Assembly (NCBI GenBank): GCA_943350765.1
Contig: CALRAJ010000003.1
Coordinates: 1,456 to 65,455 of the forward strand
Direction: 5' to 3'
Length of the DNA stretch: 64,000 bases
Source of the DNA: Candidatus Tayloriibacteriota bacterium
GTDB lineage: Bacteria; Patescibacteriota; Minisyncoccia; Phycocordibacterales; PALSA-1337
The translations under genes were made by a program, and so were the position numbers. Below are positions 1 through 64,000 of the stretch, one piece after another. Within the stretch, counting starts at the first letter, position 1. Each line of letters opens with the position of its first letter. A model generated the notes under the pieces. It was not told the origin of the DNA and ran no database searches. It saw nothing but the letters and a program-made list of their open reading frames with translations.

Positions 1-40
1 TTAAAATATGTTTGCAAAATGTAGTTAGGGGATAACTTTC

Positions 41-68
41 TTGACAAGGGTTGATATCGTTGTATTCT
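41..68 (+). promoter_or_regulatory. candidate sigma70-type promoter TTGACA-16nt-TATTCT
   Basis: TTGACA at 41-46, 16-nt spacer, TATTCT at 63-68, about 100 nt upstream of ORF 172. Confidence 0.25.
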
Positions 69-171
69 ATGTATAGAGTTGTAAAAGAGCTTGGCAGTGC
101 GATGCATTGCCGTAAAGGTTTACACCGACTCTTGTAGTGGTTAGTGGTTTGGAAGTGGAGAAAGTTGCTCT

Positions 172-585
172 ATGAAAAAACTGTGTGAGGAGTTCTTGAG
201 AGGTTTCAAAGACCTACTTGGTTCAAGTCAGGCTGTTAAAATCCGTGATTATTTTGGGTGGACTACGGCATGTTCGTTCCCAGTCATTTGGATTATGTCT
301 GAGCTAGTGGGTTTTTTTGTCCGACCTCTACGCGGAAGTGAGACAACAGCACTGCTGATCTATGTGTATGTGGTCTCGTCACTGCTTGCTTTTGTCGGGA
401 TCATTTTATTGCCAATCGGACTGACATTGCAGAAAATGATCAAGGTACGAGCCAGCCGACTTAAAAGGAGGGTGGTTCATCCGAGACCCGAAGAGGTTGA
501 ACAAAGGATTTTTGAAGAACCTTTTGTGGTATACCCTTCTCCAAAAAGACCAGTAAGAGGTCGTCCTTTCCTAGGACTGCCCTGA
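172..585 (+). CDS. hypothetical small membrane protein
   Basis: 137-aa ORF with hydrophobic segments; no recognisable motif. Confidence 0.3.
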   Translation: MKKLCEEFLRGFKDLLGSSQAVKIRDYFGWTTACSFPVIWIMSELVGFFVRPLRGSETTALLIYVYVVSSLLAFVGIILLPIGLTLQKMIKVRASRLKRRVVHPRPEEVEQRIFEEPFVVYPSPKRPVRGRPFLGLP

Positions 586-677
586 CTGGTAATGCAACAC
601 AATGACCTATTGGTCGGTCATTGTGTTTTTTATTTGGATAAGGTATTTAGTATCAATAAAAATGCTACAATGTCTGT

Positions 678-3146
678 ATGAAAAAAGTTGAGAAAAAAGA
701 ACCGATAGTTGAAAAAGCAAAACGACTGGTGCTTCTAGATGCACACGCCATACTTCATCGTGCCTACCACGCCATACCTGACTTTTTCTCAAGTAAAGGT
801 GAGCCTACGGGAGCACTTTTTGGACTTTCTTCTATGCTTATAAAAATCATTGGTGATTTGAAACCAGACTATCTCGCGGCGGCGTACGACCTCCCAAAGC
901 CTACTTATCGCCACGAAGCTTTCAAAGACTACAAAGCTGGTCGGGCAAAAGCCGACCATGAGCTGGTCGCACAAATGAAGCGTTCGAGGGAGGTGTTTGA
1001 AGCCCTAGGTATTCCTATGTATGACTTGGCTGGATTTGAGGCAGACGACATGCTTGGGACCATAGTCCAACAAGTCCAAAGTCAAAAGTACAAAGTCGGC
1101 AATAGAGAAATTGATATTGTGATTGCCTCAGGCGACATGGATACGCTTCAGCTCGTGTCAGATAAAAAGGTTCAGGTGTATACCCTTAAAAAGGGAATCA
1201 AGGAAACGATTTTGTATGATGAGGCTGGTGTGTGTGAGCGATTTAAATTTGGTCCAGAACTTTTGCCAGATTACAAAGGTCTGCGAGGTGATCCATCAGA
1301 TAATATTCCGGGTATAAAAGGTATTGGTGAAGTGACTGCAACCATACTCATTACTACATTCGGCTCAATCGAGCAGATATATAAAAAGCTGGCAAAAGAT
1401 AGACAGGCATTTGTCGATGCTGGTCTCAGTGAGAGGATTATCGGACTACTCGAGGCGGGCAAGGAGGAAGCGGAGTTTAGTAAAATGCTCGGCACAATAC
1501 GCCGTGATGCACCGATTACATATATAGTGCCAGAAAAATCTTGGAGCGAAACGGTGGATATAAAAAAAGCGGAGAAACTTTTTAATGAGCTGGAGTTTCG
1601 GACACTATCTGCCCGACTCCATGCAGTTTTGGGAAAGAATCCGCCAGCGACCACTGCCCCAATCCTACCGACCGAAGATTTTCCACCAGCAGACTTCAAA
1701 CGCCTCGCTGTGGCTCTCTGGGTACTGGATTCCAACAAAACCAATCCTACCAGAGAGGACATTTTGGCATACGCGAATACAGAAACCCTAGCCGAGGCAT
1801 CAAAAATCATTTTTAATCGTCTCGAAAAAGAAGCTGGCTCAAAAAAGGTGTATGAGGAGATAGAGCTACCACTTATTCCTATTATTGAAAAAATGGAGCG
1901 CGTAGGAGTACGGGTCAGCACAGAGTATCTCAAAAAATTATCAACAGACTATCACGCTCAGCTAGCGGGGATTGAAAAAGAGATTATTTCTCTCGCTCTA
2001 CCCTTTACGCAAGGGTCTGGTATGGAAAATTTTAATATCGCTTCACCAAAACAACTCGGTGAAATCCTTTTTGTGAAAATGGGTTTAGCTGGAAAGCGTC
2101 AGAAAAAGACCTCGACTGGTAATTTCTCCACCAAAGAGTCCGAGCTCGAGAAGATTAAATTTGACCACCCGATTATTCCACTCATCCTCAAACACCGTGA
2201 GTTTTCAAAGCTCCTCGGTACTTACATCGATACCCTCCCAGAGCTTATTCGTGATGACGGTCGTATCCACGCACAATTTATTCCTGCTGGTAGTACCACG
2301 GGTCGCATGGCTTCTCAAAATCCAAACCTACAAAACATTCCAAACAAAGGCGAGCTGGGTCGAGCCATTCGACATGCTTTTGTAGCAGAAAATGGTTTCA
2401 AAATTGTAGCTTTTGACTACTCTCAAATAGAGCTTCGTATCGCAGCCTTTCTTTCAAAAGATGAAAAGATGTTGGCAATTTTTAGAGATGGGGAGGATAT
2501 ACATACCGCGGTGGCATCTGAGGTGTTTGGTGTAGACAAGGCATCGGTGACCAAGGATATGCGTAGGCAGGCAAAGGTGATCAACTTCGGTATTATGTAC
2601 GGTATGGGTGTGACTGCGTTACAGACCAACCTCGCTCCCGAAAGCACAGATGGGGTCGCGCCAACACCCATTAGTCGAGCTGAGGCACAGAAGTTTTACG
2701 ATAATTACTTCGCTAACTTTTCTGGTCTGGCTACCTATCTCAACGAAGTAAAGGCAAGTGCGTATCGGACTGGCTTTACCGAAACCTTTTTTGGTAGACG
2801 CAGATATTTTGAAGGAATAAAATCAAAGTTGCCATTTATTCGTGCTTCGGCTGAACGCATGGCGATCAATGCACCGATACAAGGGACTGAGGCGGATATT
2901 GTAAAGCTGGCGATGATTCAGATTGAGAATTATTTAAAAAAAGAGGGGATAGAGGATTCTGTCCGAGTGCTTTTGCAAGTGCATGATGAGCTTGTGTATG
3001 AAGTACGAAAAGATTTGATAGAAAAAGTAGTGCCTGCTGTAAAAAAGATTATGGAGCAAATTATCGATCCAAAAGATATTCACGGCGTGGTGTGTACGGC
3101 TGAGGCGAGTGTGGGGGAGAACTGGGGGGACATGAGGAAAATATAA
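678..3146 (+). CDS. polA: DNA polymerase I (5'-3' exonuclease plus polymerase domains)
   Basis: N-terminal VLLDAHAILHRAYHA 5'-3' exo signature; pol motif A DYSQIELRI, motif B RRQAKVINFGIMYGMG, motif C VHDELVYE; TGcTACAAT -10 element 6 nt before the ATG. Confidence 0.9.
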   Translation: MKKVEKKEPIVEKAKRLVLLDAHAILHRAYHAIPDFFSSKGEPTGALFGLSSMLIKIIGDLKPDYLAAAYDLPKPTYRHEAFKDYKAGRAKADHELVAQMKRSREVFEALGIPMYDLAGFEADDMLGTIVQQVQSQKYKVGNREIDIVIASGDMDTLQLVSDKKVQVYTLKKGIKETILYDEAGVCERFKFGPELLPDYKGLRGDPSDNIPGIKGIGEVTATILITTFGSIEQIYKKLAKDRQAFVDAGLSERIIGLLEAGKEEAEFSKMLGTIRRDAPITYIVPEKSWSETVDIKKAEKLFNELEFRTLSARLHAVLGKNPPATTAPILPTEDFPPADFKRLAVALWVLDSNKTNPTREDILAYANTETLAEASKIIFNRLEKEAGSKKVYEEIELPLIPIIEKMERVGVRVSTEYLKKLSTDYHAQLAGIEKEIISLALPFTQGSGMENFNIASPKQLGEILFVKMGLAGKRQKKTSTGNFSTKESELEKIKFDHPIIPLILKHREFSKLLGTYIDTLPELIRDDGRIHAQFIPAGSTTGRMASQNPNLQNIPNKGELGRAIRHAFVAENGFKIVAFDYSQIELRIAAFLSKDEKMLAIFRDGEDIHTAVASEVFGVDKASVTKDMRRQAKVINFGIMYGMGVTALQTNLAPESTDGVAPTPISRAEAQKFYDNYFANFSGLATYLNEVKASAYRTGFTETFFGRRRYFEGIKSKLPFIRASAERMAINAPIQGTEADIVKLAMIQIENYLKKEGIEDSVRVLLQVHDELVYEVRKDLIEKVVPAVKKIMEQIIDPKDIHGVVCTAEASVGENWGDMRKI

Positions 3147-3157
3147 AGCGAAAGAAC

Positions 3158-3330
3158 TATTCTCCCTTAGTAAAGGCCATCTACAGGTGGTCTATCGGTT
3201 AGGGATAGACATCTGTGGACGATCGATCAACAAACGATCGACTCTGCACCGACAGTACTCTGGCGCGGAGGGATTTGAAACTTAAATCCCTCGGCCTGGA
3301 GCCTGCTCCCTTTACAAAGGGAGAATAATC
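3158..3330. mobile_element. MITE-like element family A, copy 1 (TIR TTATTCTCCCTTT..AAGGGAGAATAA)
   Basis: about 170 bp bounded by inverted ATTCTCCCTT / AAGGGAGAAT ends; internal sequence near-identical, inverted, to 4975-5118. Confidence 0.55.
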
Positions 3331-3341
3331 CACGGTTTTAA

Positions 3342-3395
3342 GCCACACTAAACGCCTAAACACAGTGTTTAGGCGTTTAGTGTGGCTCTATAGAG
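3342..3395. repeat. bipartite palindromic intergenic element (GCCACACTAAACGCCTAAAC..GTTTAGGCGTTTAGTGTGGC plus GGCTCTATAGAGCC)
   Basis: perfect long palindrome followed by a second short palindrome; same architecture at 7119-7210, 13658-13710, 28445-28495, 47506-47533, 52460-52489, 62977-63029. Confidence 0.5.
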
Positions 3396-3538
3396 CCGTT
3401 TCAAAAATAGTGTTTTTCTCGCTACGGTAAGCCTTTGTGTAAGGTTTAAGTGCCATGTTTGTCGGGCTAGGGTTGCTTTTTATCATTTGGTGTGGTAGCT
3501 TTTTAGTGGGTAAACCTTAACAAAGGAAGGATTGAAGT

Positions 3539-3912
3539 ATGAGCTTAGGTACATTTGAAGAATTGGAGAAGGTCGCATTCAGCGGAGAATTTGTTGCTGA
3601 GATTGCACGGAGACTGGGTATTGCTTTTACAAAGCCCCCCCAGTTATTCCTGGTTTTGAACACATGGAGCGTCGGTTTGTGATTGTTTGCAGTGAATATG
3701 TGGCGTGGCAGGATTTGTTGGAGGCTGTAGCTGGATATGCGGCAGATCATGGTCTGCACATCCATATGCAAAATTCAGCATCGAGCATTTGGATTTCGTG
3801 TACACTGGGTGGAAAAGGTGTCCCCATGATCCAAGTCACCATCTCAAATTTTAGTCATTCGTGTGGTGGCAGGATATTGATCACATGCTCAACCCTGACT
3901 CTAGATTGGTAG
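3539..3912 (+). pseudogene. disrupted ORF (two out-of-frame pieces) containing a C7 homopolymer
   Basis: ATG 3539 ORF stops after about 47 codons; a second frame continues 3664-3912; C7 tract at 3635-3641; no recognisable domain. Confidence 0.2.
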
Positions 3913-3950
3913 TTCCTATTTTTGGCCAGTCGTTCATTCGCCTGGTTTTT

Positions 3951-4133
3951 TTATTGCAATTGTGGAGAATACCCCGACGGCTTGCCGCGGGGATGAATCC
4001 GCAAGAATGAAGATGAGGTCGGCGGAGCCGACACATATGCAACAAAGTTTACCCTGATGTCTCGCCTAATACCCCGCCGAGGTACTCCGAGGGAATAGCT
4101 TGCTACGGGGATAGGACGAGACTAAACTTTATT
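3951..4133 (-). repeat. 183-bp GC-rich structured repeat, copy 1 (inverted relative to 47613-47785)
   Basis: reverse complement is about 96% identical (about 8 mismatches) to 47613-47785; contains hairpins CCCCGACGGCTTGCCGCGGGG and GTCGGCGGAGCCGAC. Confidence 0.7.
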
Positions 4134-4250
4134 TTCCCTAAAACATTTTGAGTACAAAATGTTCGGGCTAGCCCGGGAGTACCCATCGCCCTAGGGCGGT
4201 CAAATTTTATTGAATTTGGTTTAGCCTCTAAAATCATCTATACTTAGACC

Positions 4251-4910
4251 ATGATCTACCTCATGTACGGCACAGACACCGACTCTGCTTTAAAAAAGGC
4301 ACAAGCGACAATTGCGTCTTTGCAAAAAAAGAAGCCAGATGCTTCATTTATTAAAGTGGAAAATAATGGACAGGAGAGCTTGTCTCTCGATGAATACATA
4401 GGTGGACAGGGTTTGTTTGAAAACAAACAACTGATATTTTTTGACCGAGTGTTGGAGAATAAAAAGGTGGCGGAGGATATACTCGACCGACTGGCGGACA
4501 TGCAAAAAACAGAAAATGTTTTTATTTTCCTTGAGGGTGCTCTGACCAAAGCTATATTAGGAAGATTTGAAAAAAGGGCGGAGAAAATAACTGAATATGC
4601 GAAGGCAAAGTCTGAAACAAAAGCTGATAAGTTTGATATGTTTTCTCTGACTAACGCACTAGGGGCGGGGGACAAGAAACAGCTCTGGATGCTCTATCTA
4701 CAAGCACAGGAGACTGGCTCGGTGCCTGAGCAAATTCACGGCCTGCTCTTTTGGAAAGTAAAAGATATGCTGGTAAAGAGAAACACTCGGGCGTATGATG
4801 AGCCAGCTCTCAAAACTATGTCATCTGAGCTCGTCTCGATGTACCACGATGCCCATCGAGGTCTCTGCGATTTCTCCATAGCACTAGAGGCATGGATATT
4901 GAAAAGATAG
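4251..4910 (+). CDS. holA: DNA polymerase III delta subunit-like (short HolA)
   Basis: 219 aa; N-terminal MIYLMYG..LFENKQLIFF pattern typical of delta subunit; weak assignment; TATACT -10 element 6 nt before the ATG. Confidence 0.5.
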   Translation: MIYLMYGTDTDSALKKAQATIASLQKKKPDASFIKVENNGQESLSLDEYIGGQGLFENKQLIFFDRVLENKKVAEDILDRLADMQKTENVFIFLEGALTKAILGRFEKRAEKITEYAKAKSETKADKFDMFSLTNALGAGDKKQLWMLYLQAQETGSVPEQIHGLLFWKVKDMLVKRNTRAYDEPALKTMSSELVSMYHDAHRGLCDFSIALEAWILKR

Positions 4911-4974
4911 TTTGAGACGGCTTGGACTAGCGGAAACCCATTTTTTCTGATATATTCTCTTTTGCTTCCTGTAT

Positions 4975-5118
4975 TTATTCTCCCTTTGAAAAGGGAGCAG
5001 ACCAGCAGGTCGAGGGATTTGAAATCTAGAAATCCATCCACGCCAGATTACTGTCGGTGAGTCGATCGTTTGTGATAGACACCTGTAGACGGTCCCTTTA
5101 GGAAAGGGAGAATAAATC
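4975..5118. mobile_element. MITE-like element family A, copy 2
   Basis: TTATTCTCCCTTTGAAAAGGGAG .. CCCTTTAGGAAAGGGAGAATAAATC inverted ends; interior is the reverse complement of the copy-1 interior. Confidence 0.55.
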
Positions 5119-5127
5119 AAAATGTAC

Positions 5128-5196
5128 GCGGCTATAGCCCCGACGCGCAAAGCGGTCGGGATCCCGACCAAAGCGTCGGGGCTCAGTCGGCAAGAA
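5128..5196 (+). repeat. partial duplicate of the tRNA-Lys 5' half with a 43-nt hairpin insertion
   Basis: GCGGCTATAGC + CCCGACGCGCAAAGCGGTCGGGATCCCGACCAAAGCGTCGGGG + CTCAGTCGG matches the tRNA-Lys 5' end GCGGCTATAGCTCAGTCGG. Confidence 0.5.
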
Positions 5197-5217
5197 TTTT
5201 GATACAATTAAATATAT

Positions 5218-5293
5218 GCGGCTATAGCTCAGTCGGTAGAGCACCTGCCTTTTAAGCAGAGGGTCGTTGGTTCGATTCCAACTAGCCGCACCA
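5218..5293 (+). tRNA. tRNA-Lys (anticodon TTT), CCA encoded
   Basis: cloverleaf: acceptor GCGGCTA/TAGCCGC, D-arm AGCTCAGTCGGTAGAGC, anticodon loop CTTTTAA, T-arm GTTGGTTCGATTCCAAC. Confidence 0.9.
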
Positions 5294-5499
5294 ATTTAAA
5301 AATCTCCCAAATTCATTTGGGAGATTTTTAAATTGGTGCGGCTAGAGCAAGCCGACTGCTCGGCTTGCGTTTGGAATCGAACAGCGGAGCCATGTTTTTC
5401 TACCAAGAAAAACGGGCGAGCTGGTGCCCAGACTTTTCCGAGCGACGGCGAGGAAAAAGTCGCGGGCGATAAATGTACCCATGGTCCAACTAGCCGCAA
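5294..5499 (+). repeat. tRNA-linked composite element, type II core (follows tRNA-Lys)
   Basis: 42-nt palindromic hairpin; inverted copy TGGTGCGGCTAG-[CUGC-loop hairpin]-TTGGAATCGAAC of the tRNA-Lys 3' end; core ..GGTGCCCAGAC-hairpin-AGTCGCGGGCGATAAATGTACCCATGGTC; direct copy CCAACTAGCCGCA. Confidence 0.6.
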
Positions 5500-6206
5500 T
5501 CACGCATAGGATCAATTGTTTTTAAAGGTCATTAGTAATTTTATTAATAATCAAGGTCGTCTTTCGCTTTTTGATCTCGTTTGTAAAATTTTATCGAAAT
5601 ATTTAGAATAGAACCCCGTATATCTTCTAGTTTACTGTTTATCGCTATAAGTAAGCAGATTGTTAATAGTGCAAATATGGTGAGTAGTGTATTCATTTTT
5701 TTGTATAGTAACATACTACTATAGAATGAGTTTAGGGTTATCCACAGGTACTATATTCATTAAGTGCTACAATTAGTATATAAGGTCATCAAATTTCATA
5801 TACCATCCAGATGGTAATTGTTTCCGACCAAAGGCGGGTCTAGCCCCTGAAATTAAGGAGCGAATTGCTCAAAACCCTTGCAAGGCTGAGAAACTGGATA
5901 GTACATGAAATTTGAGGATCTTTTTCTTGTGTTTACTTATTGTACTCTACCATGTATGGCTTTATGACTAAAGAAAAAAGTGGATAAGTATTGTATTCGA
6001 GATTGAAAAAGGGAGATTGTAAACTAAGGTATATAAAGCTAACGAAAGAGATACTCTACAATTTTAGTACCAACTGGTGCTAAAATTGACACAGTAATCA
6101 TTATGGAAATCAATGAGAACCACGATACTTTCTCTGCAACCTCTTTTTCTAGTTTTTTAATTCTTATTTCAAGGTCTTCGTAATCCATTTTATTTTTTAT
6201 AAGTTT

Positions 6207-6596
6207 TTACAACGGTAAATCAAACGCCCACGCACCTGCACCAGTAAAGAGTAGCGACAGTGCAATCACAAACAGGATCAAGTAATAATTGACACCAGCC
6301 GTGAGGAACGACCTACTCCTAATCTTCTGTACTAGTCTAAACCCGAGAATGAGCATGGCTAAAATAGAAGCAATCTGTGTGTATAGCCCGATGACAAACA
6401 AAATACCCACGAGTATTTTCACTATTGCCAGAGGTTTCTCTGTTTTCGACTTTGCCAAGCGCTCATAGCCAAAATAAATAAAGATAGTGCCGAGTAGTAA
6501 TCGGAGCAAAAAAGGTGAGAGTAAAGAAAGATACAACAGCTCTGGAAATGGATTTAACATACTAAATAGTATATCATCACCTCCATGGATACACAA
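6207..6596 (-). CDS. DoxX-like small membrane protein
   Basis: 129 aa, 4 predicted TM segments, LLRLLLG..FIYFGYEKL pattern resembles the DoxX family. Confidence 0.4.
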   Translation of the reverse strand: MCIHGGDDILFSMLNPFPELLYLSLLSPFLLRLLLGTIFIYFGYERLAKSKTEKPLAIVKILVGILFVIGLYTQIASILAMLILGFRLVQKIRSRSFLTAGVNYYLILFVIALSLLFTGAGAWAFDLPL

Positions 6597-7085
6597 AATG
6601 GCCTAAAACACGCAGAAAAAACAGCTTACATCATCCTTCATAATATCCGTAGTGTCTACAATGTCGGCTCGGCGTTCCGCACTGCCGATGCTCTCGGTAT
6701 CGACAAGATTTTCCTCACTGGCTACACACCAACACCGCTCGACCGTTTCAAGCAACTTAGAAAAGATTTGGCAAAAGTGGCACTCGGCGCCGAAAAAACC
6801 TTGGCTTGGGAATATGTCAAAAATCCAGCCGTACTCGTAGATCGCCTTAGGGGTGAGGGTGTGCAATGTGTTGCTGTCGAGCAGTTTGAAAAGTCGGTAG
6901 ACTACAAAATGGTGAAAATAGAGTATCCAACAGCGTTTCTTTTTGGTAATGAAGTGTCCGGTGTTTCAAAAAGTTTGCTTTCAAAAATGGATGTGATTGC
7001 TGAGATACCTATGGGAGGTAAAAAAGAGTCTCTTAATGTATCGGTGTCTTTGGGTGTAGCACTCTTTAGGATGCTGGGGAAGTGA
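6585..7085 (+). CDS. SpoU/TrmH-family RNA 2'-O-methyltransferase
   Basis: SPOUT motifs NVGSAFRTADALG, GNEVSGVS, IPMGGKKESLNVSVSLGVALF. Confidence 0.8.
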   Translation: MDTQNGLKHAEKTAYIILHNIRSVYNVGSAFRTADALGIDKIFLTGYTPTPLDRFKQLRKDLAKVALGAEKTLAWEYVKNPAVLVDRLRGEGVQCVAVEQFEKSVDYKMVKIEYPTAFLFGNEVSGVSKSLLSKMDVIAEIPMGGKKESLNVSVSLGVALFRMLGK

Positions 7086-7118
7086 CTCTTTGCAAGTCCT
7101 TGCGAAGAAAAAAGCTTC

Positions 7119-7210
7119 AACGGCTCAGTGGTTTTACGGCTGAGCCGTTCCAGCTAAAATATGGCTCTAGATATAGGTTTAAACGGCTAAACACTAGTGT
7201 TTAGCCGTTT
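7119..7210. repeat. two adjacent palindromic elements (AACGGCTCAGTGG..CTGAGCCGTT and AAACGGCTAAACACTAGTGTTTAGCCGTTT)
   Basis: perfect inverted repeats directly after the trmH-family gene; members of the bipartite palindrome family. Confidence 0.5.
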
Positions 7211-7264
7211 AGGTATTAGCGAAAACAGGCGATTTTGGGTATAAACCTCATGATCGTTTACTCT

Positions 7265-7441
7265 CTATTTTGTCTGCACAAAAGCGGGTTCTACGAAAGG
7301 CTTTTTTTGGTCTTTTGATCTCTCGGGAGCACCAGATAGGAACCATGCGAGACCGAGAATAATCAAAAATCCCACAAGCCATTTGAGGTCATCTACGGGG
7401 TCTGCTTTTGGTCCTGGTTTTGGTTTTTTGTCGTCTGCCAT
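7265..7441 (-). CDS. small membrane protein (58 aa, MADDKKPKPGPK..)
   Basis: ATG-initiated ORF with a lysine-rich N-terminus and one TM helix; below the size cutoff of the ORF track. Confidence 0.3.
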   Translation of the reverse strand: MADDKKPKPGPKADPVDDLKWLVGFLIILGLAWFLSGAPERSKDQKKPFVEPAFVQTK

Positions 7442-7497
7442 GGAATAGAATAGTTAAAAGTACGAAGTCGTAAGTCAAAATTTCTAATTCGTTTAAA

Positions 7498-8430
7498 TTA
7501 AGTATAACACTGTTGGTGTGTATCGCAAAAGTGTGCGCTTCGACCGCCTATTTTGAGTTTGGTGATTTTGCCCAGACATTTTTTCTTGGCACAGCTTTCA
7601 TGGGTTTTTTGGTAAGCTTGATGATGATGCTGGAAACTACCCTTGGTGCCGAGTGGGGTGCGGTAGTCAGAGGTGGAATCACCACCAAAATCAATACCCT
7701 TTTTGAGGAGGAGCTTGGTCGAAGCGAACATTTTTTGCAATTGCTTATCGGGAATCCTTGATACTATCGACAGTGGATGAATATCAGAATCCCAGAGGAT
7801 TTCGTCTGAGTAAATATTACCTATACCTGAGATGACCATCGGCTCGATCAAAACCTGCTTGATTTTACCTTTGGGTCTGGTCATCAGGCGTATTTTAAAT
7901 TTATCAAAGTCGAAATCTTTTTCTAGCGGTTCCGGACCTATATCAGAAAGGTGGTGAGATTTTTGAGCGGTAGCGGTAGGAAGTAGGGTGATTTTGGCAA
8001 ATTTGCGGACATCGGAGAGGGCAAGGTGGCGACCGTTTTTAAACGAGATGATAAAATGAACAAATCGGCTGTACGGGTCTTTTAACTCCTCTGGCTCCAT
8101 TGCTTCCCAAACTGATTTCGACTCAGTACTTTTGACTTTTGACTTCAGGTATTTCCCGTACAGTAGTTGCCCCGTCATTTTCATGTGGACGAGGATCGTC
8201 TGGTCGTTGTCTAGGTTGATGAGTATATTTTTACCTCGCCTCGTGACATTTTTTATTTTTGCGTCGGTCACAGCAACTCGAAACTTTTGGAAAAACTTCG
8301 GGTCTTTAATAGTGTCTTTTCCTAGATGAGTCTTTCCACCATAGTCTGTCCAGACATCAGTAATCTGCTCGCCAGTGATCAGCTGGTCTAGCATCGTCGC
8401 TGTTGTGTGGACTTCGGGCAATTCGGGCAT
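7498..8430 (-). CDS. mutM: formamidopyrimidine-DNA glycosylase
   Basis: N-terminal MPELPEVHT (catalytic P2/E3); C-terminal CxxC..GGR..CxxC zinc finger. Confidence 0.85.
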   Translation of the reverse strand: MPELPEVHTTATMLDQLITGEQITDVWTDYGGKTHLGKDTIKDPKFFQKFRVAVTDAKIKNVTRRGKNILINLDNDQTILVHMKMTGQLLYGKYLKSKVKSTESKSVWEAMEPEELKDPYSRFVHFIISFKNGRHLALSDVRKFAKITLLPTATAQKSHHLSDIGPEPLEKDFDFDKFKIRLMTRPKGKIKQVLIEPMVISGIGNIYSDEILWDSDIHPLSIVSRIPDKQLQKMFASTKLLLKKGIDFGGDSTSDYRTPLGTKGSFQHHHQAYQKTHESCAKKKCLGKITKLKIGGRSAHFCDTHQQCYT

Positions 8431-8436
8431 GGATGT

Positions 8437-9003
8437 TTATTTTCCGAGCGATTTAAGAGCCGATTTTACACGGGCGCTAGTAGAGGTGATCTCTTTGGGT
8501 ACCTGCTTGAGTGCCTCGCGGGCTTCGTGAGGATTGTAGCCGAGGGATTTGAGGGCTTCGAGTGCATCTACCTCGTCCCTTAGGGTGATGTCAGTCTCGC
8601 CTTCATCGATAAACTTACCTCGAAGCTCGAGGACTATTTTGTCTGCTATTTTCCTACCGATACCTGAGACTTTGGTGAGGTGTGAAGTGTCGCCAGAGGA
8701 TACGGCTTTTCTGAGGGCGGGGAGGCTCGAGACATTGAGTACGCCGAGAGCGGTTTTCGGACCAATACCAGAAATAGATATGAGTAATTCAAAAAAGGAT
8801 AGCTCATCTTTGCCTTGGAAGCCGTAGAGTGTCATGGAGTCTTCGCGAACAGCTAGATGTGTCCAGAGCGAGATAGTTTTGTCTAAGGTAGAGCTTTCGA
8901 GTAGAGGGAGAGTGGTAAAGATTTTGTAGCCGACACCTTGGACATCGAGTACTAGGTACTTGTCGTCTTTGTGGATTACGGTACCCGTGAGGTAGGAGAT
9001 CAT
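8437..9003 (-). CDS. ruvA: Holliday junction DNA helicase RuvA
   Basis: MISYLTGTV..LVLDVQGVGYKI N-terminus; HhH and C-terminal domain III pattern. Confidence 0.9.
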   Translation of the reverse strand: MISYLTGTVIHKDDKYLVLDVQGVGYKIFTTLPLLESSTLDKTISLWTHLAVREDSMTLYGFQGKDELSFFELLISISGIGPKTALGVLNVSSLPALRKAVSSGDTSHLTKVSGIGRKIADKIVLELRGKFIDEGETDITLRDEVDALEALKSLGYNPHEAREALKQVPKEITSTSARVKSALKSLGK

Positions 9004-9083
9004 GCTGGGTACTATAGCATATTTTGGAGTTATATATAGAGCTGAGCTTGCCTAAATTTAAAATATGGTATAGTATTGTCCTC

Positions 9084-9356
9084 ATGCCAATAACCACATC
9101 TGCAAAGAAAGCCCTCAGAGGATCACAAAAGAAGCATGTTTTTAACATGCGTGCAAAGAAGTCGATTGACACTATTATGAAAAAGTTTAAGAAATTGGTG
9201 TCAGAAAAGAATGTAAAAGACGCCCTAGCTATTCTACCGTCACTTTACCAAGTACTCGATAAGGCTAGTAAGATAGGCTATATCAAGCCAAACAACGCTT
9301 CCCGCAACAAATCTCGGGTAGTGGCGATGTTAAAGAAGATAGAGGGGAAGGAGTAG
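9084..9356 (+). CDS. rpsT: 30S ribosomal protein S20
   Basis: MPITTSAKKALRGSQKKHVFNMRAKK.. basic helical protein; TAGTAT -10 element 7 nt before the ATG; terminator hairpin 9371-9402. Confidence 0.8.
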   Translation: MPITTSAKKALRGSQKKHVFNMRAKKSIDTIMKKFKKLVSEKNVKDALAILPSLYQVLDKASKIGYIKPNNASRNKSRVVAMLKKIEGKE

Positions 9357-9439
9357 TGGGAAATAAAGAAAACTGCCGACCAGAAGGTCGGCAGTTTTCT
9401 ATTTTGGTGCTCTTGGACAGACGCTTCGCTATCGAACTC

Positions 9440-9585
9440 CTGGGGAACCCCGTCTACAGGTGCACATCATCTACCGATGTGCCACGGTTCTCCCAATCCT
9501 TCCTCCACGGGAAAACGCCTGTTTTCCCGACCCCTTTCCTGTTCGATTCCTGCCAGGAACGCAACAAACAGCTACGCCTTTTTTG
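9440..9585 (-). repeat. tRNA-linked composite element, type I core (follows tRNA-Arg-GCG on minus strand)
   Basis: inverted T-arm copy GTTCGATTCCTGCCAGGA 9541-9558, then minus-strand core GGGTCGGGAAAACAGGCGTTTTCCCGTGGAGGAA..; degenerate direct copy of the tRNA 3' end near 9406-9420. Confidence 0.55.
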
Positions 9586-9657
9586 TGCTCCTGGCAGGAA
9601 TCGAACCTGCATTTCTCCCTTCGCAGGGGAGTGTCCTATCCGTTGAACGACAAGAGC
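9586..9657 (-). tRNA. tRNA-Arg (anticodon GCG, unusual for bacteria)
   Basis: minus-strand cloverleaf: acceptor GCTCTTG/CAGGAGC, anticodon stem CTCCC/GGGAG, loop CTGCGAA, T-arm GCAGGTTCGATTCCTGC. Confidence 0.75.
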
Positions 9658-9667
9658 GGTAGGTAAA

Positions 9668-9809
9668 CCCCAAATTATGGAATACCGTCGCGGGCGTATC
9701 TTTTTGAAAGACTTCGGAAGCGGGTAGCTGAGACTTGAGAGATTTCTTACCAAAGAAATACTCGTGCTTTCAAAAAGATACGCTAAGAAAGGTGTTTCGT
9801 AATTTGGGG
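9668..9809. mobile_element. MITE-like element family B copy with TAAA target-site duplication
   Basis: TIRs CCCCAAATTATGGAATACC / GGTGTTTCGTAATTTGGGG; TAAA on both flanks; internal hairpin GCGTATCTTTTTGAAAG..CTTTCAAAAAGATACGC enclosing the conserved core GCGGGTAGCTGAGACTTGAGAGATTTCT. Confidence 0.6.
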
Positions 9810-9882
9810 TAAAGAAATATTAGCCAAACTAAAATTATCTAAAACACTAGCAGGAAACGCGATTTACCTTATCACACAAACA

Positions 9883-10344
9883 CTAAAATCCCAAGTATTC
9901 CAAGAGTCTGTGGCTGAGTGGCTCAACATATTCCTCTTGGTGTAAATATTTGGAAAGATATTGCTCTACAATGTCTGGATTGATGTCGCCAAGGAGGATT
10001 GTGATGTGTGGAACCATGACGCGTTTTGAGTGTATATAAAGTCTTGGTTCGTGATGATTGGTTTCTACCCAAAACGACTCGAGTGAGCGATATGGATACA
10101 AGGTGTTGCCAGAAAGTATGCCTTTTTCATTTATTTCATATTTTACCTCTAGTGGTACACGATGTGCATAGAGCGAGAGGGTAAAGGTACCTAATAGTAT
10201 AAAAATTGCGAGTAGAACATTATTAAAAATAATCGCTACTCCAGCAAGTGAAATAGAAATAATCCCCACTGCCCAAAACCAGTCTACGGTTTTTACTTTG
10301 TGTGAATATTCCGGTGCAACCCATTGTATAGGGAGGTATGCCAT
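9883..10344 (-). CDS. hypothetical membrane protein
   Basis: 153 aa, two TM helices near the N-terminus, no recognisable motif. Confidence 0.4.
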   Translation of the reverse strand: MAYLPIQWVAPEYSHKVKTVDWFWAVGIISISLAGVAIIFNNVLLAIFILLGTFTLSLYAHRVPLEVKYEINEKGILSGNTLYPYRSLESFWVETNHHEPRLYIHSKRVMVPHITILLGDINPDIVEQYLSKYLHQEEYVEPLSHRLLEYLGF

Positions 10345-10478
10345 GTCTGTATTGTATCATTTGTTTGCCATGAGCCACAATGGTAAAAGTGGGTATAAAA
10401 CAGTTTTAGTCCTAGGACGAGTTGGTTTAGCTTAACAGCCTTCCATTTATCTATTTTTATGCTAGTATACAAAGTCTA

Positions 10479-10565
10479 AGGATGGGTGCCAGAGTGGTCT
10501 AATGGAACAGTCTTGAAAACTGTCGCCTTCGCAAGGGGGCCGTGAGTTCGAATCTCACCCCATCC
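10479..10565 (+). tRNA. tRNA-Ser (anticodon TGA), type II, no encoded CCA
   Basis: acceptor GGATGGG/CCCATCC, anticodon stem ACAGT/ACTGT, loop CTTGAAA, long variable arm, T-arm GTGAGTTCGAATCTCAC. Confidence 0.9.
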
Positions 10566-10860
10566 GCAGAGGAACGAAGTGAATAAGGAATGGGTGAGTT
10601 CGAACTGGAAGGGGGTCGGGGAAAATGGCGTTTCCCCGTGGAGGAAAACAACGAGTACTCGAGTGTTAGAAACCGTGGGTTTCTAAAACGCAGGCTACTG
10701 CCGAGCAGTGAGGTTCTCACCCCATCCGCCTTCGGTCCGCCGGAGCAGACCTACGGCGTGACGCAGTCCGCCAGTGGGTTTGCATAGGCGACCTTCGCCA
10801 TACTGAAGCATGGCTACGGCGTAAAAAAGTCCGCAGTAATTATGCGTCGACTTTCGCTAG
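10566..10860 (+). repeat. tRNA-linked composite element, type I core (follows tRNA-Ser)
   Basis: inverted T-arm copy GGAATGGGTGAGTTCGAAC 10586-10604; core GGGGGTCGGGGAAAATGGCGTTTCCCCGTGGAGGAAAACAACGAGTACTCGAGTGTTAGAAACCGTGGGTTTCTAAA; direct copy CTCACCCCATCCGCC 10716-10730; tail CCGCCTTCGGTCCGC..GCGTGACGCAGTCCGC also found at 60160-60240. Confidence 0.6.
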
Positions 10861-10897
10861 AGTAATCTATATACTTGTATAGTGCTATAATAAAGCA

Positions 10898-11137
10898 ATG
10901 CATTATGTGTATAGTTTGAAATGTAAAGATGGTTATTATATTGGCTGTACCGATAATCTAAAAGATAGGATACTTAGGCACAAAGGAGGTAATGTGCCTG
11001 CTACCGCAAGTAGACTGTCCCTAGAGTTAGATTTCTATCTCGCGGTCAAGGATAAATACATAGCTTTTAATCTTGAGAAATATTTTAAATCTGGATCAGG
11101 TCGGACATTTATTAAAAAACATTTTATGACAATATAA
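10898..11137 (+). CDS. GIY-YIG nuclease domain protein (79 aa)
   Basis: YVYSLKCKDGYYIGCTDNLKDRILRH matches the GIY-(10aa)-YIG motif with downstream R and H. Confidence 0.7.
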   Translation: MHYVYSLKCKDGYYIGCTDNLKDRILRHKGGNVPATASRLSLELDFYLAVKDKYIAFNLEKYFKSGSGRTFIKKHFMTI

Positions 11138-11194
11138 TGTCGAGATATTTTGATTTGCAACAGTTATCGATAATCATGAAAATTAAAAAATAAC

Positions 11195-11656
11195 ATGAAA
11201 TTATTAATTCCAAATTCTAATGAAATTGAATTGAAGACACTGATCTTAGATCTCAACGGCACACTCACGGTAAGAGGGGTGTTGGTCAAGGGAGTTTCAA
11301 AAAAACTAAAAGTATTGAAAAATAAGGGTTTAAAAGTAGTTTTATTTTCGGGTGATACTAGGGGTAATGGAAAAGATATATCTGATAAGCTAGGTATTGA
11401 ATTTTTTGTAACTTCTACTGGAGAAGAAAAACGAATAGAGGCTTCAAAATTAAATCCTGAAACATGCATTGCTATCGGTAATGGATTAATCGACACAGCT
11501 CTTTTTCGAACTGTAAAATTGTCTATAGCAACACTTCAATCTGAGGGTGTGCATGTCAAATGTCTTGAGGAAGCGGATATAGTAGTTTGTTCTATTTTGG
11601 ATGCCTTAGATTTATTGATCGATGAAAAAAGTTTAGTTTCAACATTGAGAGTGTAG
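11195..11656 (+). CDS. HAD-superfamily phosphatase (KdsC-like small HAD)
   Basis: motif I LILDLNGTLT (DxDxT-like), motif IV IAIGNGLID. Confidence 0.6.
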   Translation: MKLLIPNSNEIELKTLILDLNGTLTVRGVLVKGVSKKLKVLKNKGLKVVLFSGDTRGNGKDISDKLGIEFFVTSTGEEKRIEASKLNPETCIAIGNGLIDTALFRTVKLSIATLQSEGVHVKCLEEADIVVCSILDALDLLIDEKSLVSTLRV

Positions 11657-11728
11657 GATAGTTTTGAGTTTTGTGGAAATATATTATATAATTTATGACG
11701 CGCAAGAACTGACGCGCAAGAACGGTTC

Positions 11729-11992
11729 TTGCGAGTTTCCAAGTGTGTTGGTGGTCACTCCCTTTCTGGAAAAGAATTAGAAGTTGGATTGGAGATTACT
11801 AATTCTTCTAGAGCAAAGGAGGGGCAAGAAAAAATTGCTTTAGATTACTATACGGCAGATAGTGTTCAAAAAATGTGGTCAGCAAAAATTACTAATTTTT
11901 GGATAAATATGTCAGTGAGAGATGAAAGTGGTTTTATATTAAGAGATGAGAGAGTAGAATTAGAAAGAAATATTTTACTAAAAAGTATTTAA
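11729..11992 (+). CDS. hypothetical protein
   Basis: 87-aa ORF, no motif; upstream repeats GACGCGCAAGAAC x2 plus inverted GTTCTTGCGA. Confidence 0.25.
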   Translation: MRVSKCVGGHSLSGKELEVGLEITNSSRAKEGQEKIALDYYTADSVQKMWSAKITNFWINMSVRDESGFILRDERVELERNILLKSI

Positions 11993-12018
11993 ATATAAAT
12001 ACATAGATACTTCTTGAT

Positions 12019-12522
12019 ATGACCAAAAGAATTTTAATTGTAGGAGATTCAGGAAGGGGGAAGAGTACCATGGCAGAGAAACTCTCGAAAAAGACAGGTA
12101 TACCTTTTTATTCCACGGATGATTTTTATTGGAAGACAAAGTTCACTGAAGTTAATGATAAACAAAAAAGTATCGAAGATATTGGAAAGATCTATAGCAA
12201 TAATGAATGGATTGTAGAAGGTGGAACTCGCCACTTAATTCAAGAGGGACTTGCTTGTGCGGACATTATTTATCTTCTGGAATTTAATAATATCTTCCTA
12301 CAGTATTATTTCTTGTTTTTTAGACATACAAAAAGAGAAAACGAACGATTGATTGATTTTTTGAATCTACTAAAACATATTACTTATAAAAGATACAAGA
12401 AGGGTTATGGGAATCATTTACCATCACTTGAAAATATGCTTAAGCCGTATGAGAATAAGGTTATAAGACTTAGATCACGAAAAGAAATCTATAGATGTGT
12501 GGATGAGATTACCCGAGGCTAA
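12019..12522 (+). CDS. P-loop NTPase, adenylate/nucleoside kinase-like
   Basis: Walker A ILIVGDSGRGKSTMAEKL at the N-terminus, 167 aa. Confidence 0.55.
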   Translation: MTKRILIVGDSGRGKSTMAEKLSKKTGIPFYSTDDFYWKTKFTEVNDKQKSIEDIGKIYSNNEWIVEGGTRHLIQEGLACADIIYLLEFNNIFLQYYFLFFRHTKRENERLIDFLNLLKHITYKRYKKGYGNHLPSLENMLKPYENKVIRLRSRKEIYRCVDEITRG

Positions 12523-12597
12523 ATATTCTTGTTGATCTAATATGTTATAATACAAAAGAAAGAGATTTTTATTAGTTTTAAAGTATTAATTGTTTTT

Positions 12598-13296
12598 ATG
12601 CAAAAAATTATCACCACAGTAGTCATCATTATAGTTATTGCCCTCGCCTCTTTCTTATACCTCACCCGACCGGTCAATGCCCCAACACAGTCAGTAGAAT
12701 CGGTAGCAGAAAGGCTTCCTACAGGCACTCCTACCACAGAGCAAAAGCTCTATCGTATTTCCCAAAAACAATCAGAAGTCCAGTTTAGTATTGGTGAGAT
12801 TTTGAACGGCTCACCCTTTACCGCAGTGGGGAAGACAAGTGAGGTAGCCGGAGATATACTCGTTTCAAAAAATACCGTTACCGTGGGGGAGATAGTAGTA
12901 AATGCAAAAACATTTAAAACGGACAGTACCCGTCGAGATGGAGCTATCGTCCGCTTTATTCTCAAATCAGATCAGCCAGCCAACGAATTTATTACATTTA
13001 AGCATACAAAACCTATCGTTCTTGCTTTGCCACCCGTTGTCGGCAAGGAAGTCACCGCTACTGTTTCAGGAGACCTGACCATCTCTGGAGTTACAAAGCC
13101 AGTAGTCATGAATGTAAAAATGACACTTCTGACTGTGAAAAATCAAATCTCAGGGGATGAATCATTTGTGATTACAGGAGACACTACTGTCAAGCGTTCA
13201 GACTTTGGACTAAAGATTCCCGAGCTTTCTTTCTTGGCGAGTGTGGATGATGTAGTAAAAATACATGTTGCGGTCACGGCAAATAGAATCCCATAG
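12598..13296 (+). CDS. YceI-like periplasmic/membrane-anchored protein
   Basis: N-terminal TM/signal anchor; YRISQKQSEVQFSIGEILNGSPFTAVGKTSEVAGDI resembles the YceI beta-barrel family. Confidence 0.45.
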   Translation: MQKIITTVVIIIVIALASFLYLTRPVNAPTQSVESVAERLPTGTPTTEQKLYRISQKQSEVQFSIGEILNGSPFTAVGKTSEVAGDILVSKNTVTVGEIVVNAKTFKTDSTRRDGAIVRFILKSDQPANEFITFKHTKPIVLALPPVVGKEVTATVSGDLTISGVTKPVVMNVKMTLLTVKNQISGDESFVITGDTTVKRSDFGLKIPELSFLASVDDVVKIHVAVTANRIP

Positions 13297-13321
13297 GTAG
13301 GGAAAATCCCTTACCTAGACT

Positions 13322-13666
13322 ATGTTCGACTATTTTTCCAGTCTAGGATACTATATAAATATGCCCATCACTTCTTCACTGGTTGTTTCGTTTGCGATAG
13401 GGATTATTGTCGGAACACTTTTTGTCTACAAGAAAAGTGGGTCGTACGGAAAGAATAGACAGCACAGAGAAAAGGAAAAAAGAAAAGCATTAATAATGGA
13501 TTTATTCGCTACTCGCTTTGAGGTGCGAAATAATGATGTTGAGCGCATGTTTGCCGTGTCTGATGCGACGGCTACGAACTATTTGAGTGAGCTAGAGGCT
13601 GAGGGAAAGGTAAGGCAGGTGGGGAGTCGGGGGAGGTTTGTGACTTACGAGAAAATCAAAGGCTAA
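13322..13666 (+). CDS. hypothetical small membrane protein with a basic C-terminal region
   Basis: 114 aa, one TM helix, K/R-rich linker. Confidence 0.3.
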   Translation: MFDYFSSLGYYINMPITSSLVVSFAIGIIVGTLFVYKKSGSYGKNRQHREKEKRKALIMDLFATRFEVRNNDVERMFAVSDATATNYLSELEAEGKVRQVGSRGRFVTYEKIKG

Positions 13667-13725
13667 ACAGGGGTGTTTAGCCTTTGAGCGTGGCTACACA
13701 GAGCCATTTTGGGTTTTTGGCTAAA

Positions 13726-13774
13726 ACAGTCCTAATCGACCAAAATGGACTACATTTTGGTCGATTAGGACTGT
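13726..13774. repeat. perfect 22-bp inverted repeat hairpin with 5-nt loop
   Basis: ACAGTCCTAATCGACCAAAATG-GACTA-CATTTTGGTCGATTAGGACTGT. Confidence 0.6.
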
Positions 13775-13870
13775 TCGCCCGAGCATTTTTTGCTAAAAAT
13801 ACTTTAGGGCCTTATTTGGAGGTTTTTTATGTGAAATTGGTGTGGAAAGTGGTCTGGGAAGCAGGACTTG

Positions 13871-13898
13871 CCCCCGAAAATCTACTGATTTTCGGGGG
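13871..13898 (-). repeat. TCAGTAGA-loop hairpin (minus orientation)
   Basis: CCCCCGAAAATCTACTGATTTTCGGGGG; same loop octamer as 31993-32036, 51718-51741, 57427-57454, 60060-60090, 61625-61657. Confidence 0.5.
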
Positions 13899-13951
13899 GG
13901 CATGACTCCGTACTTTCGACTTTCGACTACCCTTTGTGCTATGCTCTCAGT

Positions 13952-14389
13952 ATGAAATATCTCGGTATAGACTATGGGTCAAAGCGAGTAGGTGTGGCGG
14001 TGTCTGATGAGACCGGGAAATTTGCCTTTGCAAAGGCGGTGCTAGTAAATGATAAAACACTTTTGCAGACCATCCACAAAATTTGTATGGAGGAAAAAGT
14101 AGAAGTAATTGTGTTGGGTGAATCAAAAGATTATGACGGTAAAGATAATCCGATTATGAAGCAAATCATGAGACATAAAGGAGAGCTTGAGACGGAGATT
14201 GGTGTGCCGGTCTACCTCGAGCCAGAGTTTATGACTTCATCCCAAGCAGAGCGGGTTGGATCACAAGACTTCAGCCAGAACAGAAGATCTGGACTAGGTA
14301 CGAGAAGTCCAAAGACTAAAAATATAATGCTCGACGCCTCCGCCGCGGCACTGATTTTGCAGAGTTACCTAGATAAAAATAGACAGTAG
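13952..14389 (+). CDS. ruvX: Holliday junction resolvase-like YqgF/RuvX
   Basis: MKYLGIDYGSKRVGVAVSDE.. RNase H-like fold signature; preceded by the 22-nt motif TTTGTGCTATGCTCTCAGTATG. Confidence 0.8.
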   Translation: MKYLGIDYGSKRVGVAVSDETGKFAFAKAVLVNDKTLLQTIHKICMEEKVEVIVLGESKDYDGKDNPIMKQIMRHKGELETEIGVPVYLEPEFMTSSQAERVGSQDFSQNRRSGLGTRSPKTKNIMLDASAAALILQSYLDKNRQ

Positions 14390-14437
14390 ATATCAGACAT
14401 TAGTATTTAGACAACAGGCATCAGACATGTAAAAATA

Positions 14438-14459
14438 CCCGCGGCGTACTCGCCGCGGG
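14438..14459. repeat. palindrome CCCGCGGCGTACTCGCCGCGGG (second copy at 47586-47605)
   Basis: 8-bp stem, 4-nt loop; same sequence downstream of the second rluA-family gene. Confidence 0.4.
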
Positions 14460-14542
14460 CCCTTTGTCCACGTATTTTCTAATGTCTATAATCTAACTAC
14501 TAAAATCTACCTTCTAGTCTTCGTTTGTGCTATGCTCTCAGT

Positions 14543-15319
14543 ATGGAAAAAATACGACTTTCGGCAAATATTATCTATGTGACCGATCTTCCGCGTGCCA
14601 AGGCATGGTACGAGAAGAATTTTGGTATGAAAACTCTAGAATATAGTCCGCCAGAATTCCTCGAAATGTCTCTTGGTGATCAAATCTTTTATATTGAAAC
14701 TGAAAATCCAAAAAGACCAGAAGGTTTTCGTGAGGTGTCTGTGGGTGGTGCCAGCTCGGCTATTTTTGCGGTAGATGATCTAAAGAAGACTGTTGAAGAT
14801 CTAAGGTCGAAAGGGGTAAAAATTGTCGCTGAGCCAGTCGAACCGTTTTGGGGAGGCTTGGTGGCAAAGGTGGCGGACCCAGATGGTAATTGTTTTACCT
14901 TAGATCAGGAAGTGAAGGTTGTGGTACCACCCAAAACACACATTTCGTACGAAGAATTCGCTCAAGTGGAAATCAAGGTGGGTAAAATACTTTCGGCAGA
15001 AAAAATTCCTGATACGGATAAGCTTTTGAAACTGGTGGTAGAATTTGGGCTAAAACCGTCGTCTCAAGAAATGGGAGACGACGGTTCGTCTAAAGCGAAT
15101 CAGCCGGATGTTCGCCAAATCGTTTCTGGAATCTTGACATATTTTCCAGACCCAGCTGTACTTGTGGGGAAAAAATGTATGTTTGTGACCAATCTGGAAC
15201 CTCGCAAAATCCGTGGCCATGAAAGCAACGGCATGCTTTTTGCGGTAAGCACTCCAGAAGGCACTTTTTCACTGCTCGAGCCGATAGACGCAATACCGCC
15301 GGGAACTAAAGCGAAATAA
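14543..15319 (+). CDS. fusion protein: VOC/glyoxalase-like domain plus C-terminal tRNA-binding (Trbp111/CsaA/MetRS-C-like) domain
   Basis: N-terminal half glyoxalase-like; C-terminal FAQVEIKVGKILSAEKIPDTDKLLKLVVEFG..RQIVSGI..NLEPRKIRGHESNGMLFA matches the OB-fold tRNA-binding domain; preceded by the same 22-nt motif as ruvX. Confidence 0.6.
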   Translation: MEKIRLSANIIYVTDLPRAKAWYEKNFGMKTLEYSPPEFLEMSLGDQIFYIETENPKRPEGFREVSVGGASSAIFAVDDLKKTVEDLRSKGVKIVAEPVEPFWGGLVAKVADPDGNCFTLDQEVKVVVPPKTHISYEEFAQVEIKVGKILSAEKIPDTDKLLKLVVEFGLKPSSQEMGDDGSSKANQPDVRQIVSGILTYFPDPAVLVGKKCMFVTNLEPRKIRGHESNGMLFAVSTPEGTFSLLEPIDAIPPGTKAK

Positions 15320-15320
15320 T

Positions 15321-15920
15321 ATGAGCATACTTGAGCTTCTCGATCCAAAAATATTAATACAGACAGTGGGTATTCTCGGAGTTTTTGCGGTGATTTTTGC
15401 CGAGTCTGGACTTTTTTTCGGATTTTTCTTGCCTGGCGACTCACTTCTTTTTACGGCTGGGTTGCTGGCATCACAAGATTATTTTAGTATCACTTCACTT
15501 ATCTTCGGCTGTATTATTTTTGCTATCCTCGGTGATAATGTCGGGTATGCTTTTGGTCGACGGGTGGGGGAGAAGATATTTATTCGAGAAGACTCTTTCT
15601 TTTTTCATAAAAAGCATGTTGCGCGAGCGCAAATATTTTATGAAAAATACGGTAAAAAGGCGATTGTTTTGGCACGATTTGTGCCAGTGGTTAGGACTTT
15701 TGCACCGATTTTAGCTGGAGTAGGAAAAATGCAATACCGAACTTTTTTAGTCTACAATATTGTCGGTGGCGTGGTTTGGGTCTCGGCGTTGTCTCTACTC
15801 GGCTTTGTTTTAGGAAATACGGTACCAGACATAGATAAGTATGTATTGCCGATTATAGCGTTAATTATTTTTATTTCCATCTTACCTATATTGCTTTCGT
15901 ATATAAAAAGCCGAAAGTAA
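15321..15920 (+). CDS. DedA-family membrane protein
   Basis: FFGFFLPGDSLLFTAGLLAS.. and GYAFGRRVGEK pattern typical of DedA/SNARE-associated proteins. Confidence 0.8.
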   Translation: MSILELLDPKILIQTVGILGVFAVIFAESGLFFGFFLPGDSLLFTAGLLASQDYFSITSLIFGCIIFAILGDNVGYAFGRRVGEKIFIREDSFFFHKKHVARAQIFYEKYGKKAIVLARFVPVVRTFAPILAGVGKMQYRTFLVYNIVGGVVWVSALSLLGFVLGNTVPDIDKYVLPIIALIIFISILPILLSYIKSRK

Positions 15921-16046
15921 AAGGATATTGGTAGTTATTCATTCCATTTATTTAGTTGCCGTAGTATAATATAGGGGAAGTTTTATCCATGTTTTTGGGT
16001 GTGTACCTCGAATTATAAAATGCTCTTGCAGGCGTATATTTAAGAT

Positions 16047-17051
16047 ATGAATTTACAAAAAGTTCTTACATTTTTTCCACCCCCTACTTTTATCGATAGA
16101 CCATCTATTGGGCTTGATATTACCGATGAGGCTGTCTATTTTGCTGAGCTTCGACGGGGGAAAAATGGCTTCGAGCTAGGTAAGTACGGAGAAAAAATAC
16201 TTCCAAGAGGAATGGTGGAGGCGGGGCATATCAATGATCCAGAAGGTTTGTCAAATATTTTAAAAGAACTCAAGGATCGGCACGGGTTTCAAAATGTTCG
16301 CACCTCACTACCAGAAGAAAAAACCTATTTATTTAGTACCGAGATTCCCTATACTGATGATATTTCGCAAATGAAGAAAAGTTTGGAGTTTAAACTTGAG
16401 GATAATGTGCCAATACCTCCAGCTGAAACTATTTTTGAATTTGACTTAGTCTCTAATCTGGGTATCGTAAAAGACCACCTCGATGTGAGTGTGCTGGCAG
16501 TTTCTGACAAAGTCGTCAGTGCGTACACTAGCGTTTTACATTCAGCGGGGCTAAATCCTTTTTCATTTGAAGTAGAAACAAGAGCACTTGCAAAAGCGGT
16601 GGTACGAAAAGGGGATGATAGTACTATAATGATTATCGATGTAGGTAACCTAAAGACCGGTGTGTATGTGATCTCTGAAGGTGTTGTGCGTTTTTCATCG
16701 ACCCTAAATCTAGATATTAGACAAGAAACTTTCGATGAAAACAGAGACACAACTGCGATGCTGGCGCTTAGAGCAGAGATCCAAAGAATTCAGACATACT
16801 GGAATACTCATAATGATAAAAATAACGAGTTTAATGTAAAAATAGAGAAAGTTCTCATTTGTGGACAACCTGCGATAGGTTTAAAATTAGATCATTATTT
16901 TTCAAGGAAGCTACAGTTGCCAGTAGAGTTTGCTAATATATGGTCCAATGTGTGTTCGTTTGATTCATATATACCAGTACTAGATTTTAATGAGTCATTA
17001 AAATATGCAGTTGCTGTTGGTCTGATCCTTTCTCAATATCACAATTTTTAA
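16047..17051 (+). CDS. pilM: type IV pilus assembly protein PilM (actin-like ATPase fold)
   Basis: 334 aa, GLDITDEAVYFAEL N-terminus, MIIDVGNLKTGVYVISEG second actin-like motif; followed by pilN/pilO-like genes. Confidence 0.65.
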   Translation: MNLQKVLTFFPPPTFIDRPSIGLDITDEAVYFAELRRGKNGFELGKYGEKILPRGMVEAGHINDPEGLSNILKELKDRHGFQNVRTSLPEEKTYLFSTEIPYTDDISQMKKSLEFKLEDNVPIPPAETIFEFDLVSNLGIVKDHLDVSVLAVSDKVVSAYTSVLHSAGLNPFSFEVETRALAKAVVRKGDDSTIMIIDVGNLKTGVYVISEGVVRFSSTLNLDIRQETFDENRDTTAMLALRAEIQRIQTYWNTHNDKNNEFNVKIEKVLICGQPAIGLKLDHYFSRKLQLPVEFANIWSNVCSFDSYIPVLDFNESLKYAVAVGLILSQYHNF

Positions 17052-17054
17052 ATT

Positions 17055-17606
17055 ATGTATCATCTTCTTCCACTAGCCGAAAAAAGATTACTGCTCTCTG
17101 AGTATAAAACTCGTTTTTTGATTGTTTCATTGGTAGCATTACTAGTACTTATTTTGCTTGGAATAGTATTTCTTCTACCCTCATTATTTTTAGCCGATGC
17201 AAAAAATCAAGCTGTAAATAGTCGCATCAAGATATTGAAAGACACAGTCCTGAGTAAGCAAGACAGCACTATAAGTACTATTTTTGAGAGTACTAAATCT
17301 GATTTGAAATTATTGACGAGTGGACAAGATTCTCTATCGCTTAGAACTTTGCTCGAGACAATCATAAACGATCGTATTTCAGGAATAAGTATAAGAAGCT
17401 TTTCTTTTTCTCGCATAGAGGCTGATGGAAGTATTCTTGCAACAATAAAAGGGGTGTATACAGAGAGAGATTCGCTAGTCGCTTTTCGCAAGAGTCTGGA
17501 GAGAGAAAAGATATTTAATAGGGTTGATTTGCCGATCTCGTCTTTAGCAAAAAGTAAAAATGCAGATTTTACTATTGAGCTAGTTGCCTCCGAACCTAAA
17601 AAATAA
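17055..17606 (+). CDS. pilN: PilN-like pilus assembly protein
   Basis: single N-terminal TM, coiled-coil, position after pilM. Confidence 0.5.
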   Translation: MYHLLPLAEKRLLLSEYKTRFLIVSLVALLVLILLGIVFLLPSLFLADAKNQAVNSRIKILKDTVLSKQDSTISTIFESTKSDLKLLTSGQDSLSLRTLLETIINDRISGISIRSFSFSRIEADGSILATIKGVYTERDSLVAFRKSLEREKIFNRVDLPISSLAKSKNADFTIELVASEPKK

Positions 17607-18189
17607 AAATATGCACAATTCAAAAAACACCATTCTTTTAGTTTCAATTAGCCTCATCTGTATACTTGCTATATTTGTTTTGTGTTGGGCGGTTATCGGT
17701 ATTAAGCAAAAAGTCGGTGATACCGCTTCAACATTATCTGATGTAGGTGTGTTGGAAAAAAATGACATGGAGTACCAGATATCAGAAAAAAATATAAAAC
17801 TAACACAAGGAGATCGTGCCAAAATCGCATCATACATAGTTTCAAAAGACGGTGTGGTGGATTTTATAAAACTAATAGAAAGCATTGCTAGTAAAAGTAA
17901 TATGGAAATATCGATTAAAACAGTGAGAGAGTCCGGCACTGTTGAGCAGGCTACCTCATCACCAAAAGTAATGCTCAGTTTACCACTCAGTGTTACAGGT
18001 ACTTGGCAAAACATCATGCTCTTTCTGGCCTTGCTTGAGAGCTTGCCTTACAGAATAACTTTATCCAAGGTCGATTTTAGAAGAATAGAATCCGAGGAGG
18101 TATTAGATACAAAGAAAAAAAGTCAATTTTCAAAGTCCAATCCTGGCTGGCAGGGTGATTTTGAATTGAGTGTATTAAAATTTAAATAA
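17584..18189 (+). CDS. pilO: PilO-like pilus assembly protein
   Basis: single TM then periplasmic domain; operon position. Confidence 0.45.
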   Translation: MPPNLKNKNMHNSKNTILLVSISLICILAIFVLCWAVIGIKQKVGDTASTLSDVGVLEKNDMEYQISEKNIKLTQGDRAKIASYIVSKDGVVDFIKLIESIASKSNMEISIKTVRESGTVEQATSSPKVMLSLPLSVTGTWQNIMLFLALLESLPYRITLSKVDFRRIESEEVLDTKKKSQFSKSNPGWQGDFELSVLKFK

Positions 18190-18194
18190 AGTAT

Positions 18195-18383
18195 ATGACA
18201 GATAGTATATTCACAAAAGAAGGTATTGCGATAAAACCAGTATCACAAAAAAAAGTTCAAAAAGCTCCTAAGCGCTATTTTAGACGATTAGGACATGATG
18301 TAAATCAGGATTGGCTGATGATCGTGGGGAGCTTTATGTGTTTATCGGTTATTTTTTTTGATTATCGCTATCTGGATATATAG
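18195..18383 (+). CDS. hypothetical small protein (possible PilP-like)
   Basis: 62-aa ORF with one hydrophobic helix; weak. Confidence 0.2.
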   Translation: MTDSIFTKEGIAIKPVSQKKVQKAPKRYFRRLGHDVNQDWLMIVGSFMCLSVIFFDYRYLDI

Positions 18384-18588
18384 TACTGTATATGCTGGAA
18401 AAAGCTTTTCATTTGAAACCAATTCAATACCAGCGTCTCCTGTTCTAATAAATACAAAATCACTAACCGAAACCATAGAAAAGTATGAGCAAAAAAGACT
18501 AAAGTTTAATTTTTTGCAACAGAATGGGGTGAGGAGCTTTGACCCATCTCTGTAAGAGTGCTATAGTCCTCGATAAGTAATAATAAAT

Positions 18589-18663
18589 GCCCTCGTAGTT
18601 CAATGGATAGAACTGCGGACTTCTAAGCCGTCAATGTTGGTTCGATTCCAACCGAGGGCACCA
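18589..18663 (+). tRNA. tRNA-Arg (anticodon TCT), CCA encoded
   Basis: acceptor GCCCTCG/CGAGGGC, anticodon loop CTTCTAA (A31-G39 mismatch in stem), T-arm GTTGGTTCGATTCCAAC. Confidence 0.85.
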
Positions 18664-19027
18664 AATAAACCTGTAAGGGTTTTTTGTGCAACCTCGGTTG
18701 GAATCGAACCGGAAAGGGGTCGGGGAACGGGAGTTCCCCGTGGAGGAAAACAACGAGTACTCGAGTGTTAGAAACCGTGGGTTTCTAAAGAGCCCGACAC
18801 ACGGAGGGCGAGTGAGATAGCGAAGCGCCCAACCGAGGGCACAAAAAAATGCGGAGCACTTTTTGTGCCCTCGAGCAGGCAAACTGCTTTGCCTGCGGGT
18901 CGGAATCGAACAGCGGAGTCATGTTTTTATACCAAGAAAAACAGGCGAGCTGGTGCCCAGACCAAAGTTTTTGACGAAAAACTTTGAGTCGCGGGCGATA
19001 AATGTACTCATGGTCCAACCGAGGGTT
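18664..19027 (+). repeat. tRNA-linked composite elements: type I core then type II core in tandem (follow tRNA-Arg-TCT)
   Basis: inverted copy CAACCTCGGTTGGAATCGAACC 18689-18710; type I core 18715-18792; direct copy CCCAACCGAGGGCACA 18828-18843; inverted TGTGCCCTCG-[CUGC hairpin]-GGTCGGAATCGAAC 18863-18910; type II core ..GGTGCCCAGACC-hairpin-AGTCGCGGGCGATAAATGTACTCATGGTC; direct copy CAACCGAGGG 19015-19026. Confidence 0.6.
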
Positions 19028-19062
19028 TGATTTCGGTATTAAAAAGTGTATTATGGTTTCAT

Positions 19063-19665
19063 ATGGAATACAAAAAGCTCGTACAAAAAATCGCTAACCT
19101 TGATTGGGCTAAAGCAAATCCTGGTGATATAGTTTTGTTATCTCTTTGTACCGCAAAGGAGTTTGCATCTAGTCTTCGTTTTGGATTTGATTTATATCCA
19201 AACGATGAACGCTTCAAGGAAATGGCAAGTGGTGAGCTTAAAACGGACAACATGGTTTTTGAGGATTATGCAAGGAAAGGGGATCATTGGGAATTTCTGG
19301 ATCATTTTGTCACAAAGTACAAAATTACACCAACAAAATCAACAATTCCATCTGCGATGGAGAATTATGTCTCTGCGGTCGAAGGATTTTCTGATGCCGA
19401 TCGAGCGATGACAGTTTTTTCTCGTGAAGAAGAGTTAACTTTGATATTTGAAAAAATTGTCGCGGCACATGATTGGGATAGCCTCGGTTTTGGTTTTTAT
19501 AAATACTATCTAAAACAGCACATATTATTTGATTCTGGGGATAATGGACACGCACATCTTACAAAGCATTTTCCTATGCACAAGCCGACCCTCGAGAGAT
19601 TCTATAAAGCACGCTTAGACCTATACGCCTCACTCTTCCCATACGGCTCAACAGAGCCAAAATGA
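19063..19665 (+). CDS. hypothetical protein (possible heme-oxygenase-like/DUF3050-type fold)
   Basis: about 200 aa, helical; no confident motif. Confidence 0.3.
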   Translation: MEYKKLVQKIANLDWAKANPGDIVLLSLCTAKEFASSLRFGFDLYPNDERFKEMASGELKTDNMVFEDYARKGDHWEFLDHFVTKYKITPTKSTIPSAMENYVSAVEGFSDADRAMTVFSREEELTLIFEKIVAAHDWDSLGFGFYKYYLKQHILFDSGDNGHAHLTKHFPMHKPTLERFYKARLDLYASLFPYGSTEPK

Positions 19666-19697
19666 ACGGCTCAACAGGCCTGTTGAGCCGTTCATTT

Positions 19698-20585
19698 CTA
19701 CACCCCTCCATTCACCGCTTTTTCTGCCATTTTTAAGGCCCCTTCTTTTGACCACGCTTTTGCAATAAAACCATTTTTGTGACAGAACTCTGCGTCTGAA
19801 ACTCCACAAATACCCGCCAGCTCAACACGCATTCGCCCACGCCATTCGGTGGGAAAGAGTACTCGATAGCTAAAACCTTTGGCTGTGTCATTTGGCACAC
19901 AGGCGATGACCCATTCTCCAGTATTTTGGTCTGGGTGGATTACAAACAAGGGCTCTTTGAGCTTTCCTAGAGTTGATTTCCATGGGTAGGGATGCTCGAG
20001 TAAAATTATTCTTTTGTCTTTTGCATGTGCATAAGCTGTGCGAACTTCTTCTAGGTCTCGGAAAAAGTATTCGGCTTTTTCAATTTCTTTTAATACGATG
20101 ACTTTGATGAGCGGGAGAAGCTCAGTAAATGTATCATCGACATTGGCACTATCTCGCCAAGTCGGGGTGAGGGCTGAGAGAACATTGTTAAATAAATATG
20201 GATAGACACCTTCCCGTACTGGGGAGAAAAGAGCAACGCCGTTGTCGGCGGCATCGATAGGCTGGACCAGCTTTTTGTCTACTATGTCTGCAACCCGAGG
20301 ATCCTTTGCAATAAGATGGGCGTATTCTTTCCACACCAGTCCAAAGCTGGCATAGGGGATACCATTCGCTCTCTGACCTGCCCCGCCTTCCTGATGGTGG
20401 TCAAAACGACCATTTTTGGCGTCATTTATACCGCCTACATCGATGGCGTAGTCGGCATTTTTAATGAGATCAGTGTCTCGTGTGCGGACGATTTTTATTC
20501 CATCACCAAAAATAAGAAGGAGAGTGGCAATAGCAAAAAGCTCATCTTGATGGAAGCTTCCGCTGTGGGTAGTGAGGGTTTTCAT
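19698..20585 (-). CDS. MYG1/UPF0160-family metal-dependent hydrolase
   Basis: HSGSFHQDE N-terminal motif and DHHQ motif characteristic of MYG1. Confidence 0.8.
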   Translation of the reverse strand: MKTLTTHSGSFHQDELFAIATLLLIFGDGIKIVRTRDTDLIKNADYAIDVGGINDAKNGRFDHHQEGGAGQRANGIPYASFGLVWKEYAHLIAKDPRVADIVDKKLVQPIDAADNGVALFSPVREGVYPYLFNNVLSALTPTWRDSANVDDTFTELLPLIKVIVLKEIEKAEYFFRDLEEVRTAYAHAKDKRIILLEHPYPWKSTLGKLKEPLFVIHPDQNTGEWVIACVPNDTAKGFSYRVLFPTEWRGRMRVELAGICGVSDAEFCHKNGFIAKAWSKEGALKMAEKAVNGGV

Positions 20586-20654
20586 CGGTTGGTTGATTGA
20601 AACAATTCTAACATTTTTTGAGAATGGTCGAAAGGGGGGAAAGGTGACTAAGAT

Positions 20655-21167
20655 TTATTTTGGACTGTAGAGTAGTTTGAGCATTTCAAGTCCTCGATGT
20701 GTTTGTACAGATAGAGCGTTTTTTGACTCACCAGTAAGCAAAGACATTTCTTTGAGTGATAAATCCTGGACATATTTCATTCGCATAACCTTTTGATATT
20801 TTGCAGGTAACTGCTGGATTAAAATGATTGCTCTTCTTCCATCGAGTACATTTAGGAAACCATTTGAATTGGGAGCGATTGGTTCAAATCCCTTGTCGAG
20901 GATCATATCGAGCGAGCTTGTTTTGTGTTTTCTGTACTGATCAATAATGAGGTGATTGAGAATGTGGTAGAGAAAGGATTTCATCACATCGATTTTTCCT
21001 CCTTTAACAAGATATCTCCATGTTTTTACAAATGTGTCTTGTACTAAATCTTCACTAGTCGCATGATCGTGTGTTTTATAGTATGCATGCACATTGAGGC
21101 CTTTTTCAAAGTCACGGTGTGCCAAAGCCAATATTGCTTGTCTTTGAGTATTTTGTTTTGGAGTCAT
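20655..21167 (-). CDS. ECF-subfamily RNA polymerase sigma factor
   Basis: region 2 DLVQDTFVKTWRYL and region 4 HTH LSLKEMSLLTGESKNALSVQTHRGL. Confidence 0.85.
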   Translation of the reverse strand: MTPKQNTQRQAILALAHRDFEKGLNVHAYYKTHDHATSEDLVQDTFVKTWRYLVKGGKIDVMKSFLYHILNHLIIDQYRKHKTSSLDMILDKGFEPIAPNSNGFLNVLDGRRAIILIQQLPAKYQKVMRMKYVQDLSLKEMSLLTGESKNALSVQTHRGLEMLKLLYSPK

Positions 21168-21585
21168 TGTGGTAGTGATTATGCCGATTTGATCAGTGAT
21201 ATATTACAGAAACATTACAAAGAGGATGGGCTGGTCAGAATATAACCATATTCTGCAATACCAAATCCTATTAGATGTATAATGGTATATTACACAGAAA
21301 TTACGAATGCGTAGAGCGTATGTGAGACCGAACCATAAGTATACCACAGTACTAGTATAATGGCAAGGTTAATCCTGTGTAAGAACAGCTTATTTGTGGC
21401 GGCATCTAGGGTAGACAGGTTTTTAAAATGGAGGGAGCCTAATACGGACGATCACTTTGTTACAGTTGTCTGTAATTAATCCCACTCCCGCACGGCTTTC
21501 TTTATGGCTGTAATGATGGTTATTGATTTGCGGGTGTGTTATATACTTGTGTGTGATAGGTATTCAAGTAATTTCTTAAAATTAA

Positions 21586-21969
21586 ATGCAAAAGCAAAAA
21601 ACAATATTAATAATTGAAGATGAAAAAAGCCTCCGTGAAGCCATGGTGGATATCTTGACTATTAAAAATTTTATAACCCTTTCTGCAAAAAACGGCAAAG
21701 AGGGAGTTAAGCTAGCACTTTCAAAGCACCCTGAACTTATATTGCTTGACCTTATTATGCCTGAAATGGATGGTACTGCTACACTAAAGGCGATCCGAGA
21801 AGATGTCTGGGGTAAAAATGTCCCCATTATTATTTTAACAAATCTAGGTACGACCTGTGATCAAAATTTGGGTGGGGCTATAGAGAACAAGTTGACACAT
21901 TATCTAATCAAGTCAGACTGGAGACTCCATGCTATAGTGGAGAAAATAGAGCGTATTTTGAAAGTCTAA
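21586..21969 (+). CDS. standalone response-regulator receiver (REC) domain protein
   Basis: ILIIEDEKSLRE.. phospho-acceptor D in LLDLIMPEMDG, conserved T/K positions; no output domain. Confidence 0.8.
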   Translation: MQKQKTILIIEDEKSLREAMVDILTIKNFITLSAKNGKEGVKLALSKHPELILLDLIMPEMDGTATLKAIREDVWGKNVPIIILTNLGTTCDQNLGGAIENKLTHYLIKSDWRLHAIVEKIERILKV

Positions 21970-21976
21970 TAATTAT

Positions 21977-23383
21977 ATGAATAAAAAAGCTATAATTTCT
22001 GCATTCGAAGACATAATTCTTAGCCTCAAGGTTTTGGCAAAAGAAAAAGAAAGTGTTCGACGAAAGCTTGTTACAACAGCAGCAAAACTTGCAGCAACTG
22101 CTGAAAAGCTTGCGATTACTGCAAAAGAAAAAGAAAGTGTTCGACGCAAACTCGTTATCACCGCTGAAGAAAAGGAAGATGTCCGTCGTAGGCTCGCAAT
22201 AACCGCTGAGAAACTCAAAAAATCTTATGAGACACTTGAACAAAAAGTTCTTGAGCGTACAAAAGATCTTGAAATGTCTCGAGCAAAAGAAAAGGCAATT
22301 TTACTCTCGATCGGCGATGGTCTACTAGTGACTGATGAAAAACGAAACATCATCATAATAAACAAAACAGCCGAAAAACTGCTCGGTGTAAAAAGTCAGG
22401 AAGTCGTCGGAAAATCTTTTTTCGAAGCGGTTTTACTTGTGGATGAAAAAGGAGTGAGTATTCCATCAGATAAGTATCCAATAAAAATGAATACAACGGG
22501 GATTGCTAGCACTGTTGCTGGTACTACTTACTATTGTTTGCGAAAAGATAAAACAAAATTTCCTATGGCGATCACGGCAACCCCAGTTCTTTTGGGTGGA
22601 AAAGTTATTGGAACGATTATAATCTTTAGGGATGTGACCAATGAGCGTGATGTGGATAAAGCCAAAACAGAATTCGTTTCACTCGCAAGTCATCAGCTCC
22701 GCACCCCACTCTCAGCGGTTAATTGGTACGCAGAAATGCTTTTGGCAGGTGATGTTGGAGAATTGAATGAAAAACAAAAAAAGTATTTAGATGAAGTGTA
22801 TCGAAGTAATCAGCGTATGGTCGAATTGGTAAACGCCCTCTTGGATGTCTCCAGTCTCGAGTTGGGAACATTTGTTATTGAGCCAGAATCAACCAATGTA
22901 ATCGAACTCATCCAAAGTGTAATAGATGAACAGATGCCACAGATCAATGGTAAAAAGATATTAATGTCTTTTTTATTTGAAAAAGATATTTCATTAATGC
23001 GTGTTGACCCTAAACATCTTCGGATGGTGGTACAGAACATTTTATCTAATGCTGTGAAGTATACTCATGACGGTGGTGATATTAAGATAGAAGTTTCATC
23101 ACCAGAAAAAAAGAACATTCTTCTAAAGATTTCTGATAATGGTTATGGTATTCCAAAAAACCAGCAAGATAAAATCTTTACTAAGCTGTTTCGGGCGGAC
23201 AATGTTAGGGGTAAAGACACTGATGGTACAGGACTTGGGCTATACATCGTAAAATCGATCGTGGAAAACTCAGGTGGGAAGGTTTGGTTTGAATCATTTA
23301 GAGATAAAGAAAGCAAGGGTACCACTTTTTATGTAAAGTTCCCATTGAATAGTGGTATGTCGATTCCTATAAAAAATAATTAA
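21977..23383 (+). CDS. cytoplasmic sensor histidine kinase (coiled-coil repeats, PAS, HisKA, HATPase_c)
   Basis: H-box LASHQLRTPLSAVNWYAEML; N, G1 (DNGYGIP) and G2 (GTGLGL) boxes; N-terminal tandem EKESVRRKLV repeats; no TM segments. Confidence 0.85.
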   Translation: MNKKAIISAFEDIILSLKVLAKEKESVRRKLVTTAAKLAATAEKLAITAKEKESVRRKLVITAEEKEDVRRRLAITAEKLKKSYETLEQKVLERTKDLEMSRAKEKAILLSIGDGLLVTDEKRNIIIINKTAEKLLGVKSQEVVGKSFFEAVLLVDEKGVSIPSDKYPIKMNTTGIASTVAGTTYYCLRKDKTKFPMAITATPVLLGGKVIGTIIIFRDVTNERDVDKAKTEFVSLASHQLRTPLSAVNWYAEMLLAGDVGELNEKQKKYLDEVYRSNQRMVELVNALLDVSSLELGTFVIEPESTNVIELIQSVIDEQMPQINGKKILMSFLFEKDISLMRVDPKHLRMVVQNILSNAVKYTHDGGDIKIEVSSPEKKNILLKISDNGYGIPKNQQDKIFTKLFRADNVRGKDTDGTGLGLYIVKSIVENSGGKVWFESFRDKESKGTTFYVKFPLNSGMSIPIKNN

Positions 23384-23388
23384 TAACT

Positions 23389-23847
23389 ATGATTAAAAAA
23401 CCAGTCAAACAGAAAACAATTTTGGTTATTGAGGACGAGAGACCATTACTCGAAGCTATTAACGCTAAGCTCGAAAAAAATGGTTTTAGTGTAATCGGCG
23501 CAAGAAGTGTTGAGCAGGCATTTGGTGTAGAACTTGGAAAAAAGGGTATGGGAGCAATCACTATCCAAAATATTGAGCAGGCGCTCAAGTATCTCGAAGA
23601 CCTAGAGCATGTCGATGCGATTTGGCTAGACCACCATCTTTTGGGCAATGAGGACGGACTTGATTTTGTAAAGAAATTTAAAGCAAACGGGGGGCGATGG
23701 GGGAAGATACCTGTCTTTGTAGTCAGCAATGCAGCAAGTCCTAAAACAATAAAATCATATGCTGAGTCTGGAGTAAATAAATACTATGTAAAATCTAACC
23801 ATCGACTCGATGAGATTGTTGAGGATATAAAACTGTCTTTGCGATAG
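23389..23847 (+). CDS. atypical standalone REC-domain protein
   Basis: ILVIEDERPLLEAI.., D in IWLDHHLLG; C-terminus paralogous to the 21586 protein. Confidence 0.7.
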   Translation: MIKKPVKQKTILVIEDERPLLEAINAKLEKNGFSVIGARSVEQAFGVELGKKGMGAITIQNIEQALKYLEDLEHVDAIWLDHHLLGNEDGLDFVKKFKANGGRWGKIPVFVVSNAASPKTIKSYAESGVNKYYVKSNHRLDEIVEDIKLSLR

Positions 23848-23895
23848 TTAGGCAACATCACTTGTAATATATTTATTTCTGGTACGGCTTAGTAT

Positions 23896-24186
23896 GTGAA
23901 GAAGAAGTTTAATAATTATTTAACTAAAAAATATATGGGAATCATTTTATGGATTATTTTTGGTGCATTAGTTGGTTGGGTAGCGTCTTTGTTTATGAAG
24001 ACTGATGCTGAGCAGGGGACTATATTAAATATCGTGGTCGGTATTGTAGGTGCTGTGCTAGGTGGCTGGCTTATGAGCTTTTTTGGTAAAAGCGGTATAA
24101 GTGGTTTCAATATTTACAGTTTTATTGTTGCTTTACTCGGTGCGATATTGTTTATTGCGATTGTTAAGGCTTTAAGGCGAGCGTAA
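23896..24186 (+). CDS. GlsB/YeaQ/YmgE-family stress-associated membrane protein
   Basis: [26 protein letters not shown] glycine-zipper TM pattern typical of transglycosylase-associated proteins. Confidence 0.75.
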
Positions 24187-24263
24187 TAATCCAAAGTTTC
24201 CAAAGTCAGTTTATCATATCGTTTTGGGTTGTCGAAAATTCTAAAGTTATATCAGTTTATTTT

Positions 24264-25868
24264 ATGTCTATGAAAATCTATCAATACATGTCGACAGTAC
24301 TTACCAGATCAGTTTTTGTTTTGCTTTTGTTGATGTCGTGGACAAACTTTGCTTCTGCACATAGGAATCCTATCACTTGTAATGGTAGTGCCTTAAACAT
24401 TCTTCTTTTTACAGCTTCTACACCAGTTCATGTCGGTGACACTATTACTTATGATGTGAGTATATTTAATGGCACTAGCGCTACTCCTATTTCTTGTAAT
24501 GCTACTGTTATTACCGCCTCTGTTACTACACCTGATGGCATACTGCACGCTATTATGCTCAAGCGTACATCCCTAAGTAATTTAGAGATGGATAATTATC
24601 CAGCAATAGTGTCTTATGTCGTGAGAGCTCAAGATGTCCGTCCTGATGGTACAGTGAGGACTACTGCAAAAGTGGATGGGACGATTCATCAAAACGATAC
24701 TGATAGTGGAGGAGGTGGAGATCAAGAGGTCAATACAGAAATTATAAATACACTCAATATTATTAAAACTGTTATAAATGATAATGATGGTACCGCTGTT
24801 TCTGCCGATTTTTCTATAAATGTAAAAACCGCAGCTGGGGCGCATGTCTCAGGAAGTCCTGCTGTGGGTGTGGTATCGCCGGGTAGACCGTATTCAACAC
24901 TTACGGCAGGTACTTATGTTGTAAGCGAAACTACAAATGCTTCATATACCCAAAGTTTTAGTGGAGACTGTGATACAAACGGTAGCGTTACAATCGCTGT
25001 AGGTGATAGTAAGACCTGTACGATTACTAACAATGATATCGCCCCTCCGCCTCCATCTGGCGGTGGAGGAGGTGGGGGTGGAGGCGGCGGACCACTTCCA
25101 GTACCAATTATCGGTATTGCAAAGGTGCCAGAACCACTTGCTCTATCTACAGGACCAGGTTTGGTTACATACGATTACACTGTCTCTAATCCAGGAACAC
25201 AGCTATCACTGGTCAATGTTACAGTCGCTGATGATAAGTGTAGTCCCGTAGTCTTTCTTTCAGGCGATCTAAACAGTAATCTCAAACTCGATCTAGCTGA
25301 AAAATGGAAATATAGCTGTACCACAACTCTGGCAACTACTACTACGAACACAGTAACTACTGTTGGTTACGGGGATGACGGCTACCGTCGTTCCACTACG
25401 GCTACTGCGGTTGCCACGGTTGTTGTCAGTACTCCACTACCTTCTCCCACTATTCATATAGAAAAAGTACCAAATCGTCTAACTCCATTTCCATTTGGTG
25501 GTGGTGAGGTGATTTATACATATACGGTAACTAATACAGGTGTGTTGGCAATGCACGATGTGGTCGTCACTGACGATAAATGTTCCCCTGTTTCCAGCCC
25601 ATTTGGTGATATAAATAACGACAGTTTACTCGATATTAGTGAAACATGGATTTACACTTGTAAAATGAATATTCCCGTCACAACAGTAAATGTCGCTACA
25701 GCTTTGGGCACGGCAAATGGTTTTACAGTCTCAAGTGTTGCAACAGCCACTGTTCAGGTAGCTACCCCAGGTTTTCCAAAGACAGGTTTTGCTCCTGCAG
25801 AAAAGATTACCCTTTGGACTCTAATCATGAATTTCATGGATAATCTATGGAATCAAAAATCACATTAA
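24264..25868 (+). CDS. secreted surface protein with tandem DUF11-type conserved repeat domains, poly-Gly linker and sortase-like FPKTG motif
   Basis: signal peptide; two repeats VTYDYTVSNPG..VADDKCSPV / VIYTYTVTNTG..VTDDKCSPV; PPPSGGGGGGGGGGGP linker; C-terminal ATPGFPKTGFAP. Confidence 0.6.
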   Translation: MSMKIYQYMSTVLTRSVFVLLLLMSWTNFASAHRNPITCNGSALNILLFTASTPVHVGDTITYDVSIFNGTSATPISCNATVITASVTTPDGILHAIMLKRTSLSNLEMDNYPAIVSYVVRAQDVRPDGTVRTTAKVDGTIHQNDTDSGGGGDQEVNTEIINTLNIIKTVINDNDGTAVSADFSINVKTAAGAHVSGSPAVGVVSPGRPYSTLTAGTYVVSETTNASYTQSFSGDCDTNGSVTIAVGDSKTCTITNNDIAPPPPSGGGGGGGGGGGPLPVPIIGIAKVPEPLALSTGPGLVTYDYTVSNPGTQLSLVNVTVADDKCSPVVFLSGDLNSNLKLDLAEKWKYSCTTTLATTTTNTVTTVGYGDDGYRRSTTATAVATVVVSTPLPSPTIHIEKVPNRLTPFPFGGGEVIYTYTVTNTGVLAMHDVVVTDDKCSPVSSPFGDINNDSLLDISETWIYTCKMNIPVTTVNVATALGTANGFTVSSVATATVQVATPGFPKTGFAPAEKITLWTLIMNFMDNLWNQKSH

Positions 25869-26443
25869 AACGGGTATTGGTTGTCGCCAGCACCATAGTA
25901 ATTATTGTATCTTCATTGACTATTTTTCTGGATTTTCGTGGTTTTGGTCATTCATCAAAAAATCCAAGTCTAGCTTTTTGGAAGCAATCTGTTTCTGGAT
26001 TTCCTGTTCGAATCAAGATTTCTACGATAAATGTCGATACTGTCGTTGAGTCAGTCGGTCTTACTAATGAAGGATTGATGGATGTACCAAAAGATCCTGC
26101 AAATACAGCATGGTTTAACCTAGGACCACGACCTGGAGAAAAAGGAAGTTCAGTTATCAATGGACATGTAGACAGAATAGACGGCACCCCAGGTGTTTTC
26201 TCTAATTTAGATAGATTGAAAAAAGGGGATAAGCTGTATACCGAGGACAATGAGGGAAGAAAGACCACTTTTATAGTGCGTGAGTCGAGGATATATCGTG
26301 AAAGTGAGGATGCTTCAGATGTATTTAATTCAGATGATGAAGTGGCTCACCTCAACCTCATTACCTGTTCAGGACCGTGGAGTAAGGCAAGTAAAACATT
26401 TTTAAATAGACTGGTTGTATTTACAGATATGCAGGCGGAGTAG
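25847..26443 (+). CDS. sortase-family transpeptidase
   Basis: N-terminal TM anchor; catalytic His in VINGHVD and Cys in LNLITCSGPW (TLxTC). Confidence 0.8.
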   Translation: MESKITLKRVLVVASTIVIIVSSLTIFLDFRGFGHSSKNPSLAFWKQSVSGFPVRIKISTINVDTVVESVGLTNEGLMDVPKDPANTAWFNLGPRPGEKGSSVINGHVDRIDGTPGVFSNLDRLKKGDKLYTEDNEGRKTTFIVRESRIYRESEDASDVFNSDDEVAHLNLITCSGPWSKASKTFLNRLVVFTDMQAE

Positions 26444-26552
26444 TGTAATAACTATATCTTCTAGACGGCATCATAGGTGGGAGTATAAAAAGGCCGATTA
26501 TACTAAATTTACACAATTATTCCATAATTCTATTAAAATTAATAAAAAATCT

Positions 26553-27215
26553 ATGAAAAAAATAATCAATCTATCGCGTATCAGTATTTTATCAGTAGCG
26601 ACATCACTTGCACTGCTGTTTGTTTTATTGGCAAGCACGCCAGTAGCACAGGCTGCTATCACAAGTCAGCTAGAGCTGGGTTCAAGAGGTACTCAAGTTT
26701 CTGAGTTACAACAGTTTCTAGCAACAAACTCTCTGATTTACCCGGCAGGAATCGTTTCTGGCTATTATGGTCCACTAACAAGAGCGGCGGTGCTGCAATT
26801 TCAGGTAGCCTATGATATTTCACAGGTGGGTCGTGTTGGACCAACTACCATGGCAAAAATGAATAGCATTATGTCGTCTGGCTTGGGTTTGGATGTAAGT
26901 TCTCCAATGATTGCTAATAAGTCATTGCAGACTAGTAGAAACAGTGCCACGGTCAATTGGATGACAGGAGAGCCTGCTCAAAGCCAAGTGTATTTGGACA
27001 CACAGCCACTTCGGTCTGACGAGGCGACTATGCATGCACAGCAACCCTATGTAAGCGGTACATTATCTTTGGGAAATGTTGTGGCCAATAATTCTCACTC
27101 AGTCGTGATCAATGGTCTCCAGCCAAACACTGTCTATTATTTCATCACTCGTGCAATAGATAGATCTGGAAATGTTAGTATGACTTTGCAGAATTCTTTT
27201 GTTACAAACCAGTAG
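26553..27215 (+). CDS. secreted protein with peptidoglycan-binding domain and FN3-like domain
   Basis: signal peptide MKKIINLSRISILSVATSLALLFVLLASTPVAQA; PG_binding_1-like GTQVSELQQFLA..GYYGPLTRAAVLQFQ; hairpin terminator at 27241-27266. Confidence 0.55.
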   Translation: MKKIINLSRISILSVATSLALLFVLLASTPVAQAAITSQLELGSRGTQVSELQQFLATNSLIYPAGIVSGYYGPLTRAAVLQFQVAYDISQVGRVGPTTMAKMNSIMSSGLGLDVSSPMIANKSLQTSRNSATVNWMTGEPAQSQVYLDTQPLRSDEATMHAQQPYVSGTLSLGNVVANNSHSVVINGLQPNTVYYFITRAIDRSGNVSMTLQNSFVTNQ

Positions 27216-27271
27216 TAATAATTAGAAAGTAGAAACAAAACCACCGAGCCATGCTCGGTGGTTTTGTTTGT

Positions 27272-27439
27272 TGGTGCGCGATGAGGGAATCTTTTTCCCT
27301 AGAGGACGGTCACCGTCGCTGAGCACTTTTTTGTTCGCGAGTACACTAAAAAAAGTGCTCAGCGAGGCTTCAAGTCCCTACGCAAAGCGTACCCACGCTT
27401 TGCTCATCACATACGAAAAAATCCCTTTCGGGATTGTTT
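27272..27439 (-). repeat. tRNA-linked composite element (follows tRNA-Val on minus strand; core is one long hairpin)
   Basis: inverted T-arm copy GAGGCTTCAAGTCCCTACGC; hairpin GCTGAGCACTTTTTT..AAAAAAAGTGCTCAGC; direct copy TGGTGCGCGATGAGGGA of the tRNA-Val 3' end at 27272-27288. Confidence 0.55.
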
Positions 27440-27515
27440 TGGTGCGCGATGAGGGACTTGAACCCCCGACCTTTCCAGTGTAAATGGACTGCTCTACCAA
27501 CTGAGCTAATCGCGC
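27440..27515 (-). tRNA. tRNA-Val (anticodon TAC), CCA encoded
   Basis: minus-strand cloverleaf: acceptor GCGCGAT/ATCGCGC, D-arm AGCTCAGTTGGTAGAGC, anticodon loop TTTACAC, T-arm GGGGGTTCAAGTCCCTC. Confidence 0.9.
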
Positions 27516-27701
27516 ATGAGAGAATACTTCAATACAATAGCGTACTTAGGGATATTTATCAACTTTTTATGTTGGTTCACACATATCCCATGAGATAAAA
27601 AGTTTGACAAAATAACAATTTATTGCTATTGTTGTTTTACTTAGCAAACACGCAAGGTGAAATAGAGGGTAGGGGTGCTGTTTGGAGACAATTTTGCATG
27701 T

Positions 27702-28424
27702 ATGAAAATCGATATTTTATTTGAAGACAAGGATTATGTGGTGATCAATAAGCCAGTCGGTCTTATTGTGCATTCAGATGGTAAAAGAGAAGAGTCAACA
27801 GTTGCTGACTGGATGCTCGAGACTTATCCAAAAACAAAAGATGTGGGGGAGCCAATAGTGCTTTCTGATGGGCAAATCCTTTTGCGTCCGGGTATTGTGC
27901 ATCGTATTGACCGTGATACTTCGGGAACTCTTATTTTATGTAAGAATCAAAAAGCTTTTTTGTCTTTAAAAGATCAGTTTAAAGCAAAGACCGTTGAAAA
28001 AGTTTATCGTGCTTTTGTGTACGGTGATGTAAAGGAAAAAGAGGGGGTGATCGACCGACCTATTGGACGAAGCCGTAAAGATTTTAGAATGTGGTCAGCT
28101 CAGCGTGGGGCAAGAGGGGAGATGAGAGATGCGATAACTGAGTTTAAGACAATTGCAACAAGCAAGACCGTATCCTTGATCGAGGCACACCCAAGGACTG
28201 GGCGTACACACCAGATCAGGGTACATTTTAAAGCTATCAACCATCCACTCGTTGCGGACTCGCTTTATGCACCTGGTCATCAGGCACTACTCGGTTTTAA
28301 ACGCCTCGCTCTACACGCACTCAAGATAGAATTTAAGGATTTGAAAGGTAAGGTGATCTCAGTGGAAGCACCGTACCCAGATGATTTTAAAAAAGCGATG
28401 GGGAGTATCAAAAAGGCAAACTAG
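27702..28424 (+). CDS. RluA-family pseudouridine synthase
   Basis: catalytic motif GIVHRIDRDTSGTLILCK. Confidence 0.85.
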   Translation: MKIDILFEDKDYVVINKPVGLIVHSDGKREESTVADWMLETYPKTKDVGEPIVLSDGQILLRPGIVHRIDRDTSGTLILCKNQKAFLSLKDQFKAKTVEKVYRAFVYGDVKEKEGVIDRPIGRSRKDFRMWSAQRGARGEMRDAITEFKTIATSKTVSLIEAHPRTGRTHQIRVHFKAINHPLVADSLYAPGHQALLGFKRLALHALKIEFKDLKGKVISVEAPYPDDFKKAMGSIKKAN

Positions 28425-28444
28425 GCCTTATTTTGTGGAGATTT

Positions 28445-28495
28445 AAACGGCTAAACGCTAGCGTTTAGCCGTTTAGCATGGCTCTATATAGCCAT
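28445..28495. repeat. bipartite palindromic element (AAACGGCTAAACGCTAGCGTTTAGCCGTTT plus CATGGCTCTATATAGCCAT)
   Basis: perfect palindromes immediately after the rluA-family gene. Confidence 0.55.
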
Positions 28496-28639
28496 TTGAG
28501 TTTTTTGGGCTATTCGGAGCGATTTTGATCGTAAAATAACATAAAAATGAAGTATGTGGAGATTTGTACACCCGTTTTACACCCTGTGGAACAGCTCTAT
28601 TGCTAAAATAGATGCTTTGTGATAAGTTGTTCTGTACCT

Positions 28640-29092
28640 ATGACAACGATACAAAAGACTATTTCTTCAGTAAATGTGGATGAACGAGCTACGCTTTCTA
28701 TGCGAAGCGGTGATACTGTGAGAGTTTGGCAGAAAATCAAGGAAGGTGAAAAGACACGACTTCAAGCATTTGAAGGTTTGGTGTTGGCCCGAAAACACGG
28801 GGCAGAGTCGGGTGCTACATTTACAGTACGAAAGGTTATGGATGGTGTGGGGGTAGAGAGGATTTTTCCACTATACTCGCCGTCTATTGATAAAATAGAA
28901 ATAATTCGCCGATCAAAAGTACGACGAAGTAAGCTTTATTTCGTTCGAGAAAAGGCCACAAAAGAAATCCGACACCAGATGAGAAAATATATTGCTCAGA
29001 ACAAAGATTTAAATACCGATACAAAGCACAATAAGAGTGAGGGAGCGACAGAGAAAAAAGCCGAACCAGTACTAGAAGAGGTAAAGGCATAA
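28640..29092 (+). CDS. rplS: 50S ribosomal protein L19
   Basis: [35 protein letters not shown]19 signature; K/E-rich C-terminal extension. Confidence 0.85.
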
Positions 29093-29104
29093 AAAGAGAT
29101 CAAA

Positions 29105-29136
29105 ACTGCCCGCCGTATCCTCGGCGGGGGATTTTA
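29105..29136 (+). terminator. rho-independent terminator after rplS
   Basis: CCCGCCGTATCCTCGGCGGG hairpin followed by a T-run. Confidence 0.6.
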
Positions 29137-29199
29137 GTTGAAAGTAGAGCAAATTTTAGGTATAGTGGAGGTAGTCGGTACTATGTATAGATATAAAAC

Positions 29200-29284
29200 G
29201 CTCGGGTGATGTAATTGGTAAACATGTACGCTTGAGGTGCGTATGCCGTAAGGCGTGGGAGTTCAAGTCTCCCCCCGAGCACCA
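29200..29284 (+). tRNA. tRNA-Leu (anticodon GAG), type II, CCA encoded
   Basis: acceptor GCTCGGG/CCCGAGC, anticodon stem TACGC/GCGTA, loop TTGAGGT, variable arm TGCCGTAAGGCGT, T-arm GGGAGTTCAAGTCTCCC. Confidence 0.85.
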
Positions 29285-29364
29285 GTAGTAACTTGTTCGG
29301 AATTAAAATAAAAAACACATAGGTTAGCCCCAATCCATGTGCGTGTCGTATTTGGTGAAATGAG

Positions 29365-29568
29365 CTACCGACTGACCATGTAGTACTGGCGAGGACTGCC
29401 TCGCTGGACGACATGAAGCGCTTTCGTTGTAGGCTGGACATCGTTGACTCGGACCACCGTTCTTCCTGGAAAGGACGCATCAACCCTTTCGCAGGTACTG
29501 CACCCAGAAAGCATGAGTGCGACTATGGCAAACAGACCGATAAACCAAAGATTTTTCGTTGTTTTCAA
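29365..29568 (-). CDS. small lipoprotein (67 aa)
   Basis: signal peptide with lipobox MKTTKNLWFIGLFAIVALMLSGC. Confidence 0.4.
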   Translation of the reverse strand: MKTTKNLWFIGLFAIVALMLSGCSTCERVDASFPGRTVVRVNDVQPTTKALHVVQRGSPRQYYMVSR

Positions 29569-29679
29569 TCTTTTTCACCTCCGTTCATCCAAGATTCTTA
29601 CTACTAGCAAGTCTACGCCCGATAGGCTGTTTTAGCAAATGTGTGTTTGCGCGTGTGTGATTTCTGCTATACTATCCTC

Positions 29680-30231
29680 ATGCTTTACACTAGAAAAGGG
29701 GACACAGGTACGACCGGTACATTTGGCTGTAATCAGCGTATGTCAAAAAGCTCGCTTATAGCAGAAGCACTCGGATCACTCGATGAGGTTAATTCATTTT
29801 TGGGCGTGGTAAAGGTTTGCTCGGCGGATAAAGATTTTATTTTAATCAATCAAAACTTTTTAGAAATAGTACAAACTGTTCAACAAAATCTATTTATCAT
29901 TCAAGCTGAGCTTGCTGGTACACCCATGTCTATTACCGAGGAAAAAGTTGCAGAGCTAGAAAAACTCACAGATACTGCGGAAAAGGAAATGCCACCTATT
30001 CGTACTTTTTTTATATCTGGTGGGACTGAGCTAGCCTCACTTTTTGATGTATCACGCACGATGGCTAGGCGAGCTGAAAGGCGAGTGGTAGCGGTACAGG
30101 AAGAGGGGCTGGTAAAAGTTGGTCAATATACGCTAGCCTACCTCAATCGTCTCTCGAGTCTTCTATATGCTCTCGCTCGACTTTCCAATCATAAGTGTGG
30201 TATAAATGAGTCTGCACCGCAATACAAGTAG
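29680..30231 (+). CDS. ATP:cob(I)alamin adenosyltransferase, PduO-type
   Basis: MLYTRKGDTGTTG N-terminus and SLDEVNSFLGV helix pattern of PduO/MMAB family. Confidence 0.8.
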   Translation: MLYTRKGDTGTTGTFGCNQRMSKSSLIAEALGSLDEVNSFLGVVKVCSADKDFILINQNFLEIVQTVQQNLFIIQAELAGTPMSITEEKVAELEKLTDTAEKEMPPIRTFFISGGTELASLFDVSRTMARRAERRVVAVQEEGLVKVGQYTLAYLNRLSSLLYALARLSNHKCGINESAPQYK

Positions 30232-30292
30232 AGTGTGTTGAGGTACCTGTTTTAGATTTTAAATCTATATTTTAAATTCTTAACTGTATCAC

Positions 30293-30366
30293 GGTGGCTA
30301 TAGTTTAGTGGTAAAACTCCGGTTTGTGGAACCGGTATCGAGAGTCCGATTCTCTCTAGCCACCCA
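30293..30366 (+). tRNA. tRNA-His (anticodon GTG) with encoded G-1
   Basis: G-1 paired to discriminator C; acceptor GTGGCTA/TAGCCAC; anticodon stem CCGGT/ACCGG, loop TTGTGGA; T-arm GAGAGTCCGATTCTCTC. Confidence 0.85.
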
Positions 30367-30408
30367 AAAATAATGAGACAAACGCGGAGCGTTTGTCGAC
30401 TGTATTTT

Positions 30409-30537
30409 TGGCATGGTTAGAGAGAATCGGACGACGGAGCGGGGTACCCACATAACAATGTGGGTCGCGAGTCGGTGCCCAGACCGAGGCGAGTGGCGAC
30501 GAGCCTTGAGTCGCGGGAGATTCTCTCTAGCCACCCC
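30409..30537 (+). repeat. tRNA-linked composite element, type II core (follows tRNA-His)
   Basis: terminator hairpin GACAAACGCGGAGCGTTTGTC; inverted copy TGGCATGGTTAGAGAGAATCGGAC; GACGGAG; hairpin ACCCACATAACAATGTGGGT; GTCGGTGCCCAGACC; hairpin CGAGGCGAGTGGCGACGAGCCTTG; AGTCGCGGG; direct copy AGATTCTCTCTAGCCACCCC. Confidence 0.6.
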
Positions 30538-30588
30538 ACATTTGTTTTATTATGTGACTTTTTATCACTAACTCGGTATACTTACTAA

Positions 30589-31533
30589 ATGGAACAAAAA
30601 ATCAATCTTCCTCCTACATACAAGCAGATGATAGAGGAAATGGGCAAACAGCTTCAGTTACGCAAATCACTTTTGTTTAAAAGAGTGCTTTTTATTACTT
30701 GGCCGATTTTACTTTTGATTATTTCTGGCTACGGATTTCAGGCCGTTTATGATTTGGAAACGCTACCAGTAGAAAAACAAACTTGGGTTATCGGGGTTGC
30801 GACTGTGTATATTATCTGTTCTATCATCTACTCCATGATAGTGGGTTTTATATTTGAAATTGAAAAACGGATCTGGATTGATTCGTTTTTTGACCAAAAA
30901 AATCTCGACTCAACGACCAGCTGGAGGATCGCTAAAAAGCTATTTTGGCCTGGATTTAAGTTTAGATTGCAGATTTTGTGGCGATACTACCTGATACCTA
31001 TGGGGCTGGCGACCTTGATAGTCGGGGGTATTGTTGTCGGTGTATTTAAACAAGCTACCATGAGTATCTCTCAAGATAATATTATAATGGTTGCTTTGGT
31101 TAGTTTCATCCTGCTGATCATCGGTCTCACCATCTACAGCTACTATATTAAAACCAAATTACGCTACGCTTGGTTTATATTCCTGGATACATTTGGGGTT
31201 TCGTATTCTTTTGTCAATTTTGTAGCTGAAATGGAAAAGCTCAACACTATCAGCAAGTCAGAAACATTTAAAAAATCTTTGATTGCCACTGTAGGAACGG
31301 ACTCAGTACGAGATCTGGCTGGGGTAGCTATAGGGACTTTGAGTTTCGCCATGTCGCACCTTGGTGGTGCTGGTAAAATGTTGGGGCAACTCGCAAGTGT
31401 TTATGGAAATGAATTAAGTCGTCAGGCCACTGACCTCGGCAACATTACTGCTCAATACCTTATTTATAGATTTGCTAGAAAGGAGCTAGTGGGAAGTGAG
31501 CAGGTGGTCAATGAAGCTTTGTATCGGCTTTAG
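30589..31533 (+). CDS. hypothetical polytopic membrane protein
   Basis: 314 aa, about 6 TM segments, no motif. Confidence 0.35.
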   Translation: MEQKINLPPTYKQMIEEMGKQLQLRKSLLFKRVLFITWPILLLIISGYGFQAVYDLETLPVEKQTWVIGVATVYIICSIIYSMIVGFIFEIEKRIWIDSFFDQKNLDSTTSWRIAKKLFWPGFKFRLQILWRYYLIPMGLATLIVGGIVVGVFKQATMSISQDNIIMVALVSFILLIIGLTIYSYYIKTKLRYAWFIFLDTFGVSYSFVNFVAEMEKLNTISKSETFKKSLIATVGTDSVRDLAGVAIGTLSFAMSHLGGAGKMLGQLASVYGNELSRQATDLGNITAQYLIYRFARKELVGSEQVVNEALYRL

Positions 31534-31986
31534 TTGTATATGAAAATACTTTTTATTGTTGTGGGGAAGAAGCACGACACTTTGGTGGAAAACGGTGTCG
31601 CTGAGTTTACCGCTCGTATCGGTAGATACACACATATTGAATGGAAAATAGTTCCTGCGTCAAATGCAAAAGAGGAGGCAGAGAAGATTTTACACGGTTT
31701 GGATGAAAACGACACAGTCGTTGCCCTTGATGAAAAGGGTAAAATGATGAGTACATCTTTGCTTGCACAGTATGTTGAAAAGTCTTTGGCAGGCGGGTCA
31801 AAAAGACTTATCTTCGTGATTGGTGGTGCTTACGGTCTAGACCAGTCTGTAATAGATCGTGCGGAGCTTGTCTGGTCACTTTCAGCACTTACATTTCCGC
31901 ATCAGCTAGTGCGACTTATACTATCTGAGCAGATTTACCGAGCGTTCACGGTTATCAGAGGGGAAAAGTATCACCATGAGGGGTAG
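31534..31986 (+). CDS. rlmH: 23S rRNA (pseudouridine1915-N3)-methyltransferase
   Basis: SPOUT fold, MKILFIVVGKK..RLIFVIGGAYGL pattern of RlmH. Confidence 0.85.
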   Translation: MYMKILFIVVGKKHDTLVENGVAEFTARIGRYTHIEWKIVPASNAKEEAEKILHGLDENDTVVALDEKGKMMSTSLLAQYVEKSLAGGSKRLIFVIGGAYGLDQSVIDRAELVWSLSALTFPHQLVRLILSEQIYRAFTVIRGEKYHHEG

Positions 31987-31992
31987 GTTGGT

Positions 31993-32051
31993 GAAATACA
32001 CCCGAAATTTTCAGTAGAAAATTTCGGGTGTATTTCAACGGCTCAACAGGC
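31993..32051 (+). repeat. TCAGTAGA-loop hairpin followed by AACGGCTCAACAGGC half-palindrome
   Basis: GAAATACACCCGAAATTTTCAGTAGAAAATTTCGGGTGTATTTC, a 19-bp stem. Confidence 0.55.
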
Positions 32052-32277
32052 TACAAAAACCTTGTACCGAGTTCTGCTAAACTCGGTATCTTCCTCGCCT
32101 CCTCTCGTCGAGTCGTTGAAATGGCTCTATAGAAGCACAGTATTAAATTGGCATATAGTGTCTTTGGTAACCCAGAATCCCCAACGGCTCAATGGTTTTG
32201 TACCTAAAACCAGTGAGCCATTGTCCCAGAAGTCTTGTTTTGAAACCCCTGATATTGCATGTTATACTTTAAATACT

Positions 32278-32898
32278 ATGAAAACAATATCAAAATACAT
32301 TCCACGTTTTTTACTTTTTGTGTACGCAGTGGTTTTTACTTGGGGGGCTATTGAGCCATCCTCACGGGCAGTTTGGAAAGTAGAAAACGGCCCGATTTTT
32401 GCTATCGCTTTGATACTGACCGTCCTCTATATACGAGGTACGCGCTTTTCAAATTTATCATACATATTGATGTCAGTTTTGCTCATCTGGCATACGATAG
32501 GGGGTCATTATACATTTGAGCTTGTACCATTTGACTGGTTTTCTGACATGTTTGGATTTGAACGAAACATGTATGACCGCATCGGGCATTTTTCGGTAGG
32601 ATTTTACGCTTTTCCTATTTTTGAATACTTACTCCGTAGTGGCAAAATGTCTAGACCTCTTGCATATGCTTTTGGACTTTTTACTATAGCCTTTGTGGCA
32701 ATGGGGTACGAGCTGGTAGAGTGGATTTATGCAGTGATGAGTGACCCTACCGCGGGTGCGGCCTTTTTAGGTAGTCAGGGTGATATTTGGGATGCACAAA
32801 AGGATATGGCGATGGATACCTTGGGCGCACTTGTTATGATCCCACTACACATGGTTTTAAGAGGGGGTAAGGATTTACCAGAAAATCGTGGGAATTAA
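32278..32898 (+). CDS. DUF2238/YjdF-like membrane protein
   Basis: LIWHTIGGHYTFELVPFDWF..NMYDRIGHFSVGFYAFP matches the YjdF family signature. Confidence 0.55.
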   Translation: MKTISKYIPRFLLFVYAVVFTWGAIEPSSRAVWKVENGPIFAIALILTVLYIRGTRFSNLSYILMSVLLIWHTIGGHYTFELVPFDWFSDMFGFERNMYDRIGHFSVGFYAFPIFEYLLRSGKMSRPLAYAFGLFTIAFVAMGYELVEWIYAVMSDPTAGAAFLGSQGDIWDAQKDMAMDTLGALVMIPLHMVLRGGKDLPENRGN

Positions 32899-32940
32899 AA
32901 ACACTGTATAAAATCAGTTAGATGTGTTACTATTATTAAC

Positions 32941-33408
32941 ATGAAAGAAGATGTTCGGGTAAGCAGAATACTTGTTAACTTTTTCGATAGGCTCGAAGAC
33001 GGTATTCGAGCTAGACTCAGTCGTTATCCATTAGTATATGCAATAGTTGGTGGTACTGGCACGGTGCTTTTTTGGCGTGGTATCTGGCATACCGCGGATC
33101 TTTTTGAGGCTCGTTTGGCAGAAATAGGGAGTCCTTGGGCAGTACTATTCTCTGGTCCAGGGACGATGTTTGTGGGGTTAATCATTCTGCTCATGACAGG
33201 TCTCATGGTGTCAGTATTTATTGGAGACCAGATCATACTTTCAGGTATTAAAAGAGAGAAAAAGCTCGCTGAAAAGACCGAAATAGAGGTTAGGGGAGAG
33301 TCAAATATCCTAGCTGATCTCAGGGAGGAAATCCATCACCTAGAGGAGGCTTTTGGTACTACGGTGGGTGGTAAAGAAAATGGTAAAGAAAAAAAAGAGA
33401 TTCAATGA
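32941..33408 (+). CDS. hypothetical membrane protein
   Basis: 155 aa, 2-3 TM helices, glutamate-rich C-terminal tail. Confidence 0.3.
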   Translation: MKEDVRVSRILVNFFDRLEDGIRARLSRYPLVYAIVGGTGTVLFWRGIWHTADLFEARLAEIGSPWAVLFSGPGTMFVGLIILLMTGLMVSVFIGDQIILSGIKREKKLAEKTEIEVRGESNILADLREEIHHLEEAFGTTVGGKENGKEKKEIQ

Positions 33409-34949
33409 ATTACCGAGATACTCCGTATTTTTCCGTAGGTCGTGCGACTGACTTGTCTGGTATGGATCGAGTGATTTATAGATGGCTCGAAAGATTGCCT
33501 GGCATTTTGTCTTTGGGGACAATCATTTTTATTATAATTATCTCGTATACGAATCCTACTTTTGCAGCATTGTTTATTATCATTTTTGACTTGTATTGGC
33601 TGTTTAAAACTATCTATCTTTCGATGCATCTGCGTTACAACTGGAAGCGCATGAAATATATGCTAGCCCGAGACTGGGATCCACTGTTGGCAAATCTAAA
33701 ATATGATCACCTTGTGCATATGGTGATACTACCTTTTGTTAATGAGGGTAGAGAAGTTGTGGAAAAAAGCATCACTTCACTTTTAGATGCAAAATGGGAT
33801 AGTAAAAACATTGTTGTTGTCCTTGCGGGGGAGGAGAGAGCTGGAGAGACATCTCGCGCTTTAGCTATGGAAATGGTAGAAAAATACGGTAAAAAGTTTG
33901 CACACTTTCTTTACACTGCCCACCCAGCTGGGATAGCAGGGGAGATGGTAGGGAAGGGTTCAAATATCGCATACGCTGCTGAACAGTCGCGACTACTAGT
34001 ACTCGATCCAATGAGGATAAAGTACACAGATGTTATTGTTTCAGCTTTTGATATTGATACGGTAGTGTATCCAAATTATTTTAAATGTTTGACTTGGAAC
34101 TTTCTCACTGTGCCAGATCCGCACAAAACTTCGTTTCAACCAGTGCCGATTTATAATAACAATATCTGGGATGCCCCAGCATTTTCTCGGGTGGTGGCTA
34201 TGTCGGCGACTTTTTGGCAAATGATTCAGCAAGAACGACCAGAAAGATTGGCTACTTTTTCATCACATGCTATAAGTTTTGAATCTTTGTACAAAATAGG
34301 TTATTGGCAGAAAAATATGGTGTCAGAGGACTCACGAATCTTCTGGAACCTTTTTGTAGCACATGACGGTGATTATTCTGTCGTCCCTATCGCATACCCA
34401 GTGTCCATGGACGCAAACCTTGATGATGGCTTTTGGCTGACCATGTTGAGTATTTACAAACAACAGAGACGGTGGTCTTGGGGAGTAGAAAATGTTCCGT
34501 ATCTTGTATTTGCTTGTATCAAAAATAAAGCTATTCCACTACATAAAAAGCTTCGTGCCGTCTTGACACAGGTTGAGGGTTTTTGGTCTTTGGCTACTAA
34601 CCCCATTATGATATTTCTTTTGGGCTGGTTACCGCTCGTTTTGGGAGGACGACTATTCCGTACTACTATTTTATCCTACAATCTACCTATAATAACTGGG
34701 TACATCATGTACTTCTCAATGGTTGGGCTTATTCTTTCTGCTTTAGTAGCGTTTAGCTTTTTGCCACCAAGGCCACCGACACACAAAAAAAGACATAGTA
34801 TATATATGGCATTACAATGGGTTTTGATCCCACTCACGATTACTATTTTTGGAGCGATACCAGCACTTGAGGCTCAGACTAGGCTTTTGCTAGGTAAGTA
34901 CATGGGATTTTGGGTTACACCAAAACATCGAGAAATAAAAAATGTATAA
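33405..34949 (+). CDS. family 2 glycosyltransferase, processive (cellulose synthase-like) membrane enzyme
   Basis: DxD (AFDIDTV), QxxRW motif (YKQQRRWSWG), TM helices flanking the catalytic domain. Confidence 0.7.
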   Translation: MNYRDTPYFSVGRATDLSGMDRVIYRWLERLPGILSLGTIIFIIIISYTNPTFAALFIIIFDLYWLFKTIYLSMHLRYNWKRMKYMLARDWDPLLANLKYDHLVHMVILPFVNEGREVVEKSITSLLDAKWDSKNIVVVLAGEERAGETSRALAMEMVEKYGKKFAHFLYTAHPAGIAGEMVGKGSNIAYAAEQSRLLVLDPMRIKYTDVIVSAFDIDTVVYPNYFKCLTWNFLTVPDPHKTSFQPVPIYNNNIWDAPAFSRVVAMSATFWQMIQQERPERLATFSSHAISFESLYKIGYWQKNMVSEDSRIFWNLFVAHDGDYSVVPIAYPVSMDANLDDGFWLTMLSIYKQQRRWSWGVENVPYLVFACIKNKAIPLHKKLRAVLTQVEGFWSLATNPIMIFLLGWLPLVLGGRLFRTTILSYNLPIITGYIMYFSMVGLILSALVAFSFLPPRPPTHKKRHSIYMALQWVLIPLTITIFGAIPALEAQTRLLLGKYMGFWVTPKHREIKNV

Positions 34950-34952
34950 AAT

Positions 34953-35798
34953 ATGGAACCACTTTCAAATAAAAAAAGACGCTTGTATTTCTATACTTAC
35001 CTGATCGTTTTCTTAGCGCTTCTACCTGTGGTGGTTTTGTTTGTTCAGGGGTATAGACTAGGTACGGGCTTTTCCATGCTTAGAGTGGGAGGGATATATG
35101 TGGGTGGTGTGGACTCTGATGTGGAAGTGTATCTGGATGGTACGAGACAGGAAAATTTAAAAAGTTTGAAAAGAGGATTTTTTGTAGAAAGTTTGGCACC
35201 CGGTACATATTCGTTGTCGATAAAAAAGGAAGGGTATAGTCAGTGGGACAAGATCGTCATAGTGGTGGGGGAAAAAGTTGTCGAAGCATACCCCTTACTT
35301 ACACCTTTGAAAATAGAGATGGTAAATATACCAAAACAGGTGGAGAGTGAGGGTGGGTTTTTTAGTTCTGCGACCTCGACTTCGTTTGTGGATAATGAGG
35401 TTTTTGCGGAAGTTTCAAAGTTGTTTGAGCAAGGCACTACCACCCAGTCGATCAAGCGACAGAGGGTAACTATTTGGAGTGAGGGTGCGAGTATCAAATA
35501 TAGGTGGGAGGACGATTTCTCGACTGTGTTCCCAGCTTTATGTGGTTATCAGAATTGTATTGCCACAAGTACTGTCTATGTGGCAAAAGAAAATATAAAT
35601 CGAGTCGGTTTTTACCCTGAGAGAAATGATGTGGTGCTATTTTCTCTCTCTGATGGTGTCTATGCAGTAGAGATAGACAGTCGTAGTCCACAAAAGATAG
35701 TCCAGATTTATTCGGGTAAAAATCCAGATTTCCGAGTAGAAGATGATGAAATTTTATATATAAAGGAGGGGGAGGATATTTTCCAGGTTGAGATCTAG
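34953..35798 (+). CDS. membrane-anchored protein with PEGA/carboxypeptidase-regulatory-like domain
   Basis: N-terminal TM; VEVYLDGTRQ..SLAPGTYSLSIKKEGYSQWDKIVIV resembles a PEGA domain. Confidence 0.45.
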   Translation: MEPLSNKKRRLYFYTYLIVFLALLPVVVLFVQGYRLGTGFSMLRVGGIYVGGVDSDVEVYLDGTRQENLKSLKRGFFVESLAPGTYSLSIKKEGYSQWDKIVIVVGEKVVEAYPLLTPLKIEMVNIPKQVESEGGFFSSATSTSFVDNEVFAEVSKLFEQGTTTQSIKRQRVTIWSEGASIKYRWEDDFSTVFPALCGYQNCIATSTVYVAKENINRVGFYPERNDVVLFSLSDGVYAVEIDSRSPQKIVQIYSGKNPDFRVEDDEILYIKEGEDIFQVEI

Positions 35799-35997
35799 TC
35801 GCTGTTTAGATTACAGCAACATAGCTAGTCATACTTGCACCCTTTAGACCTATTACGCCTATAAATAAGGTTTTTTTCCATACCTATGTCAAACCCATTG
35901 ACAATCTACCTATTTGGGTGTATAATAGGGGGTAGGGTAATAAGTCCTTTAAAAAACCAGCTTGGCTAGTCCACCTATGTGTGTAGTAGCGGAAACC

Positions 35998-36049
35998 TTC
36001 GCCACAGCACTTTGAGGCTCAATATTTGGGTATCAAAGTGCTGTGGCGA
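35998..36049. repeat. long hairpin (18-bp stem) upstream of the IS1-like remnant
   Basis: TTCGCCACAGCACTTTGA-GGCTCAATATTTGGGTA-TCAAAGTGCTGTGGCGAA. Confidence 0.5.
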
Positions 36050-36270
36050 ACCGACTCCATATCTAAGTGATCCCTCGTGTATTACTGTGGCCTATGTAAG
36101 GCCTTGTGCACGAAACACTATTGATTCTGGAGACGCTGAAACCGCGCAAATACAAATGAAAGAATCGACCCAAGAGCAACTGAATCAGTTTTTTGGCATA
36201 ATAGACATTTTTGGGACACAAAACTGATATACTACGGCTCTATTCAAAGGTAATTCAAATATTAACAAAT

Positions 36271-36871
36271 ATGCTTTCAAAAAAAACGCACAAGGTGTCC
36301 ATTATGTCAGTCATTGAATACAGTAAAAAATGGTAGTGGAGATCATGGCCAAAGATACAGATGTAATGATTGTAACAAGAGGTTTAGGTTGAAAGATTAC
36401 AAGAAAGAAAAAGAATCTGAATATATATGGAACGAATTTGTGTTTGCAAAGCAAACACTCAGAGAGTTGTCAGAAATATTTTCATACACTAAAAAACAAC
36501 TCCAAAGAATCTTTGATGGTATACAAATCACACAAAAGATTCACACCCCACGAGCACTACACCTCGTAGTTGATGCCACCTACTTTGGAATGAAGGAAAC
36601 TAGGCTTTGGGGAGTACTAGTTTTTCGAGATCAAACCAACAAAGAGAATCTATGGTGGCAATTCATAGATGAAGAAAGAATACACTACTACAGAGAAGGT
36701 AGAGACTACCTTCTCTCTCTGGGGTATACAATACTATCTGTCACCTGTGATGGATTCAGTGGCTTACCTGAGCTATTTTCACCCATTCCTGTACAGTTCT
36801 GTCACTTTCACCAAGCCCAGATCGTGAGAAGGTATACAACACTTAATCCGAGTTTTTTGCTCAGTTGCTGA
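36271..36871 (+). pseudogene. IS1-family transposase remnant (InsA-like zinc finger plus InsB-like DDE region), frameshifted at an A8 tract and C-terminally truncated
   Basis: with one A removed from the A8 tract (36279-36286) the ORF reads MLSKKRTRCPLCQSLNTVKNGSGDHGQRYRCNDCNKRF, matching the IS1 InsA CPxC..VRNG..QRYxCxxC finger; downstream VVDATYFG and TCDGFSGLP align with IS1 InsB D residues; the ORF stops where the third catalytic residue is expected, and the GC-rich segment begins there. Confidence 0.6.
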
Positions 36872-37545
36872 CTACCGTCAAACCTGGCCAGATGGATCAT
36901 AAACGGATGCAGGCTGCGATTAAGGACCCCCAGCTCACCGAGCGCATGTATGCGTTCGTTAATGGTTACGAGGTTGCGCCACTGCAGGTGGTTATCCCTC
37001 CAGTCGTGGAGCTGGCAACTTTTATCCCCCTCCACCTCTCGATCCCGCTCGCCACTCACAAGGCCCGCTCGATGTCGGAGCTTTTCCGCAATCGTGGCAA
37101 GGTCATCTTCTACTACCGCGATGGCGACCTCGACGGTTGGTTCACCGCGAACTCCCCACAGTGCCCAGCTGGCACCGCCTCCCTCGTCAAAACCCCCAGG
37201 GCAATGACGTTCCGGCAGATGGCGCAGTCGGCCACTGGACTCCAGTCTGAGTCCCTCGCCGACCTCTCCCGTGCCATTGTCACCAAAGGCCTCGACATCG
37301 TCCCCACCCAATGGGACGACGCTATCGGCGCCACTCAGAACGGCACGGATCTTCTCCTCGTCAACGGCTATGCCAACTTCGCTTTTACGAAGACAGACAA
37401 GAAGCTCAAAGATGAGAATCAACAGGTAGTCGTGCTCTGCGCCCGCCGCGACGACGACGGCCGGTGGGGCGCCGGCGTCTGCGGGCTCGACAACGACGAC
37501 GAGTGGAACGCCGACTACAGGCTTCTCCTCCGCAACTCGCCCTAG
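36865..37545 (+). CDS. DGR target (variable) protein; C-terminal 35 codons encoded by VR
   Basis: GC-rich (about 60%) ORF; its 3' 106 bp is the A-mutagenised homologue of the TR; C-terminus ..LCARRDDDGRWGAGVCGLDNDDEWNADYRLLLRNSP; start uncertain (TTG 36865 or ATG 36892). Confidence 0.7.
   Translation: MLTTVKPGQMDHKRMQAAIKDPQLTERMYAFVNGYEVAPLQVVIPPVVELATFIPLHLSIPLATHKARSMSELFRNRGKVIFYYRDGDLDGWFTANSPQCPAGTASLVKTPRAMTFRQMAQSATGLQSESLADLSRAIVTKGLDIVPTQWDDAIGATQNGTDLLLVNGYANFAFTKTDKKLKDENQQVVVLCARRDDDGRWGAGVCGLDNDDEWNADYRLLLRNSP
37433..37538 (+). repeat. DGR variable repeat (VR)
   Basis: 106-bp ungapped alignment to TR 37788-37893 with 16 mismatches, 14 at TR adenines (11 A>G, 1 A>C, 2 A>T); identical 3' IMH-like GGCTTCTCCTCCGCAACTC, then palindrome GCCCTAGGGC. 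Confidence 0.85.
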
Positions 37546-37571
37546 GGCACTTTTGCCCTTTGACACTTCTT

Positions 37572-37603
37572 CCCCCAGCACTACGGTGCTGGGGGATTTT
37601 TTT
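37572..37603 (+). terminator. rho-independent terminator after the DGR target gene
   Basis: CCCCCAGCACTACGGTGCTGGGGG hairpin plus T7. Confidence 0.65.
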
Positions 37604-37787
37604 ATAAAATTTGATATACTGCCATTTAGGATTTGCTGACATACTCGGCGTAAGCTTGGTATGGCGAGTCCTGCAACATTCAAAAAAGAAATAGTTGGTG
37701 CCTCACTCTGGTGAGAAAAAGTCTCAAAATACTATTCAGCCCCAAGAGAATTCAAAGGGTGTTGTAATAGATGGAGCGAGGTACAAA

Positions 37788-37893
37788 TGCTCTACGCCAA
37801 CCGCAACGACGACGGCCAGTGGAATGCGAACGTCAACAGGCTCGACAACGACAACGAGTGGAACGCCGACAACAGGCTTCTCCTCCGCAACTC
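37788..37893 (+). repeat. DGR template repeat (TR)
   Basis: AAC/AAT-rich in the VR reading frame (MLYANRNDDGQWNANVNRLDNDNEWNADNRLLLRN); followed by hairpin CTCCCGCTTACTGCGGGAG plus T-run. Confidence 0.85.
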
Positions 37894-37908
37894 TTGCTTT
37901 TCTCCCGC

Positions 37909-38253
37909 TTACTGCGGGAGTTTTTGTTCTATGGAATAGATCCAGCCATGAAGCATCTTTCCGGCAGCGACCAATTTTTCATTTAGTAAGATAAACTTCT
38001 TGTCCTCGAATATGTTCATCTCCCAGCCAACAGATAAGAAGAATTTGATCAGATCCAAGTGCTCCTGAGCAGCCTTTATTAGAAGTATTTTTTGTTCGCC
38101 ACTACAATAGGTGGCCTGGTAAATTGACCTCAATGCCTCGGTGAAATAATCTTCAATTTTTGAAGCAATGCCAAATCGTACTGGTTTCGGTAAATTTTCG
38201 CTGTATGTAAACCATAGAGAATATGTTTCTTTCAGGTGTTGTAGCACTGGCAA
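37909..38253 (-). CDS. avd: Avd-like accessory variability determinant (four-helix-bundle, 23S rRNA IVS protein family)
   Basis: 114 aa, TTG start; LPKPVRFGIASKIEDYF.. and LLIKAAQEHLDLIKFFLSVGW helices match the Avd/IVS four-helix-bundle pattern; minus strand, divergent from the RT. Confidence 0.65.
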   Translation of the reverse strand: MPVLQHLKETYSLWFTYSENLPKPVRFGIASKIEDYFTEALRSIYQATYCSGEQKILLIKAAQEHLDLIKFFLSVGWEMNIFEDKKFILLNEKLVAAGKMLHGWIYSIEQKLPQ

Positions 38254-38261
38254 AATCGTGC

Positions 38262-38271
38262 GGGGGGGGGG
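38262..38271. repeat. G10 homopolymeric tract in the avd/RT divergent intergenic spacer
   Basis: CGGGGGGGGGGT, 14 nt upstream of the RT ATG, 9 nt from the avd start. Confidence 0.8.
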
Positions 38272-38284
38272 TAGACTTTGTAGT

Positions 38285-39319
38285 ATGGCTCGGATTCAAC
38301 TGATTCATACCTATCAGCATATCATTTCTGTTGAAAATTTGCTTTCAGCGTTGAGAGAATTTACCAAGGGCAAAAAGCAGAAAAAAGATGTCCAACAATT
38401 CTCACTTCGTCTGATGGATAATATTTTGAAACTCCATCGAGATCTTGCGGATAGAACTTATGTACATGGAGATTATCACGCTTTCAATATTTCCGATCCA
38501 AAGCCACGCAATATTCACAAAGCACTGGTGCGAGACAGACTGGTACATCACGCTATATACAGAGTGTTGTGCCCCTTTTTTGACCGTACTTTCATCAGTG
38601 ATTCGTATTCGTGTCGTCTGTATAAAGGCACACATCGAGCACTGAATCGGTTTAGGGATTTTGGACAAAAAGTTTCAAAAAATAACACACGCACCTGTTG
38701 GGTTTTGAAATGTGATGTGAGGAAGTTTTTTGCTTCTATTGACCACGGCGTCTTGTTCGCTATTCTAGAGCAGTATATTCCAGATAAAGATATCCTATGG
38801 CTACTCACTCGAGTGATCGATAGTTTCCATTCTACCCGTTTTGGTGTCGGACTTCCTCTCGGCAATCTCACATCACAGCTTCTAGTGAATATTTATATGA
38901 ACGAGTTTGACCAGTATATGAAGCATCGGCTTAAGGCCAAACACTATATTCGATATGCTGACGATTTTGTTATTTTGAGTAATGATAAAAAACGGCTCGA
39001 AAATATTTTGATAGAAATTAGTGACTTTTTGCAAGTAAAGCTTCGCCTGAATCTTCATCCAGACAAAGTGTTCATAAAAACATTTGCATCAGGTGTAGAT
39101 TTCCTTGGCTGGGTACACTTTTCTGACCATAGGGTACTGAGGACTTCCACCAAGAAAAGAATGTTTAAACGATTGGCTGAGGGAGAGGTATCGGAGACGA
39201 CCATCCTTTCGTATTTAGGCATGCTGAGTCATGGTAATGGGATGGGGTTGCAAGAGATGATTACTGGGCTGTCAGGATTGAATTTGGCTGGCGGAGGTAT
39301 GAGTGATAGTAAAACTTAA
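38285..39319 (+). CDS. DGR reverse transcriptase
   Basis: RT motifs 1-2 PKPRNIHKALVRDRLVHHAIYRVL, A WVLKCDVRKFFASIDH, B' GLPLGNLTSQLLVNIYMNEFD (SQ in place of group II SP, the DGR hallmark), C YIRYADDFVIL, D LRLNLHPDK, E GVDFLGW; start taken at ATG 38285 (MARIQL) rather than the ORF-track start 38168. Confidence 0.85.
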   Translation: MARIQLIHTYQHIISVENLLSALREFTKGKKQKKDVQQFSLRLMDNILKLHRDLADRTYVHGDYHAFNISDPKPRNIHKALVRDRLVHHAIYRVLCPFFDRTFISDSYSCRLYKGTHRALNRFRDFGQKVSKNNTRTCWVLKCDVRKFFASIDHGVLFAILEQYIPDKDILWLLTRVIDSFHSTRFGVGLPLGNLTSQLLVNIYMNEFDQYMKHRLKAKHYIRYADDFVILSNDKKRLENILIEISDFLQVKLRLNLHPDKVFIKTFASGVDFLGWVHFSDHRVLRTSTKKRMFKRLAEGEVSETTILSYLGMLSHGNGMGLQEMITGLSGLNLAGGGMSDSKT

Positions 39320-40599
39320 TTCTCACATTTTCCAGCATTCTCGCCCGCGAGGTATCCAGTAGTCCAGCATATCTGTAGGCTATATCCGCCCGAAGGTCGG
39401 TCAAAGTTTAGGATATCACCAACGCAGTAGAGATTGGGGTATATTTTTGACTGCATGGTTTTGAAATCTATTTCCTCAAGGGCTAGTCCGCCACTCGTAA
39501 CGATGGCTTTTTCGAGTCCGAGGAGCTTTTTGACTTGGCAGGGAAGCTGTTTTAAACTCTTGACAAGTATCAGACGGCTGACCTTACTTATTTTATTGAC
39601 ATATTCTTCTGGATGAATGGTAAGTAATGATAAAATACCCGCAGTCATTTTTGGAGAAACGATCATACCGAGGACATTCTTAAACTTTTTATTTTGATTG
39701 ATCTCAAAGATACTGCGTATGTGTGTGTCTAGGGCAAGATGATCTATATTTGGAAATAGGTCGATATTCAATTTTACCTCTCCATACTTGAGTAGCTCAC
39801 CGATATCTTTACTCATATTGAGTATGAGTGGACCACTAAGTCCAAAATGGGTAAAAAGGATTTTACCATTTTTAGAAAACTGTTGTATATCGTTTTGAAA
39901 TACGGATACACGAGCGTCTTTGATACTGACACCTTGAGTCTGTTTTATCCAAGCGTCTTTGACCTCGAGTGGTACGAGGGCTACATCCGGCTCGATGACC
40001 TTGTGACCTATTTTTTGTAGCCAGAGAAAACCTTCACCAGTCGAGCCTGTCTCTGGGCGAGATTTACCACCTGTCGCTAAAATGTATTTTTTTGCATGTA
40101 AAGTTTTACCATTTGAAATCGTAACACCAATAATCTGCCCATCTTTTTCTTCAAAGCCTGTTACTTCGGTATTTGATCGGATCTCAACATTATTTTTTCG
40201 CATGTACTCGACTAAAGTATCCCAGACACTTTGTGCTTTGTCGCTCATAGGGAAGACACGCTGTTCCGCCTCTATCTTGGTCGGCATATTTTTTAGGTGA
40301 AAAAAGTCGAGGGATTCTGCTACACCAAATTTAGACAAAGGAGAAAATAAAAATTTACCTTTGTCGCCGAGTTTACCGACGAGCTTGCGAATATCAAATT
40401 CGGCATTGGTAACATTGCATCTGCCACCGCCTGTGATGAGGAGTTTTTTGCCTAGAGTTTCATTTTTCTCTACCAAAAGCACTCTGGCACCACTTTCCCC
40501 AGCTTTACCAGCAGATATCATGCCTGCTGGACCGCCACCTATTACTATCACATCCCAGACCAGCTCTTTTTTGGGAGTTTTTTTGCCTAGAGAGTTCAT
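39316..40599 (-). CDS. FAD-dependent oxidoreductase, HI0933/BaiN-like
   Basis: N-terminal dinucleotide-binding motif DVIVIGGGPAGMISAG; about 420 aa family size. Confidence 0.75.
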   Translation of the reverse strand: MNSLGKKTPKKELVWDVIVIGGGPAGMISAGKAGESGARVLLVEKNETLGKKLLITGGGRCNVTNAEFDIRKLVGKLGDKGKFLFSPLSKFGVAESLDFFHLKNMPTKIEAEQRVFPMSDKAQSVWDTLVEYMRKNNVEIRSNTEVTGFEEKDGQIIGVTISNGKTLHAKKYILATGGKSRPETGSTGEGFLWLQKIGHKVIEPDVALVPLEVKDAWIKQTQGVSIKDARVSVFQNDIQQFSKNGKILFTHFGLSGPLILNMSKDIGELLKYGEVKLNIDLFPNIDHLALDTHIRSIFEINQNKKFKNVLGMIVSPKMTAGILSLLTIHPEEYVNKISKVSRLILVKSLKQLPCQVKKLLGLEKAIVTSGGLALEEIDFKTMQSKIYPNLYCVGDILNFDRPSGGYSLQICWTTGYLAGENAGKCEN

Positions 40600-40665
40600 T
40601 AACCCCTATTATAACAAATTACACTCTACTTGTCAATGTATTAAAAAAATGCTAGTATCACCAAC

Positions 40666-42219
40666 ATGACCATGAATATATTAAAAACAAAGGCAGGTAT
40701 GGCTATAATCGGGATTATCGTTATTGGTTTGGGTACACTAGTCTATATCAAATCTACCAGTCAGACCACTTATGATACTGTAAAAGTAACTCGCGCAGAC
40801 CTATCGGAGGAGGTTTCTGTATCTGGTCGGGTAAAATCGGCAAGGAGCGTCAACTTGGCTTTTGAAAAAGGTGGAAAGGTCGGGTCAGTGTATGTAAAGA
40901 CCGGTGATCGGGTTGCGGTGGGTAAACCGCTTGTATCAATAGATGCTAGTGAGCTTTTATCCCTCTATCGAGGTGCAGAAGCAAATGTTTTGGTAGAAAA
41001 ATCGCGTTTAGATGAAGTTTTGCGTGGTCCACGAAAGGAAGAAGTTTCGATAAGTGAAACAAAGGTTAAAAATGCTGAGCTAGTCCTTTTGGATAAAAGG
41101 GAGGCGCTGGCTAATACACTTACAGATGCATATACAAAATCTGATGACGCTGTACGCAACAAAACAGAGAAGTTATTTAATAACTCGAGAAGTTCGTCAC
41201 CAAAGTTTATTCCACAGATAGCCAATTCTCAGCTAGAAACTACCATAGAGACACAGCGTTTGGCGTTAGAACAAGTGCTGATTTTCTGGAGAAAAAGTTT
41301 GGACACGATGAGCCTTGATGGTATGACTTTGGTTACCGTGGAATCAAAAAAGAACCTTGAACAAGTGAGAATGTTTTTAGACAATGTGGCGATGGCTGTA
41401 AATTCTATGACACCAAACATAGGTAGTACTCAGGCAACTATTGACGGCTACAGAACAGACCTGATAACTGCTCGAAACAATATCAATGCTTCAATAAGTG
41501 CCGTGAGTGGCGCAGATGGTCAGGTCAGGTCTGGATTGATCGCACTCGAGCTTGCAAAAAATGATCTGGCACTACTTTTATCTGGTAATACATCCGAGCA
41601 AGTCAGTGTGCAAAAGTCAAAATATGATCAGGTGGTGGCAAATGCAGAAAATTATCAAGCACAAATAAGGAAAACAATCATCTACTCGCCGATAGAAGGT
41701 GTGGTAACTAATGTTGAGGCGAAAGTGGGGGAAATATTTCCAGCAAATACTGTTGCGGTATCTGTTATCTCCGCGTCAGACTTTCATATAGAAGTGAATG
41801 TTCCAGAGGCTGATATTTCAAAGATTTTGGTGGGCAATACGGCAGAAGTAACCCTCGATGCATATGGGCAAAGTGAGTTATTTCCAAGTGTGGTGATTCT
41901 TATTGATCCAGCGGAAACCATCATAGATGGAGTTCCAACTTATAAAGTTACGCTCAAGTTTACTCAAAAAGATGCTCGAGTGCGTTCTGGTATGACAGCA
42001 AATATTACGATTAAAAATAATCCGCATATCCAAGTACTTTCTGTTCCAAGTCGGGTTGTGTTTGAAAAGGCTGGCGAAAAATATGTAAAGGTTGTGGGAG
42101 GTAAGGATGAAATTATTGAAAAGAAAGTTACTACTGGGATTAGATCATCGAACGGTGCGCTAGAAATAGTGAGTGGTCTAGAAGAGGGTGAAGAGGTGGT
42201 ATTTGCTACTAAAAATTAG
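40666..42219 (+). CDS. HlyD/MacA-type periplasmic adaptor (membrane fusion protein)
   Basis: N-terminal TM anchor, biotinyl/lipoyl-like hairpin halves flanking a long coiled-coil, C-terminal beta-barrel. Confidence 0.75.
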   Translation: MTMNILKTKAGMAIIGIIVIGLGTLVYIKSTSQTTYDTVKVTRADLSEEVSVSGRVKSARSVNLAFEKGGKVGSVYVKTGDRVAVGKPLVSIDASELLSLYRGAEANVLVEKSRLDEVLRGPRKEEVSISETKVKNAELVLLDKREALANTLTDAYTKSDDAVRNKTEKLFNNSRSSSPKFIPQIANSQLETTIETQRLALEQVLIFWRKSLDTMSLDGMTLVTVESKKNLEQVRMFLDNVAMAVNSMTPNIGSTQATIDGYRTDLITARNNINASISAVSGADGQVRSGLIALELAKNDLALLLSGNTSEQVSVQKSKYDQVVANAENYQAQIRKTIIYSPIEGVVTNVEAKVGEIFPANTVAVSVISASDFHIEVNVPEADISKILVGNTAEVTLDAYGQSELFPSVVILIDPAETIIDGVPTYKVTLKFTQKDARVRSGMTANITIKNNPHIQVLSVPSRVVFEKAGEKYVKVVGGKDEIIEKKVTTGIRSSNGALEIVSGLEEGEEVVFATKN

Positions 42220-43471
42220 TATGAATTTTAAATCAATTTCAGTCGGTATATTTTTGGCGGTTCGTCAGATTCGTCGAGCCAACATTTGGACCAATATCCT
42301 GATTGTTTTTGTGATGACACTGACATTTCTAAATCTCGTGGTGGTTGGAGGTATCTTGGTCGGTCTTATTGAAGCATCAGTGGAGTCAAACCGCACACAT
42401 TATTCAGGGGATATCCTCATATCCAATCTACTCGAAAAGACCTATATTGAGGGTAGTACGAAAATGGTAAAGTTTATAGAGGGGTTGCCAGAAGTATCTG
42501 CTGTAACCGCTCGGTATGTGGAAAGTGGGCGACTGGAGTCTGGGTACAAGGAACGCACAAATCAAGGAGATATTTTAGATAATGCTAGTGGTTTGGTTAC
42601 GGGTATTGATCCAGTAAAGGAAAATAATGTTACAGATATTGCGAGTAAAGTAATAGAAGGTGAGTACCTAGATACATCAGACGAAGACCAGATTTTGATA
42701 GGAGGTAATTTGCTTTTCAAGTATTCACCTATCGATTCTCCAGGACTAAGAAATTTAAAAACAGCAGATATTGGCTCACGAGTTCGTTTGGTAATAAATG
42801 GCAATACAAAGGAGGTTACAATAAAAGGTATTATAAAAAGCAAGGTTGGCGAGCTAGATCAGCGGATTTTTATAGTCGATAGGGTACTCAGGGGAATGAT
42901 TGGTCGTACAGACTATAATGTCGATGAGATTGCTATAAAACTCAAAGATCCTTTGTATGTTGGTCAGGTTAAGCAGGTTTTGGAGGACGAGGGTTTTGGT
43001 CGGTTGGCAAAAATCAGGACATGGAATGAGGCACAGCCAAAGTTTCTGATAGATATAAAAGATGCGTTTAGTCTGCTCGGAGATATCATCGGCTCGGTGG
43101 GCCTAGTGGTAGCTTCGATCACGATATTTATCGTGATTTTTGTAAACGCTATTACTCGTCGAAAATATATCGGTATTTTGAAAGGGGTGGGGATAGACTC
43201 CTTTGCGATAGAGGTTGCCTATATTATTCAATCACTTTTTTATGCAGTGGCTGGGACAGCTATTGGGATTGTTGTTCTGTATTTTGTTTTGGTACCATTT
43301 ATTGACGCCCATCCGATCAACTTTCCTTTTAGTGATGGGATATTGGTCGCAACTGTGTCAGGGACACTTTGGCGAGCATTGGCACTTCTTGTTGCAACTG
43401 TTATTGCTGGGTATATTCCAGCCAAGATTGTTAGTAGGCAAAATACCCTCGATGCTATTTTAGGTCGTTAA
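42188..43471 (+). CDS. ABC transporter permease, FtsX/MacB-type
   Basis: N-terminal TM, large periplasmic domain, C-terminal FtsX-like 3-TM bundle. Confidence 0.8.
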   Translation: MKRWYLLLKISMNFKSISVGIFLAVRQIRRANIWTNILIVFVMTLTFLNLVVVGGILVGLIEASVESNRTHYSGDILISNLLEKTYIEGSTKMVKFIEGLPEVSAVTARYVESGRLESGYKERTNQGDILDNASGLVTGIDPVKENNVTDIASKVIEGEYLDTSDEDQILIGGNLLFKYSPIDSPGLRNLKTADIGSRVRLVINGNTKEVTIKGIIKSKVGELDQRIFIVDRVLRGMIGRTDYNVDEIAIKLKDPLYVGQVKQVLEDEGFGRLAKIRTWNEAQPKFLIDIKDAFSLLGDIIGSVGLVVASITIFIVIFVNAITRRKYIGILKGVGIDSFAIEVAYIIQSLFYAVAGTAIGIVVLYFVLVPFIDAHPINFPFSDGILVATVSGTLWRALALLVATVIAGYIPAKIVSRQNTLDAILGR

Positions 43472-43480
43472 GATAATCAC

Positions 43481-44164
43481 ATGACATATATTATTTCTGC
43501 AAAAAAGCTAGTCAAATCATTTCATAACGGGGTTACCGAGCAAACGGTGCTTCGAGGAGTGTCGCTAGACATTTCACTCGGTGAATTTGTGATTATTGTT
43601 GGTCGTTCTGGTGCCGGTAAATCAACTCTGCTTTATCAGCTAGGACTTCTCGACCATTCGACATCTGGGACACTTCGTATCGGGGAAGTGGATACAGAAA
43701 AGCTGTCTAGTCGGGAAAGGACGGATTTTCGTCTGACTGAGCTAGGCTACATTTTTCAAGATTATGCTTTGGTGCCAGAGTTGACTGCCTCAGAAAATAT
43801 CATGATACCGCTTTTGATGAGAGGTTTTAGTAAAAGAGAGGCGTTAGTTTTAGCAAAGGATGCATTAGAAAAGGTTGGGATTGCTGATAAGTGGAAAAAT
43901 CTACCAAGCCAGCTTTCGGGTGGGGAACAACAGCGAGTATCGGTAGCTAGGGCGATAGTTGGCAAGCCAAAGATTATTTTTGCCGATGAGCCGACAGCCA
44001 ATCTAGACAGTGAAAGCTCGGCTCTAGTGGTCAATCTATTTCGTACTTTACACAAAGAGGGGCAGACCCTGGTCATGGTGACTCATGAGGAAGAGTACAC
44101 ACAGTATGCTGACCGAGTAATAACACTCCGTGATGGGGAAATTGTGGATATAAAGAGTAGGTAG
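43481..44164 (+). CDS. ABC transporter ATP-binding protein (MacB/LolD-like)
   Basis: Walker A GRSGAGKST, Q-loop, signature LSGGEQQR, Walker B IIFADEPT, H-loop. Confidence 0.9.
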   Translation: MTYIISAKKLVKSFHNGVTEQTVLRGVSLDISLGEFVIIVGRSGAGKSTLLYQLGLLDHSTSGTLRIGEVDTEKLSSRERTDFRLTELGYIFQDYALVPELTASENIMIPLLMRGFSKREALVLAKDALEKVGIADKWKNLPSQLSGGEQQRVSVARAIVGKPKIIFADEPTANLDSESSALVVNLFRTLHKEGQTLVMVTHEEEYTQYADRVITLRDGEIVDIKSR

Positions 44165-44181
44165 GACAGTAGGATAAAATA

Positions 44182-44423
44182 CCCCGAATTACGAAATACC
44201 GTCTACATGTGTCGATCATAAACGATCGACCCTTTCTTGGCATATCTTTTTGAAGCCTATCGGTTAGGGATAGGCATCTGTAGACGAAGCCCTCGTATTT
44301 TCTTGCTAGAAAATCTCTCAAGTCTCAGCTACCCTGCTTGCGCCGTCTACAGGGACACATCATCTAAACGATGTGAAAGTCTTTCAAAAAGATACGCCTG
44401 CGACAGTATTTCGTAATTCGGGG
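44182..44423. mobile_element. MITE-like element family B (composite) with 7-bp TAAAATA target-site duplication
   Basis: TIRs CCCCGAATTACGAAATACCGTC / GACAGTATTTCGTAATTCGGGG; TAAAATA at 44175-44181 and 44424-44430; core TCTTGCTAGAAAATCTCTCAAGTCTCAGCTACCC plus a segment (TATCGGTTAGGGATAGGCATCTGTAGACG) shared with family A. Confidence 0.65.
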
Positions 44424-44482
44424 TAAAATAAAAAAGCTGTCGGGTGAACGACAGCTCGGGACAATCTTTGTATGGGTGATAA

Positions 44483-45679
44483 TTATGCTTTCTTTCGATC
44501 ACCCTTTGGGATTTGCCTACTACCAACTGGACGAACTAACGGCATTCTTTCAAGTTTGCGTACTTCGTTCGCGAGTTTTCTTAGGGTAATTTCCTGAATC
44601 TGGCGGACCCGCTCTCGGGTGATACCAAACTTTAAGCCGACCTCCTCGAGGGTTTTCTCGTCGCCACCGTCGAGACCGTACCGATAGCGGATAATAGTCG
44701 CTTCTCGGGGGACTAAGGTCAAAACTATTTTCTGCACCATGGCACAATTGATTTTTTTCTCGAGCTCATCAGAAGGATCCTCGGCAGTCTCATCGGCGAC
44801 CACATCAATGAGTCTATTGGAATCCTCGTCGTTTCCCAGACTGCCATTTAGAGGGGCTGGGCTAGCTACTCCATGAGCTAGTCGCAGTTGAGCGATTTTC
44901 TCTGCCGTTGTCCCAAGCTCATCTGCCACTTCGGCATCCGCAGGCTCGCGTCCCAGCAACTCCTGCAACTTCGCAGTCGTTTTACGGACATGAAAGAGCT
45001 TGTCTACGATATGTACGGGTAGGCGGATGGTCTTGGACTGGTTGGCAAGCGCCCGCTTGATCGCCTGCTTGATCCACCACGCCGCGTAGGTGGAAAGCTT
45101 GGCGCCCTTACTGGGATCAAAGCGTTCGACTGCCTTCATGAGACCGATGTTACCCTCGCTGACGAGGTCGAGTAGAGGCACGCCGTAGTTTTCGTAGTCG
45201 CGGGCGATTTTCACCACCAGCCGAAGATTCGCTTTGATCATGTGTTCCCGTGCCTCCTTGTCGCCCCGCTTGATGCGTGCTGCTAGGTCGATTTCGTCTT
45301 GTGGCGTCAAGAGTGGGGTTTCCGCGATTTCGCGTAGATACAGCTGGAAGCTTGTACCGCCGTCGTAAGCACCTCGCACAATGACAGGTTCAGAGGGCAA
45401 TACCCCCTCGCGTGGAAACTTTAGGTATGATCGTTCAGGTACGACATGCCCAACTGCAAGAGTTTTTTCCTTAGGCACTTTGACTTTCGGAACCATCTTT
45501 TTCTTCAGATTAGGCTTTTTGTACTTTTTGGGTACCTTTTTTGCCGTTACCACCAACTTTACTGGAGATGCTTTACGGTGAGCGTGTCGTGGTCGGACGA
45601 CACTTCCTTTACGACCAACACACAACACCACTGAATTTGTGAGATGGTGTCTACCGTTTCCGACAATTTCTTGCTCCAT
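44483..45679 (-). CDS. rpoD: RNA polymerase sigma-70 (primary sigma factor) with K/P-rich N-terminal extension
   Basis: region 2 DLVSEGNIGLMKAVERFDPSKGAKLSTYAAWWIKQAI, region 3, region 4 LTPREATIIRYRYGL..TLEEVGLKFGITRERVRQIE. Confidence 0.9.
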   Translation of the reverse strand: MEQEIVGNGRHHLTNSVVLCVGRKGSVVRPRHAHRKASPVKLVVTAKKVPKKYKKPNLKKKMVPKVKVPKEKTLAVGHVVPERSYLKFPREGVLPSEPVIVRGAYDGGTSFQLYLREIAETPLLTPQDEIDLAARIKRGDKEAREHMIKANLRLVVKIARDYENYGVPLLDLVSEGNIGLMKAVERFDPSKGAKLSTYAAWWIKQAIKRALANQSKTIRLPVHIVDKLFHVRKTTAKLQELLGREPADAEVADELGTTAEKIAQLRLAHGVASPAPLNGSLGNDEDSNRLIDVVADETAEDPSDELEKKINCAMVQKIVLTLVPREATIIRYRYGLDGGDEKTLEEVGLKFGITRERVRQIQEITLRKLANEVRKLERMPLVRPVGSRQIPKGDRKKA

Positions 45680-45857
45680 GATACCTCCTGTGGTTTGTTG
45701 ATATTCTGCTTACTTGATTTTCAAGTACACTTACCTTGTCTAGGTAGGTGTAGGGACTAAAACCACCTAAAACACTACAGTATATTTATATTTTGTCAAC
45801 ATAATGTTATTTGACATTACTTACTATATTTGATATAATAGAAACAATAAAAATATC

Positions 45858-46757
45858 ATGGAGCACAAGGTCTTAAAACTACTAATTGCAACCACAACAC
45901 AGTCTGCCGAATACGAGCTCCTCGACAGTGGAGAGGGGGAAAAATTTGAGCGATTTGGCTCGGTTATATTATCTCGTCCCGACCCACAGGCACTCTGGCG
46001 TAAAACAATGACTGAAAAGGAGTGGGCTATTGCTGACGCTTACTTTTCTCGTGATGGCAAGGCTACCTCATGGACAATTAGAAAACCTATTCCTGACCGC
46101 TGGAAAATCGCTTTTGCCGGACTCTCGTTCTGGATCAAGCCCACAGCTTTCAAGCATACAGGTCTTTTTCCTGAGCAGGCAAGTAACTGGGATTGGATGA
46201 GGGCGGTGATTATTTCAACCAAGAATGCTGAGCCAAGTCGAGAGCTAAATGTACTCAATCTTTTTGGCTACACAGGTGGTGCCTCACTCGCTTGTGCGCA
46301 GGTGGGAGCAAAAGTTTGCCATGTAGATGGTTCAAAATCAGCCATTACTTGGGCGAGGGAAAACGCCGAAGCCTCTGGTCTCACTGATGCACCGATACGG
46401 TGGATTCTCGATGATGCAAAAGTGTTTGTTGAGAAGGAGATAAAACGCGGTAAAAAGTACGACGCCATAATCATGGACCCACCAGCTTTTGGTCATGGTC
46501 CAAACAAAGAGCTTTGGAAAATAGAGGATGATTTTCTCGAGTTGCTCGATTTGTGTAGTAAAATCCTTTCGGATAATCTGATTTTCTTTTTGGTAAATGG
46601 TTATGCGTCTGGCTACTCGGCTATCTCTTATAAAAATGCACTGGCACATACCATAGAAAAGTACGGTGGATCGACCGAGGTAGGTGAGCTGGCCATAGCC
46701 GAATCAAAAAGTCAGCGCCTCTTGCCTTGTGGGATTTTTGCACGGTGGAAGAGATAG
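45858..46757 (+). CDS. class I SAM-dependent RNA methyltransferase (RlmI/RlmK-like)
   Basis: SAM-binding LNLFGYTGGASL.., DAIIMDPPAF catalytic motif. Confidence 0.7.
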   Translation: MEHKVLKLLIATTTQSAEYELLDSGEGEKFERFGSVILSRPDPQALWRKTMTEKEWAIADAYFSRDGKATSWTIRKPIPDRWKIAFAGLSFWIKPTAFKHTGLFPEQASNWDWMRAVIISTKNAEPSRELNVLNLFGYTGGASLACAQVGAKVCHVDGSKSAITWARENAEASGLTDAPIRWILDDAKVFVEKEIKRGKKYDAIIMDPPAFGHGPNKELWKIEDDFLELLDLCSKILSDNLIFFLVNGYASGYSAISYKNALAHTIEKYGGSTEVGELAIAESKSQRLLPCGIFARWKR

Positions 46758-46778
46758 TTTTTCTGTATCTATAGCTAT

Positions 46779-47444
46779 ATGTTACCTGTAATCCTATACG
46801 AAGATAACCATTTGATAGTAGTCAACAAACCAGCTGGTGTTTTGGTACAAGGGGATATTTCGACTGATGATTGTCTTCTTGAGCAGGTTAAAAGCCATAT
46901 TAAAACACGCGATAATAAGCCCGGAAATGTTTTTCTGGGTTTGGTACATCGGCATGATCGCAATGTGTCTGGGGTACTACTTTTTGCTAAGACTAGCAAA
47001 GGTGCATCGCGACTGGGGGAGCAATTTCGGGAACATACTGTAGAAAAGATATACCACGCTTGGGTTACGGGCGTGCCTATAAAAAGATCAGAAACTCTGG
47101 TGAACTTTTTAATTAAAAACGAAAATGACAACAAAACCTCAGTATACGAGTCAGAAATTCGCGGGTCGCAATACGCCGAGCTTCGATATGAGGTGGTAGA
47201 TAAAATGGGAGATTTTTCGTTACTTAAAATAAAGCTTAAAACAGGTCGTCCACACCAGATTCGTGCACAGCTTGCCTATATCGGACACCCAATATTGGGT
47301 GATGGCAAGTACGGTTCAAAGACTTCTCTATCCGAGAGGAGGATTGCACTTACTGCCACTTCGCTTTCGTTTATAACCGCAACAGGTGAGGAAAAAAGGA
47401 TTATTTCTGTGCCAGCGCTAGATTTACCTGCGGGACTAAACTAG
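46779..47444 (+). CDS. RluA-family pseudouridine synthase
   Basis: LGLVHRHDRNVSGVLLFAKT catalytic motif. Confidence 0.85.
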   Translation: MLPVILYEDNHLIVVNKPAGVLVQGDISTDDCLLEQVKSHIKTRDNKPGNVFLGLVHRHDRNVSGVLLFAKTSKGASRLGEQFREHTVEKIYHAWVTGVPIKRSETLVNFLIKNENDNKTSVYESEIRGSQYAELRYEVVDKMGDFSLLKIKLKTGRPHQIRAQLAYIGHPILGDGKYGSKTSLSERRIALTATSLSFITATGEEKRIISVPALDLPAGLN

Positions 47445-47505
47445 CGTTCTTGGCTAAAATATTCAAAAATCTTGCTACCAAAATACGGCTCTAAGTCTAG
47501 GTTTC

Positions 47506-47533
47506 AAAGGCTAAACGCTAGCGTTTAGCCTTT
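47506..47533. repeat. palindromic element AAAGGCTAAACGCTAGCGTTTAGCCTTT
   Basis: perfect palindrome, member of the bipartite palindrome family. Confidence 0.5.
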
Positions 47534-47612
47534 GAAATATTTGAGTATTTTCTGGGTGTAATTTTTGACCTAGATGCGACCTTTTCCGCGGCGTACTCGC
47601 CGCGGGTTGTTA

Positions 47613-47870
47613 AATAAAGTTTAGCCTCGTCCTATCCCCGTAGCAAGCTATTCCCTCGGATTACCTCGGCGGGGTATTAGGCGAGGCATCAGGGTAAACT
47701 TTGTTGCAGAAGTGTCGGCTCCGCCGACTTCATCTTCATTCTTGCGGATTCATCCCCGCGGCAAGCCGTCGGGGTATTCTCCACAATTGCAATAAAGTTT
47801 AGTCTCGTCCTATTCCAGCGACAAGCTGTCGGGGTTATTATCCACAATTACAATAAAAAAACCACCCCTA
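47613..47870 (+). repeat. 183-bp structured repeat, copy 2 (47613-47785), plus internally deleted tandem partial copy (47781-47870)
   Basis: about 96% identical to the reverse complement of 3951-4133; the partial copy retains the 5' AATAAAGTTTAGTCTCGTCCTAT and 3' GTCGGGGTTATTATCCACAATTACAATAAA ends. Confidence 0.7.
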
Positions 47871-48080
47871 AGCATTAGGGCGGTCTGAGCCAAGTAGTAA
47901 AATCCCAAAACTGCATAAACCCGGCACAAGTGCACCGTATTCAAGCATCTTGTTGCCGATCACTGTTCCGACAAAGATCCCGATGATACAAACGATCATA
48001 AGGATTGTTCCAATGAATACTGAATTTTCAAGTACAAGCTCGAAGAATTCTAATAGCAACCGCCTTTTTTCCTGTCCCAT
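47868..48080 (-). CDS. hypothetical small membrane protein
   Basis: 70 aa, two hydrophobic helices. Confidence 0.25.
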   Translation of the reverse strand: MGQEKRRLLLEFFELVLENSVFIGTILMIVCIIGIFVGTVIGNKMLEYGALVPGLCSFGILLLGSDRPNA

Positions 48081-48180
48081 ATTTTACCTTTCCCTTTAAA
48101 TCAATTTCAAACCACTAGTAATGGTAGCATAAAACATGCTTTAGGTCAACATTACATAGAAGCCTTTCAAATGATACTCT

Positions 48181-49050
48181 ATGGTCATGACCACACAAAT
48201 CTTAGAAGGGATTTCATTACGAAATAGTACTATTGAGCGTCTTTCCACCAAAATTAAACTTCTTTCAGTACAGCCGACATTAGCAGTAATACAAATAGGC
48301 AACCTCGCGGACTCCACTGCCTTCATAAAAGCTAAAAAAGCTTTCGGAGATAAGATTGGTGCTCGAGTAACCCACACTATTCTTCCAGATAAAATAAAGA
48401 TGGATGGTGTTGTTGCTCTGATAAAAAAGCTCAATGCAGACTCGTCTGTACAAGGTATTTTGGTACAGTTACCCTTGCCATCACATTTAGACAAGCATAC
48501 TATTATAGACACTATTGATCCTAAAAAAGATGTCGATGGACTCACGAGTACTCATACGCAGGAGCTATGGGAAGACGGGTCAGATATTATTTTACCAGCA
48601 ACTGCAAGGGGGATTTTGGCACTACTTGATCATTATAATATTCAGGTGGAAGGCAAAAAGGTGGTCGTAGTCGGGCGCTCAACACTAGTGGGCAAGCCGA
48701 CAGCCATCGCACTTTTAAATAGAAATGCCACAGTGATTATTTGTCATCGAGGGACAGAGAATCTAAAAGAGGAGACTCGTCGAGCTGATATTTTAATAGT
48801 CGCGATAGGGAAAGCAAAGTTTATAAATAAAGATTTTGTCAGGTCAGGACAAGTTGTGATTGATGTGGGGATCAATATCACGAGTGAGAGTAAACCTCGG
48901 CAAGAAGTAGGGAAAAAGAGTTTTGTGGGTGATGTTGATTTTGAGGAAGTTTCAAAAATTGTGTCAGCCATAAGTCCCGTACCCGGTGGTGTGGGTGCAA
49001 TGACCGTAGCATCACTTTTTGAAAATTTACTTGATATAGTCGAGAAATAA
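48181..49050 (+). CDS. folD: bifunctional methylenetetrahydrofolate dehydrogenase/cyclohydrolase
   Basis: ILVQLPLPSHLD and VVVVGRSTLVGKP signatures. Confidence 0.9.
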   Translation: MVMTTQILEGISLRNSTIERLSTKIKLLSVQPTLAVIQIGNLADSTAFIKAKKAFGDKIGARVTHTILPDKIKMDGVVALIKKLNADSSVQGILVQLPLPSHLDKHTIIDTIDPKKDVDGLTSTHTQELWEDGSDIILPATARGILALLDHYNIQVEGKKVVVVGRSTLVGKPTAIALLNRNATVIICHRGTENLKEETRRADILIVAIGKAKFINKDFVRSGQVVIDVGINITSESKPRQEVGKKSFVGDVDFEEVSKIVSAISPVPGGVGAMTVASLFENLLDIVEK

Positions 49051-49131
49051 GACTGTTTCGGGTGCCTTTTTGGATTTTATGATATAATGTCGGTATAGGA
49101 GGGTTGCTTATTAGTTTAATCTATTATTACT

Positions 49132-49920
49132 ATGCTTACTTTATTTCAAAGTAAATTTTCTAAGGTTATTTTAGGGGTTTTTGCTGTACTCATTTGTTTT
49201 TTAGTATTGGTAAAAACTATGCACGAATATCGAAAGTATACACTTGCAGGCAGTGGCACGAGTGCTACAAATACCATTACAGTAACGGGTTCAGAAGATG
49301 TTTTTGTGGTACCTGATCTAGCAACATTTAGCTATAGTGTTACCGAGCTTGCAAAGACTGTAGCTGAAGCACAAAAGATTGCTACAGATAAAGCCAACAA
49401 AGCTATAGCTTTTCTAAAGCAGAATGGTTTGGCAGATAAAGATATTCAGACCACAAGCTACAGTATTTCTCCTCAGTACGACTATGTTTCAGGGGTATGT
49501 ACTCAGTATGGTTGTCCATCTGGCAAGCAGGTACTCAAGGGCTATGAGGTAAGTCAGAGTGTAACAGTAAAGACAAAGATTGATGATGCGGGCAAGATTT
49601 TGGCAGGTATTGGTCAACTCGGGGTAACTAATCTAAGTGGGTTGCAATTTACTGTGGATAACGAAGATATGTTTATTGCAAAAGCTAGAAAAAATGCCAT
49701 TGACGAAGCAAAGACAAAGGCTCAGGTGCTGGCAAAAGATCTCGGCGTGTCTTTAGTAAGAGTGGTCAATTTTTCTGAAGGCGGAGATTACCCTCGACCA
49801 ATGTACGCAAAAGCTATGACGATGGATTCTTCTGTCGGTATGGGTGGGGGTACTCCAGAGATTGCAAAGGGGGAGAACAAGATTACCTCAAGTGTTTCTA
49901 TTACCTACGAGATACGTTAA
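49132..49920 (+). CDS. SIMPL-domain (DUF541) periplasmic protein
   Basis: N-terminal TM; core matches the SIMPL/YggE family pattern. Confidence 0.65.
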   Translation: MLTLFQSKFSKVILGVFAVLICFLVLVKTMHEYRKYTLAGSGTSATNTITVTGSEDVFVVPDLATFSYSVTELAKTVAEAQKIATDKANKAIAFLKQNGLADKDIQTTSYSISPQYDYVSGVCTQYGCPSGKQVLKGYEVSQSVTVKTKIDDAGKILAGIGQLGVTNLSGLQFTVDNEDMFIAKARKNAIDEAKTKAQVLAKDLGVSLVRVVNFSEGGDYPRPMYAKAMTMDSSVGMGGGTPEIAKGENKITSSVSITYEIR

Positions 49921-49983
49921 GATCGGTGTGCAGTACAGACTACATATTTAAAAAGAGCTATATTTATAATTAAAAATAATTCC

Positions 49984-50136
49984 ATGATTACAACAATTGC
50001 TTTTGTCCTAATTGTGCTATGGCTCGTAGGATTTATCGGATTTCATATACTTGGTTCGTTTATACACATCCTGCTGGTTATTGCGGTTATTATGTTCTTG
50101 GTAAGAATTATTCAAGGTAAAAATCCGATACAGTAG
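49984..50136 (+). CDS. lmo0937-family small membrane protein (50 aa)
   Basis: MITTIAFVLIVLWLVGFIGFHILGSFIHILLVIAVIMFLVRIIQG matches the conserved about 48-aa two-helix family. Confidence 0.5.
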   Translation: MITTIAFVLIVLWLVGFIGFHILGSFIHILLVIAVIMFLVRIIQGKNPIQ

Positions 50137-50278
50137 ATCGGACCGTTTATCTTTTTTTGTAAAATATGCCAAAAAGCCCATAAACATGGGCTTTTTGGCT
50201 AATGGTTGACATTTTTTAAAAAAAAGAGTAATCTTTAGGTATATCTACCCCTCACGGGGTTTTTTAATAAAAAAACAT

Positions 50279-50458
50279 ATGCAAATTGTTGATTATATCA
50301 AGGACACAAAGGGCGAATTGACTCATGTGAGCTGGCCTACCAAACGCCAAGCGGTCATGTACACGGTGTTTGTGGTGATTATTTCTATCGTTACAGCTTT
50401 TTTTCTAGGCTTTTTTGACTATATTTTTTCAATTGGGCTTAATAAGCTAATTTCATAA
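50279..50458 (+). CDS. secE: preprotein translocase subunit SecE (59 aa)
   Basis: [24 protein letters not shown] then one TM helix; immediately upstream of nusG as in the conserved secE-nusG-rplK cluster. Confidence 0.7.
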
Positions 50459-50462
50459 AAAA

Positions 50463-51008
50463 ATGTCAAAACAACAAATCGAAGGTCAGCGAAATTGGTA
50501 TGCTATCCATACTTATGCCGGGTATGAAAATGCTGTTGTACGAAACCTAAAACAGCGTATCGAGTCTCTAGGTATGGAGGACAAGATTTTTAATGTTTTG
50601 GTACCGACCGAAAAGACAGTAAAAGTAAAAGGTGGTAAGCGAGTAGAAGAGGATACAAAAATATACCCAGGATATATTCTCGTGGATATGATCGTTACCG
50701 ATGACTCATGGTATGTGGTACGCAACACCCCTCGAGTGACGGGCTTTGTGGGTTCAGGTGTAACCCCCGTACCTCTGGAGAAAAAAGAGGTAGACCAGCT
50801 TTTGGGTAAAATGAATAGTAAGACGGTAAAGCATGCGATAGACCTGTCTCCCGATGACTCAGTAATCATCACAGACGGACCATTTAAGGAGCTTGAAGGC
50901 AAGGTGTCTGAGGTAGATGCTGAACGAGGCAAGGTCAAGGTACTCGTTTCGATGTTTGGTCGGGAAACTCCAGTAGAGCTGGACTTCTTGCAAATCAAGA
51001 AGATTTAG
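50463..51008 (+). CDS. nusG: transcription termination/antitermination factor NusG
   Basis: NGN domain [15 protein letters not shown].., C-terminal [21 protein letters not shown]. Confidence 0.9.
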
Positions 51009-51021
51009 GGTATTGTGGGGT

Positions 51022-51144
51022 CACGAAGTTCTTTATCGGCATATCTTTTAAATGGCACGAGTATTTTCTTGCTAGAAAATCTCTCAAGTCTCAGCTACCC
51101 GCTTCCGAAGTCCATTTAAAAGATACGCCTTCAACGAACTTCGT
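51022..51144 (+). mobile_element. MITE-like element family B copy in the nusG-rplK spacer
   Basis: about 28-bp imperfect TIRs CACGAAGTTCTTTATCGGCATATCTTTT / AAAAGATACGCCTTCAACGAACTTCGTG; core TCTTGCTAGAAAATCTCTCAAGTCTCAGCTACCC. Confidence 0.6.
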
Positions 51145-51259
51145 GGCGGAGTACTCCATGCTTCTTGGGGTAATCTACCTTGTTTATTCATAATATTATA
51201 ATACTTACTCGTCCCGCCGTAGCTTTAGCGAAGGTGGAAATCTAACTTCTATTTAAAAA

Positions 51260-51682
51260 ATGGCTAAAAAAATTACAAAAAAATTAAAGCTCCAGATTGC
51301 TGGAGGAAAGGCAAATCCAGCACCTCCAGTCGGTCCTGCACTCGGTCAAGCTGGAGTAAATATCGGTGAATTCGTCAAGCGTTTTAATGACGCCACAAAG
51401 ACGATGATCGGAGATATTGTTCCTGTCGAAATTTCTGTTTACGAAGACCGAACATTTGATTTTATTCTCAAAACTCCTCCAGCTTCAAGTCTTATTCTCA
51501 AGGCTATTGGCAAGGAAAAGGGTTCGGGTAAGCCAAACTCTGCAAAGATCGGTACTATTACCAAAGCACAGATCAGAGCGATCGCTGAAAAGAAACTTCC
51601 AGATCTCAATGCCAATGATATCAATGCCGCTATGAAGATTATAGAAGGTTCTGCACGGTCAATGGGAGTTGACGTCAAATAA
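51260..51682 (+). CDS. rplK: 50S ribosomal protein L11
   Basis: [31 protein letters not shown] signature. Confidence 0.95.
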
Positions 51683-51690
51683 TGGCTAAA

Positions 51691-51741
51691 ACAATTTTTA
51701 CTAAAATTGTTCGCCCGAACATTTTTCTACTGAAAAATGTT
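51691..51741 (-). repeat. two hairpins after rplK, the second with TCTACTGA (rc TCAGTAGA) loop
   Basis: ACAATTTTTACTAAAATTGT and AACATTTTTCTACTGAAAAATGTT. Confidence 0.5.
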
Positions 51742-51785
51742 TTAGGGGTGTGGATGTGAAATAGATTTCTCTCTAAAAATAAAAA

Positions 51786-51819
51786 CCACCAGCCGTTTAC
51801 GGCTGGCGGTTTTTATTTG
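51786..51819 (+). terminator. rho-independent terminator
   Basis: CCACCAGCCGTTTACGGCTGGCGG hairpin plus T-run; separates rplK from the next gene (no rplA follows). Confidence 0.65.
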
Positions 51820-51883
51820 TGTGTGATAGTCTGAGAAAAGATGTTGGTCAACCAAAACTCAAAACTCGATCCAAAACTGAATT

Positions 51884-52330
51884 ATGCACCACAATTATTT
51901 TAAGAGGGTGATCTATGTTGGATGTGCTCTCACTACAGCTACGGACAAATTGAAAACTGATGTTGGGCGCTTGAAAACTGCCTTGCGTGATGATTACCAT
52001 GTTCTCGATTTCATCGGCTTGGTCAACGGAACACCTACAGATGTATATCGCTGGGATATTCATCGTTGTGTTGCCACATGTGAACTTCTCATTGCAATTT
52101 GTGACGAGTCTGCCACTGGCCTCGGCTATGAAATGGGGGTTGCTGTGGAGAAGCGGGGAATTCCTGTGATCGCTGTCGCACACTCGTCAGCAAAGGTCAC
52201 TCGGCTAGTCGTCGGTGTGGATCACCCCAGGTATCAATTTCTTCGCTGTGATGATATTTTGGATTTGTTGCCTCTGGTGGGGCGGATGTTGCCAGCGAAT
52301 CAGCAAAGCGTTTTCTCGTTTCTCGTATAA
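51884..52330 (+). CDS. nucleoside 2-deoxyribosyltransferase-like protein (GC-richer than surroundings)
   Basis: RVIYVGCALT.. Rossmann-like start and LLIAICDESATGLGYEMGVAVEKRGIPVIAV resembling the Ndt-like family motif; about 50% GC against a 40% background. Confidence 0.4.
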   Translation: MHHNYFKRVIYVGCALTTATDKLKTDVGRLKTALRDDYHVLDFIGLVNGTPTDVYRWDIHRCVATCELLIAICDESATGLGYEMGVAVEKRGIPVIAVAHSSAKVTRLVVGVDHPRYQFLRCDDILDLLPLVGRMLPANQQSVFSFLV

Positions 52331-52508
52331 ACACAGTTAAAGCCACTTGTTATAATACAAGTCCATGCCGAAATGCATGGTTTTTATTTGAGGATTTTAA
52401 AGAATTAGAAGAACGGAGTTTTTGATAAAACAGCCCTGATTAGAGGCACGGTTTGGCGGAAAGGCTCAACGGCACGCCGTTGAGCCTTTGAACTGTTTTT
52501 TGACCCAA

Positions 52509-53021
52509 TCATCGAGCTAGGTCTAGCCATTTATACTTTAATCCAGTTTTTTCATCTATTTTATCTTCTCGAAATGTCTCTTTAGTAAACTCTGGATATA
52601 GCGGAAAGAAAACATCTCCAGAGGCATCACTTTCTACGAGAGTAAGGTAGAGTTTTTGAGTAAAAGGTAATCCTTGGGCGTATATTTCTCCACCGCCGAT
52701 CAGAAAGATCTCTGGGTCATTTGGATTATTTTTGGTTTCTATCCCCCAAGCTTTTTCTATGGCTTCTTCAATATTTAGAACTACAAATGCGTCTGGAGCG
52801 GTAAAGCTTTTATTTCTGGTAACGACAAAATTACTACGGTTTGGTAAGGCTTTGCCTATGGACTGATAGGTTTTTCTTCCTAAAATTACCGCATGCCCCG
52901 ATGTGATTTGTTTGAAGCGTTTTAAATCATCAGAAATACGAAACAGAAGATGTGCCCCGTTTCCAATACAGCCGTTCTTTTTTGTAATAGCTACCACAAT
53001 ACTTATTTTGGGTTTTGTCAT
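52509..53021 (-). CDS. folA: dihydrofolate reductase
   Basis: ISIVVAITKKNGCIGNG..LLFRISDDLKRFKQITSGHAVILGRKTY DHFR signature. Confidence 0.85.
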   Translation of the reverse strand: MTKPKISIVVAITKKNGCIGNGAHLLFRISDDLKRFKQITSGHAVILGRKTYQSIGKALPNRSNFVVTRNKSFTAPDAFVVLNIEEAIEKAWGIETKNNPNDPEIFLIGGGEIYAQGLPFTQKLYLTLVESDASGDVFFPLYPEFTKETFREDKIDEKTGLKYKWLDLAR

Positions 53022-53071
53022 GTTGTTTTTGTTTCCGTAAGGCATATACTGATAGTATAGCATTTTCAACT

Positions 53072-53192
53072 CCAAACTTCGTTGAAGGCGTATCTTTTAA
53101 ATGGACTTCGGAGGTGGGTAACCGAGACTTGAGAGATTTTCTACCAAGAAAATACTCGTGCCATTTAAAAGATGTGCCGAGAAAGAAGTTTG
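53072..53192 (-). mobile_element. MITE-like element family B copy (inverted orientation)
   Basis: TIRs CCAAACTTCGTTGAAGGCGTATCTTTT / AAAAGATGTGCCGAGAAAGAAGTTTGG; core is the reverse complement of the 51022-51144 copy. Confidence 0.6.
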
Positions 53193-53224
53193 GAATTGAA
53201 AATGTACCCTTTTAATAAAACAAC

Positions 53225-53905
53225 ATGTCCCACAGCTATGAAATCGAAATAAAAAGTCTGCTCGGCTCAAAAGAAAATGCCGACAAGCTCAAGCATGCTC
53301 TTTTGCAAAAAGACCCAAGTATGTCCTTGGTGGGTAAGGGCAAGCAACTCAATCATTATTTTAATACTCCAGCTGATCTTTCAAAATTGGAAAAAGTAGT
53401 CATGCCGATTATTGAAAAAAGTAAGATTGATTCGCTCAAGAAAATTGTCGCAGAAGGTAAAAAAGTTTCTATTCGTACTCGTGATGCTGATGGTAAAGTA
53501 CTTTTTGTTATCAAAGCTTCAATAAGTGATGATAGTAGTGCCAACGGAGTTTCGCGTATAGAGTTTGAGTCTATCGTCAAACTTTCACTCGGAAAGCTTG
53601 ACCAAGTGCTTTTAGATGCGGGCCTGACCTATCAAGCAAAGTGGTCTCGTGAGCGTGAGGAGTATCAGGTCGGAGATATGCATGTCTGCCTCGATAAGAA
53701 TGCTGGCTATGGCTACCTTGCCGAGTTTGAAAAAGTGCTTTCTTCGGCAGGAGAGGCAGAAAAAGCCAAGACAGACCTGCTCGCGTTTATGAAAAGTGTC
53801 GGTGTTATCGAGCTAGACCAAGCAAGGCTCGAGCGAATGTTTGCTCACTATAATGCTCATTGGGCGGAGTATTATGGGACAGATAATATTTTCGATATAC
53901 AGTAA
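53225..53905 (+). CDS. CYTH-domain protein (triphosphate tunnel metalloenzyme)
   Basis: N-terminal YEIEIKSLL (ExExK motif) and acidic downstream motifs. Confidence 0.65.
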   Translation: MSHSYEIEIKSLLGSKENADKLKHALLQKDPSMSLVGKGKQLNHYFNTPADLSKLEKVVMPIIEKSKIDSLKKIVAEGKKVSIRTRDADGKVLFVIKASISDDSSANGVSRIEFESIVKLSLGKLDQVLLDAGLTYQAKWSREREEYQVGDMHVCLDKNAGYGYLAEFEKVLSSAGEAEKAKTDLLAFMKSVGVIELDQARLERMFAHYNAHWAEYYGTDNIFDIQ

Positions 53906-53921
53906 TAATTATAATAACTTT

Positions 53922-54491
53922 ATGTTTCTATCAGATATAGATATCAAAAAAGGACTAGAAAGTGGTGCTATCGTCATAAAGCCTTTTGATGAGAAAAAAC
54001 TTCAGCTGGCAAGTTATGATGTGACACTCGGAAACGAATTTGAGGTAACTAATCGTTTTAGTACCACTTTTGTTGATCCTGTAAATAAGATATACCCATC
54101 AACTCAAACAATAAAAGTTGCTGATGGAAATCAGTTCGTGTTGCATCCAGGAGAGACTGTTCTAGGAAAACAAAAGGAGTTTGTCGGTGTCGATCACAAA
54201 CATCTCATGCTTTTGTCTGGTAAAAGTAGTCTCGCTCGTGCAGGACTTGTTGTTCATAATACAGCTATGCTTTTTAATCCAGGGCATCATTTCTACCCCA
54301 CATTTGAGCTTTTAAATACGAGTTCTGTACCCATCATTTTACGTCCTGGAATGCCTGTAGCCCAACTTTTGTTTGCTGAACTAAAGACTGAGTCGGGTAA
54401 AACATATCATGGAAAAATGGGTGTCGGGCGGTTTGATCATAAGAACTCCGATCATTTTGCAGAACCAAAAGTAAAAGGGAAAAATAAATAA
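53922..54491 (+). CDS. dcd: dCTP deaminase
   Basis: dUTPase-fold; ..[27 protein letters not shown].. and C-terminal motif. Confidence 0.85.
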
Positions 54492-54543
54492 ACGAGCGTC
54501 GCGCTTTAATGGACGATTGCGCGACATAATTTCGCAAAATTAC

Positions 54544-55569
54544 ATGAAAAATAAAACCACTTCAAAAACTGCAAAACAACCTAAAATAGAGCGACATCCA
54601 GAATATCAGTATCTCGATCTACTCGCGGATATTATGAAAAACGGTTTTGAAAAGCACGAGTTCAATACGGGCATTGCTATTAAAAGTGTGTTTGGTAGAA
54701 GCATGCGTTATGACCTCTCCAAAGGTTTCCCACTTTTGACCACTAAAAAAGTTTTCTTACGGGGTATCATCCACGAGCTTTTGTGGTTTCTAAAAGGTGA
54801 TATCAATATTAAATATCTGGTGGACAACGATGTGCACATCTGGGATGACTGGCCATACAAAGAGTATAAAAAGAAGATGGAAAAAGGTGAAGTGCCAAAT
54901 CTCACCATTGATGAATTTATCAAAAAGATAAAAGATGATCCTGATTATGCAAAAAAGTGGGGTAATCTTGGCCCCGTATATGGTAGGCAATGGCGCAAAT
55001 GGCCTGCTGCGGACGGTAGAGAGATAGACCAGCTCGCTTGGGCGATAGAAAAGAGTAAAAAGTACCCAGACAGAAAGCATGTGGTTATTTCAGCGTGGAA
55101 TCCCGAGTATGTCTACGAGATGGCTTTGCCGGGTACTTCAATGGCTATTCCACCGTGCCATACACTTTTTAATCTCAATGTGACCAACGGCAAACTTTCT
55201 CTTGCTCTCTATCAGCGCAGTGCGGACTCATTTCTTGGTGTACCTTTTAATATTGCGAGTTATGCACTACTTACAATGATTTTGGCTCAGGTGTGCGGGT
55301 ATAAGGTAGGGGAGTTTGTGCATTTTTTGGGTGATACGCACATTTACGGTAACCACTATGAGCAAGTCAAAGAGCAAATGAAACGAAAACCGCGACCGTT
55401 TCCGACGATGAAAATCAATCCAGCTCGGAAAAATATTGACGATTTCGTATTTGAGGACTTTACTATAGAAAATTACGACCCGCATCCACCGATAAAAGGC
55501 GAGATCACTGCTGTAGGCGGTTTTAATGAAAAAGACCGCAAGGATTTTACGATGAAGAAAAATAAATAG
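54544..55569 (+). CDS. thyA: thymidylate synthase (ThyA) with insertion
   Basis: [16 protein letters not shown], catalytic Cys in [28 protein letters not shown]. Confidence 0.9.
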
Positions 55570-55595
55570 TGTGTAAATGATAATTTTAAATTTCC

Positions 55596-56819
55596 ATGAA
55601 AGATACCCAAATCAAAAAACTCATCGAGTCTGAAAAAAAGCGTCAAAAAAAGGTGATCAACCTCATCGCCTCAGAAAATGTGGTATCAAAGGATGTGCTC
55701 AAAGCCCTTGGTTCCGAGCTGACTAATAAGTATGCGGAAGGGTATCCAGGTAAACGGTATTATGGAGGTAATGAAGTGGTAGATGAGCTAGAATCTCTCG
55801 CCCAGACTCGGGCACTACGACTTTTTGGACTTTCTCCTGATCTCTGGCATGTCAATGTCCAGCCACTTTCTGGCTCTCCAGCCAATCTCGCGGTGTATTT
55901 GGCACTTGTCCCTATTGGCGGGAAAATTATGGGCATGTCTCTCGACAACGGGGGACATTTGACTCATGGACACAAAGTTTCTATGACTGGCAAGGCTTGG
56001 GTACAGGTGCCGTTTGGGGTGGATCCAAAAACAGAAGTGATCGACTACGATAGTCTGAAACAAAAAGCGGTTGCTGAAAAGCCAGCTATCATTGTCGCTG
56101 GATTTACTGCCTATCCTCGCACCGTAGATTTTAAAAAGTTTAGAGAAGTGGCTGATGCTTGTGGCCCCGACTCTCCGGTCGGGACAGGCGCGATACTGAT
56201 GGTAGACATGTCACATTTTGCAGGGCTTGTGGCGGGCAAGGCTTACCCAAGTCCATTCGAATATGCCGATGTGGTGACGACTACTGTGCACAAGACCTTG
56301 CGTGGTCCTCGCTCAGCACTTATTTTTGTACGAAAGGATAAGACAAAGCTAAATACAAAAGGCGTCCCAGTGTCTTTTGCCGACCTCATAGACAAAGCTG
56401 TTTTCCCGGGACTTCAGGGTGGCCCACATTTAAATCAAATCGCAGCTGTAGCAGTGGCACTTAAAGAGGCGTCTACCCCGGCGTTTAAAAAGTATGCACA
56501 GCAAGTGGTAAAAAATGCCAAAGTTTTGGCTGACGAGCTCACGAAAAAGGGTTGGAGGATTGTTTCTGGAGGGACCGACTCTCATTTAGTACTTATCGAC
56601 ACATGGATGGGTGGCAAGGGTATTGGTGGAAAGGAGGCTAGTGACCGTCTCGAGAAGGCAGGTATTATTGTGAATAAAAATACGATTCCTGGAGAGACTC
56701 GTACACCGGTAGATCCGTCTGGTATAAGGGTGGGTTCTGCTGCCGAGACGACTCGTGGTAAAAAAGAGAAGGATTTTCGGAAGGTTGCAGAGAATATTGA
56801 TAAGGTTTTGAGTGCTTAA
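55596..56819 (+). CDS. glyA: serine hydroxymethyltransferase
   Basis: PLP-lysine motif VTTTVHKTLRGPRSALIF; full-length SHMT. Confidence 0.95.
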   Translation: MKDTQIKKLIESEKKRQKKVINLIASENVVSKDVLKALGSELTNKYAEGYPGKRYYGGNEVVDELESLAQTRALRLFGLSPDLWHVNVQPLSGSPANLAVYLALVPIGGKIMGMSLDNGGHLTHGHKVSMTGKAWVQVPFGVDPKTEVIDYDSLKQKAVAEKPAIIVAGFTAYPRTVDFKKFREVADACGPDSPVGTGAILMVDMSHFAGLVAGKAYPSPFEYADVVTTTVHKTLRGPRSALIFVRKDKTKLNTKGVPVSFADLIDKAVFPGLQGGPHLNQIAAVAVALKEASTPAFKKYAQQVVKNAKVLADELTKKGWRIVSGGTDSHLVLIDTWMGGKGIGGKEASDRLEKAGIIVNKNTIPGETRTPVDPSGIRVGSAAETTRGKKEKDFRKVAENIDKVLSA

Positions 56820-56856
56820 TTGGTACTTACGGTAATGATATGTTATAATAAATTAA

Positions 56857-57312
56857 ATGGATAAAATAAAGATATTTAAGTATTTGTCGCGAGCACAAAG
56901 TGTTTTTATTGCAATTTTATCTTTTGGATATCTAACTTTGTTTTTTCTGCCATTTGTTAGTTCTGAGCTTGATGATCGCCTTGGCGAAACCAAATTTGTA
57001 ATCTTTGCTGTATTAGGAGTAGGCTGTATACTGCTTATTGTTTTGAGGGCATTTATTTATCACTTTAGAAAACAGATTGCCATAACCGACGAGACAGAGA
57101 TTAAAAAAGTCTTGAGTTCTAATGAGCCGATTTTTAAAGTGGGGATATTTTTAGCACTTATCTTTCTATTAGTCTTTTTTTCTTGGCTCGGATTGTTTGC
57201 TTTATCAGCTACCGACGGCAGACCCTCAGGTATTATTTTTGCCATAATATTTTATGGAGGTATATTGCTAGTGATTGTTACGTCCATTGTTCGTTTGTTT
57301 AAGAAGAAGTAA
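56857..57312 (+). CDS. hypothetical membrane protein
   Basis: 151 aa, 4 TM segments. Confidence 0.3.
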   Translation: MDKIKIFKYLSRAQSVFIAILSFGYLTLFFLPFVSSELDDRLGETKFVIFAVLGVGCILLIVLRAFIYHFRKQIAITDETEIKKVLSSNEPIFKVGIFLALIFLLVFFSWLGLFALSATDGRPSGIIFAIIFYGGILLVIVTSIVRLFKKK

Positions 57313-57382
57313 GAAATTCTATTTTATTAAAAACAGTCATTGATAAAAACTAGAAAATAGCCTCGAGTAGGGGCGTAGTTTG

Positions 57383-57454
57383 GCGGAAAGGCTCGACGGG
57401 TGACCAGTGAGCCGTTGAACCTGTTTCCCCCGATTTTCAGTAGAAAATCGGGGG
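57383..57454 (+). repeat. imperfect palindrome plus TCAGTAGA-loop hairpin
   Basis: GGCGGAAAGGCTCGACGGG..GAGCCGTTGAACC then CCCCCGATTTTCAGTAGAAAATCGGGGG. Confidence 0.5.
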
Positions 57455-57547
57455 ACTGACTGAGTACTCGGTACTTTCGACTTTTGAACTGCTCCCATTC
57501 TTAATTCCTAAATCTGGCTTCTACTCAAAATATGCTATAGTACTATT

Positions 57548-59245
57548 ATGATTTCAGACCAGATACAAAAGGCAGTACAGAGTGCTGTGGCAGAGCTTGG
57601 TATGCAAGCTGGTGAGGTAGTTCTCGAGCACCCAGGCGAGCTTTCTCGCGGTGACTATGCGACCAATGTGGCGATGGCTCTAGCTAAAAAGGCAGTGGTC
57701 AAGCCAAAGGATCTTGCTGAGAAAATTGCGACAGCTATCCGTGCTCAAAACATCCCAGAAATTGCCAAAGTAGAAGTCGCTGGTCCGGGCTTTATCAACT
57801 TTTACCTCTCACAAACTTTTCTCGTCTCTGAAATAGCTAAAATCGTATCTCTCGGCGGGCAGTACGGTCTCAATAAAACCCTCGCAGGTAAGACGGTGAT
57901 GCTCGAATACACTAGTCCCAATCTTTTCAAACCACTTCATATCGGCAACCTAGTAGGTAATATTCTGGGAGAATCACTATCTCGATTACTTATCGCTAGT
58001 GGAGCCGAAGTCAAAAGAATCAACTACCCTTCTGATATAGGACTGACGGTAGCAAAAGGTGTGTGGGGACTTCAGAAAACGGGCGGTAATCCAAAAGATA
58101 TCAAGGCTCTCGGCGAAGCGTATCGAGTGGGTAACACTGCGTATGACGAAGCTGGTGATGAGAAAAAAGAAATTGAGGTGATCAACAAAGCACTCTACGA
58201 GTATTCAAATCCGACACTGACTACTTTGCGAAAAGATGGTATTGCGACATCGCTTCTGCATCTCGAGATGCTTTGTAAAAAGCTTGGTACAAAGTTCGAT
58301 ACACAGTTTTTCGAAAGTCAGTCTGCTCTGCTCGGTCGAGATATTGTACTTGCTAATATCACTAATGGTATTTTTGAAAAGAGTGACGGTGCTGTCATAT
58401 ACAAGGGCGAGGTAGATGGACTTCATACCCGAGTATTCCTCAACTCTCATGGCCTCCCGACCTACGAAGCAAAGGAGGTGGGACTCTTTAAACTCAAAAG
58501 TGAGGCGTATCCAAACTTCGACATCTCGATAACCGTTACTGGTAATGAGCAACTAGACTTTTTCAGGGTAGTGTTTTCAGCGATTAAAAAAGTATTTAAG
58601 GAGGAGACTAAGGGGAAGGTCTTGCGTCATGTACCAAACGGCTTTTTGACCCTCACGACAGGCAAGATGTCTTCTCGAAAGGGTAATGTGATTACGGGCG
58701 AATCACTCATCGAGACTGTACAGGAAATGGTGCGAGAAAAAGTCAAAGACCGAGGATTTGATGTGTCTACCACAGAAATAGTCGCAGAGTCGGTGGCTAT
58801 TGGTGCGATAAAGTATTCTATTCTTCGTCAGCAGATGGGAAGTAATATTATCTTTGATTTCGAAAAGTCCCTGTCTTTTGAGGGTGATTCTGGTCCATAT
58901 TTGCAATACACGACCGTGCGCGCAAGAACCGTTCTTGCGAAAGCGAAAATAGTAGGACTTGTGCCGTCGACAAAAAATAGTCCAAAGTCGATAGGCGATC
59001 TAGAGCGGGTCATCTATCGTTTTCCTGAGGTGCTGGAGAGAGCAACCCACGACTATGCACCACATCTTCTTGTGACTTTTGCTGTTGAGCTTTCAGCCAC
59101 ATTTAATGCGTTCTATGCCAATCAAACCATTATTGACGGAAAGGATCCTGATTCACTATATCGTCTTGCAATCACCTCGGCGGTAGCGTCAGTACTTGAG
59201 CAGTGCCTCTATGTACTCGCCATTCCTTTGCCCGAGAAGATGTAG
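57548..59245 (+). CDS. argS: arginine--tRNA ligase
   Basis: class I HIGN motif PLHIGNLVGNILGE, ArgRS N-terminal domain, C-terminal DALR anticodon-binding region (PYLQYTTVRARTVLAKA). Confidence 0.9.
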   Translation: MISDQIQKAVQSAVAELGMQAGEVVLEHPGELSRGDYATNVAMALAKKAVVKPKDLAEKIATAIRAQNIPEIAKVEVAGPGFINFYLSQTFLVSEIAKIVSLGGQYGLNKTLAGKTVMLEYTSPNLFKPLHIGNLVGNILGESLSRLLIASGAEVKRINYPSDIGLTVAKGVWGLQKTGGNPKDIKALGEAYRVGNTAYDEAGDEKKEIEVINKALYEYSNPTLTTLRKDGIATSLLHLEMLCKKLGTKFDTQFFESQSALLGRDIVLANITNGIFEKSDGAVIYKGEVDGLHTRVFLNSHGLPTYEAKEVGLFKLKSEAYPNFDISITVTGNEQLDFFRVVFSAIKKVFKEETKGKVLRHVPNGFLTLTTGKMSSRKGNVITGESLIETVQEMVREKVKDRGFDVSTTEIVAESVAIGAIKYSILRQQMGSNIIFDFEKSLSFEGDSGPYLQYTTVRARTVLAKAKIVGLVPSTKNSPKSIGDLERVIYRFPEVLERATHDYAPHLLVTFAVELSATFNAFYANQTIIDGKDPDSLYRLAITSAVASVLEQCLYVLAIPLPEKM

Positions 59246-59304
59246 AGCGAAGCAGTATTACAAGCTGATTGTAAATGGGTATAAAAAATGATACTATCTT
59301 AAGT

Positions 59305-59595
59305 ATGTCAAATAACACACTGTCACTTAGTCTCCCCGTACAAATCATAAAGCAAAACAAGCGTTTTGTGGCATATACTCCTGCACTCGATATTTCTACT
59401 TCAGGAAAAACTGAAAAAGAGGCACAAGCTCGTTTTGTTGAAATGGCGGAAATATTTTTCGAAGAAATTATTGAGGCGGGGACAGCTTCTGATGTACTTT
59501 CTGAACTTGGTTGGAAAATAGCTCAGAAAAAGTGGACTCCACCACAAATAATTTCTTCCCAGCCAGTCGGCTTTTGTATACCAACTTTTGTATAA
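59305..59595 (+). CDS. hicB: HicB-family antitoxin
   Basis: RFVAYTPALDISTSGKTEKEAQARFVEMAEIFFEE matches the HicB/UPF0150 RNase H-like fold pattern; directly upstream of hicA. Confidence 0.6.
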   Translation: MSNNTLSLSLPVQIIKQNKRFVAYTPALDISTSGKTEKEAQARFVEMAEIFFEEIIEAGTASDVLSELGWKIAQKKWTPPQIISSQPVGFCIPTFV

Positions 59596-59596
59596 T

Positions 59597-59824
59597 ATGC
59601 CTCGCATTCAGTCTATCCACTGGCGAGATTTTGAGAAGTTTCTTCTGAATATTGGATGTGAGTTTAAAAGACAGAAAGGCGATCATCGGGTGTATTGGAA
59701 AAAGGGTATCAAAAGACCGGTGGTTATTCCGCAGGATGCCTCCTTGCCCGCGTTCATTATTCTGAATAATTTGCGAGTACTCGGTATATCACGCGAGGAG
59801 TATTTGAAAAGTGTCGAAAAGTAG
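59597..59824 (+). CDS. hicA: HicA-family mRNA interferase toxin
   Basis: FEKFLLNIGCEFKRQKGDHRVYWKKG..VVIPQD matches the HicA/YcfA dsRBD-like motif. Confidence 0.7.
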   Translation: MPRIQSIHWRDFEKFLLNIGCEFKRQKGDHRVYWKKGIKRPVVIPQDASLPAFIILNNLRVLGISREEYLKSVEK

Positions 59825-59895
59825 AGAGTGCCAGACATCTTTCAAAACAGTGGGGCAGTGTGCTAGTATGGGAAACGACATCGTGCAATAATATT

Positions 59896-59984
59896 GGAGA
59901 GATGGATGAGTGGCTTAAATCAACGGTTTACTAAACCGTCGTTCCCTAACAGGAACCGTGGGTTCGAATCCCACTCTCTCCGCA
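59896..59984 (+). tRNA. type II tRNA (Ser-like) with unusual anticodon loop TTACTAA (nominal anticodon ACT)
   Basis: acceptor GGAGAGA/TCTCTCC, 3-bp D-stem, anticodon stem ACGGT/ACCGT, long variable arm CGTTCCCTAACAGGAAC, T-arm GTGGGTTCGAATCCCAC. Confidence 0.65.
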
Positions 59985-60024
59985 AACGGCCCAAAAAGAA
60001 AGAAGTTCTTTTTGGGTAGCCGTT

Positions 60025-60360
60025 GCGCGAGAGAGTGGGATTCGAACGCCGGAACTCATAATTTTCAGTAGAAAATTTAGTGAGGCGGTGCCCAGACAAA
60101 TTTTTTCGACGGAAAAAATTTAGTCGCGGGCGAAAAACGTACTCGTGGTCTCGCTCTCTCCGCCTTCGGTCCGCAGTAGCTTGGCTTCGGAGTGACACAG
60201 TCCGCAGAAGATGAGCGAAGGCGGGAAGGGGATTCGAAGCCAGATTGAGTATTTTTTCGATTTTGTAATCAAATGAAGAAAAAATCCAATCGGGGTACTG
60301 AAACTGTAAGTTTCGAAAAGCGTACTCGTGGTCTCGCTCTCTTTTCGATACTGCCATTGA
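60025..60360 (+). repeat. tRNA-linked composite element, type II core (follows the type II tRNA), with additional partial duplication
   Basis: terminator hairpin 59986-60024; inverted copy GCGCGAGAGAGTGGGATTCGAAC; hairpin CTCATAATTTTCAGTAGAAAATTTAGTGAG; GCGGTGCCCAGAC; hairpin AAATTTTTTCGACGGAAAAAATTT; AGTCGCGGGCGAAAAACGTACTCGTGGTC; direct copy TCGCTCTCTCCGCC; second direct copy at 60322-60350. Confidence 0.6.
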
Positions 60361-60450
60361 AACAAAGGTACCTGGTCCATTTATCCACCTAAACAGGTTC
60401 CAACAGCGTACCAAACTACCCGCAAAGTTTTAATGTGATATAATTTCTAT

Positions 60451-60852
60451 ATGGATTTCGAAAGACTATTCGCTGAAGCCTCAAGGATTAATGCTTCAAG
60501 AAAACTATCTTCTACGGCCAACTGCGGTGGTGTAGGCTCCGCTTTAATAACTGCAAAAGGGAAAATATATACAGGAATATGTATTGATACATACTGTGGA
60601 TTAGGATTTTGTGCGGAACATTCTGCGATTGCTGAAATGCTTAAAAATGGAGAATCAGAAATTAAGGAAATACTTGCTGTTAAGGAAAGTTTTGATAATG
60701 CAGTCATATCACCTTGTGGCAGATGTCGAGAACCAATACTACAAATTGATCCAAAAAATAAAAATACGATTGCCTACATCTCTTACGACAAGGCGGTAAA
60801 ACTTTCTGAACTTTTACCCGAACACTGGATGGAGGGATACAAAAAGACTTAA
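60451..60852 (+). CDS. cdd: cytidine/deoxycytidylate deaminase-family zinc enzyme (Cdd-like)
   Basis: zinc ligand motifs CAEHSAI and PCGRCRE. Confidence 0.75.
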   Translation: MDFERLFAEASRINASRKLSSTANCGGVGSALITAKGKIYTGICIDTYCGLGFCAEHSAIAEMLKNGESEIKEILAVKESFDNAVISPCGRCREPILQIDPKNKNTIAYISYDKAVKLSELLPEHWMEGYKKT

Positions 60853-60923
60853 ATATCCTTATTCCGCAAAAAACCAGTTCCAACTGCTTACTAAAATACT
60901 CGCCAAAAACAAGAATTAAACGG

Positions 60924-60940
60924 ACAATGAGGTCAGCCAC
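60924..60940 (+). repeat. 17-bp direct repeat ACAATGAGGTCAGCCAC, copy 1
   Basis: identical to 61572-61588; together they flank ORF 61016-61561. Confidence 0.7.
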
Positions 60941-61015
60941 CACTTGCCCGAACATATTATCAAAAATAATTATGGCTGACCTTATTATCATTATTACAGT
61001 TGATAAACTACTAAA

Positions 61016-61561
61016 ATGAAACCACAATTATTTATTATTACAGGGGTAAATGGTATTGGGAAAAGTTGTATTATTCCTAAACTGAGAGACCATCTCAATT
61101 CTATAAATTTTGTAGTACACGACTTCGATGAGCGCGGAGTTCCTGATAATGCTGATAGTGAGTGGCGAAAATCTGAGATAAAACATTGGTTTACAATTGC
61201 GGAGCAAAATATAAGTAAAAAATTGTCTACGGTTGTGTGTGGTTTTATGAAAATGAGCGATATCAAGCATGCTTTGGAAAATGGCTATAGTATAAAAGTA
61301 AGTGTCTGTGTGCTAGATGCCTCTCCAGAAACTATTTCTAGTAGAATCTTAAGTCGTTATCTCACTCCTGAAAGTCTTATAGAACTTAAGCGTACTACTG
61401 GTAAAACTCCCGAAAAGTTTGTGAGTGATAATGTATGGGTAGCCTCAAAATTCCGTGAAGAAGCAAAAGAAAATGCCTACTACCTACTTGATACAAATGA
61501 ACAAAGGCCAGATAAAGTCGCTACAAGCGTCATCGCATGGATTAATACACAAAATATATGA
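61016..61561 (+). CDS. P-loop kinase-like protein (AAA_33/zeta-toxin-like nucleotide kinase fold)
   Basis: Walker A ITGVNGIGKS near the N-terminus; 181 aa. Confidence 0.5.
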   Translation: MKPQLFIITGVNGIGKSCIIPKLRDHLNSINFVVHDFDERGVPDNADSEWRKSEIKHWFTIAEQNISKKLSTVVCGFMKMSDIKHALENGYSIKVSVCVLDASPETISSRILSRYLTPESLIELKRTTGKTPEKFVSDNVWVASKFREEAKENAYYLLDTNEQRPDKVATSVIAWINTQNI

Positions 61562-61571
61562 ATACAATGAT

Positions 61572-61588
61572 ACAATGAGGTCAGCCAC
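61572..61588 (+). repeat. 17-bp direct repeat ACAATGAGGTCAGCCAC, copy 2
   Basis: identical to 60924-60940. Confidence 0.7.
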
Positions 61589-61705
61589 AATTCTTTTTGA
61601 TAATATGTTCGGGGGAACGGTGGCTAACCTTACTAATTTTTCAGTAGAAAATTTAGTAAGGCGCTGCCCAGACCAAAGTTTTTGACGAAAAACTTTGAAT
61701 ATCGG
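61589..61705 (+). repeat. orphan type II composite element (no tRNA)
   Basis: inverted partial copy GGTGGCTAACC of the preceding GGTCAGCCAC; hairpin CTTACTAATTTTTCAGTAGAAAATTTAGTAAG; GCGCTGCCCAGACC; hairpin CAAAGTTTTTGACGAAAAACTTTG identical to that in 18965-18988. Confidence 0.55.
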
Positions 61706-61751
61706 GAGAAATTCTTACTCACTTATCCATAAATAGAATTAACGTAAACCT

Positions 61752-62300
61752 ATGGGAAACAAAGACATTACATTCATAACAGGCAATCAGAAAAAGGCGG
61801 ACTATCTCAATAAGTATCTTGGTTTTCCGGTTAAGCATATAAAACTCGAGCTCGACGAAATACAATCTCTTGATTTGAAAGATATTGTCGAGCACAAAGT
61901 CCGACAGGCGTATGACAAGATTAGAACCCCAGTCATAGTGGAGGATGTTTCTCTGGAATTTGAAGCTTTAAAAGGTCTGCCTGGGCCATTTATACGATTC
62001 TTTGTAGACAGTGTACCTTTTGAGACCATCTGCTCGATGGTTAATGGTAAGACTCGTAGAGCAACAGCAAAGTGTGTTTTTGGTTATTACGATGGAGAGA
62101 CATTAAAACTACTTGAAGGTAGTCTTGGTGGCGAAATTGCAGAAACTCCTATGGGCGAGAATGGTTATGGGTGGGATAAACTCTTTATTCCTGATGGATA
62201 CAAAGTTACTCGAGCACAACTTAGTGAAGAAGATGACCAGAAGACCTATGTGCAGATAAAGCCGTTTGCAGCACTGAAAGAATTTTTAACTTATCGATAA
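61752..62300 (+). CDS. rdgB: non-canonical purine NTP pyrophosphatase (RdgB/HAM1)
   Basis: ITFITGNQKK N-terminus and the conserved FGYD-like motif of ITPases. Confidence 0.85.
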   Translation: MGNKDITFITGNQKKADYLNKYLGFPVKHIKLELDEIQSLDLKDIVEHKVRQAYDKIRTPVIVEDVSLEFEALKGLPGPFIRFFVDSVPFETICSMVNGKTRRATAKCVFGYYDGETLKLLEGSLGGEIAETPMGENGYGWDKLFIPDGYKVTRAQLSEEDDQKTYVQIKPFAALKEFLTYR

Positions 62301-62304
62301 ACCT

Positions 62305-62853
62305 ATGTCCATAAAAATAACCTATTTTGTACACGGCACAACCACAGACAACGAGAAAGAAATTTCATCGGGCTGGTTTGATGTCGAACTTTCTGAAAAG
62401 GGAATAAAACAGGCGATTGATTTAAGGGAAAAAACGAAGGATCAGAAATTTGATGTAGTCTTTTGTTCTGATTTAAAACGCGCGGTGAAGTCGGCGGAAT
62501 TAGCTTGGAACGGGATCTATACAATTATCCCTGACAAAAGACTTCGAGAATGTAATTATGGTAAGCTTAACGCCGCCCCATCTTCAATTGTCGAACCGAT
62601 GCAAGAGGAAGAATGTATTAAGAATAAGTTTCCAGAAGGGGAGAGTTATGAAGATGTAAAAGCTCGCATAGCAGATTTTCTTGAATTTCTAAAAAAGAAC
62701 TATAACGGAAAAAGTGTTGCAATTGTTGCACACAAAGCTCCGCAACTTTCGCTAGATGTTTTGATCAAAGGCAAGACTTGGAAACAAGCCCTTGCGGATG
62801 ATTGGAGAAAAACAAAGTCTTGGAAACCAGGGTGGGAGTATATTTTAGATTAA
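62305..62853 (+). CDS. histidine phosphatase superfamily (phosphoglycerate mutase-like) protein
   Basis: ITYFVHGTTTDNE (RHG-like motif with V for R) and a downstream catalytic His region. Confidence 0.6.
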   Translation: MSIKITYFVHGTTTDNEKEISSGWFDVELSEKGIKQAIDLREKTKDQKFDVVFCSDLKRAVKSAELAWNGIYTIIPDKRLRECNYGKLNAAPSSIVEPMQEEECIKNKFPEGESYEDVKARIADFLEFLKKNYNGKSVAIVAHKAPQLSLDVLIKGKTWKQALADDWRKTKSWKPGWEYILD

Positions 62854-62976
62854 ACTATTTGATAATGACATCAGGTCACCCTCCATCTCGGCGGGTACTG
62901 CTTCTGTTCCCTTTAACCTAACTTTGTATCAAGGGTACATCCTATATTCCTCTATACTTATGACCCTGATAATTTC

Positions 62977-63029
62977 CATCGGCTAAACCCTGTGTTTAGC
63001 CGATGAGAATGGCTCAACAGAGCCGTTTT
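62977..63029. repeat. bipartite palindromic element (CATCGGCTAAACCCTGTGTTTAGCCGATG plus GGCTCAACAGAGCC)
   Basis: same two-hairpin architecture as the other family members. Confidence 0.5.
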
Positions 63030-63096
63030 AAAAAATGGTGAAAAATGGGGAATTTGCTAAAATAGACATGTAAACATGGGAGGAAAAATGCTTTGG

Positions 63097-63984
63097 TTAC
63101 CCCCGATACACCTTCTCCAGCTTCTCAATATCAAACTTTTTCATCTGCATAAAAGCCTCAGTCACTCGAGCAATCTGCTCTGGACTCCCTCCGCTGAGCA
63201 TGCTCTCCATACGGCTCGGCACAATCTGCCACGGGAAACCAAACTTATCGTTGAGCCATCCGCATTGGACCTCTTTTCCTCCCTCGGTCAATTTATCCCA
63301 ATAATAGTCCACTTCTTCCTGCGTGTCGCAACTCACAATAAAAGAAACCGCTTGCTCAAAAGAGAGGGGACTCGGTCTGCCACTGTCCATGAGCGCCATG
63401 TAGCAGTTTTCTATAGTAAAGCCTGCGTGTTTTATGGTCGCCTTTGCCTCAATTTTGTGGATGTCCTCGGGGCCATACTTCATCAAGTAATTTATTTTTG
63501 AATTGTGGAAAACATTCGTATAAAAATTAACCGCTTCTTCTGCTCGCCCACACACCGTGCCTGCAAACATTAGGGTAGGGGTAACTTTTTGTGGTGACTT
63601 CATTTGCGTTGAAAACATGATTTGCCATGAGACTCCGTGCTGATCCTGTGCCCAGCCGAATTTTTCTGCAAAAGGATACGCAGAAAGTTCCATTAGTATT
63701 TTTCCAGTTGCAGAAAGTTTGGTCCAGAGAGTGTCGACTTCGGCGATAGAGTCGCACGATATAATAAACGACACAGTAGGATTGAAGGGTAGATACGGAC
63801 CAGCAGTCATAAAATTGAAATCAAGCCCAAAAATCTCCATAGTCGCCGTCGATACATGTCCTGACGGTGTACCATCGAGACCACCAGAGCTTTTTATTTT
63901 TGACCCAGGAAATACTGACAGATAGAAGTCAGTAATCTTTTTCATATCTTTTTCAAACCACAAAAACGGTGTTATTTTTTGCAT
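63097..63984 (-). CDS. tandem VOC-family (PhnB-like/glyoxalase-fold) two-domain protein
   Basis: two homologous halves, each ITPFLWFEKD../..PTLMFAGT.. with GWLNDKFGFPWQI and GWAQDQHGVSWQI C-terminal strands. Confidence 0.7.
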   Translation of the reverse strand: MQKITPFLWFEKDMKKITDFYLSVFPGSKIKSSGGLDGTPSGHVSTATMEIFGLDFNFMTAGPYLPFNPTVSFIISCDSIAEVDTLWTKLSATGKILMELSAYPFAEKFGWAQDQHGVSWQIMFSTQMKSPQKVTPTLMFAGTVCGRAEEAVNFYTNVFHNSKINYLMKYGPEDIHKIEAKATIKHAGFTIENCYMALMDSGRPSPLSFEQAVSFIVSCDTQEEVDYYWDKLTEGGKEVQCGWLNDKFGFPWQIVPSRMESMLSGGSPEQIARVTEAFMQMKKFDIEKLEKVYRG

Positions 63985-64000
63985 AATTTTATGCTACTTA

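Follow-up and report, generated by a model that had tools for sequence, protein, structure and literature searches.

Organization of the tRNA-Arg(TCT) locus

The tRNA-Arg(TCT) gene of the window (the whole 64-kb stretch of DNA analysed here) has a sigma70-like promoter upstream and is followed, on its own strand, by two non-coding units in tandem (Table 1). The unit nearest to the gene is a type I cassette, the core of which has an identical block of 54 nt in common with the type I unit behind tRNA-Ser-TGA. The distal unit, on which we focus, is of type II, and the last 24 nt of tRNA-Arg(TCT) (X1, from G53 to CCA) constitute the template for both of its arms. Read on the strand of the tRNA, such units present a spacer hairpin (Y), an inverted arm (X′), a two-hairpin core and a direct arm (X2). 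X′ reverse-complements the tRNA from G53 through the 3′ end and on into the trailer, frequently with a side hairpin (H). X2 repeats the tRNA in direct orientation, from about C56 to the 3′ end and 0-8 nt beyond the gene, with identity over up to 22 nt, and includes the discriminator and, if encoded by the tRNA gene, CCA.

In the focal unit, the T-arm part of X′ is the reverse complement of G53, the T-loop and the 3′ strand of the T-stem, with one mismatch. Its hairpin H is found in identical form in L090, at tRNA-Arg-GCG, and in covarying versions at more than ten loci. Within the core, 99% of P2 cells are paired and three of the four P2 pairs covary. The focal X2 begins with CGAT, from the T-loop, and continues after an inserted mini-hairpin of 15 nt with CCAACCGAGGG, which corresponds to the 3′ strand of the T-stem followed by the 3′ strand of the acceptor. 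Mini-hairpins of the forms GCGAAGC and GCGGAGC occur 2 and 4 times in spacers, against about 0.2 expected, a weak hint of a hairpin at the DNA level.

Table 1. Features of the tRNA-Arg(TCT) locus and type II copies of the window
Feature	Positions	Strand	Basis or remark
Sigma70-like promoter, upstream of tRNA-Arg(TCT)	18539-18567		
tRNA-Arg(TCT)	18589-18663	+	ARAGORN; Rfam tRNA 65.4 bits
Type I cassette, between tRNA-Arg(TCT) and focal unit	18664-18842	+	Sequence; absent in L140
Type I cassette, spacer	18664-18685	+	
Type I cassette, inverted arm	18686-18709	+	
Type I cassette, core (unrelated to type II)	18710-18827	+	
Type I cassette, direct arm	18828-18842	+	
Spacer hairpin Y2 (A7-TGCGGAGCAC-T5), linking the preceding tRNA-end copy to the inverted arm	18843-18864	+	Kept in L140
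X′, acceptor part, GTGCCCTCG, reverse complement of CGAGGGCAC	18865-18873	+	Sequence comparison
Hairpin H, 9-bp stem and CTGC loop, at acceptor/T-stem boundary of X′	18874-18896	+	MFE structure
X′, T-arm part, GGGTCGGAATCGAAC	18897-18911	+	Sequence comparison
Core domain 1: P2 (CAGC/GCUG), internal loop GGAG/GAG, hairpin 1	18911-18952	+	Alifold, pair counts
Core domain 2	18952-18995	+	Motif matches, alignment, Alifold, pair counts
Core domain 2, invariant GGTGCCCAGAC	18952-18962	+	
Core domain 2, hairpin 2 (GACG loop)	18963-18986	+	
Core domain 2, invariant AGTCGCGGG	18987-18995	+	
Direct arm X2	18996-19025	+	Sequence comparison
X2, inserted mini-hairpin	19000-19014	+	
Type II copy behind tRNA-Lys (5218-5293)	5336-5499	+	R1 match 5369-5481, 101 bits
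Type II copy behind tRNA-Arg(TCT), focal	18863-19027	+	R1 match 18898-19010, 97.8 bits
Type II copy behind tRNA-His (30294-30365)	30409-30537	+	R1 match 30419-30532, 98.9 bits
Type II copy behind tRNA-Ser(ACT) (59896-59983)	60025-60165	+	R1 match 60034-60145, 106 bits
Decayed orphan type II copy, no adjoining tRNA	61589-61721	+	R1 match 61615-61721, 40.6 bits

Type II copies in the window

A first-pass annotation of this DNA had described a module that recurs, has a conserved core and contains covarying hairpins, and both the scores of a covariance model derived from 37 copies (R1) and the alignment of these 37 sequences bear it out: the focal segment is one of four intact copies and one decayed copy of a conserved fold of approximately 112 nt. 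Beyond these five copies, scanning the window with R1 returned no match above 15 bits. Exact matches to GGTGCCCAGAC occur on the + strand at four positions (5423, 18952, 30474 and 60087), with one further site at 61663, in the orphan, when one mismatch is allowed, and AGTCGCGGG follows 24 nt after GGTGCCCAGAC in all four intact copies. The five copies all lie on the + strand, and each of the intact ones is located behind a + strand tRNA (Lys, Arg-TCT, His or Ser-ACT) at a distance of 40-200 nt.

The order of blocks put forward in that annotation (inverted tRNA copy, RGCGGAG, hairpin 1, GGTGCCCAGAC, hairpin 2, AGTCGCGGG, direct tRNA copy) holds, as do the specificity of the arms for the neighbouring tRNA and the insertion of a hairpin in the inverted copy, the CTGC-loop hairpins of the Lys and Arg copies differing by three compensatory pairs. 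The coordinates given for a block identical between the Arg and orphan copies (18965-18988 and 61667-61690) required correction, the actual block spanning 34 nt (18954-18987 and 61665-61698). The orphan combines a hairpin 1 like that of the Ser copy with a hairpin 2 identical to that of the Arg copy. An extra block, CGAWAAAYGTACYCRTGGTC, is present in the Lys, Arg and Ser copies and missing in the His copy, which also has neither hairpin H nor the mini-hairpin, and in most homologues elsewhere. Copies within this genome differ from one another by compensatory changes. Three further observations, taken up below, were not part of the earlier description: the inverted arm is primarily the complement of the tRNA itself, unrelated cores exist, and units turn over between strains.

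Covariation and strand of the fold

The type II fold is a three-way junction closed by pairing of X′ with X2, with tandem G.A motifs and invariant unpaired nucleotides. Compensatory changes were detected in 19 of its 26 predicted pairs. In the 37-sequence alignment, 88.7% of the cells assigned to pairs are indeed paired, versus 35-46% when partners are slid, and the covariation score reaches 0.562, versus at most 0.16 for controls; none of 500 shuffles attained the observed values of pairing and covariation. The type II pattern is thus far beyond chance.

Pairs other than Watson-Crick are unevenly distributed between the two strands. In the core, G.U outnumbers A.C (26 vs 9) and G.A outnumbers C.U (30 vs 7), and in the closing helix G.U again exceeds A.C (36 vs 15). 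This asymmetry favours the strand of the tRNA as the folding strand; it is as read in the tRNA sense that the structure is under selection.

Relationship of the arms to the adjoining tRNA

Of the two arms, X′ follows the tRNA more closely: it tracks the tRNA where X2 does not in a ratio of 69 to 3, and it mirrors unusual T-loops too (GUCCGAUUC, for instance). In about 10 of 33 loci X2 has degenerated and the core has remained intact. Many homologues are devoid of any acceptor complement, and in short-arm units X′ is reduced to some 10 nt. The junction of the insert varies as well, reading GCGGG/CGAAUC in most copies and GGGA/GAAUC in many, with type I units starting near position 60. Terminators often follow X2, and terminator-like hairpins are often found between the tRNA and the unit.

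Near-identical cores were observed at different tRNAs, with arms fully specific to each tRNA. In L229, the two arms match each other and not the adjoining tRNA, which indicates that arms travel with the unit. Two possible origins of X′ were considered and rejected. A cDNA of the mature tRNA does not account for X′ copying the genomic trailer where CCA is not encoded by the gene. Direct duplication of the 5′ half of the tRNA is contradicted by X′ being the reverse complement of non-palindromic T-loops, and also by X′ pairing A with U64 where the tRNA has G.

Distribution and genomic context

Some 50 further type II copies were located, all in Patescibacteria, where they follow tRNAs of at least 11 kinds. 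No copy was detected in other phyla, nor in viral contigs, where scanning with type I, II and III patterns yielded only chance matches in high-GC coding DNA. Approximately 33 of the 35 loci with available upstream sequence have the core 73-310 nt behind a tRNA of any type and co-oriented with it, and the same arrangement was seen in every match from unbiased loci. Abundance is patchy: units follow seven of the eight tRNAs of the window, adding a structured non-coding stretch of 130-350 nt to each of these seven genes, as opposed to 4-5 of 38 tRNAs in unbiased Patescibacteria loci. The units measure approximately 130-200 bp, encode no protein and may be arranged in tandem arrays of up to three, and the unrelated cores of types I, III and V share the frame of type II.

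Searches of the genomic context revealed no conserved protein next to the units, any protein cluster being present in at most 5 of 41 loci, and the search for promoter-like sites gave none belonging to the units themselves. Genes for a recombinase, transposase or integrase linked to units were not detected in the 64-kb window, and none is recurrent around the 41 loci; a Pfam/NCBIfam sweep of the window returned housekeeping genes, one DGR-type reverse transcriptase and one IS256-like fragment, neither of the latter two adjoining a cassette. Rfam searches of type I, II and III regions, at gathering and permissive thresholds, produced only tRNAs and spurious miRNA-like matches on long palindromes, with no match to Y-RNA-like families. 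With RF00005 and its clan, only the eight true tRNAs score, and the module is unmatched on both strands even at E<=10. A literature search that included conserved sequence strings returned no paper describing these units, which, judging from Rfam and the literature, appear to match no described RNA family or mobile element.

Turnover between genomes

Comparison of closely related genomes illustrates how units come and go. In L140, tRNA-Arg has no CCA and is followed directly by spacer Y2 (in the form aaaaaatgcgaagcacttttt), whereas in the window CCA, a separate spacer and the type I unit are inserted before the same Y2, so that the extra unit is the one nearest the tRNA. At tRNA-Ser-TGA, L226 and L228 carry a type II unit and L227 a type V unit, with divergence beginning exactly at the end of the tRNA. 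The site behind tRNA-Arg-GCG is empty in L226-L228 and occupied by type I in the window and by type II in L229. Remnants of the 3′ part of one unit were also found distal to an intact unit of another type. In the comparisons at tRNA-Ser-TGA and tRNA-Arg-GCG, the flanking genes are 99.9% identical (RuvA+Fpg, 99.87-100%) despite these differences in units. Near-identical strains thus show, at one and the same tRNA, gain, replacement and stacking of units, and truncation of units by their neighbours. The tRNA-His locus is uninformative in this regard among four assemblies of strain variants of the window organism, which are 99.98-100% identical across the compared loci and have identical intergenic regions; in L224, a relative with 60% amino acid identity, the orthologous position is occupied.

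Discussion

On the best reading of these data, the focal segment belongs, as core type II, to a class of small structured cassettes that occur across Patescibacteria in the 3′ flanks of tRNA genes and encode no protein. As to their nature, we lean, with somewhat less than even confidence, towards mobile or replaceable non-coding cassettes that recombine at the 3′ ends of tRNA genes. Recombination would take place within the segment of the tRNA gene that runs from the T-loop to the 3′ end, and the direct repeat would reflect duplication of an attachment site, the incoming unit supplying or preserving an intact tRNA end. The form recognised would be a single-stranded fold (the long hairpin X1-Y-X′ or the helix X′-X2, plus the core) constituting a folded copy of the double-stranded target site, and the recombination enzyme would act in trans. 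The units are probably transcribed passively too, as tRNA read-through.

Mobility is favoured by a real and conserved fold, co-orientation with the tRNA, a bracketing repeat, the gain seen in the window relative to L140 and strain-level turnover, and likewise by tandem arrays, the decayed orphan, travelling arms, patchy abundance and the lack of a neighbouring protein and of a promoter of the unit's own. Several results argue against it. The searches above found no linked recombinase, transposase or integrase, neither an excised form nor a circle junction was observed, and type I-III cores are absent from viral contigs. Foreign DNA taken up and exchanged by ordinary homologous recombination at a hot spot could also produce the turnover, without any mobility of the units themselves, and mobility leaves unaccounted for how near-identical cores come to bear arms that match each tRNA. 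A maintained RNA function fits at least equally well with X′ tracking the tRNA, with the His unit kept in L224 and with compensatory changes within a genome, and a three-way junction with tandem G.A motifs is more RNA-like than a DNA recombination site.

Known mobile elements provide partial parallels. Integrative elements at tRNA genes reportedly include a T-loop crossover class, in work by Williams (Nucleic Acids Res, 2002), and CIMEs, present in streptococci, are integrase-less derivatives of such elements. In these elements, as here, the 3′ part of the tRNA, from the T-loop to just past the gene, is directly repeated on both sides of the insert, the tRNA remains intact, elements accrete in tandem and their presence varies among strains; occupied and empty versions of the same site were likewise found here (tRNA-Arg-GCG in the window and L229 versus L226-L228, and the type I insertion in the window versus L140). 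Our units differ in their small size and lack of protein, with no integrase in cis or nearby, in their covarying single-strand fold, in the inverted copy of the same tRNA segment, and in that one core family is found at tRNAs of so many kinds.

Integron attC and CTX-phage attP(+) are folded single-stranded recombination sites, and the resemblance to them lies in a conserved structure with free stem sequence, strand-specific features and bulged bases, in two inverted copies that fold into a duplex mimicking a double-stranded target, and in cassettes stacked beside a fixed site. Our units instead have the end of a tRNA gene as target, fold into a three-way junction that contains invariant nucleotides, and are devoid of ORFs. 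The left end (...TTCGAAC) resembles the inverse core RYYYAAC, while the right end (GCGGG/CGAA) has no GTT, as the core GTTRRRY would dictate, and no IntI-like gene was found near any array in the 41 loci or the window. REP/REPIN elements, which are moved in trans by RAYT (IS200-like Y1) transposases, are also short, ORF-less, hairpin-forming, multi-copy intergenic sequences that can fold on one strand and depend on a single-copy enzyme in trans, but they have neither target-specific arms nor an association with tRNAs. The window contains no Y1_Tnp or RAYT-like gene; the one RAYT-like (Y1) gene observed, in L229, is flanked by hairpins unrelated to the units. The guide RNAs of mobile elements (IS110 bridge RNA, TnpB omega RNA and the homing crRNA of type V-K CAST) also place a conserved scaffold beside a segment matching their own insertion target, and homing of type V-K CAST likewise targets tRNA genes. 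Unlike these, the units have no adjacent effector gene in the 41 loci, and their two arms, which pair together, correspond to a single tRNA segment instead of to adjacent half-sites.

An unlikely but serious contender places a cis-acting RNA device, organised as a four-strand attenuator, in the tRNA transcript, with the 5′ half of the tRNA as strand 1, its own 3′ third (X1) as strand 2, X′ as strand 3 and X2 as strand 4. Pairing 1:2 and 3:4 would give the normal tRNA and a closed three-way junction; pairing 2:3 and 1:4 would sequester the tRNA's own 3′ strand, for which the distal copy would substitute. The core would act as a sensor or protein-binding domain that sets the balance, and the device would control maturation, quality control or decay of that tRNA. 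Such a device accounts for every sequence relation (X′ with G53-U55 and trailer, X2 equal to X1, a junction closed by X′ and X2). In predicted MFE structures the 3′ third of the tRNA pairs with X′ in 27 of 28 co-transcripts and the 5′ acceptor strand pairs with X2 in 21, with a mean predicted gain of 12 kcal/mol relative to separate folds. The fidelity of X′ to the tRNA, odd T-loops included, the co-orientation of units that have no promoter of their own and the conservation of the tRNA-His unit in a distant relative are also in agreement, and differing cores in one frame resemble differing aptamers on one expression platform. Of the hallmarks of riboswitches and attenuators, a covarying structured domain was observed and mutually exclusive pairings are predicted. 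Attenuators, riboswitch platforms and T-box leaders share the use of four mutually exclusive strands and a switching helix that closes a conserved junction, and T-box-type leaders are similarly tuned, each copy to one tRNA; the unit here nevertheless lies 3′ of the RNA it would control, the product is a tRNA and not an mRNA, and turnover among strains is high. The device is further at odds with the loci in which X2 has degenerated and the core has not, with short-arm units and with the terminator-like hairpins between tRNA and unit. The tRNA folds before X′ is made, and the structure predictions ignore tertiary structure and modifications. Moreover, most Patescibacteria tRNAs are unit-free, and near-identical strains vary in core or have none, which is unusual for an essential regulator.

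A broader and rather unlikely proposition is that the units make up a self-retargeting, protein-less genetic system in which the arms specify, in a programmable manner, the 3′ third of a tRNA as the address. This system may consist of integration guided by RNA or single-stranded DNA, with a folded arm pair that imitates the end of the tRNA gene, or pairs with it, and is formed anew from each new target. Alternatively, it may be a new class of cis-acting RNA switch with several interchangeable sensor cores, controlling individual tRNAs through exchange of their own 3′ strand for a decoy copy.

We consider it improbable that the units yield a free-standing, stable + strand ncRNA closed by a borrowed tRNA-like helix (acceptor stem and T-stem, with H between them standing in for the tRNA body), which RNase P, RNase Z and the CCA-adding enzyme would cut from the read-through transcript and in which the core would hold an unrelated function with a protein partner. 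On the + strand, H does sit exactly at the position of the tRNA body, between the 5′ strands of the acceptor and the T-stem; X2 carries the discriminator and any gene-encoded CCA; terminators often lie behind X2; and the tandem G.A motifs, like the unpaired nucleotides that do not vary, suggest tertiary contacts or contacts with a protein. The closing helix of such an RNA need not match the neighbouring tRNA, however, nor need X′ follow the tRNA over X2. The acceptor complement is missing in many units, the helix runs through T-loop nucleotides and so leaves no T-loop elbow, and the surrounding genes include no conserved partner protein. Among known RNAs, functional 3′ external transcribed spacers of tRNAs and tRNA-like processing signals (3′ETS-leuZ, mascRNA, YrlA) share with our units a location in the tRNA 3′ trailer and a closing helix that imitates acceptor and T stems, but they do not contain copies of the adjoining tRNA in both orientations and are not multi-copy exchangeable cassettes.

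Much less probable is a T-arm insertion acting as an intron or as a spare 3′ end, in which the segment from C56 to the G before X2 would be removed from the read-through transcript and U55 joined to the distal copy, by self-cleavage and ligation or by host enzymes, or X2 would be released as a substitute 3′ end for damaged tRNA. The predicted ground state, a cloverleaf closed by X2 with the entire unit looped from the T-arm, is suggestive, as are an upstream exon that ends in U and an insert that ends in G in most copies, and tRNA introns are abundant in Patescibacteria (PMC13011429). That paper, on group I introns in tRNAs of Patescibacteria, deals with introns of the anticodon loop only. In type I, II and III regions, Rfam returned no match to group I or II introns or self-cleaving ribozyme families at gathering or permissive thresholds, the junction strands (GAA, GU, CGA) do not fit a hammerhead core, and the core, with about 100 nt, has no room for a group I fold. 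As described above, the junction is not the same in all copies, the upstream tRNA is already complete and X2 has often decayed.

Scarcely credible, finally, is the suggestion of the first-pass annotation that the minus strand yields a tRNA-like RNA (5′ acceptor strand, structured region, T-arm and acceptor terminus with CCA): for the focal copy, the minus strand likewise has a good predicted fold (-59.8 kcal/mol, z = -4.7), and the minus strand of the Lys copy terminates in ...CTAGCCGCACCA ahead of a bidirectional terminator, but the + strand gives the more stable structure (-66.5 kcal/mol, z = -5.4), the G.U and G.A asymmetry points to the tRNA-sense strand, no promoter-like site faces in the minus direction while the tRNA has one upstream, H would break the continuous 3′ strand as in no tRNA, many homologues would have no minus-strand acceptor stem for want of an acceptor complement, and X′ copies the genomic trailer, not CCA, where the tRNA gene has no CCA.

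Conclusions

Patescibacteria genomes are among the smallest and most streamlined of bacteria, and almost no non-coding RNAs have been characterised in them to date. If the cassettes are mobile, they would constitute a new kind of gene-less element with target-specific arms, for which tRNA gene ends serve as docking sites, and would imply a recombination activity. If their action is at the RNA level, the cassettes would be the first 3′-located devices predicted to remodel a tRNA by strand exchange. Either way, at least one new structured family, the well-supported type II, is gained, with several others as candidates. The units provide a practical marker of strain-level variation, and annotators should not take the partial tRNA copies of these genomes for simple prophage scars.

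Type II units in the window and across Patescibacteria

ARAGORN predicts eight tRNAs in the window, and another structured unit stands between tRNA-Arg(TCT) and the focal type II unit behind it (table). The sequence GGTGCCCAGAC has four exact occurrences in the window, all on the + strand, and one further occurrence with a single mismatch; in the four intact copies it is followed 24 nt later by AGTCGCGGG. A covariance model of the type II unit (R1), built from 37 copies and searched against the window with filters off, matched four sites at 98-106 bits and an orphan at 40.6 bits, with no further match above 15 bits in the 64 kb. These are exactly the five sites listed by the first-pass annotation, whose block order, GACG loops and CTGC-loop hairpins are correct on sequence; its coordinates for the block common to the Arg copy and the orphan had slipped, the right values being 18954-18987 = 61665-61698. 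Two weak R1 matches away from tRNAs (15 and 14.5 bits, E ~0.04) are probably unrelated hairpins.

Features of the window, in window coordinates
Feature	Position	Strand	Remarks
tRNA-Arg(TCT)	18589-18663		focal unit sits 200 nt behind
Type II unit, focal	18863-19027		behind tRNA-Arg(TCT)
Type II units, all			behind Lys, Arg-TCT, His, Ser-ACT
Type I unit	18664-18842		Arg-TCT
Type I unit	10568-10730		Ser-TGA
Type I unit	9404-9584	minus	Arg-GCG
Type III cassette	27272-27439	minus	behind tRNA-Val; GAAG|CCTCGCTGAG...CAGCGACGG...
Type V cassette	60166-60345		after type II unit behind tRNA-Ser-ACT
tRNA-Ser	59896-59983		anticodon ACT (A34), unusual for bacterial tRNA-Ser
Palindromic element	9660-9810		just upstream of tRNA-Arg-GCG
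Hairpin of ~60 nt, two copies	60925-60990, 61565-61630		either side of ORF 61016-61561 (181 aa)
Weak R1 match, 15 bits	51040-51123	minus
Weak R1 match, 14.5 bits	53093-53176	+
IS256-like transposase fragment	36314-36871
DGR	36865-39319		VR 37424-37538 ending ORF 36865-37545; TR 37779-37893; reverse transcriptase 38168-39319

Scanning one genome per species with the pattern GTGCCCAGAC-N(16-40)-AGTCGCGG yielded ~45 true type II sites, every one in Patescibacteria (Wolfe-, Taylor-, Nomura- and Woesebacteria, Paceibacterota, Parcubacteria, Minisyncoccia and MAGs labelled Saccharibacteria); the other matches were rejected as chance occurrences inside coding DNA of high-GC organisms. Nearly all loci with available upstream sequence have a same-strand tRNA 73-310 nt upstream, and these tRNAs span 11 amino-acid specificities. 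R1 also picks up copies that have diverged, units in tandem triples and a variant that keeps the architecture with another P3 sequence. None of three tested core patterns occurs in IMG/VR viral contigs, Rfam 15 holds no matching family at any threshold, and literature searches found no description of these units.

Conserved fold and folding strand

The conserved single-strand fold of the type II unit on the tRNA-sense strand is real. Single-sequence folds are concordant across all copies: P2 of four base pairs (C-N-N-C / G-N-N-G), an internal loop GGAG/GAG, hairpin 1 and a GU linker are followed by P3 (U)GCCC / GGGC(G), an A opposite GC, GAC/GUC with a bulged A, and hairpin 2. Of the 26 pairs predicted, 19 have compensatory changes in the alignment. 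When the closing helix is counted in, paired cells amount to 88.7%, against 35-46% with slid partners, and the covariation score is 0.562 against at most 0.16; none of 500 shuffles attained the observed pairing or covariation values.

Non-canonical pairs were counted in related sequences, so that the counts are not independent: the core has 26 G.U against 9 A.C (p = 0.006) and 30 G.A against 7 C.U (p = 0.0002), and the closing helix 36 G.U against 15 A.C. These asymmetries all point one way: the folding strand is that of the tRNA. The first-pass annotation had proposed a tRNA-like RNA on the minus strand, a reading disfavoured by these asymmetries and by three further observations. The folding energy of the focal copy is -66.5 kcal/mol on the + strand (z = -5.4) and -59.8 kcal/mol on the minus strand (z = -4.7); a good promoter-like site lies upstream of the tRNA and none ahead of the unit on either strand; and the inserted side hairpin H takes the position of the tRNA body on the + strand but falls within an uninterrupted 3' strand on the minus strand.

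Across all type II loci, hairpin 2 takes two interchangeable forms, and these differ between orthologous units (the window His unit and that of locus L224). In the first form a perfectly paired, A/T-rich stem carries a GACG loop, and certain versions of this form are identical between distant genomes; the second, CGA-NNN-GAGYGACGRCGAG-NNN-GAG, contains two tandem G.A motifs.

Arms copied from the tRNA

The arms of each unit are tRNA-specific. The 3' arm (X2) directly repeats up to 22 nt of the neighbouring tRNA, usually from C56 of the T-loop through the discriminator plus 0-8 nt of trailer, and has degenerated at about one locus in three. The 5' arm (X') terminates in ...TCGAAC and reverse-complements the tRNA over G53, the T-loop and the T-stem 3' strand; its short form comprises only ~10 nt and is nearly generic, and its long form also spans the acceptor strand, usually with H sitting where T-stem and acceptor parts meet. 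Because a stretch complementary to the tRNA trailer precedes X', the tRNA end, spacer and X' make up one long hairpin. X' tracks even unusual T-loops, and where tRNA and X2 disagree it complements the tRNA at 69 positions and X2 at 3. We rejected X' as a cDNA of mature tRNA, since behind genes without CCA it carries a copy of the genomic trailer, not CCA. In locus L229 the arms match one another, not the adjacent tRNA, and at the window Arg-GCG unit X2 fits the tRNA allele of relatives and X' the window's own tRNA.

When tRNA and unit were folded as a single transcript at 28 loci, considering thermodynamics only and ignoring folding order, tertiary structure and modifications, the tRNA 3' third paired with X' in the predicted minimum-energy structure at 27 loci and the tRNA 5' acceptor strand with X2 at 21. 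This predicted swapped fold exceeds tRNA and unit folded apart by a mean of 12 kcal/mol in stability.

Several cores within one frame

Seven of the eight window tRNAs have an inverted and a direct copy of their own end downstream, an upstream control giving none; such a frame accompanies only 4-5 of 38 tRNAs in unbiased Patescibacteria loci. The frame houses several core types. The type I core (GGAARGGGGTCGGG...CCCGTGGAGGAA...) is unrelated to type II and has no Rfam match; within the direct arm of type I units, the T-loop copy contains a GCGAAGC mini-hairpin. The Ser-TGA and Arg-TCT type I units have a 54-nt identical block in common, yet wholly tRNA-specific arms; likewise, loci L084 and L100 of one MAG have type II hairpin 1 in common and tRNA-specific arms. 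The type III core recurs behind tRNA-Arg-TCT and tRNA-Val in the relative L140, and the type V core behind tRNA-Ser-TGA in strain L227; the window's type V cassette has the GTACTCGTGGTC block in common with the window's type II variant.

Other structured elements were seen. The ~150-nt, strongly palindromic element is closed by ACCCCAAATTA/TAATTTGGGGT and contains CCGTCGCGGGCG and ACTCGTG, recalling the type II core (weak R1 match at 9697-9784, 10.9 bits). The two ~60-nt hairpins (stem GAGGTCAGCCAC/GTGGCTGACCT) have the loop segment inverted between them, and the second abuts the orphan type II core. In locus L059 (1224-4316), two tRNA-Leu cassettes 2.8 kb apart have different cores and a near-identical H; the interval holds an ORF resembling, by eye, an IS30-family transposase (GHWEGDL motif) and two ORFs with a secreted or membrane-bound look.

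Turnover between strains and relatives

Units turn over rapidly at tRNA 3' ends, where they are gained, replaced and stacked and where they decay. L140, whose neighbouring MYG1 protein is 89% identical to that of the window, has the same tRNA-Arg-TCT without CCA, followed directly by the spacer Y2 and a type III unit; in the window the tRNA has CCA and its own spacer, type I is inserted ahead of the same Y2, and type II replaces type III after it. L140 also has one additional unit behind tRNA-Val. Loci L226, L227 and L228 are mutually 99.87-100% identical over RuvA+Fpg, yet tRNA-Ser-TGA is followed by type II and a type I 3' remnant in L226/L228 and by type V in L227, divergence beginning exactly at the tRNA end. 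Behind tRNA-Lys all three have type I and a type II 3' remnant, the window an intact type II, and the whole tRNA-Lys-plus-unit block is inverted in two of them; tRNA-Arg-GCG has a plain terminator in these loci, type I in the window and type II in L229. Counter to this turnover, a relative with just 60% identity in the flanking protein still has the tRNA-His unit at the orthologous position.

Genes near the units are ordinary (SpoU methylase, Fpg, RuvA, MYG1 and others), and ORFs around 41 loci have no recurrent family in common. Neither the DGR (TR/VR 83% identical) nor the IS256-like fragment lies near any cassette in the window; in their region GC is raised and the GC skew reversed. At 8780-9987, L229 has a Y1_Tnp (RAYT / IS200-like) gene with REP-like hairpins AACGGTTCCTGACACCGTT on both sides, 1.3 kb from a tRNA-Lys with two type II-like units; five other Patescibacteria loci contain distant homologues of this gene.

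Discussion

The best-supported explanation, which we hold tentatively, is a class of mobile or replaceable non-coding cassettes recombining at tRNA gene ends. Recombination would fall within the T-loop-to-3'-end segment of the tRNA gene, the direct repeat would be an attachment-site duplication, and, in analogy to attC and CTX-phage attP, the arm pair in its folded state would, together with the core, serve as the recognised substrate. The explanation is weakest on the missing enzyme, the lack of an excised form and how arms come to match each tRNA. Its main rival, a cis-acting RNA device of four-strand attenuator design, gives the most economical account of the arm relations, but is hard to reconcile with units whose X2 has decayed or whose arms are short and with presence/absence between strains, and we consider it rather unlikely; the two explanations are not mutually exclusive. 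A free-standing tRNA-like RNA is improbable, a T-arm intron or spare 3' end distinctly more so, and the minus-strand RNA scarcely credible.

The novelty lies in a combination: the units encode no protein, their core is conserved and covaries, their arms copy the 3' third of the neighbouring tRNA in inverted and in direct orientation, and their cores are interchangeable. No Rfam family, paper found or known element class combines these four features.

Follow-up and report, generated by a model that had tools for sequence, protein, structure and literature searches.

The intergenic stretch at 44175-44430 of our window (the whole 64,000-nt piece of contig CALRAJ010000003.1, assembly GCA_943350765.1, from a Candidatus Tayloriibacteriota bacterium) folds into a long hairpin that has three relatives in the same window, and it raises the question of what kind of element these hairpins are. 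The original prediction took the four for a MITE-like family that transposes by way of terminal inverted repeats (TIRs) and leaves target-site duplications behind. Part of this proposal stands, in that the element is a dispersed, non-coding, modular hairpin repeat that is gained and lost, while the TIR/duplication mechanism fits at most an outer shell carried by some of the copies. The four copies are joined by the 24-mer AAATCTCTCAAGTCTCAGCTACCC, which is exact at 9722-9745 (-), 44311-44334 (+) and 51077-51100 (+), is present with 2 mismatches at 53116-53139 (-), and had an expectation of 0 by chance in 100 shuffles. A core common to all four is therefore borne out for this 24-mer but not for the 34-mer first quoted as the core, which is exact only in the 44-kb and 51-kb copies; these two are identical over 40 nt, and the other two diverge within a small internal hairpin. 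When folded against dinucleotide shuffles, each of the four formed a long hairpin, as expected, with z values of -6.0, -8.9, -6.9 and -11.6. The predicted covariation of the stem between copies was also found, with AAATGG/CCATTT versus TGAAAG/CTTTCA.

We built a covariance model (R1) on the core and ran it over about 267 kb of related DNA, including about 84 kb of this genome. The model returned 22 distinct copies, all of them intergenic and about 105-250 bp in size. Eight fall in the ~84 kb of this genome (four in the window and four in the 20 kb that flank it), a density of roughly one copy every 10 kb. What is conserved is an asymmetric core of 56 nt, which in the sense direction reads CAC-GAG-T-ATTTCTT-TGGT-AAGAAAT-CTC-TCAAGTCTC-AGC-TACCC-GCT-TCCGAAGT and, by inspection, has stops in every reading frame. 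From its 5' end it consists of CAC, the P2 hairpin (3+7 bp with a bulged T), the unpaired joint J2/3 TCAAGTCTC, P3 (a 3-bp stem with the loop TACCC) and the tail TCCGAAGT. The unpaired stretches TCAAGTCTC, TACCC and CGAAG are invariant or nearly so.

This core is positioned at the tip of a long stem that closes around it, and the stem comes in different forms. In the long form, found in at least nine copies, it contains a variable helix of 5-7 bp, a middle helix that is semi-conserved (GGCRTATCTTTT/AAAAGATAYGCC), an internal loop whose strands are conserved but non-complementary (5' CTTTCTC versus 3' TTCGACG), and then an outer helix, about 20 bp long, which is near-perfect within a copy and different from copy to copy. 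The short form, AAAAAAGAG-core-CTCTTTTTT, continues into perfect stems that are unrelated and reach up to 30 bp in length, and it occurs mainly in FW305_bin.8 and similar contigs. In addition, an outer shell, CCCCRAATTACGAAAT (hereafter CCCC-type), encloses 5-6 of the 22 copies, from at least three genomes; outside these copies, the outer stems are unrelated or share about 8-10 nt beside the internal loop. Subfamilies of the element are common to several genomes.

Besides the 44-kb copy, the window contains the following three:

9668-9809, minus strand: copy 2 (9.7-kb copy), CCCC-type shell plus long form; core at 9710-9766 (-); TAAA flanks at 9664-9667 and 9810-9813
51022-51145, plus strand: copy 3 (51-kb copy), in the nusG-rplK spacer; core at 51056-51111; middle stem 51038-51055 paired with 51112-51129
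53061-53204, minus strand: copy 4 (53-kb copy), core at 53105-53160 (-); flanked by folA/DHFR (-) and a CYTH gene (+)

Copy 2 sits 10 nt upstream of tRNA-Arg(GCG), 9585-9657 (-), and copy 3 lies, as had been noticed, between nusG (50463-51008) and rplK (51260-51682). The outer stem of copy 3 is CACGAAGTTC paired with GAACTTCGTG, and that of copy 4 is CATTTTCAACTCCAAACTTC with GAAGTTTGGAATTGAAAATG. Copy 4 as an element is 92% identical to copy 3. The 28-bp TIRs once ascribed to these two copies turned out not to be simple inverted repeats; each is made up of middle stem, internal loop and outer stem. The outer TIR of the remaining two copies, CCCCRAATTAYGRAATAC, does occur in the window only at 9668/9792 and 44182/44406, and the direct repeats said to flank them, TAAAATA and TAAA, are in place.

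The 44-kb copy is the most composite one, as it combines the shell and the long form with three more nested modules and an extra inner stem. Its parts are as follows:

44175-44181, no strand: left flanking direct repeat TAAAATA, identical to the 7-mer at 44424-44430
44182-44199, plus strand: left arm of the outer inverted repeat, CCCCGAATTACGAAATAC (CCCC-type shell)
44199-44230, plus strand: nested module CCGTCTACATGTGTCGATCATAAACGATCGAC, with a small hairpin at 44211-44230; paralogue of 5061-5093
44231-44255, plus strand: left arm of the long form, internal-loop strand CCTTTCTT plus middle stem GGCATATCTTTTTGAAG
44256-44274, plus strand: nested hairpin CCTATCGGTTAGGGATAGG, common to family A at 3190-3215
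44275-44286, plus strand: left strand of the extra inner stem, CATCTGTAGACG, which pairs with 44344-44353 in the predicted fold
44291-44334, plus strand: conserved core, with P2 ATTTTCT-TGCT-AGAAAAT, J2/3 TCAAGTCTC and AGC-TACCC
44335-44381, plus strand: insertion in the 3' loop of the core, CCGTCTACAGG plus the hairpin CACATC-ATCTAAAC-GATGTG, then the tail AAAGTC
44381-44405, plus strand: right arm of the long form, middle stem CTTTCAAAAAGATACGCC plus internal-loop strand TGCGACA
44406-44423, minus strand: right arm of the outer inverted repeat, which reads GTATTTCGTAATTCGGGG on the plus strand
44424-44430, no strand: right flanking direct repeat TAAAATA

The left arm CCCCGAATTACGAAATAC is also present in the 9.7-kb copy, L009 and L036:2876, and in diverged form in L035:7315 and L004b, while the module CCGTCTACATGTGTCGATCATAAACGATCGAC is not in the other CCCC-type copies. 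The core of the 44-kb copy is degenerate at its 5' end, with CCTCG in place of CACGAG, and it scores 42 bits with the covariance model versus 93 bits in intact copies. The 398-aa gene that adjoins this copy was considered as a transposase and rejected, as it encodes sigma-70 (rpoD).

The modular and nested character of the repeats, a further point of the original prediction, was confirmed. Modules have been inserted or swapped within copies, degenerate and chimeric copies are present, and the segments that the 44-kb copy was held to share with 3181-3240, 5050-5100 and 9450-9490 are indeed common to these places. Specifically, the CCGTCTACAGG...GATGTG module stands alone at 9450-9490 and lies within the 3' loop of the core in the 44-kb copy, L001b, L015 and L017, whereas in L036:7995 it is P3 that has received an insertion. 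Almost the only difference between the orthologous copies of L015 and L017 is a swap of the complete P2 hairpin, and therefore at least part of what looks like covariation is module replacement. The tail AAGTC keeps its place beside the closing stem despite the 40-nt insertion ahead of it. Together with the strictly kept unpaired nucleotides of the core, this indicates that the folded single strand matters, be it DNA or RNA.

Orthologous spacers in relatives differ in whether they hold the element, which agrees with the expectation of empty sites. The nusG-rplK spacer measures 251 nt with the element here and is empty in L015 (81 nt), L017 (93 nt) and L019 (16 nt), whose NusG is 96%, 94% and 86% identical to that of this genome, respectively; in L016, a different repeat family (family A) has been inserted at the same point, after GGTATTGTG. 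The DHFR-CYTH spacer contains the element here, is empty and 35 nt long in L016, and carries family A in L017. The spacer between a DUF5673 gene and tRNA-Arg, which is the orthologous site of the 9.7-kb copy, is without the element in L032. Upstream of secE, a copy is present in L015 and L017, and only a plain terminator hairpin is found in this genome and L016. Since these orthologous spacers in relatives are empty, copies must be gained and lost, and the three or four comparisons support that the element has moved, or has been gained and lost, at orthologous sites. The degenerate, chimeric and insertion-bearing copies fit elements that arise and decay. Within the population no insertion polymorphism was seen, this strain's contigs being either all identical or ending inside the repeat.

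The window belongs to a metagenome contig (ENA ERZ27265268 k141_2237933), and its NusG has its nearest matches among proteins labelled Patescibacteria, Paceibacterota or Taylorbacteria. When public collections were scanned with the core, the family came up only in the Patescibacteria MAG FW305_bin.8 (GCA_004298345.1, a GTDB species representative) and in seven metagenome contigs. A pattern scan of IMG/VR gave chance 16-mer matches only, without core context, and blastn against plasmid and phage collections gave no match to the element; a phage or plasmid origin was rejected on these grounds. The core of the 9.7-kb copy is identical at 60 of 60 positions to copies in L001, L003, L006 and L008, whose stems are unrelated, whereas orthologous genes of this genome and FW305_bin.8 have only 67-88% DNA identity. 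The conservation of the core also exceeds that of rplK. A 60-nt core that is 100% conserved at about 75% gene identity suggests a constraint stronger than is usual for a selfish cis-acting site, and it would equally suit a function for the host or as RNA.

How far can a classical MITE account for these copies? Such an element would be an internally deleted IS of a DDE transposase, perhaps IS630/Tc1-mariner-like, which targets TA, moves via its TIRs and makes duplications. The CCCC-type copies come close to this description. Their TIR is kept in 5-6 copies from at least three genomes, TA stands directly 3' of the element in all five CCCC-type copies and also 5' in three, which recalls the TA targeting of Correia and IS630-derived MITEs, and they are flanked by direct repeats of 7 nt (44-kb copy), 6 nt (L035:7315), 4 nt (9.7-kb copy), 2-3 nt and 2 nt. 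By a rough estimate, a 7-nt repeat would match by chance at about 1e-4 to 1e-3 per copy, and the insertion polymorphism at orthologous sites points the same way. However, this covers only about a quarter of the copies. The TIR is not conserved across the family, and the other ~16 copies have unrelated or partly homologous outer stems and no duplication. The duplications first put forward as a hallmark of transposition are thus restricted to the CCCC-type copies and uneven in length, and at most copies there is no duplication of fixed length. None was seen at nusG-rplK, the clearest filled/empty pair; exact empty-site junctions and duplications are not readable by pairwise alignment here because the spacers are about 25% diverged. 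The search for an autonomous partner with matching TIRs came back empty as well. Neither such an element nor a transposase was seen close to any of the copies, the neighbours being housekeeping genes, no TIR pair at IS-like spacing was found in the DNA scanned for it, and the phage and plasmid collections had no match. A crude regular-expression scan for the HUH/Y1 transposase motif in six-frame translations of 226 kb, covering part of the genomes, gave 0 matches. Because the conserved part is the centre and not the ends, the element is not a textbook MITE, and we consider this origin unlikely for the family.

The pairing pattern bears on whether the core acts as DNA or RNA. In an alignment of 14 copies, 95.5% of cells pair, compared with 40-60% when the partners are slid by 1-3 columns, and changes on both sides were found in 26 of 33 pairs; for four of five measures of covariation, the observed value was exceeded in 0 of 500 shuffles. 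P3 occurs as AGC/GCT, GGC/GCC and GGT/ACC, and the base of P2 as GAG/CTC, GGA/TCC and GAA/TTC. The pairing is almost purely Watson-Crick, with G-U in only 3 of 441 paired cells, and the arms have no strand bias, since G.T mismatches number 19 versus 13 for A.C. Such pairing marks a DNA palindrome, or a structure that both strands require, and not a one-strand RNA; the wobble signature specific to RNA is absent. An RNA gene (a structured non-coding RNA, small ribozyme or protein-binding RNA with a functional core, a fast-evolving closing stem and paralogues under host selection) would nevertheless be in keeping with several features. TCAAGTCTC, TACCC and CGAAG are conserved to the nucleotide while P1, P2 and P3 covary, subfamilies span genomes, the core is better conserved than rplK, and insertions of variable length sit in loops with the junction geometry kept. 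Against it stand, besides the near-absence of G-U and of strand asymmetry in the arms, the random orientation of the copies (6 with and 7 against the flanking genes, where both of these run the same way), the lack of a conserved upstream promoter, the commonness of degenerate and chimeric copies, and the absence of the element from orthologous sites of close relatives. In addition, perfect RNA stems of 20-30 bp are substrates of RNase III, as the stems of such transcripts would be. A search with Rfam 15 found only tRNAs at gathering score in the window and, for the 51-kb and 44-kb copies, nothing relevant even at E<=10, and a known RNA family was rejected on this basis. We therefore regard an RNA gene as rather improbable. 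The cores of known small ribozymes (hammerhead, twister, pistol and hatchet), compared by eye, did not match the core either. A cis-acting mRNA element was rejected because of the random orientation. As for an outward promoter, the antisense core has a weak TTGAGA-16-AATACT (9/12), and 10 of 16 copies aim at a gene, which is not significant. A tRNA-like origin of the core was also dismissed; TCAAGTCTC is shared with the T arm of tRNA-Leu with no matching stem, and this was judged to be chance.

The same Watson-Crick-only stems would fold in transcripts of either direction. The copies might be regulatory palindromes maintained by the host, either terminator or stabiliser hairpins or protein sites of the REP/BIME or ERIC kind, spreading by recombination or gene conversion and not by transposition. 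All copies are located between genes, several of them directly downstream of one; the place of the element in L015 and L017 is taken by a canonical terminator hairpin in this genome and L016; modules are exchanged as cassettes; and this genome abounds in further families of gene-end palindromes, themselves conserved between genomes. But a terminator scan did not flag the element copies while it flagged true terminators nearby (e.g. 44434-44457 and 9367-9400), and copies are also found upstream of genes, in a ribosomal-protein operon (L001a, upstream of S19) and in nusG-rplK. The strict asymmetric core and the flanking repeats of the CCCC-type copies would be left unexplained, and we find maintenance by the host quite unlikely as the main account.

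We favour the reading that these copies are small, non-coding, non-autonomous mobile DNA hairpins of Paceibacteria, built of nested modules and not moved via conserved TIRs, and we give it a probability of about 0.5. In the mechanism proposed for such mobile hairpins, the core would be a cis-acting module that is recognised, probably as folded ssDNA, by an enzyme that acts in trans and has its gene elsewhere in the genome. The near-perfect, locus-specific stems might be produced by intrastrand template switching, a process known from quasipalindrome mutagenesis, which would copy one flank or arm onto the other. Alternatively, or alongside, the element may insert into palindromes that are already there, at their centres. 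The CCCC-type shell could be a TA-targeting, MITE-like carrier of the core, and a role as transcript-end hairpin, if there is one, would be secondary.

Palindromes in the window and its relatives are consistent with this kind of growth. The window holds 31 perfect palindromes with a stem of at least 12 bp, compared with about 0.25 in shuffles, and among them are loop-less ones of 32-38 bp, which make insertion into palindrome centres plausible. The 3' end of tRNA-Lys plus 19 nt of flank has an inverted duplication that forms a perfect 31-bp palindrome, and four further tRNAs, and relatives, show the same inverted 3'-end arrangement. In L016, the terminator palindrome upstream of secE has grown over the secE -35 box that is common to all relatives. 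The outer stem of the 53-kb copy has 7 nt in common with the flank at the empty L016 site, and the arm that pairs with them is new. Since several palindromes pair a functional flank with its inverted copy, we infer from these few loci that template switching may be the source of the arms; it would yield 'compensatory' changes without G-T intermediates. At many loci, the small apex hairpin TTTTC-TACT-GAAAA likewise combines a conserved centre with variable arms, and it is interchangeable with P2.

A more far-reaching and doubtful idea is that the core represents a new folded nucleic-acid module, which could be a small RNA or ribozyme, or a recognition hairpin for ssDNA mobilisation that targets palindrome centres. 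If the ssDNA-mobilisation version is true, what moves would measure only about 60-75 nt, and the long stems would be made from the target by template switching. Should the core prove to be an RNA or a new single-strand transposition site, it would constitute a new molecular class.

By their defining features, the element is a member of none of the REPIN, Correia, ERIC/BIME and SDR families. It is like REPINs in being short, non-coding, extragenic and non-autonomous, in forming long ssDNA/RNA hairpins with compensatory changes, by which REPIN DNA hairpins are kept (PMC3116915), and in making up higher-order mosaics. In REPINs, however, the ends (REP 16-mers) are invariant and the spacer varies, the reverse of the pattern found here, with its invariant centre and variable ends. 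The element has no GTAG-type REP sequence, and while REPINs are mobilised by RAYT, a crude motif scan found no RAYT in the 226 kb of DNA scanned here. In the Correia elements (NEMIS/CREE) of Neisseria, every copy carries a conserved 26-bp TIR, and TA is consistently duplicated. The likeness to them lies in a size of about 100-155 bp, TA-flanked inverted repeats, no known transposase, an intergenic position in either orientation, hairpin transcripts (of Correia) and presence or absence between related genomes. Only the CCCC-type subset is similar, though, and the conserved unit of our element is an internal structured core; to our knowledge, the sequences are unrelated. With ERIC/IRU and BIME the element shares imperfect intergenic palindromes that are better conserved between species than their surroundings, internal insertions and module mosaics, but it differs in sequence and lineage. 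ERIC is conserved over its whole 127 bp and not in a core alone, and BIMEs are tandem REP arrangements.

Small dispersed repeats (SDR) of heterocystous cyanobacteria were reportedly described by Elhai et al. in 2008 (Genome Res 18:1484; cited in PMC4390886 and PMC3116915). They resemble the element in their tiny nested modules, precise insertion within palindromes, recurrence of the same modules in dissimilar contexts and lack of a known mobilisation machinery. An example is SDR5, whose insertions fall precisely within HIP1, a palindrome (PMC4390886). Tiny modules at precise points inside other repeats were found here as well, namely in the GATGTG module, the P2 swap and the P3 insertion of L036:7995. 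The SDR units, frequently in tandem, measure 21-27 nt, whereas the element has a 56-nt core on a long hairpin and belongs to another phylum.

The element is ordinary as a class, that of bacterial palindromic intergenic repeats, and unusual in its architecture, in its density in a streamlined CPR genome and in its cross-genome conservation. CPR/Patescibacteria genomes are regarded as extremely streamlined, and a core family at about one copy per 10 kb contrasts with this view. We found no description of such a family in the literature on CPR/Parcubacteria repeats. An invariant centre with variable arms, seen also in TTTTC-TACT-GAAAA and at tRNA 3' ends, would point to hairpin-based gain, growth and module exchange of DNA, which is undescribed in CPR. 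Several intergenic hairpin families, the core family included, are 80-100% identical between genomes whose genes align poorly as DNA. These repeats also alter leaders such as the nusG-rplK spacer, and metagenome assemblies break at their sites.

Palindromes that pair perfectly over a stem of 12 bp or more are greatly over-represented, as we counted 31 in the whole window against about 0.25 expected. Many palindromes share one apex hairpin at their centre, either TTTTC-TACT-GAAAA or the complementary form, in which the loop reads AGTA, and around it the outer stems are G+C-rich and mutually unrelated. This apex hairpin and P2, the 3+7-bp hairpin of the family B core, are interchangeable. A further, REP-like type, AAACGGCTAAAC...GTTTAGCCGTTT, is found at gene ends, and several of its members are loop-less (32-38 bp perfect). 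These gene-end palindromes are kept in other genomes too, one on a related contig (L003 9955-10020) being 86% identical.

Palindromes in the window and in related contigs (L handles)
Window 13871-13898, 31992-32037, 51710-51750, 57426-57455: apex hairpin
L001 6455-6495; L007 1930-1965; L009 1150-1185: apex hairpin
L015 9569-9602; L017 9567-9600; L032 4378-4407: apex hairpin
Window 7180-7211, 13656-13687, 19660-19697, 28444-28475, 47502-47537: AAACGGCTAAAC...GTTTAGCCGTTT gene-end palindromes

Five of the eight tRNA genes in the window are followed just downstream by an inverted copy of their own 3' half, that is, the T arm and acceptor strand, sometimes with flank. The resulting palindromes are perfect over 15-31 bp and enclose loops of 2-59 nt. 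Two relatives show this layout at tRNA-Arg(GCG) as well (L032 about 1430-1500, L034 about 4515-4575). We also recognized a repeat family with the layout GGTGCCCAGAC-[variable hairpin]-GTCGCGGGCGA, in which four of the five copies lie downstream of tRNA genes. Its borders are an inverted T-arm copy and, in direct orientation, a repeat of the tRNA 3' end; the family may represent a miniature integrative element that targets tRNAs, or else a tRNA-like antisense structure.

Repeats at tRNA genes (window)
5282-5345, 9541-9606, 18639-18710, 30344-30432, 59962-60047: inverted copies of tRNA 3' halves
5398-5480, 18927-19009, 30467-30521, 60062-60144, 61638-61720: GGTGCCCAGAC/GTCGCGGGCGA repeats
60149-60165, 5484-5497: bordering direct copies of the tRNA 3' end (examples)

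Two tRNA genes have predicted anticodons that are uncommon at position 34 among bacteria, namely ACT in tRNA-Ser (59896-59983) and GCG in tRNA-Arg (9585-9657), the latter shared with L032 and L034. Close to the intact tRNA-Lys gene, on its upstream side, is a duplicated 5' fragment of tRNA-Lys (5128-5200; GCGGCTATAGC...CTCAGTCGG), split by a hairpin module.

Family A consists of composite hairpins, each about 140-170 nt long and with the closing stem TTATTCTCCCTTT...AAAGGGAGAATAA. In the nusG-rplK spacer, L016 carries it at the same insertion point as family B in the window, and the DHFR-CYTH spacer of L017 likewise holds family A.

Family A copies
Window 3160-3335, 4968-5105
L016 10556-10720
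L017 11755-11920

A 185-nt repeat, for which Rfam gave no match, occurs as two inverted, 97% complementary window copies (3950-4134 and 47612-47796); a copy in the Patescibacteria MAG FW305_bin.8 (L002 3759-3952) is 90-91% identical to them.

In the window genome alone, a sigma-70 (rpoD) gene (44483-45679, minus strand) separates the ABC-transporter operon from a methyltransferase gene. These two neighbours are adjacent in L015, L016 and L017, with 55-90 nt between them; the rearrangement junction is the site of the 44-kb family B copy. Downstream of argS, L018 carries a large serine recombinase gene (18595-20166, minus strand; domains Resolvase, Recombinase and Zn_ribbon_recom), which is present in this one strain and absent from the near-identical L017.

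Follow-up and report, generated by a model that had tools for sequence, protein, structure and literature searches.

In the 64,000-nucleotide stretch of DNA analyzed here (the window), an open reading frame (ORF) resembling a P-loop kinase lies between two copies of a 17-mer and is followed by an isolated type II element, a member of a family whose other copies in the window stand after tRNA genes. This arrangement raises the question of how the gene and the element came to lie where they do. A first-pass annotation had proposed that the 17-mer takes the place of a tRNA 3' end, and that the element, possibly together with the kinase gene, was inserted by a site-specific mechanism recognizing this short motif. 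We tentatively favor another reading, in which the locus is the scar of a palindrome-mediated gene translocation and not a tRNA-surrogate insertion site.

A pattern scan of the window placed the exact 17-mer, ACAATGAGGTCAGCCAC, at 60924-60940 and 61572-61588, so that both copies bracket the ORF at 61016-61561, as the annotation had stated. A third match, with three mismatches, was found on the minus strand at 60972-60988, and three matches were reached by 0 of 100 shuffled sequences. Repeat search and folding revealed that the 17-mer is merely the 5' arm of an imperfect palindrome of approximately 65 nt, which is present twice:

60924-60988, palindrome A: 5' arm 60924-60940 (17-mer copy 1), loop 60941-60971, 3' arm 60972-60988.
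61572-61636, palindrome B: 5' arm 61572-61588 (17-mer copy 2), loop 61589-61619, 3' arm 61620-61636.

Rather than simple direct repeats, the two 17-mers are thus arms of a 57-nt inverted repeat (60930-60986 against 61574-61630, 86% complementary), which was also recovered as a 65-nt local alignment. Palindrome A folds with -21.8 kcal/mol (z -5.3) and palindrome B with -23.2 kcal/mol (z -3.9), and both hairpins are stable on both strands; the arms of A are complementary at 14 of 17 positions. The loop of B is the reverse complement of the loop of A: a 20-mer, CCCGAACATATTATCAAAAA, lies on the plus strand in A and on the minus strand in B, and the 31-nt loops match at 26/31 positions when inverted as against 8/31 when compared directly. 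The arms, in contrast, are slightly more alike in direct (30/34) than in inverted (26/34) orientation. Since the loops match only as reverse complements, the hairpin repeats on either side of the ORF are, taken as a whole, in inverted orientation. The 17-bp "direct repeat" is a consequence of the near-palindromic nature of each hairpin and of the identity of the 5' arm in both copies; it is one arm of a hairpin-forming repeat that has its centre turned round from one copy to the other. Likewise, the inverted partial copy of the 17-mer (GGTGGCTAACC) that the annotation had placed immediately after copy 2 is present there, but is separated from it by the 31-nt loop. Small flip-flop inversions of hairpin loops between stem arms occur in plastid non-coding DNA and at parvoviral termini; copies A and B similarly share the orientation of their arms and differ in that of the loop, but here the two states occupy two gene-flanking loci and are not alleles of one locus. 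No target-site duplication was seen at the outer ends of the hairpins, where the flanks ...TTAAACGG and TTTTTCAG... differ. An 8-mer, CTTACTAA, was considered in this role and rejected, as it does not adjoin the left hairpin.

The enclosed gene, which stands alone at this locus, and the sequence preceding it are as follows:

61016-61561, plus strand: P-loop NMP-kinase-like ORF of 181 aa (from the ORF list, with weak family matches).
60996-61015, plus strand: CAGTTGATAAACTACTAAA before the ATG, a remnant of the ancestral sequence upstream of the kinase gene (alignment A2), common to the related loci L170 and L172, where it forms the end of another gene.

The ORF is present as annotated, and its matches to kinases are weak: AAA_18, Zeta_toxin, AAA_33 and guanylate kinase were all sub-threshold, no curated kinase family exceeded its cut-off, and matches to PDB entries had E values of at least 0.13. 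On these sequence matches, "kinase" is a plausible label. The homologues come from Patescibacteria/Paceibacteria metagenomes, and the four closest are 88% (L170), 84% (L172), 81% (L003) and 75% (L005) identical. In all four, a second AAA_18/AAA_33 kinase gene follows the first directly, head-to-tail and with no spacer, forming multi-kinase operons, and the kinase gene often overlaps the gene upstream of it. The 17-mer and the loop motif are absent from all four loci; relatives thus carry the kinase gene with no such repeats, a result that speaks against the insertion proposed by the annotation. As separate observations, in L003 the second kinase gene is fused to NUDIX, and a tRNA-Ser(cga) bearing a variant type II element precedes the pair by approximately 100 nt.

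Alignment of the flanks with the relatives' operons showed that about 21 nt of ancestral sequence have been kept before the ATG and ~7 nt past the stop codon. Hairpin A lies 26 nt upstream of the start codon and hairpin B 10 nt downstream of the stop, and the homology to the operons breaks off only a few bases away from the inner end of each. Because this homology stops at the inner ends of the hairpins, the ORF looks translocated, with the hairpins at the joints. With a GC content of 0.359, the gene lies lower than each of the 36 larger ORFs (mean 0.423, sd 0.032), which over a 546-bp gene is weak evidence for translocation. In view of these minimal ancestral flanks, the breakpoints at the hairpins and the lowest GC content, the description of the unit as cassette-like was a fair one. 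The region 52509-62853 is rich in genes of nucleotide and folate metabolism (DHFR, CYTH, dCTP deaminase, ThyA, SHMT, cdd, the kinase, RdgB and histidine phosphatase), and a nucleotide kinase is functionally at home in this neighborhood. As the kinase, cdd, RdgB and phosphatase are functionally coherent in nucleotide metabolism, the kinase gene could also be a long-standing resident kept by selection.

The core motif of the type II family was found five times in the window: after tRNA-Lys, tRNA-Arg(tct), tRNA-His and tRNA-Ser(act), and at 61660. Membership in the family is defined here by alignment A1 and by covariance model R1, which was built on the 63 intact elements of A1 and with which the window was scanned with filters off. 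The elements referred to below are:

5370-5478, 18899-19010, 30420-30532 and 60035-60145: intact, tRNA-linked type II elements; the metagenomic loci L050-L129 also carry the family.
60035-60145, plus strand: the type II element of tRNA-Ser (tRNA at 59896-59983), 99.8 bits, serving as the reference copy for the orphan.
61616-61727, plus strand: degenerate, 5'-truncated type II element (the orphan), with hp1 at 61628-61661, core GGCGCTGCCCAGAC at 61660-61673, hp2 at 61674-61697 and a decayed 3' module, AATATCGGGAGAAATTCTTACTCACTTATCC.

Model R1 gave the four intact copies 102, 99.8, 97.3 and 94.3 bits and matched the orphan at 61616-61721 with 39.5 bits (E about 1e-8); nothing else in the window scored above 11.3 bits. 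The match at 61616-61721 shows the orphan to be a real homologue of the type II family, though a damaged one. The annotation was therefore right to recognize a type II element here, but what it called a full core is degenerate and 5'-truncated, at 39.5 as against 94-102 bits. The hp1 and hp2 hairpins are present at their fixed positions; hp1 is near-identical to that of the Ser copy (in an alignment beginning at 61633), hp2 is identical to that of the Arg copy (a 34-nt exact match), and the orphan as a whole is 80% identical to 60062-60144 over 83 nt. Its similarity to the intact copies starts only at about 61633, and the sequence 5' of this point is hairpin B. This 5' portion does not resemble its counterpart in canonical elements (z = 0.2), so that the possibility of hairpin B being a diverged version of that counterpart was rejected; neither hairpin is related to any part of a canonical type II element.

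Damage is seen in every helix outside hp1 and hp2. The P2 helix of the family (CRSC/GSYG around GGAG-hp1-GAG) is not formed, as the GGA and the 5' strand of P2 are missing and the P2 pairs are non-canonical. In P3, CCC:GGG has been kept and GAC:GTC lost, and P1 is absent, there being neither a complementary closing strand 3' of the core nor a third copy of the 17-mer at the 3' end. The family core reads GGTGCCCAGAC ... AGTCGCGGGMGA, with an invariance in A1 that is owed partly to the search pattern, whereas the orphan has GCGCTGCCCAGAC and AATATCGGGAGA. No co-oriented tRNA ends 77-166 nt upstream of the orphan, the nearest being tRNA-Ser at a distance of 1.6 kb. This lack of a tRNA is unusual: among the 80 metagenomic loci, lower-scoring variants (27-61 bits, some of them 46-52) are still tRNA-linked. 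A likeness of the orphan's hp1 to the anticodon arm of tRNA-Ser was also considered and rejected as being at chance level.

Between tRNA-Ser and the kinase gene lies cdd, which is flanked by a 36-nt direct repeat (60391-60426 and 60871-60906, 78% identity). The second copy is:

60871-60906, plus strand: D2-2, a diverged duplicate (78%) of the motif upstream of the cdd promoter; it has no -10 box and stops just before palindrome A.

The first copy is conserved upstream of cdd in L185, with TGATATAAT 17 nt downstream of it; it is the native promoter region of cdd, and the repeats were for this reason rejected as remnants of an element or as a second cassette boundary. Homologues of RdgB (82-88% identity) and of cdd (83-86%) have different neighborhoods, so that the cdd/rdgB synteny is not conserved in the nearest relatives and there is no empty site with which to compare the locus. 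Both relatives carrying cdd have a tRNA-Ser with a variant type II element ~1.5 kb upstream of it. The region downstream of tRNA-Ser is a variable zone in this lineage.

The sequence of events that we tentatively favor would begin in a multi-kinase operon, from which one P-loop kinase ORF would have been excised together with very little adjoining sequence. The ORF would then have come to lie in the variable region downstream of tRNA-Ser, between two ~65-nt hairpin copies with inverted centres. The type II element of tRNA-Ser would earlier have given rise to a duplicate that had no tRNA; the right-hand hairpin would have taken the place of the 5' part of this duplicate, which would have decayed since, losing P1 and suffering damage to P2 and P3. 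The hairpins would represent the recombination joints, formed either in a composite resembling a foldback or MITE pair or by template switching at a palindrome, two routes that look alike at this locus, and probably no dedicated site-specific enzyme would be needed. On the present mRNA the hairpins would act at most as stabilizing or insulating stem-loops. A translocation of the ORF with the hairpins as joints is consistent with four observations: the tight bracketing, the breakpoints of homology at the hairpins, the truncation of the type II element exactly at hairpin B, and the low GC content. Against it stand the lack of a target-site duplication and the number of hairpin copies, two being insufficient to demonstrate a mobile family; furthermore, the direction and order of events are deduced with no empty-site genome having been found.

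One alternative, which we consider unlikely, is that the hairpins are locally duplicated stem-loops acting at the RNA level, as transcript boundaries or in stabilization or processing, with no mobility of the DNA; their loops or 57-nt arms could then pair across the kinase mRNA. Such a role would be in keeping with the stable folding on both strands, with the closeness of the hairpins to the start (26 nt) and stop (10 nt) codons, and with a T5 run downstream of hairpin B. An intrinsic-terminator scan, however, called neither hairpin; the loop is 31 nt long, and no T-tract directly follows the stem. Moreover, duplication of an RNA-level signal leaves unexplained why the hairpins are precisely the points at which homology to the ancestral operon is lost and why the type II element is truncated at hairpin B.

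An additional scenario is that the hairpins belong to a genome-wide palindromic family of the MITE or REP type, of which two copies landed beside the kinase gene or mobilized it as a composite. The repeats are indeed extragenic, palindromic, ~65 nt long and arranged as an inverted pair, and the window contains a fragment of an IS256-family transposase. Only two copies were found in ~84 kb, however: neither the window nor 20 kb of additional flanking DNA of the same genome contains a further one, and no relative of the hairpin was detected in ~1 Mb of related loci. A scan of the GTDB representative genomes (the host genome is not among them) with the hairpin palindrome gave 38 chance matches in unrelated taxa, the two in Patescibacteria both lying within coding regions, and viral contigs scanned with the hairpin arm and loop likewise gave chance matches only; a homologue of the hairpin was found in none of the collections searched. 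The further copies of the repeat and the cognate recombinase that the first-pass annotation had proposed to look for were both missing, the former from the same ~84 kb of genome and ~1 Mb of related loci, the latter from a Pfam scan of the 41 window ORFs of at least 180 aa, in which no integrase, resolvase or RAYT was found.

The transposase fragment, a 185-aa ORF at 36314-36871, matches the N-terminal 183 of 304 positions of an IS256-family Zn-binding variant transposase (158 bits, above cut-off) and is probably a truncated IS; it lacks the 17-mer. A reverse transcriptase (RVT_1) at 38168-39319, whose best NCBIfam match is a below-cut-off group II RT/maturase, adjoins a 115-nt direct repeat pair (37424-37538 and 37779-37893, 83% identity), and together they most likely represent a diversity-generating retroelement. 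Neither the reverse transcriptase nor the IS256-like fragment has any linkage to the hairpins.

MITE pairs are known to flank captured genes, forming composite units bounded by inverted MITE or foldback repeats. The locus resembles these composites in that one gene, parted from its usual neighbors, lies tightly between inverted copies of a short, hairpin-capable, non-coding repeat, and the 57-nt, 86% complementary ends correspond to the terminal inverted repeats of a MITE. It differs from them in having two known copies, no target-site duplication, no parent IS with matching ends, and arms that are more alike in direct than in inverted orientation. REPs, in turn, are 20-40 nt long, occur in tens to hundreds of copies and are accompanied by a RAYT gene (a Y1 transposase). 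The hairpins share with REPs and BIMEs the character of imperfect palindromes in intergenic DNA beside gene ends, but differ in their two copies per 84 kb, their 31-nt loop and the lack of a RAYT. Considering all of this, we regard membership of such a genome-wide family as distinctly improbable.

The orphan and the annotation's proposal have to be judged against the intact type II elements. A scan of metagenomes with an exact pattern yielded at least 120 loci with a type II core, and the same pattern was not found in viral contigs. In 57 of 82 metagenomic cores a co-oriented tRNA ends 77-166 nt upstream; most of the others lie at contig edges or after tRNA-like 3' ends uncalled by ARAGORN, and at least 25 tRNA anticodon types precede the cores. 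In alignment A1 the helices P1, P2, hp1, P3 and hp2 are supported by 90% paired cells, compared to 70% in shuffles, and for P2 the paired share rises to 99%; covariation reaches a score of 0.52, compared to 0.18 for shuffled alignments (0 of 500 reached 0.52) and 0.07-0.13 for slid controls. P1 is composed of an inverted copy of the tRNA T-loop and T-stem together with a direct copy, which begins at about T-loop position 56 and in most cases runs precisely to the final base of the tRNA. With intact elements, the tRNA segment from position 56 to discriminator 73 is present three times: once within the tRNA itself, once inverted on the 5' side of the core, and once in direct orientation, closing the element. 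A single long hairpin extends from the T-loop of the tRNA to the inverted copy; of the 21 bases at the tRNA 3' end, a median of 19 are paired in it, and its apex is often a bidirectional terminator. Rfam gave no type II match at gathering thresholds or at E values up to 10, and no description of the element was found in a literature and motif search.

Several further observations were made on these and neighboring elements. In L051, L077 and L084, type II elements follow T-arm-plus-acceptor-like 3' ends uncalled by ARAGORN, which may belong to tmRNA or to atypical tRNAs. For the tRNA-Ser of the window (59896-59983) ARAGORN gave the anticodon ACT (A34), an uncommon one in bacteria; the metagenomic locus L125 shows this anticodon as well, likewise with a type II element after it. 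A second kind of tRNA-linked element ("type I"-like) occurs at 18685-18843 and 60160-60342, and also at 10726-10836; it is bounded by tRNA-3'-end-like sequence, ends with CGAAAAGCGTACTCGTGGTC plus a tRNA strand, and has homologous pieces in L076, L115, L123 and other loci. Stand-alone hairpins at 32008-32023, 51721-51736 (minus strand) and 57434-57449, one of them within the argS leader, have the apex TTTTCAGTAGAAAA in common with type II hp1, on lower stems that are different and compensating.

The strong covariation speaks for folding as a single strand, whether of RNA or of attC-like single-stranded DNA. The plus strand folds better by 4.8 kcal/mol on average (66 of 78 cases), and the counts of G-U and A-C (70 versus 48) are mildly biased and ambiguous as a strand indicator; the bidirectional apex terminators would fit convergent transcription of the minus strand. 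The data are compatible with type II elements being tRNA-mimicking RNAs with an acceptor-like end copied from the neighboring tRNA, and also with a miniature integrative element targeted to the T-loop. With the tRNA mimics (the tRNA-like domain of tmRNA, viral TLS, bacterial YrlA) the intact elements share a closing helix made of the acceptor/T-stem strand up to the discriminator; they differ in having no Rfam match, in that each copy mimics its own neighboring tRNA, and in the ambiguity of the strand. Williams is said to have set out in 2002 a classification that includes T-loop-class tRNA integration sites. The intact elements resemble such sites in their direct repeat from the T-loop to the tRNA 3' end, but they span only about 150-230 nt, have no integrase, and contain a conserved covarying core and an inverted tRNA copy. 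A more far-reaching idea, to which we attach very little likelihood, is that intact type II elements are substrates of an undescribed Patescibacteria insertion system that targets the tRNA T-loop, through a folded single-stranded DNA hairpin (as in integrons or CTX) or an RNA guide, with the palindrome-bounded kinase gene as a rare piece of captured cargo; equally speculatively, the inverted and direct C56-N73 copies would then let the folded single strand rebuild the target duplex.

The insertion put forward in the first-pass annotation, of the type II element alone or with the kinase gene at a short motif replacing the tRNA 3' end, appears highly unlikely in the light of these comparisons. 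On the surface the layouts correspond (X, spacer, inverted X, hp1, core, hp2), and in intact elements the 3' end of the preceding tRNA is indeed repeated in inverted form. In these elements, however, the repeat from T-loop C56 to the discriminator recurs as the P1 closing strand, and the degenerate orphan has no closing copy. The 17-mer has no similarity to a T-loop or acceptor, and the stretch pairing with it sits inside the core, at the position of P2/GGAG/the base of hp1, and not at the anti-tRNA position; neither the 17-mer nor the orphan shares any of the tRNA-derived features that relate intact elements to T-loop-class sites. Furthermore, the repeats flank the kinase gene and not the element, and even the lower-scoring variants in the 80 metagenomic loci are tied to tRNAs. 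The role of the 17-mer as a tRNA-end surrogate, and the site-specific mechanism built on it, found no support.

An integron-like gene cassette with the hairpins as attC-like single-strand recombination sites can be all but dismissed, since, although the ORF is packed with minimal flanks between ~65-nt structured imperfect palindromes and the neighboring cdd is also repeat-flanked, the arms have no R''/R' core sites (RYYYAAC/GTTRRRY), the loops are oppositely oriented whereas the attC sites of one array share one orientation, the window has no integrase (IntI) gene, and the cdd repeat is the native cdd promoter region.

Under the translocation reading, the locus would be a small rearrangement scar, an instance of the shuffling of single genes within the fluid stretch that follows a tRNA gene in a reduced genome of the Patescibacteria. 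The kind of event, in which a repeat-bounded translocated gene comes to lie beside a decayed copy of a repeat, is already known. The main value of the locus is as a pointer to the type II family, whose structured cores of ~110 nt are more interesting than the locus itself and merit a study of their own, be they RNA, mobile DNA, or both.
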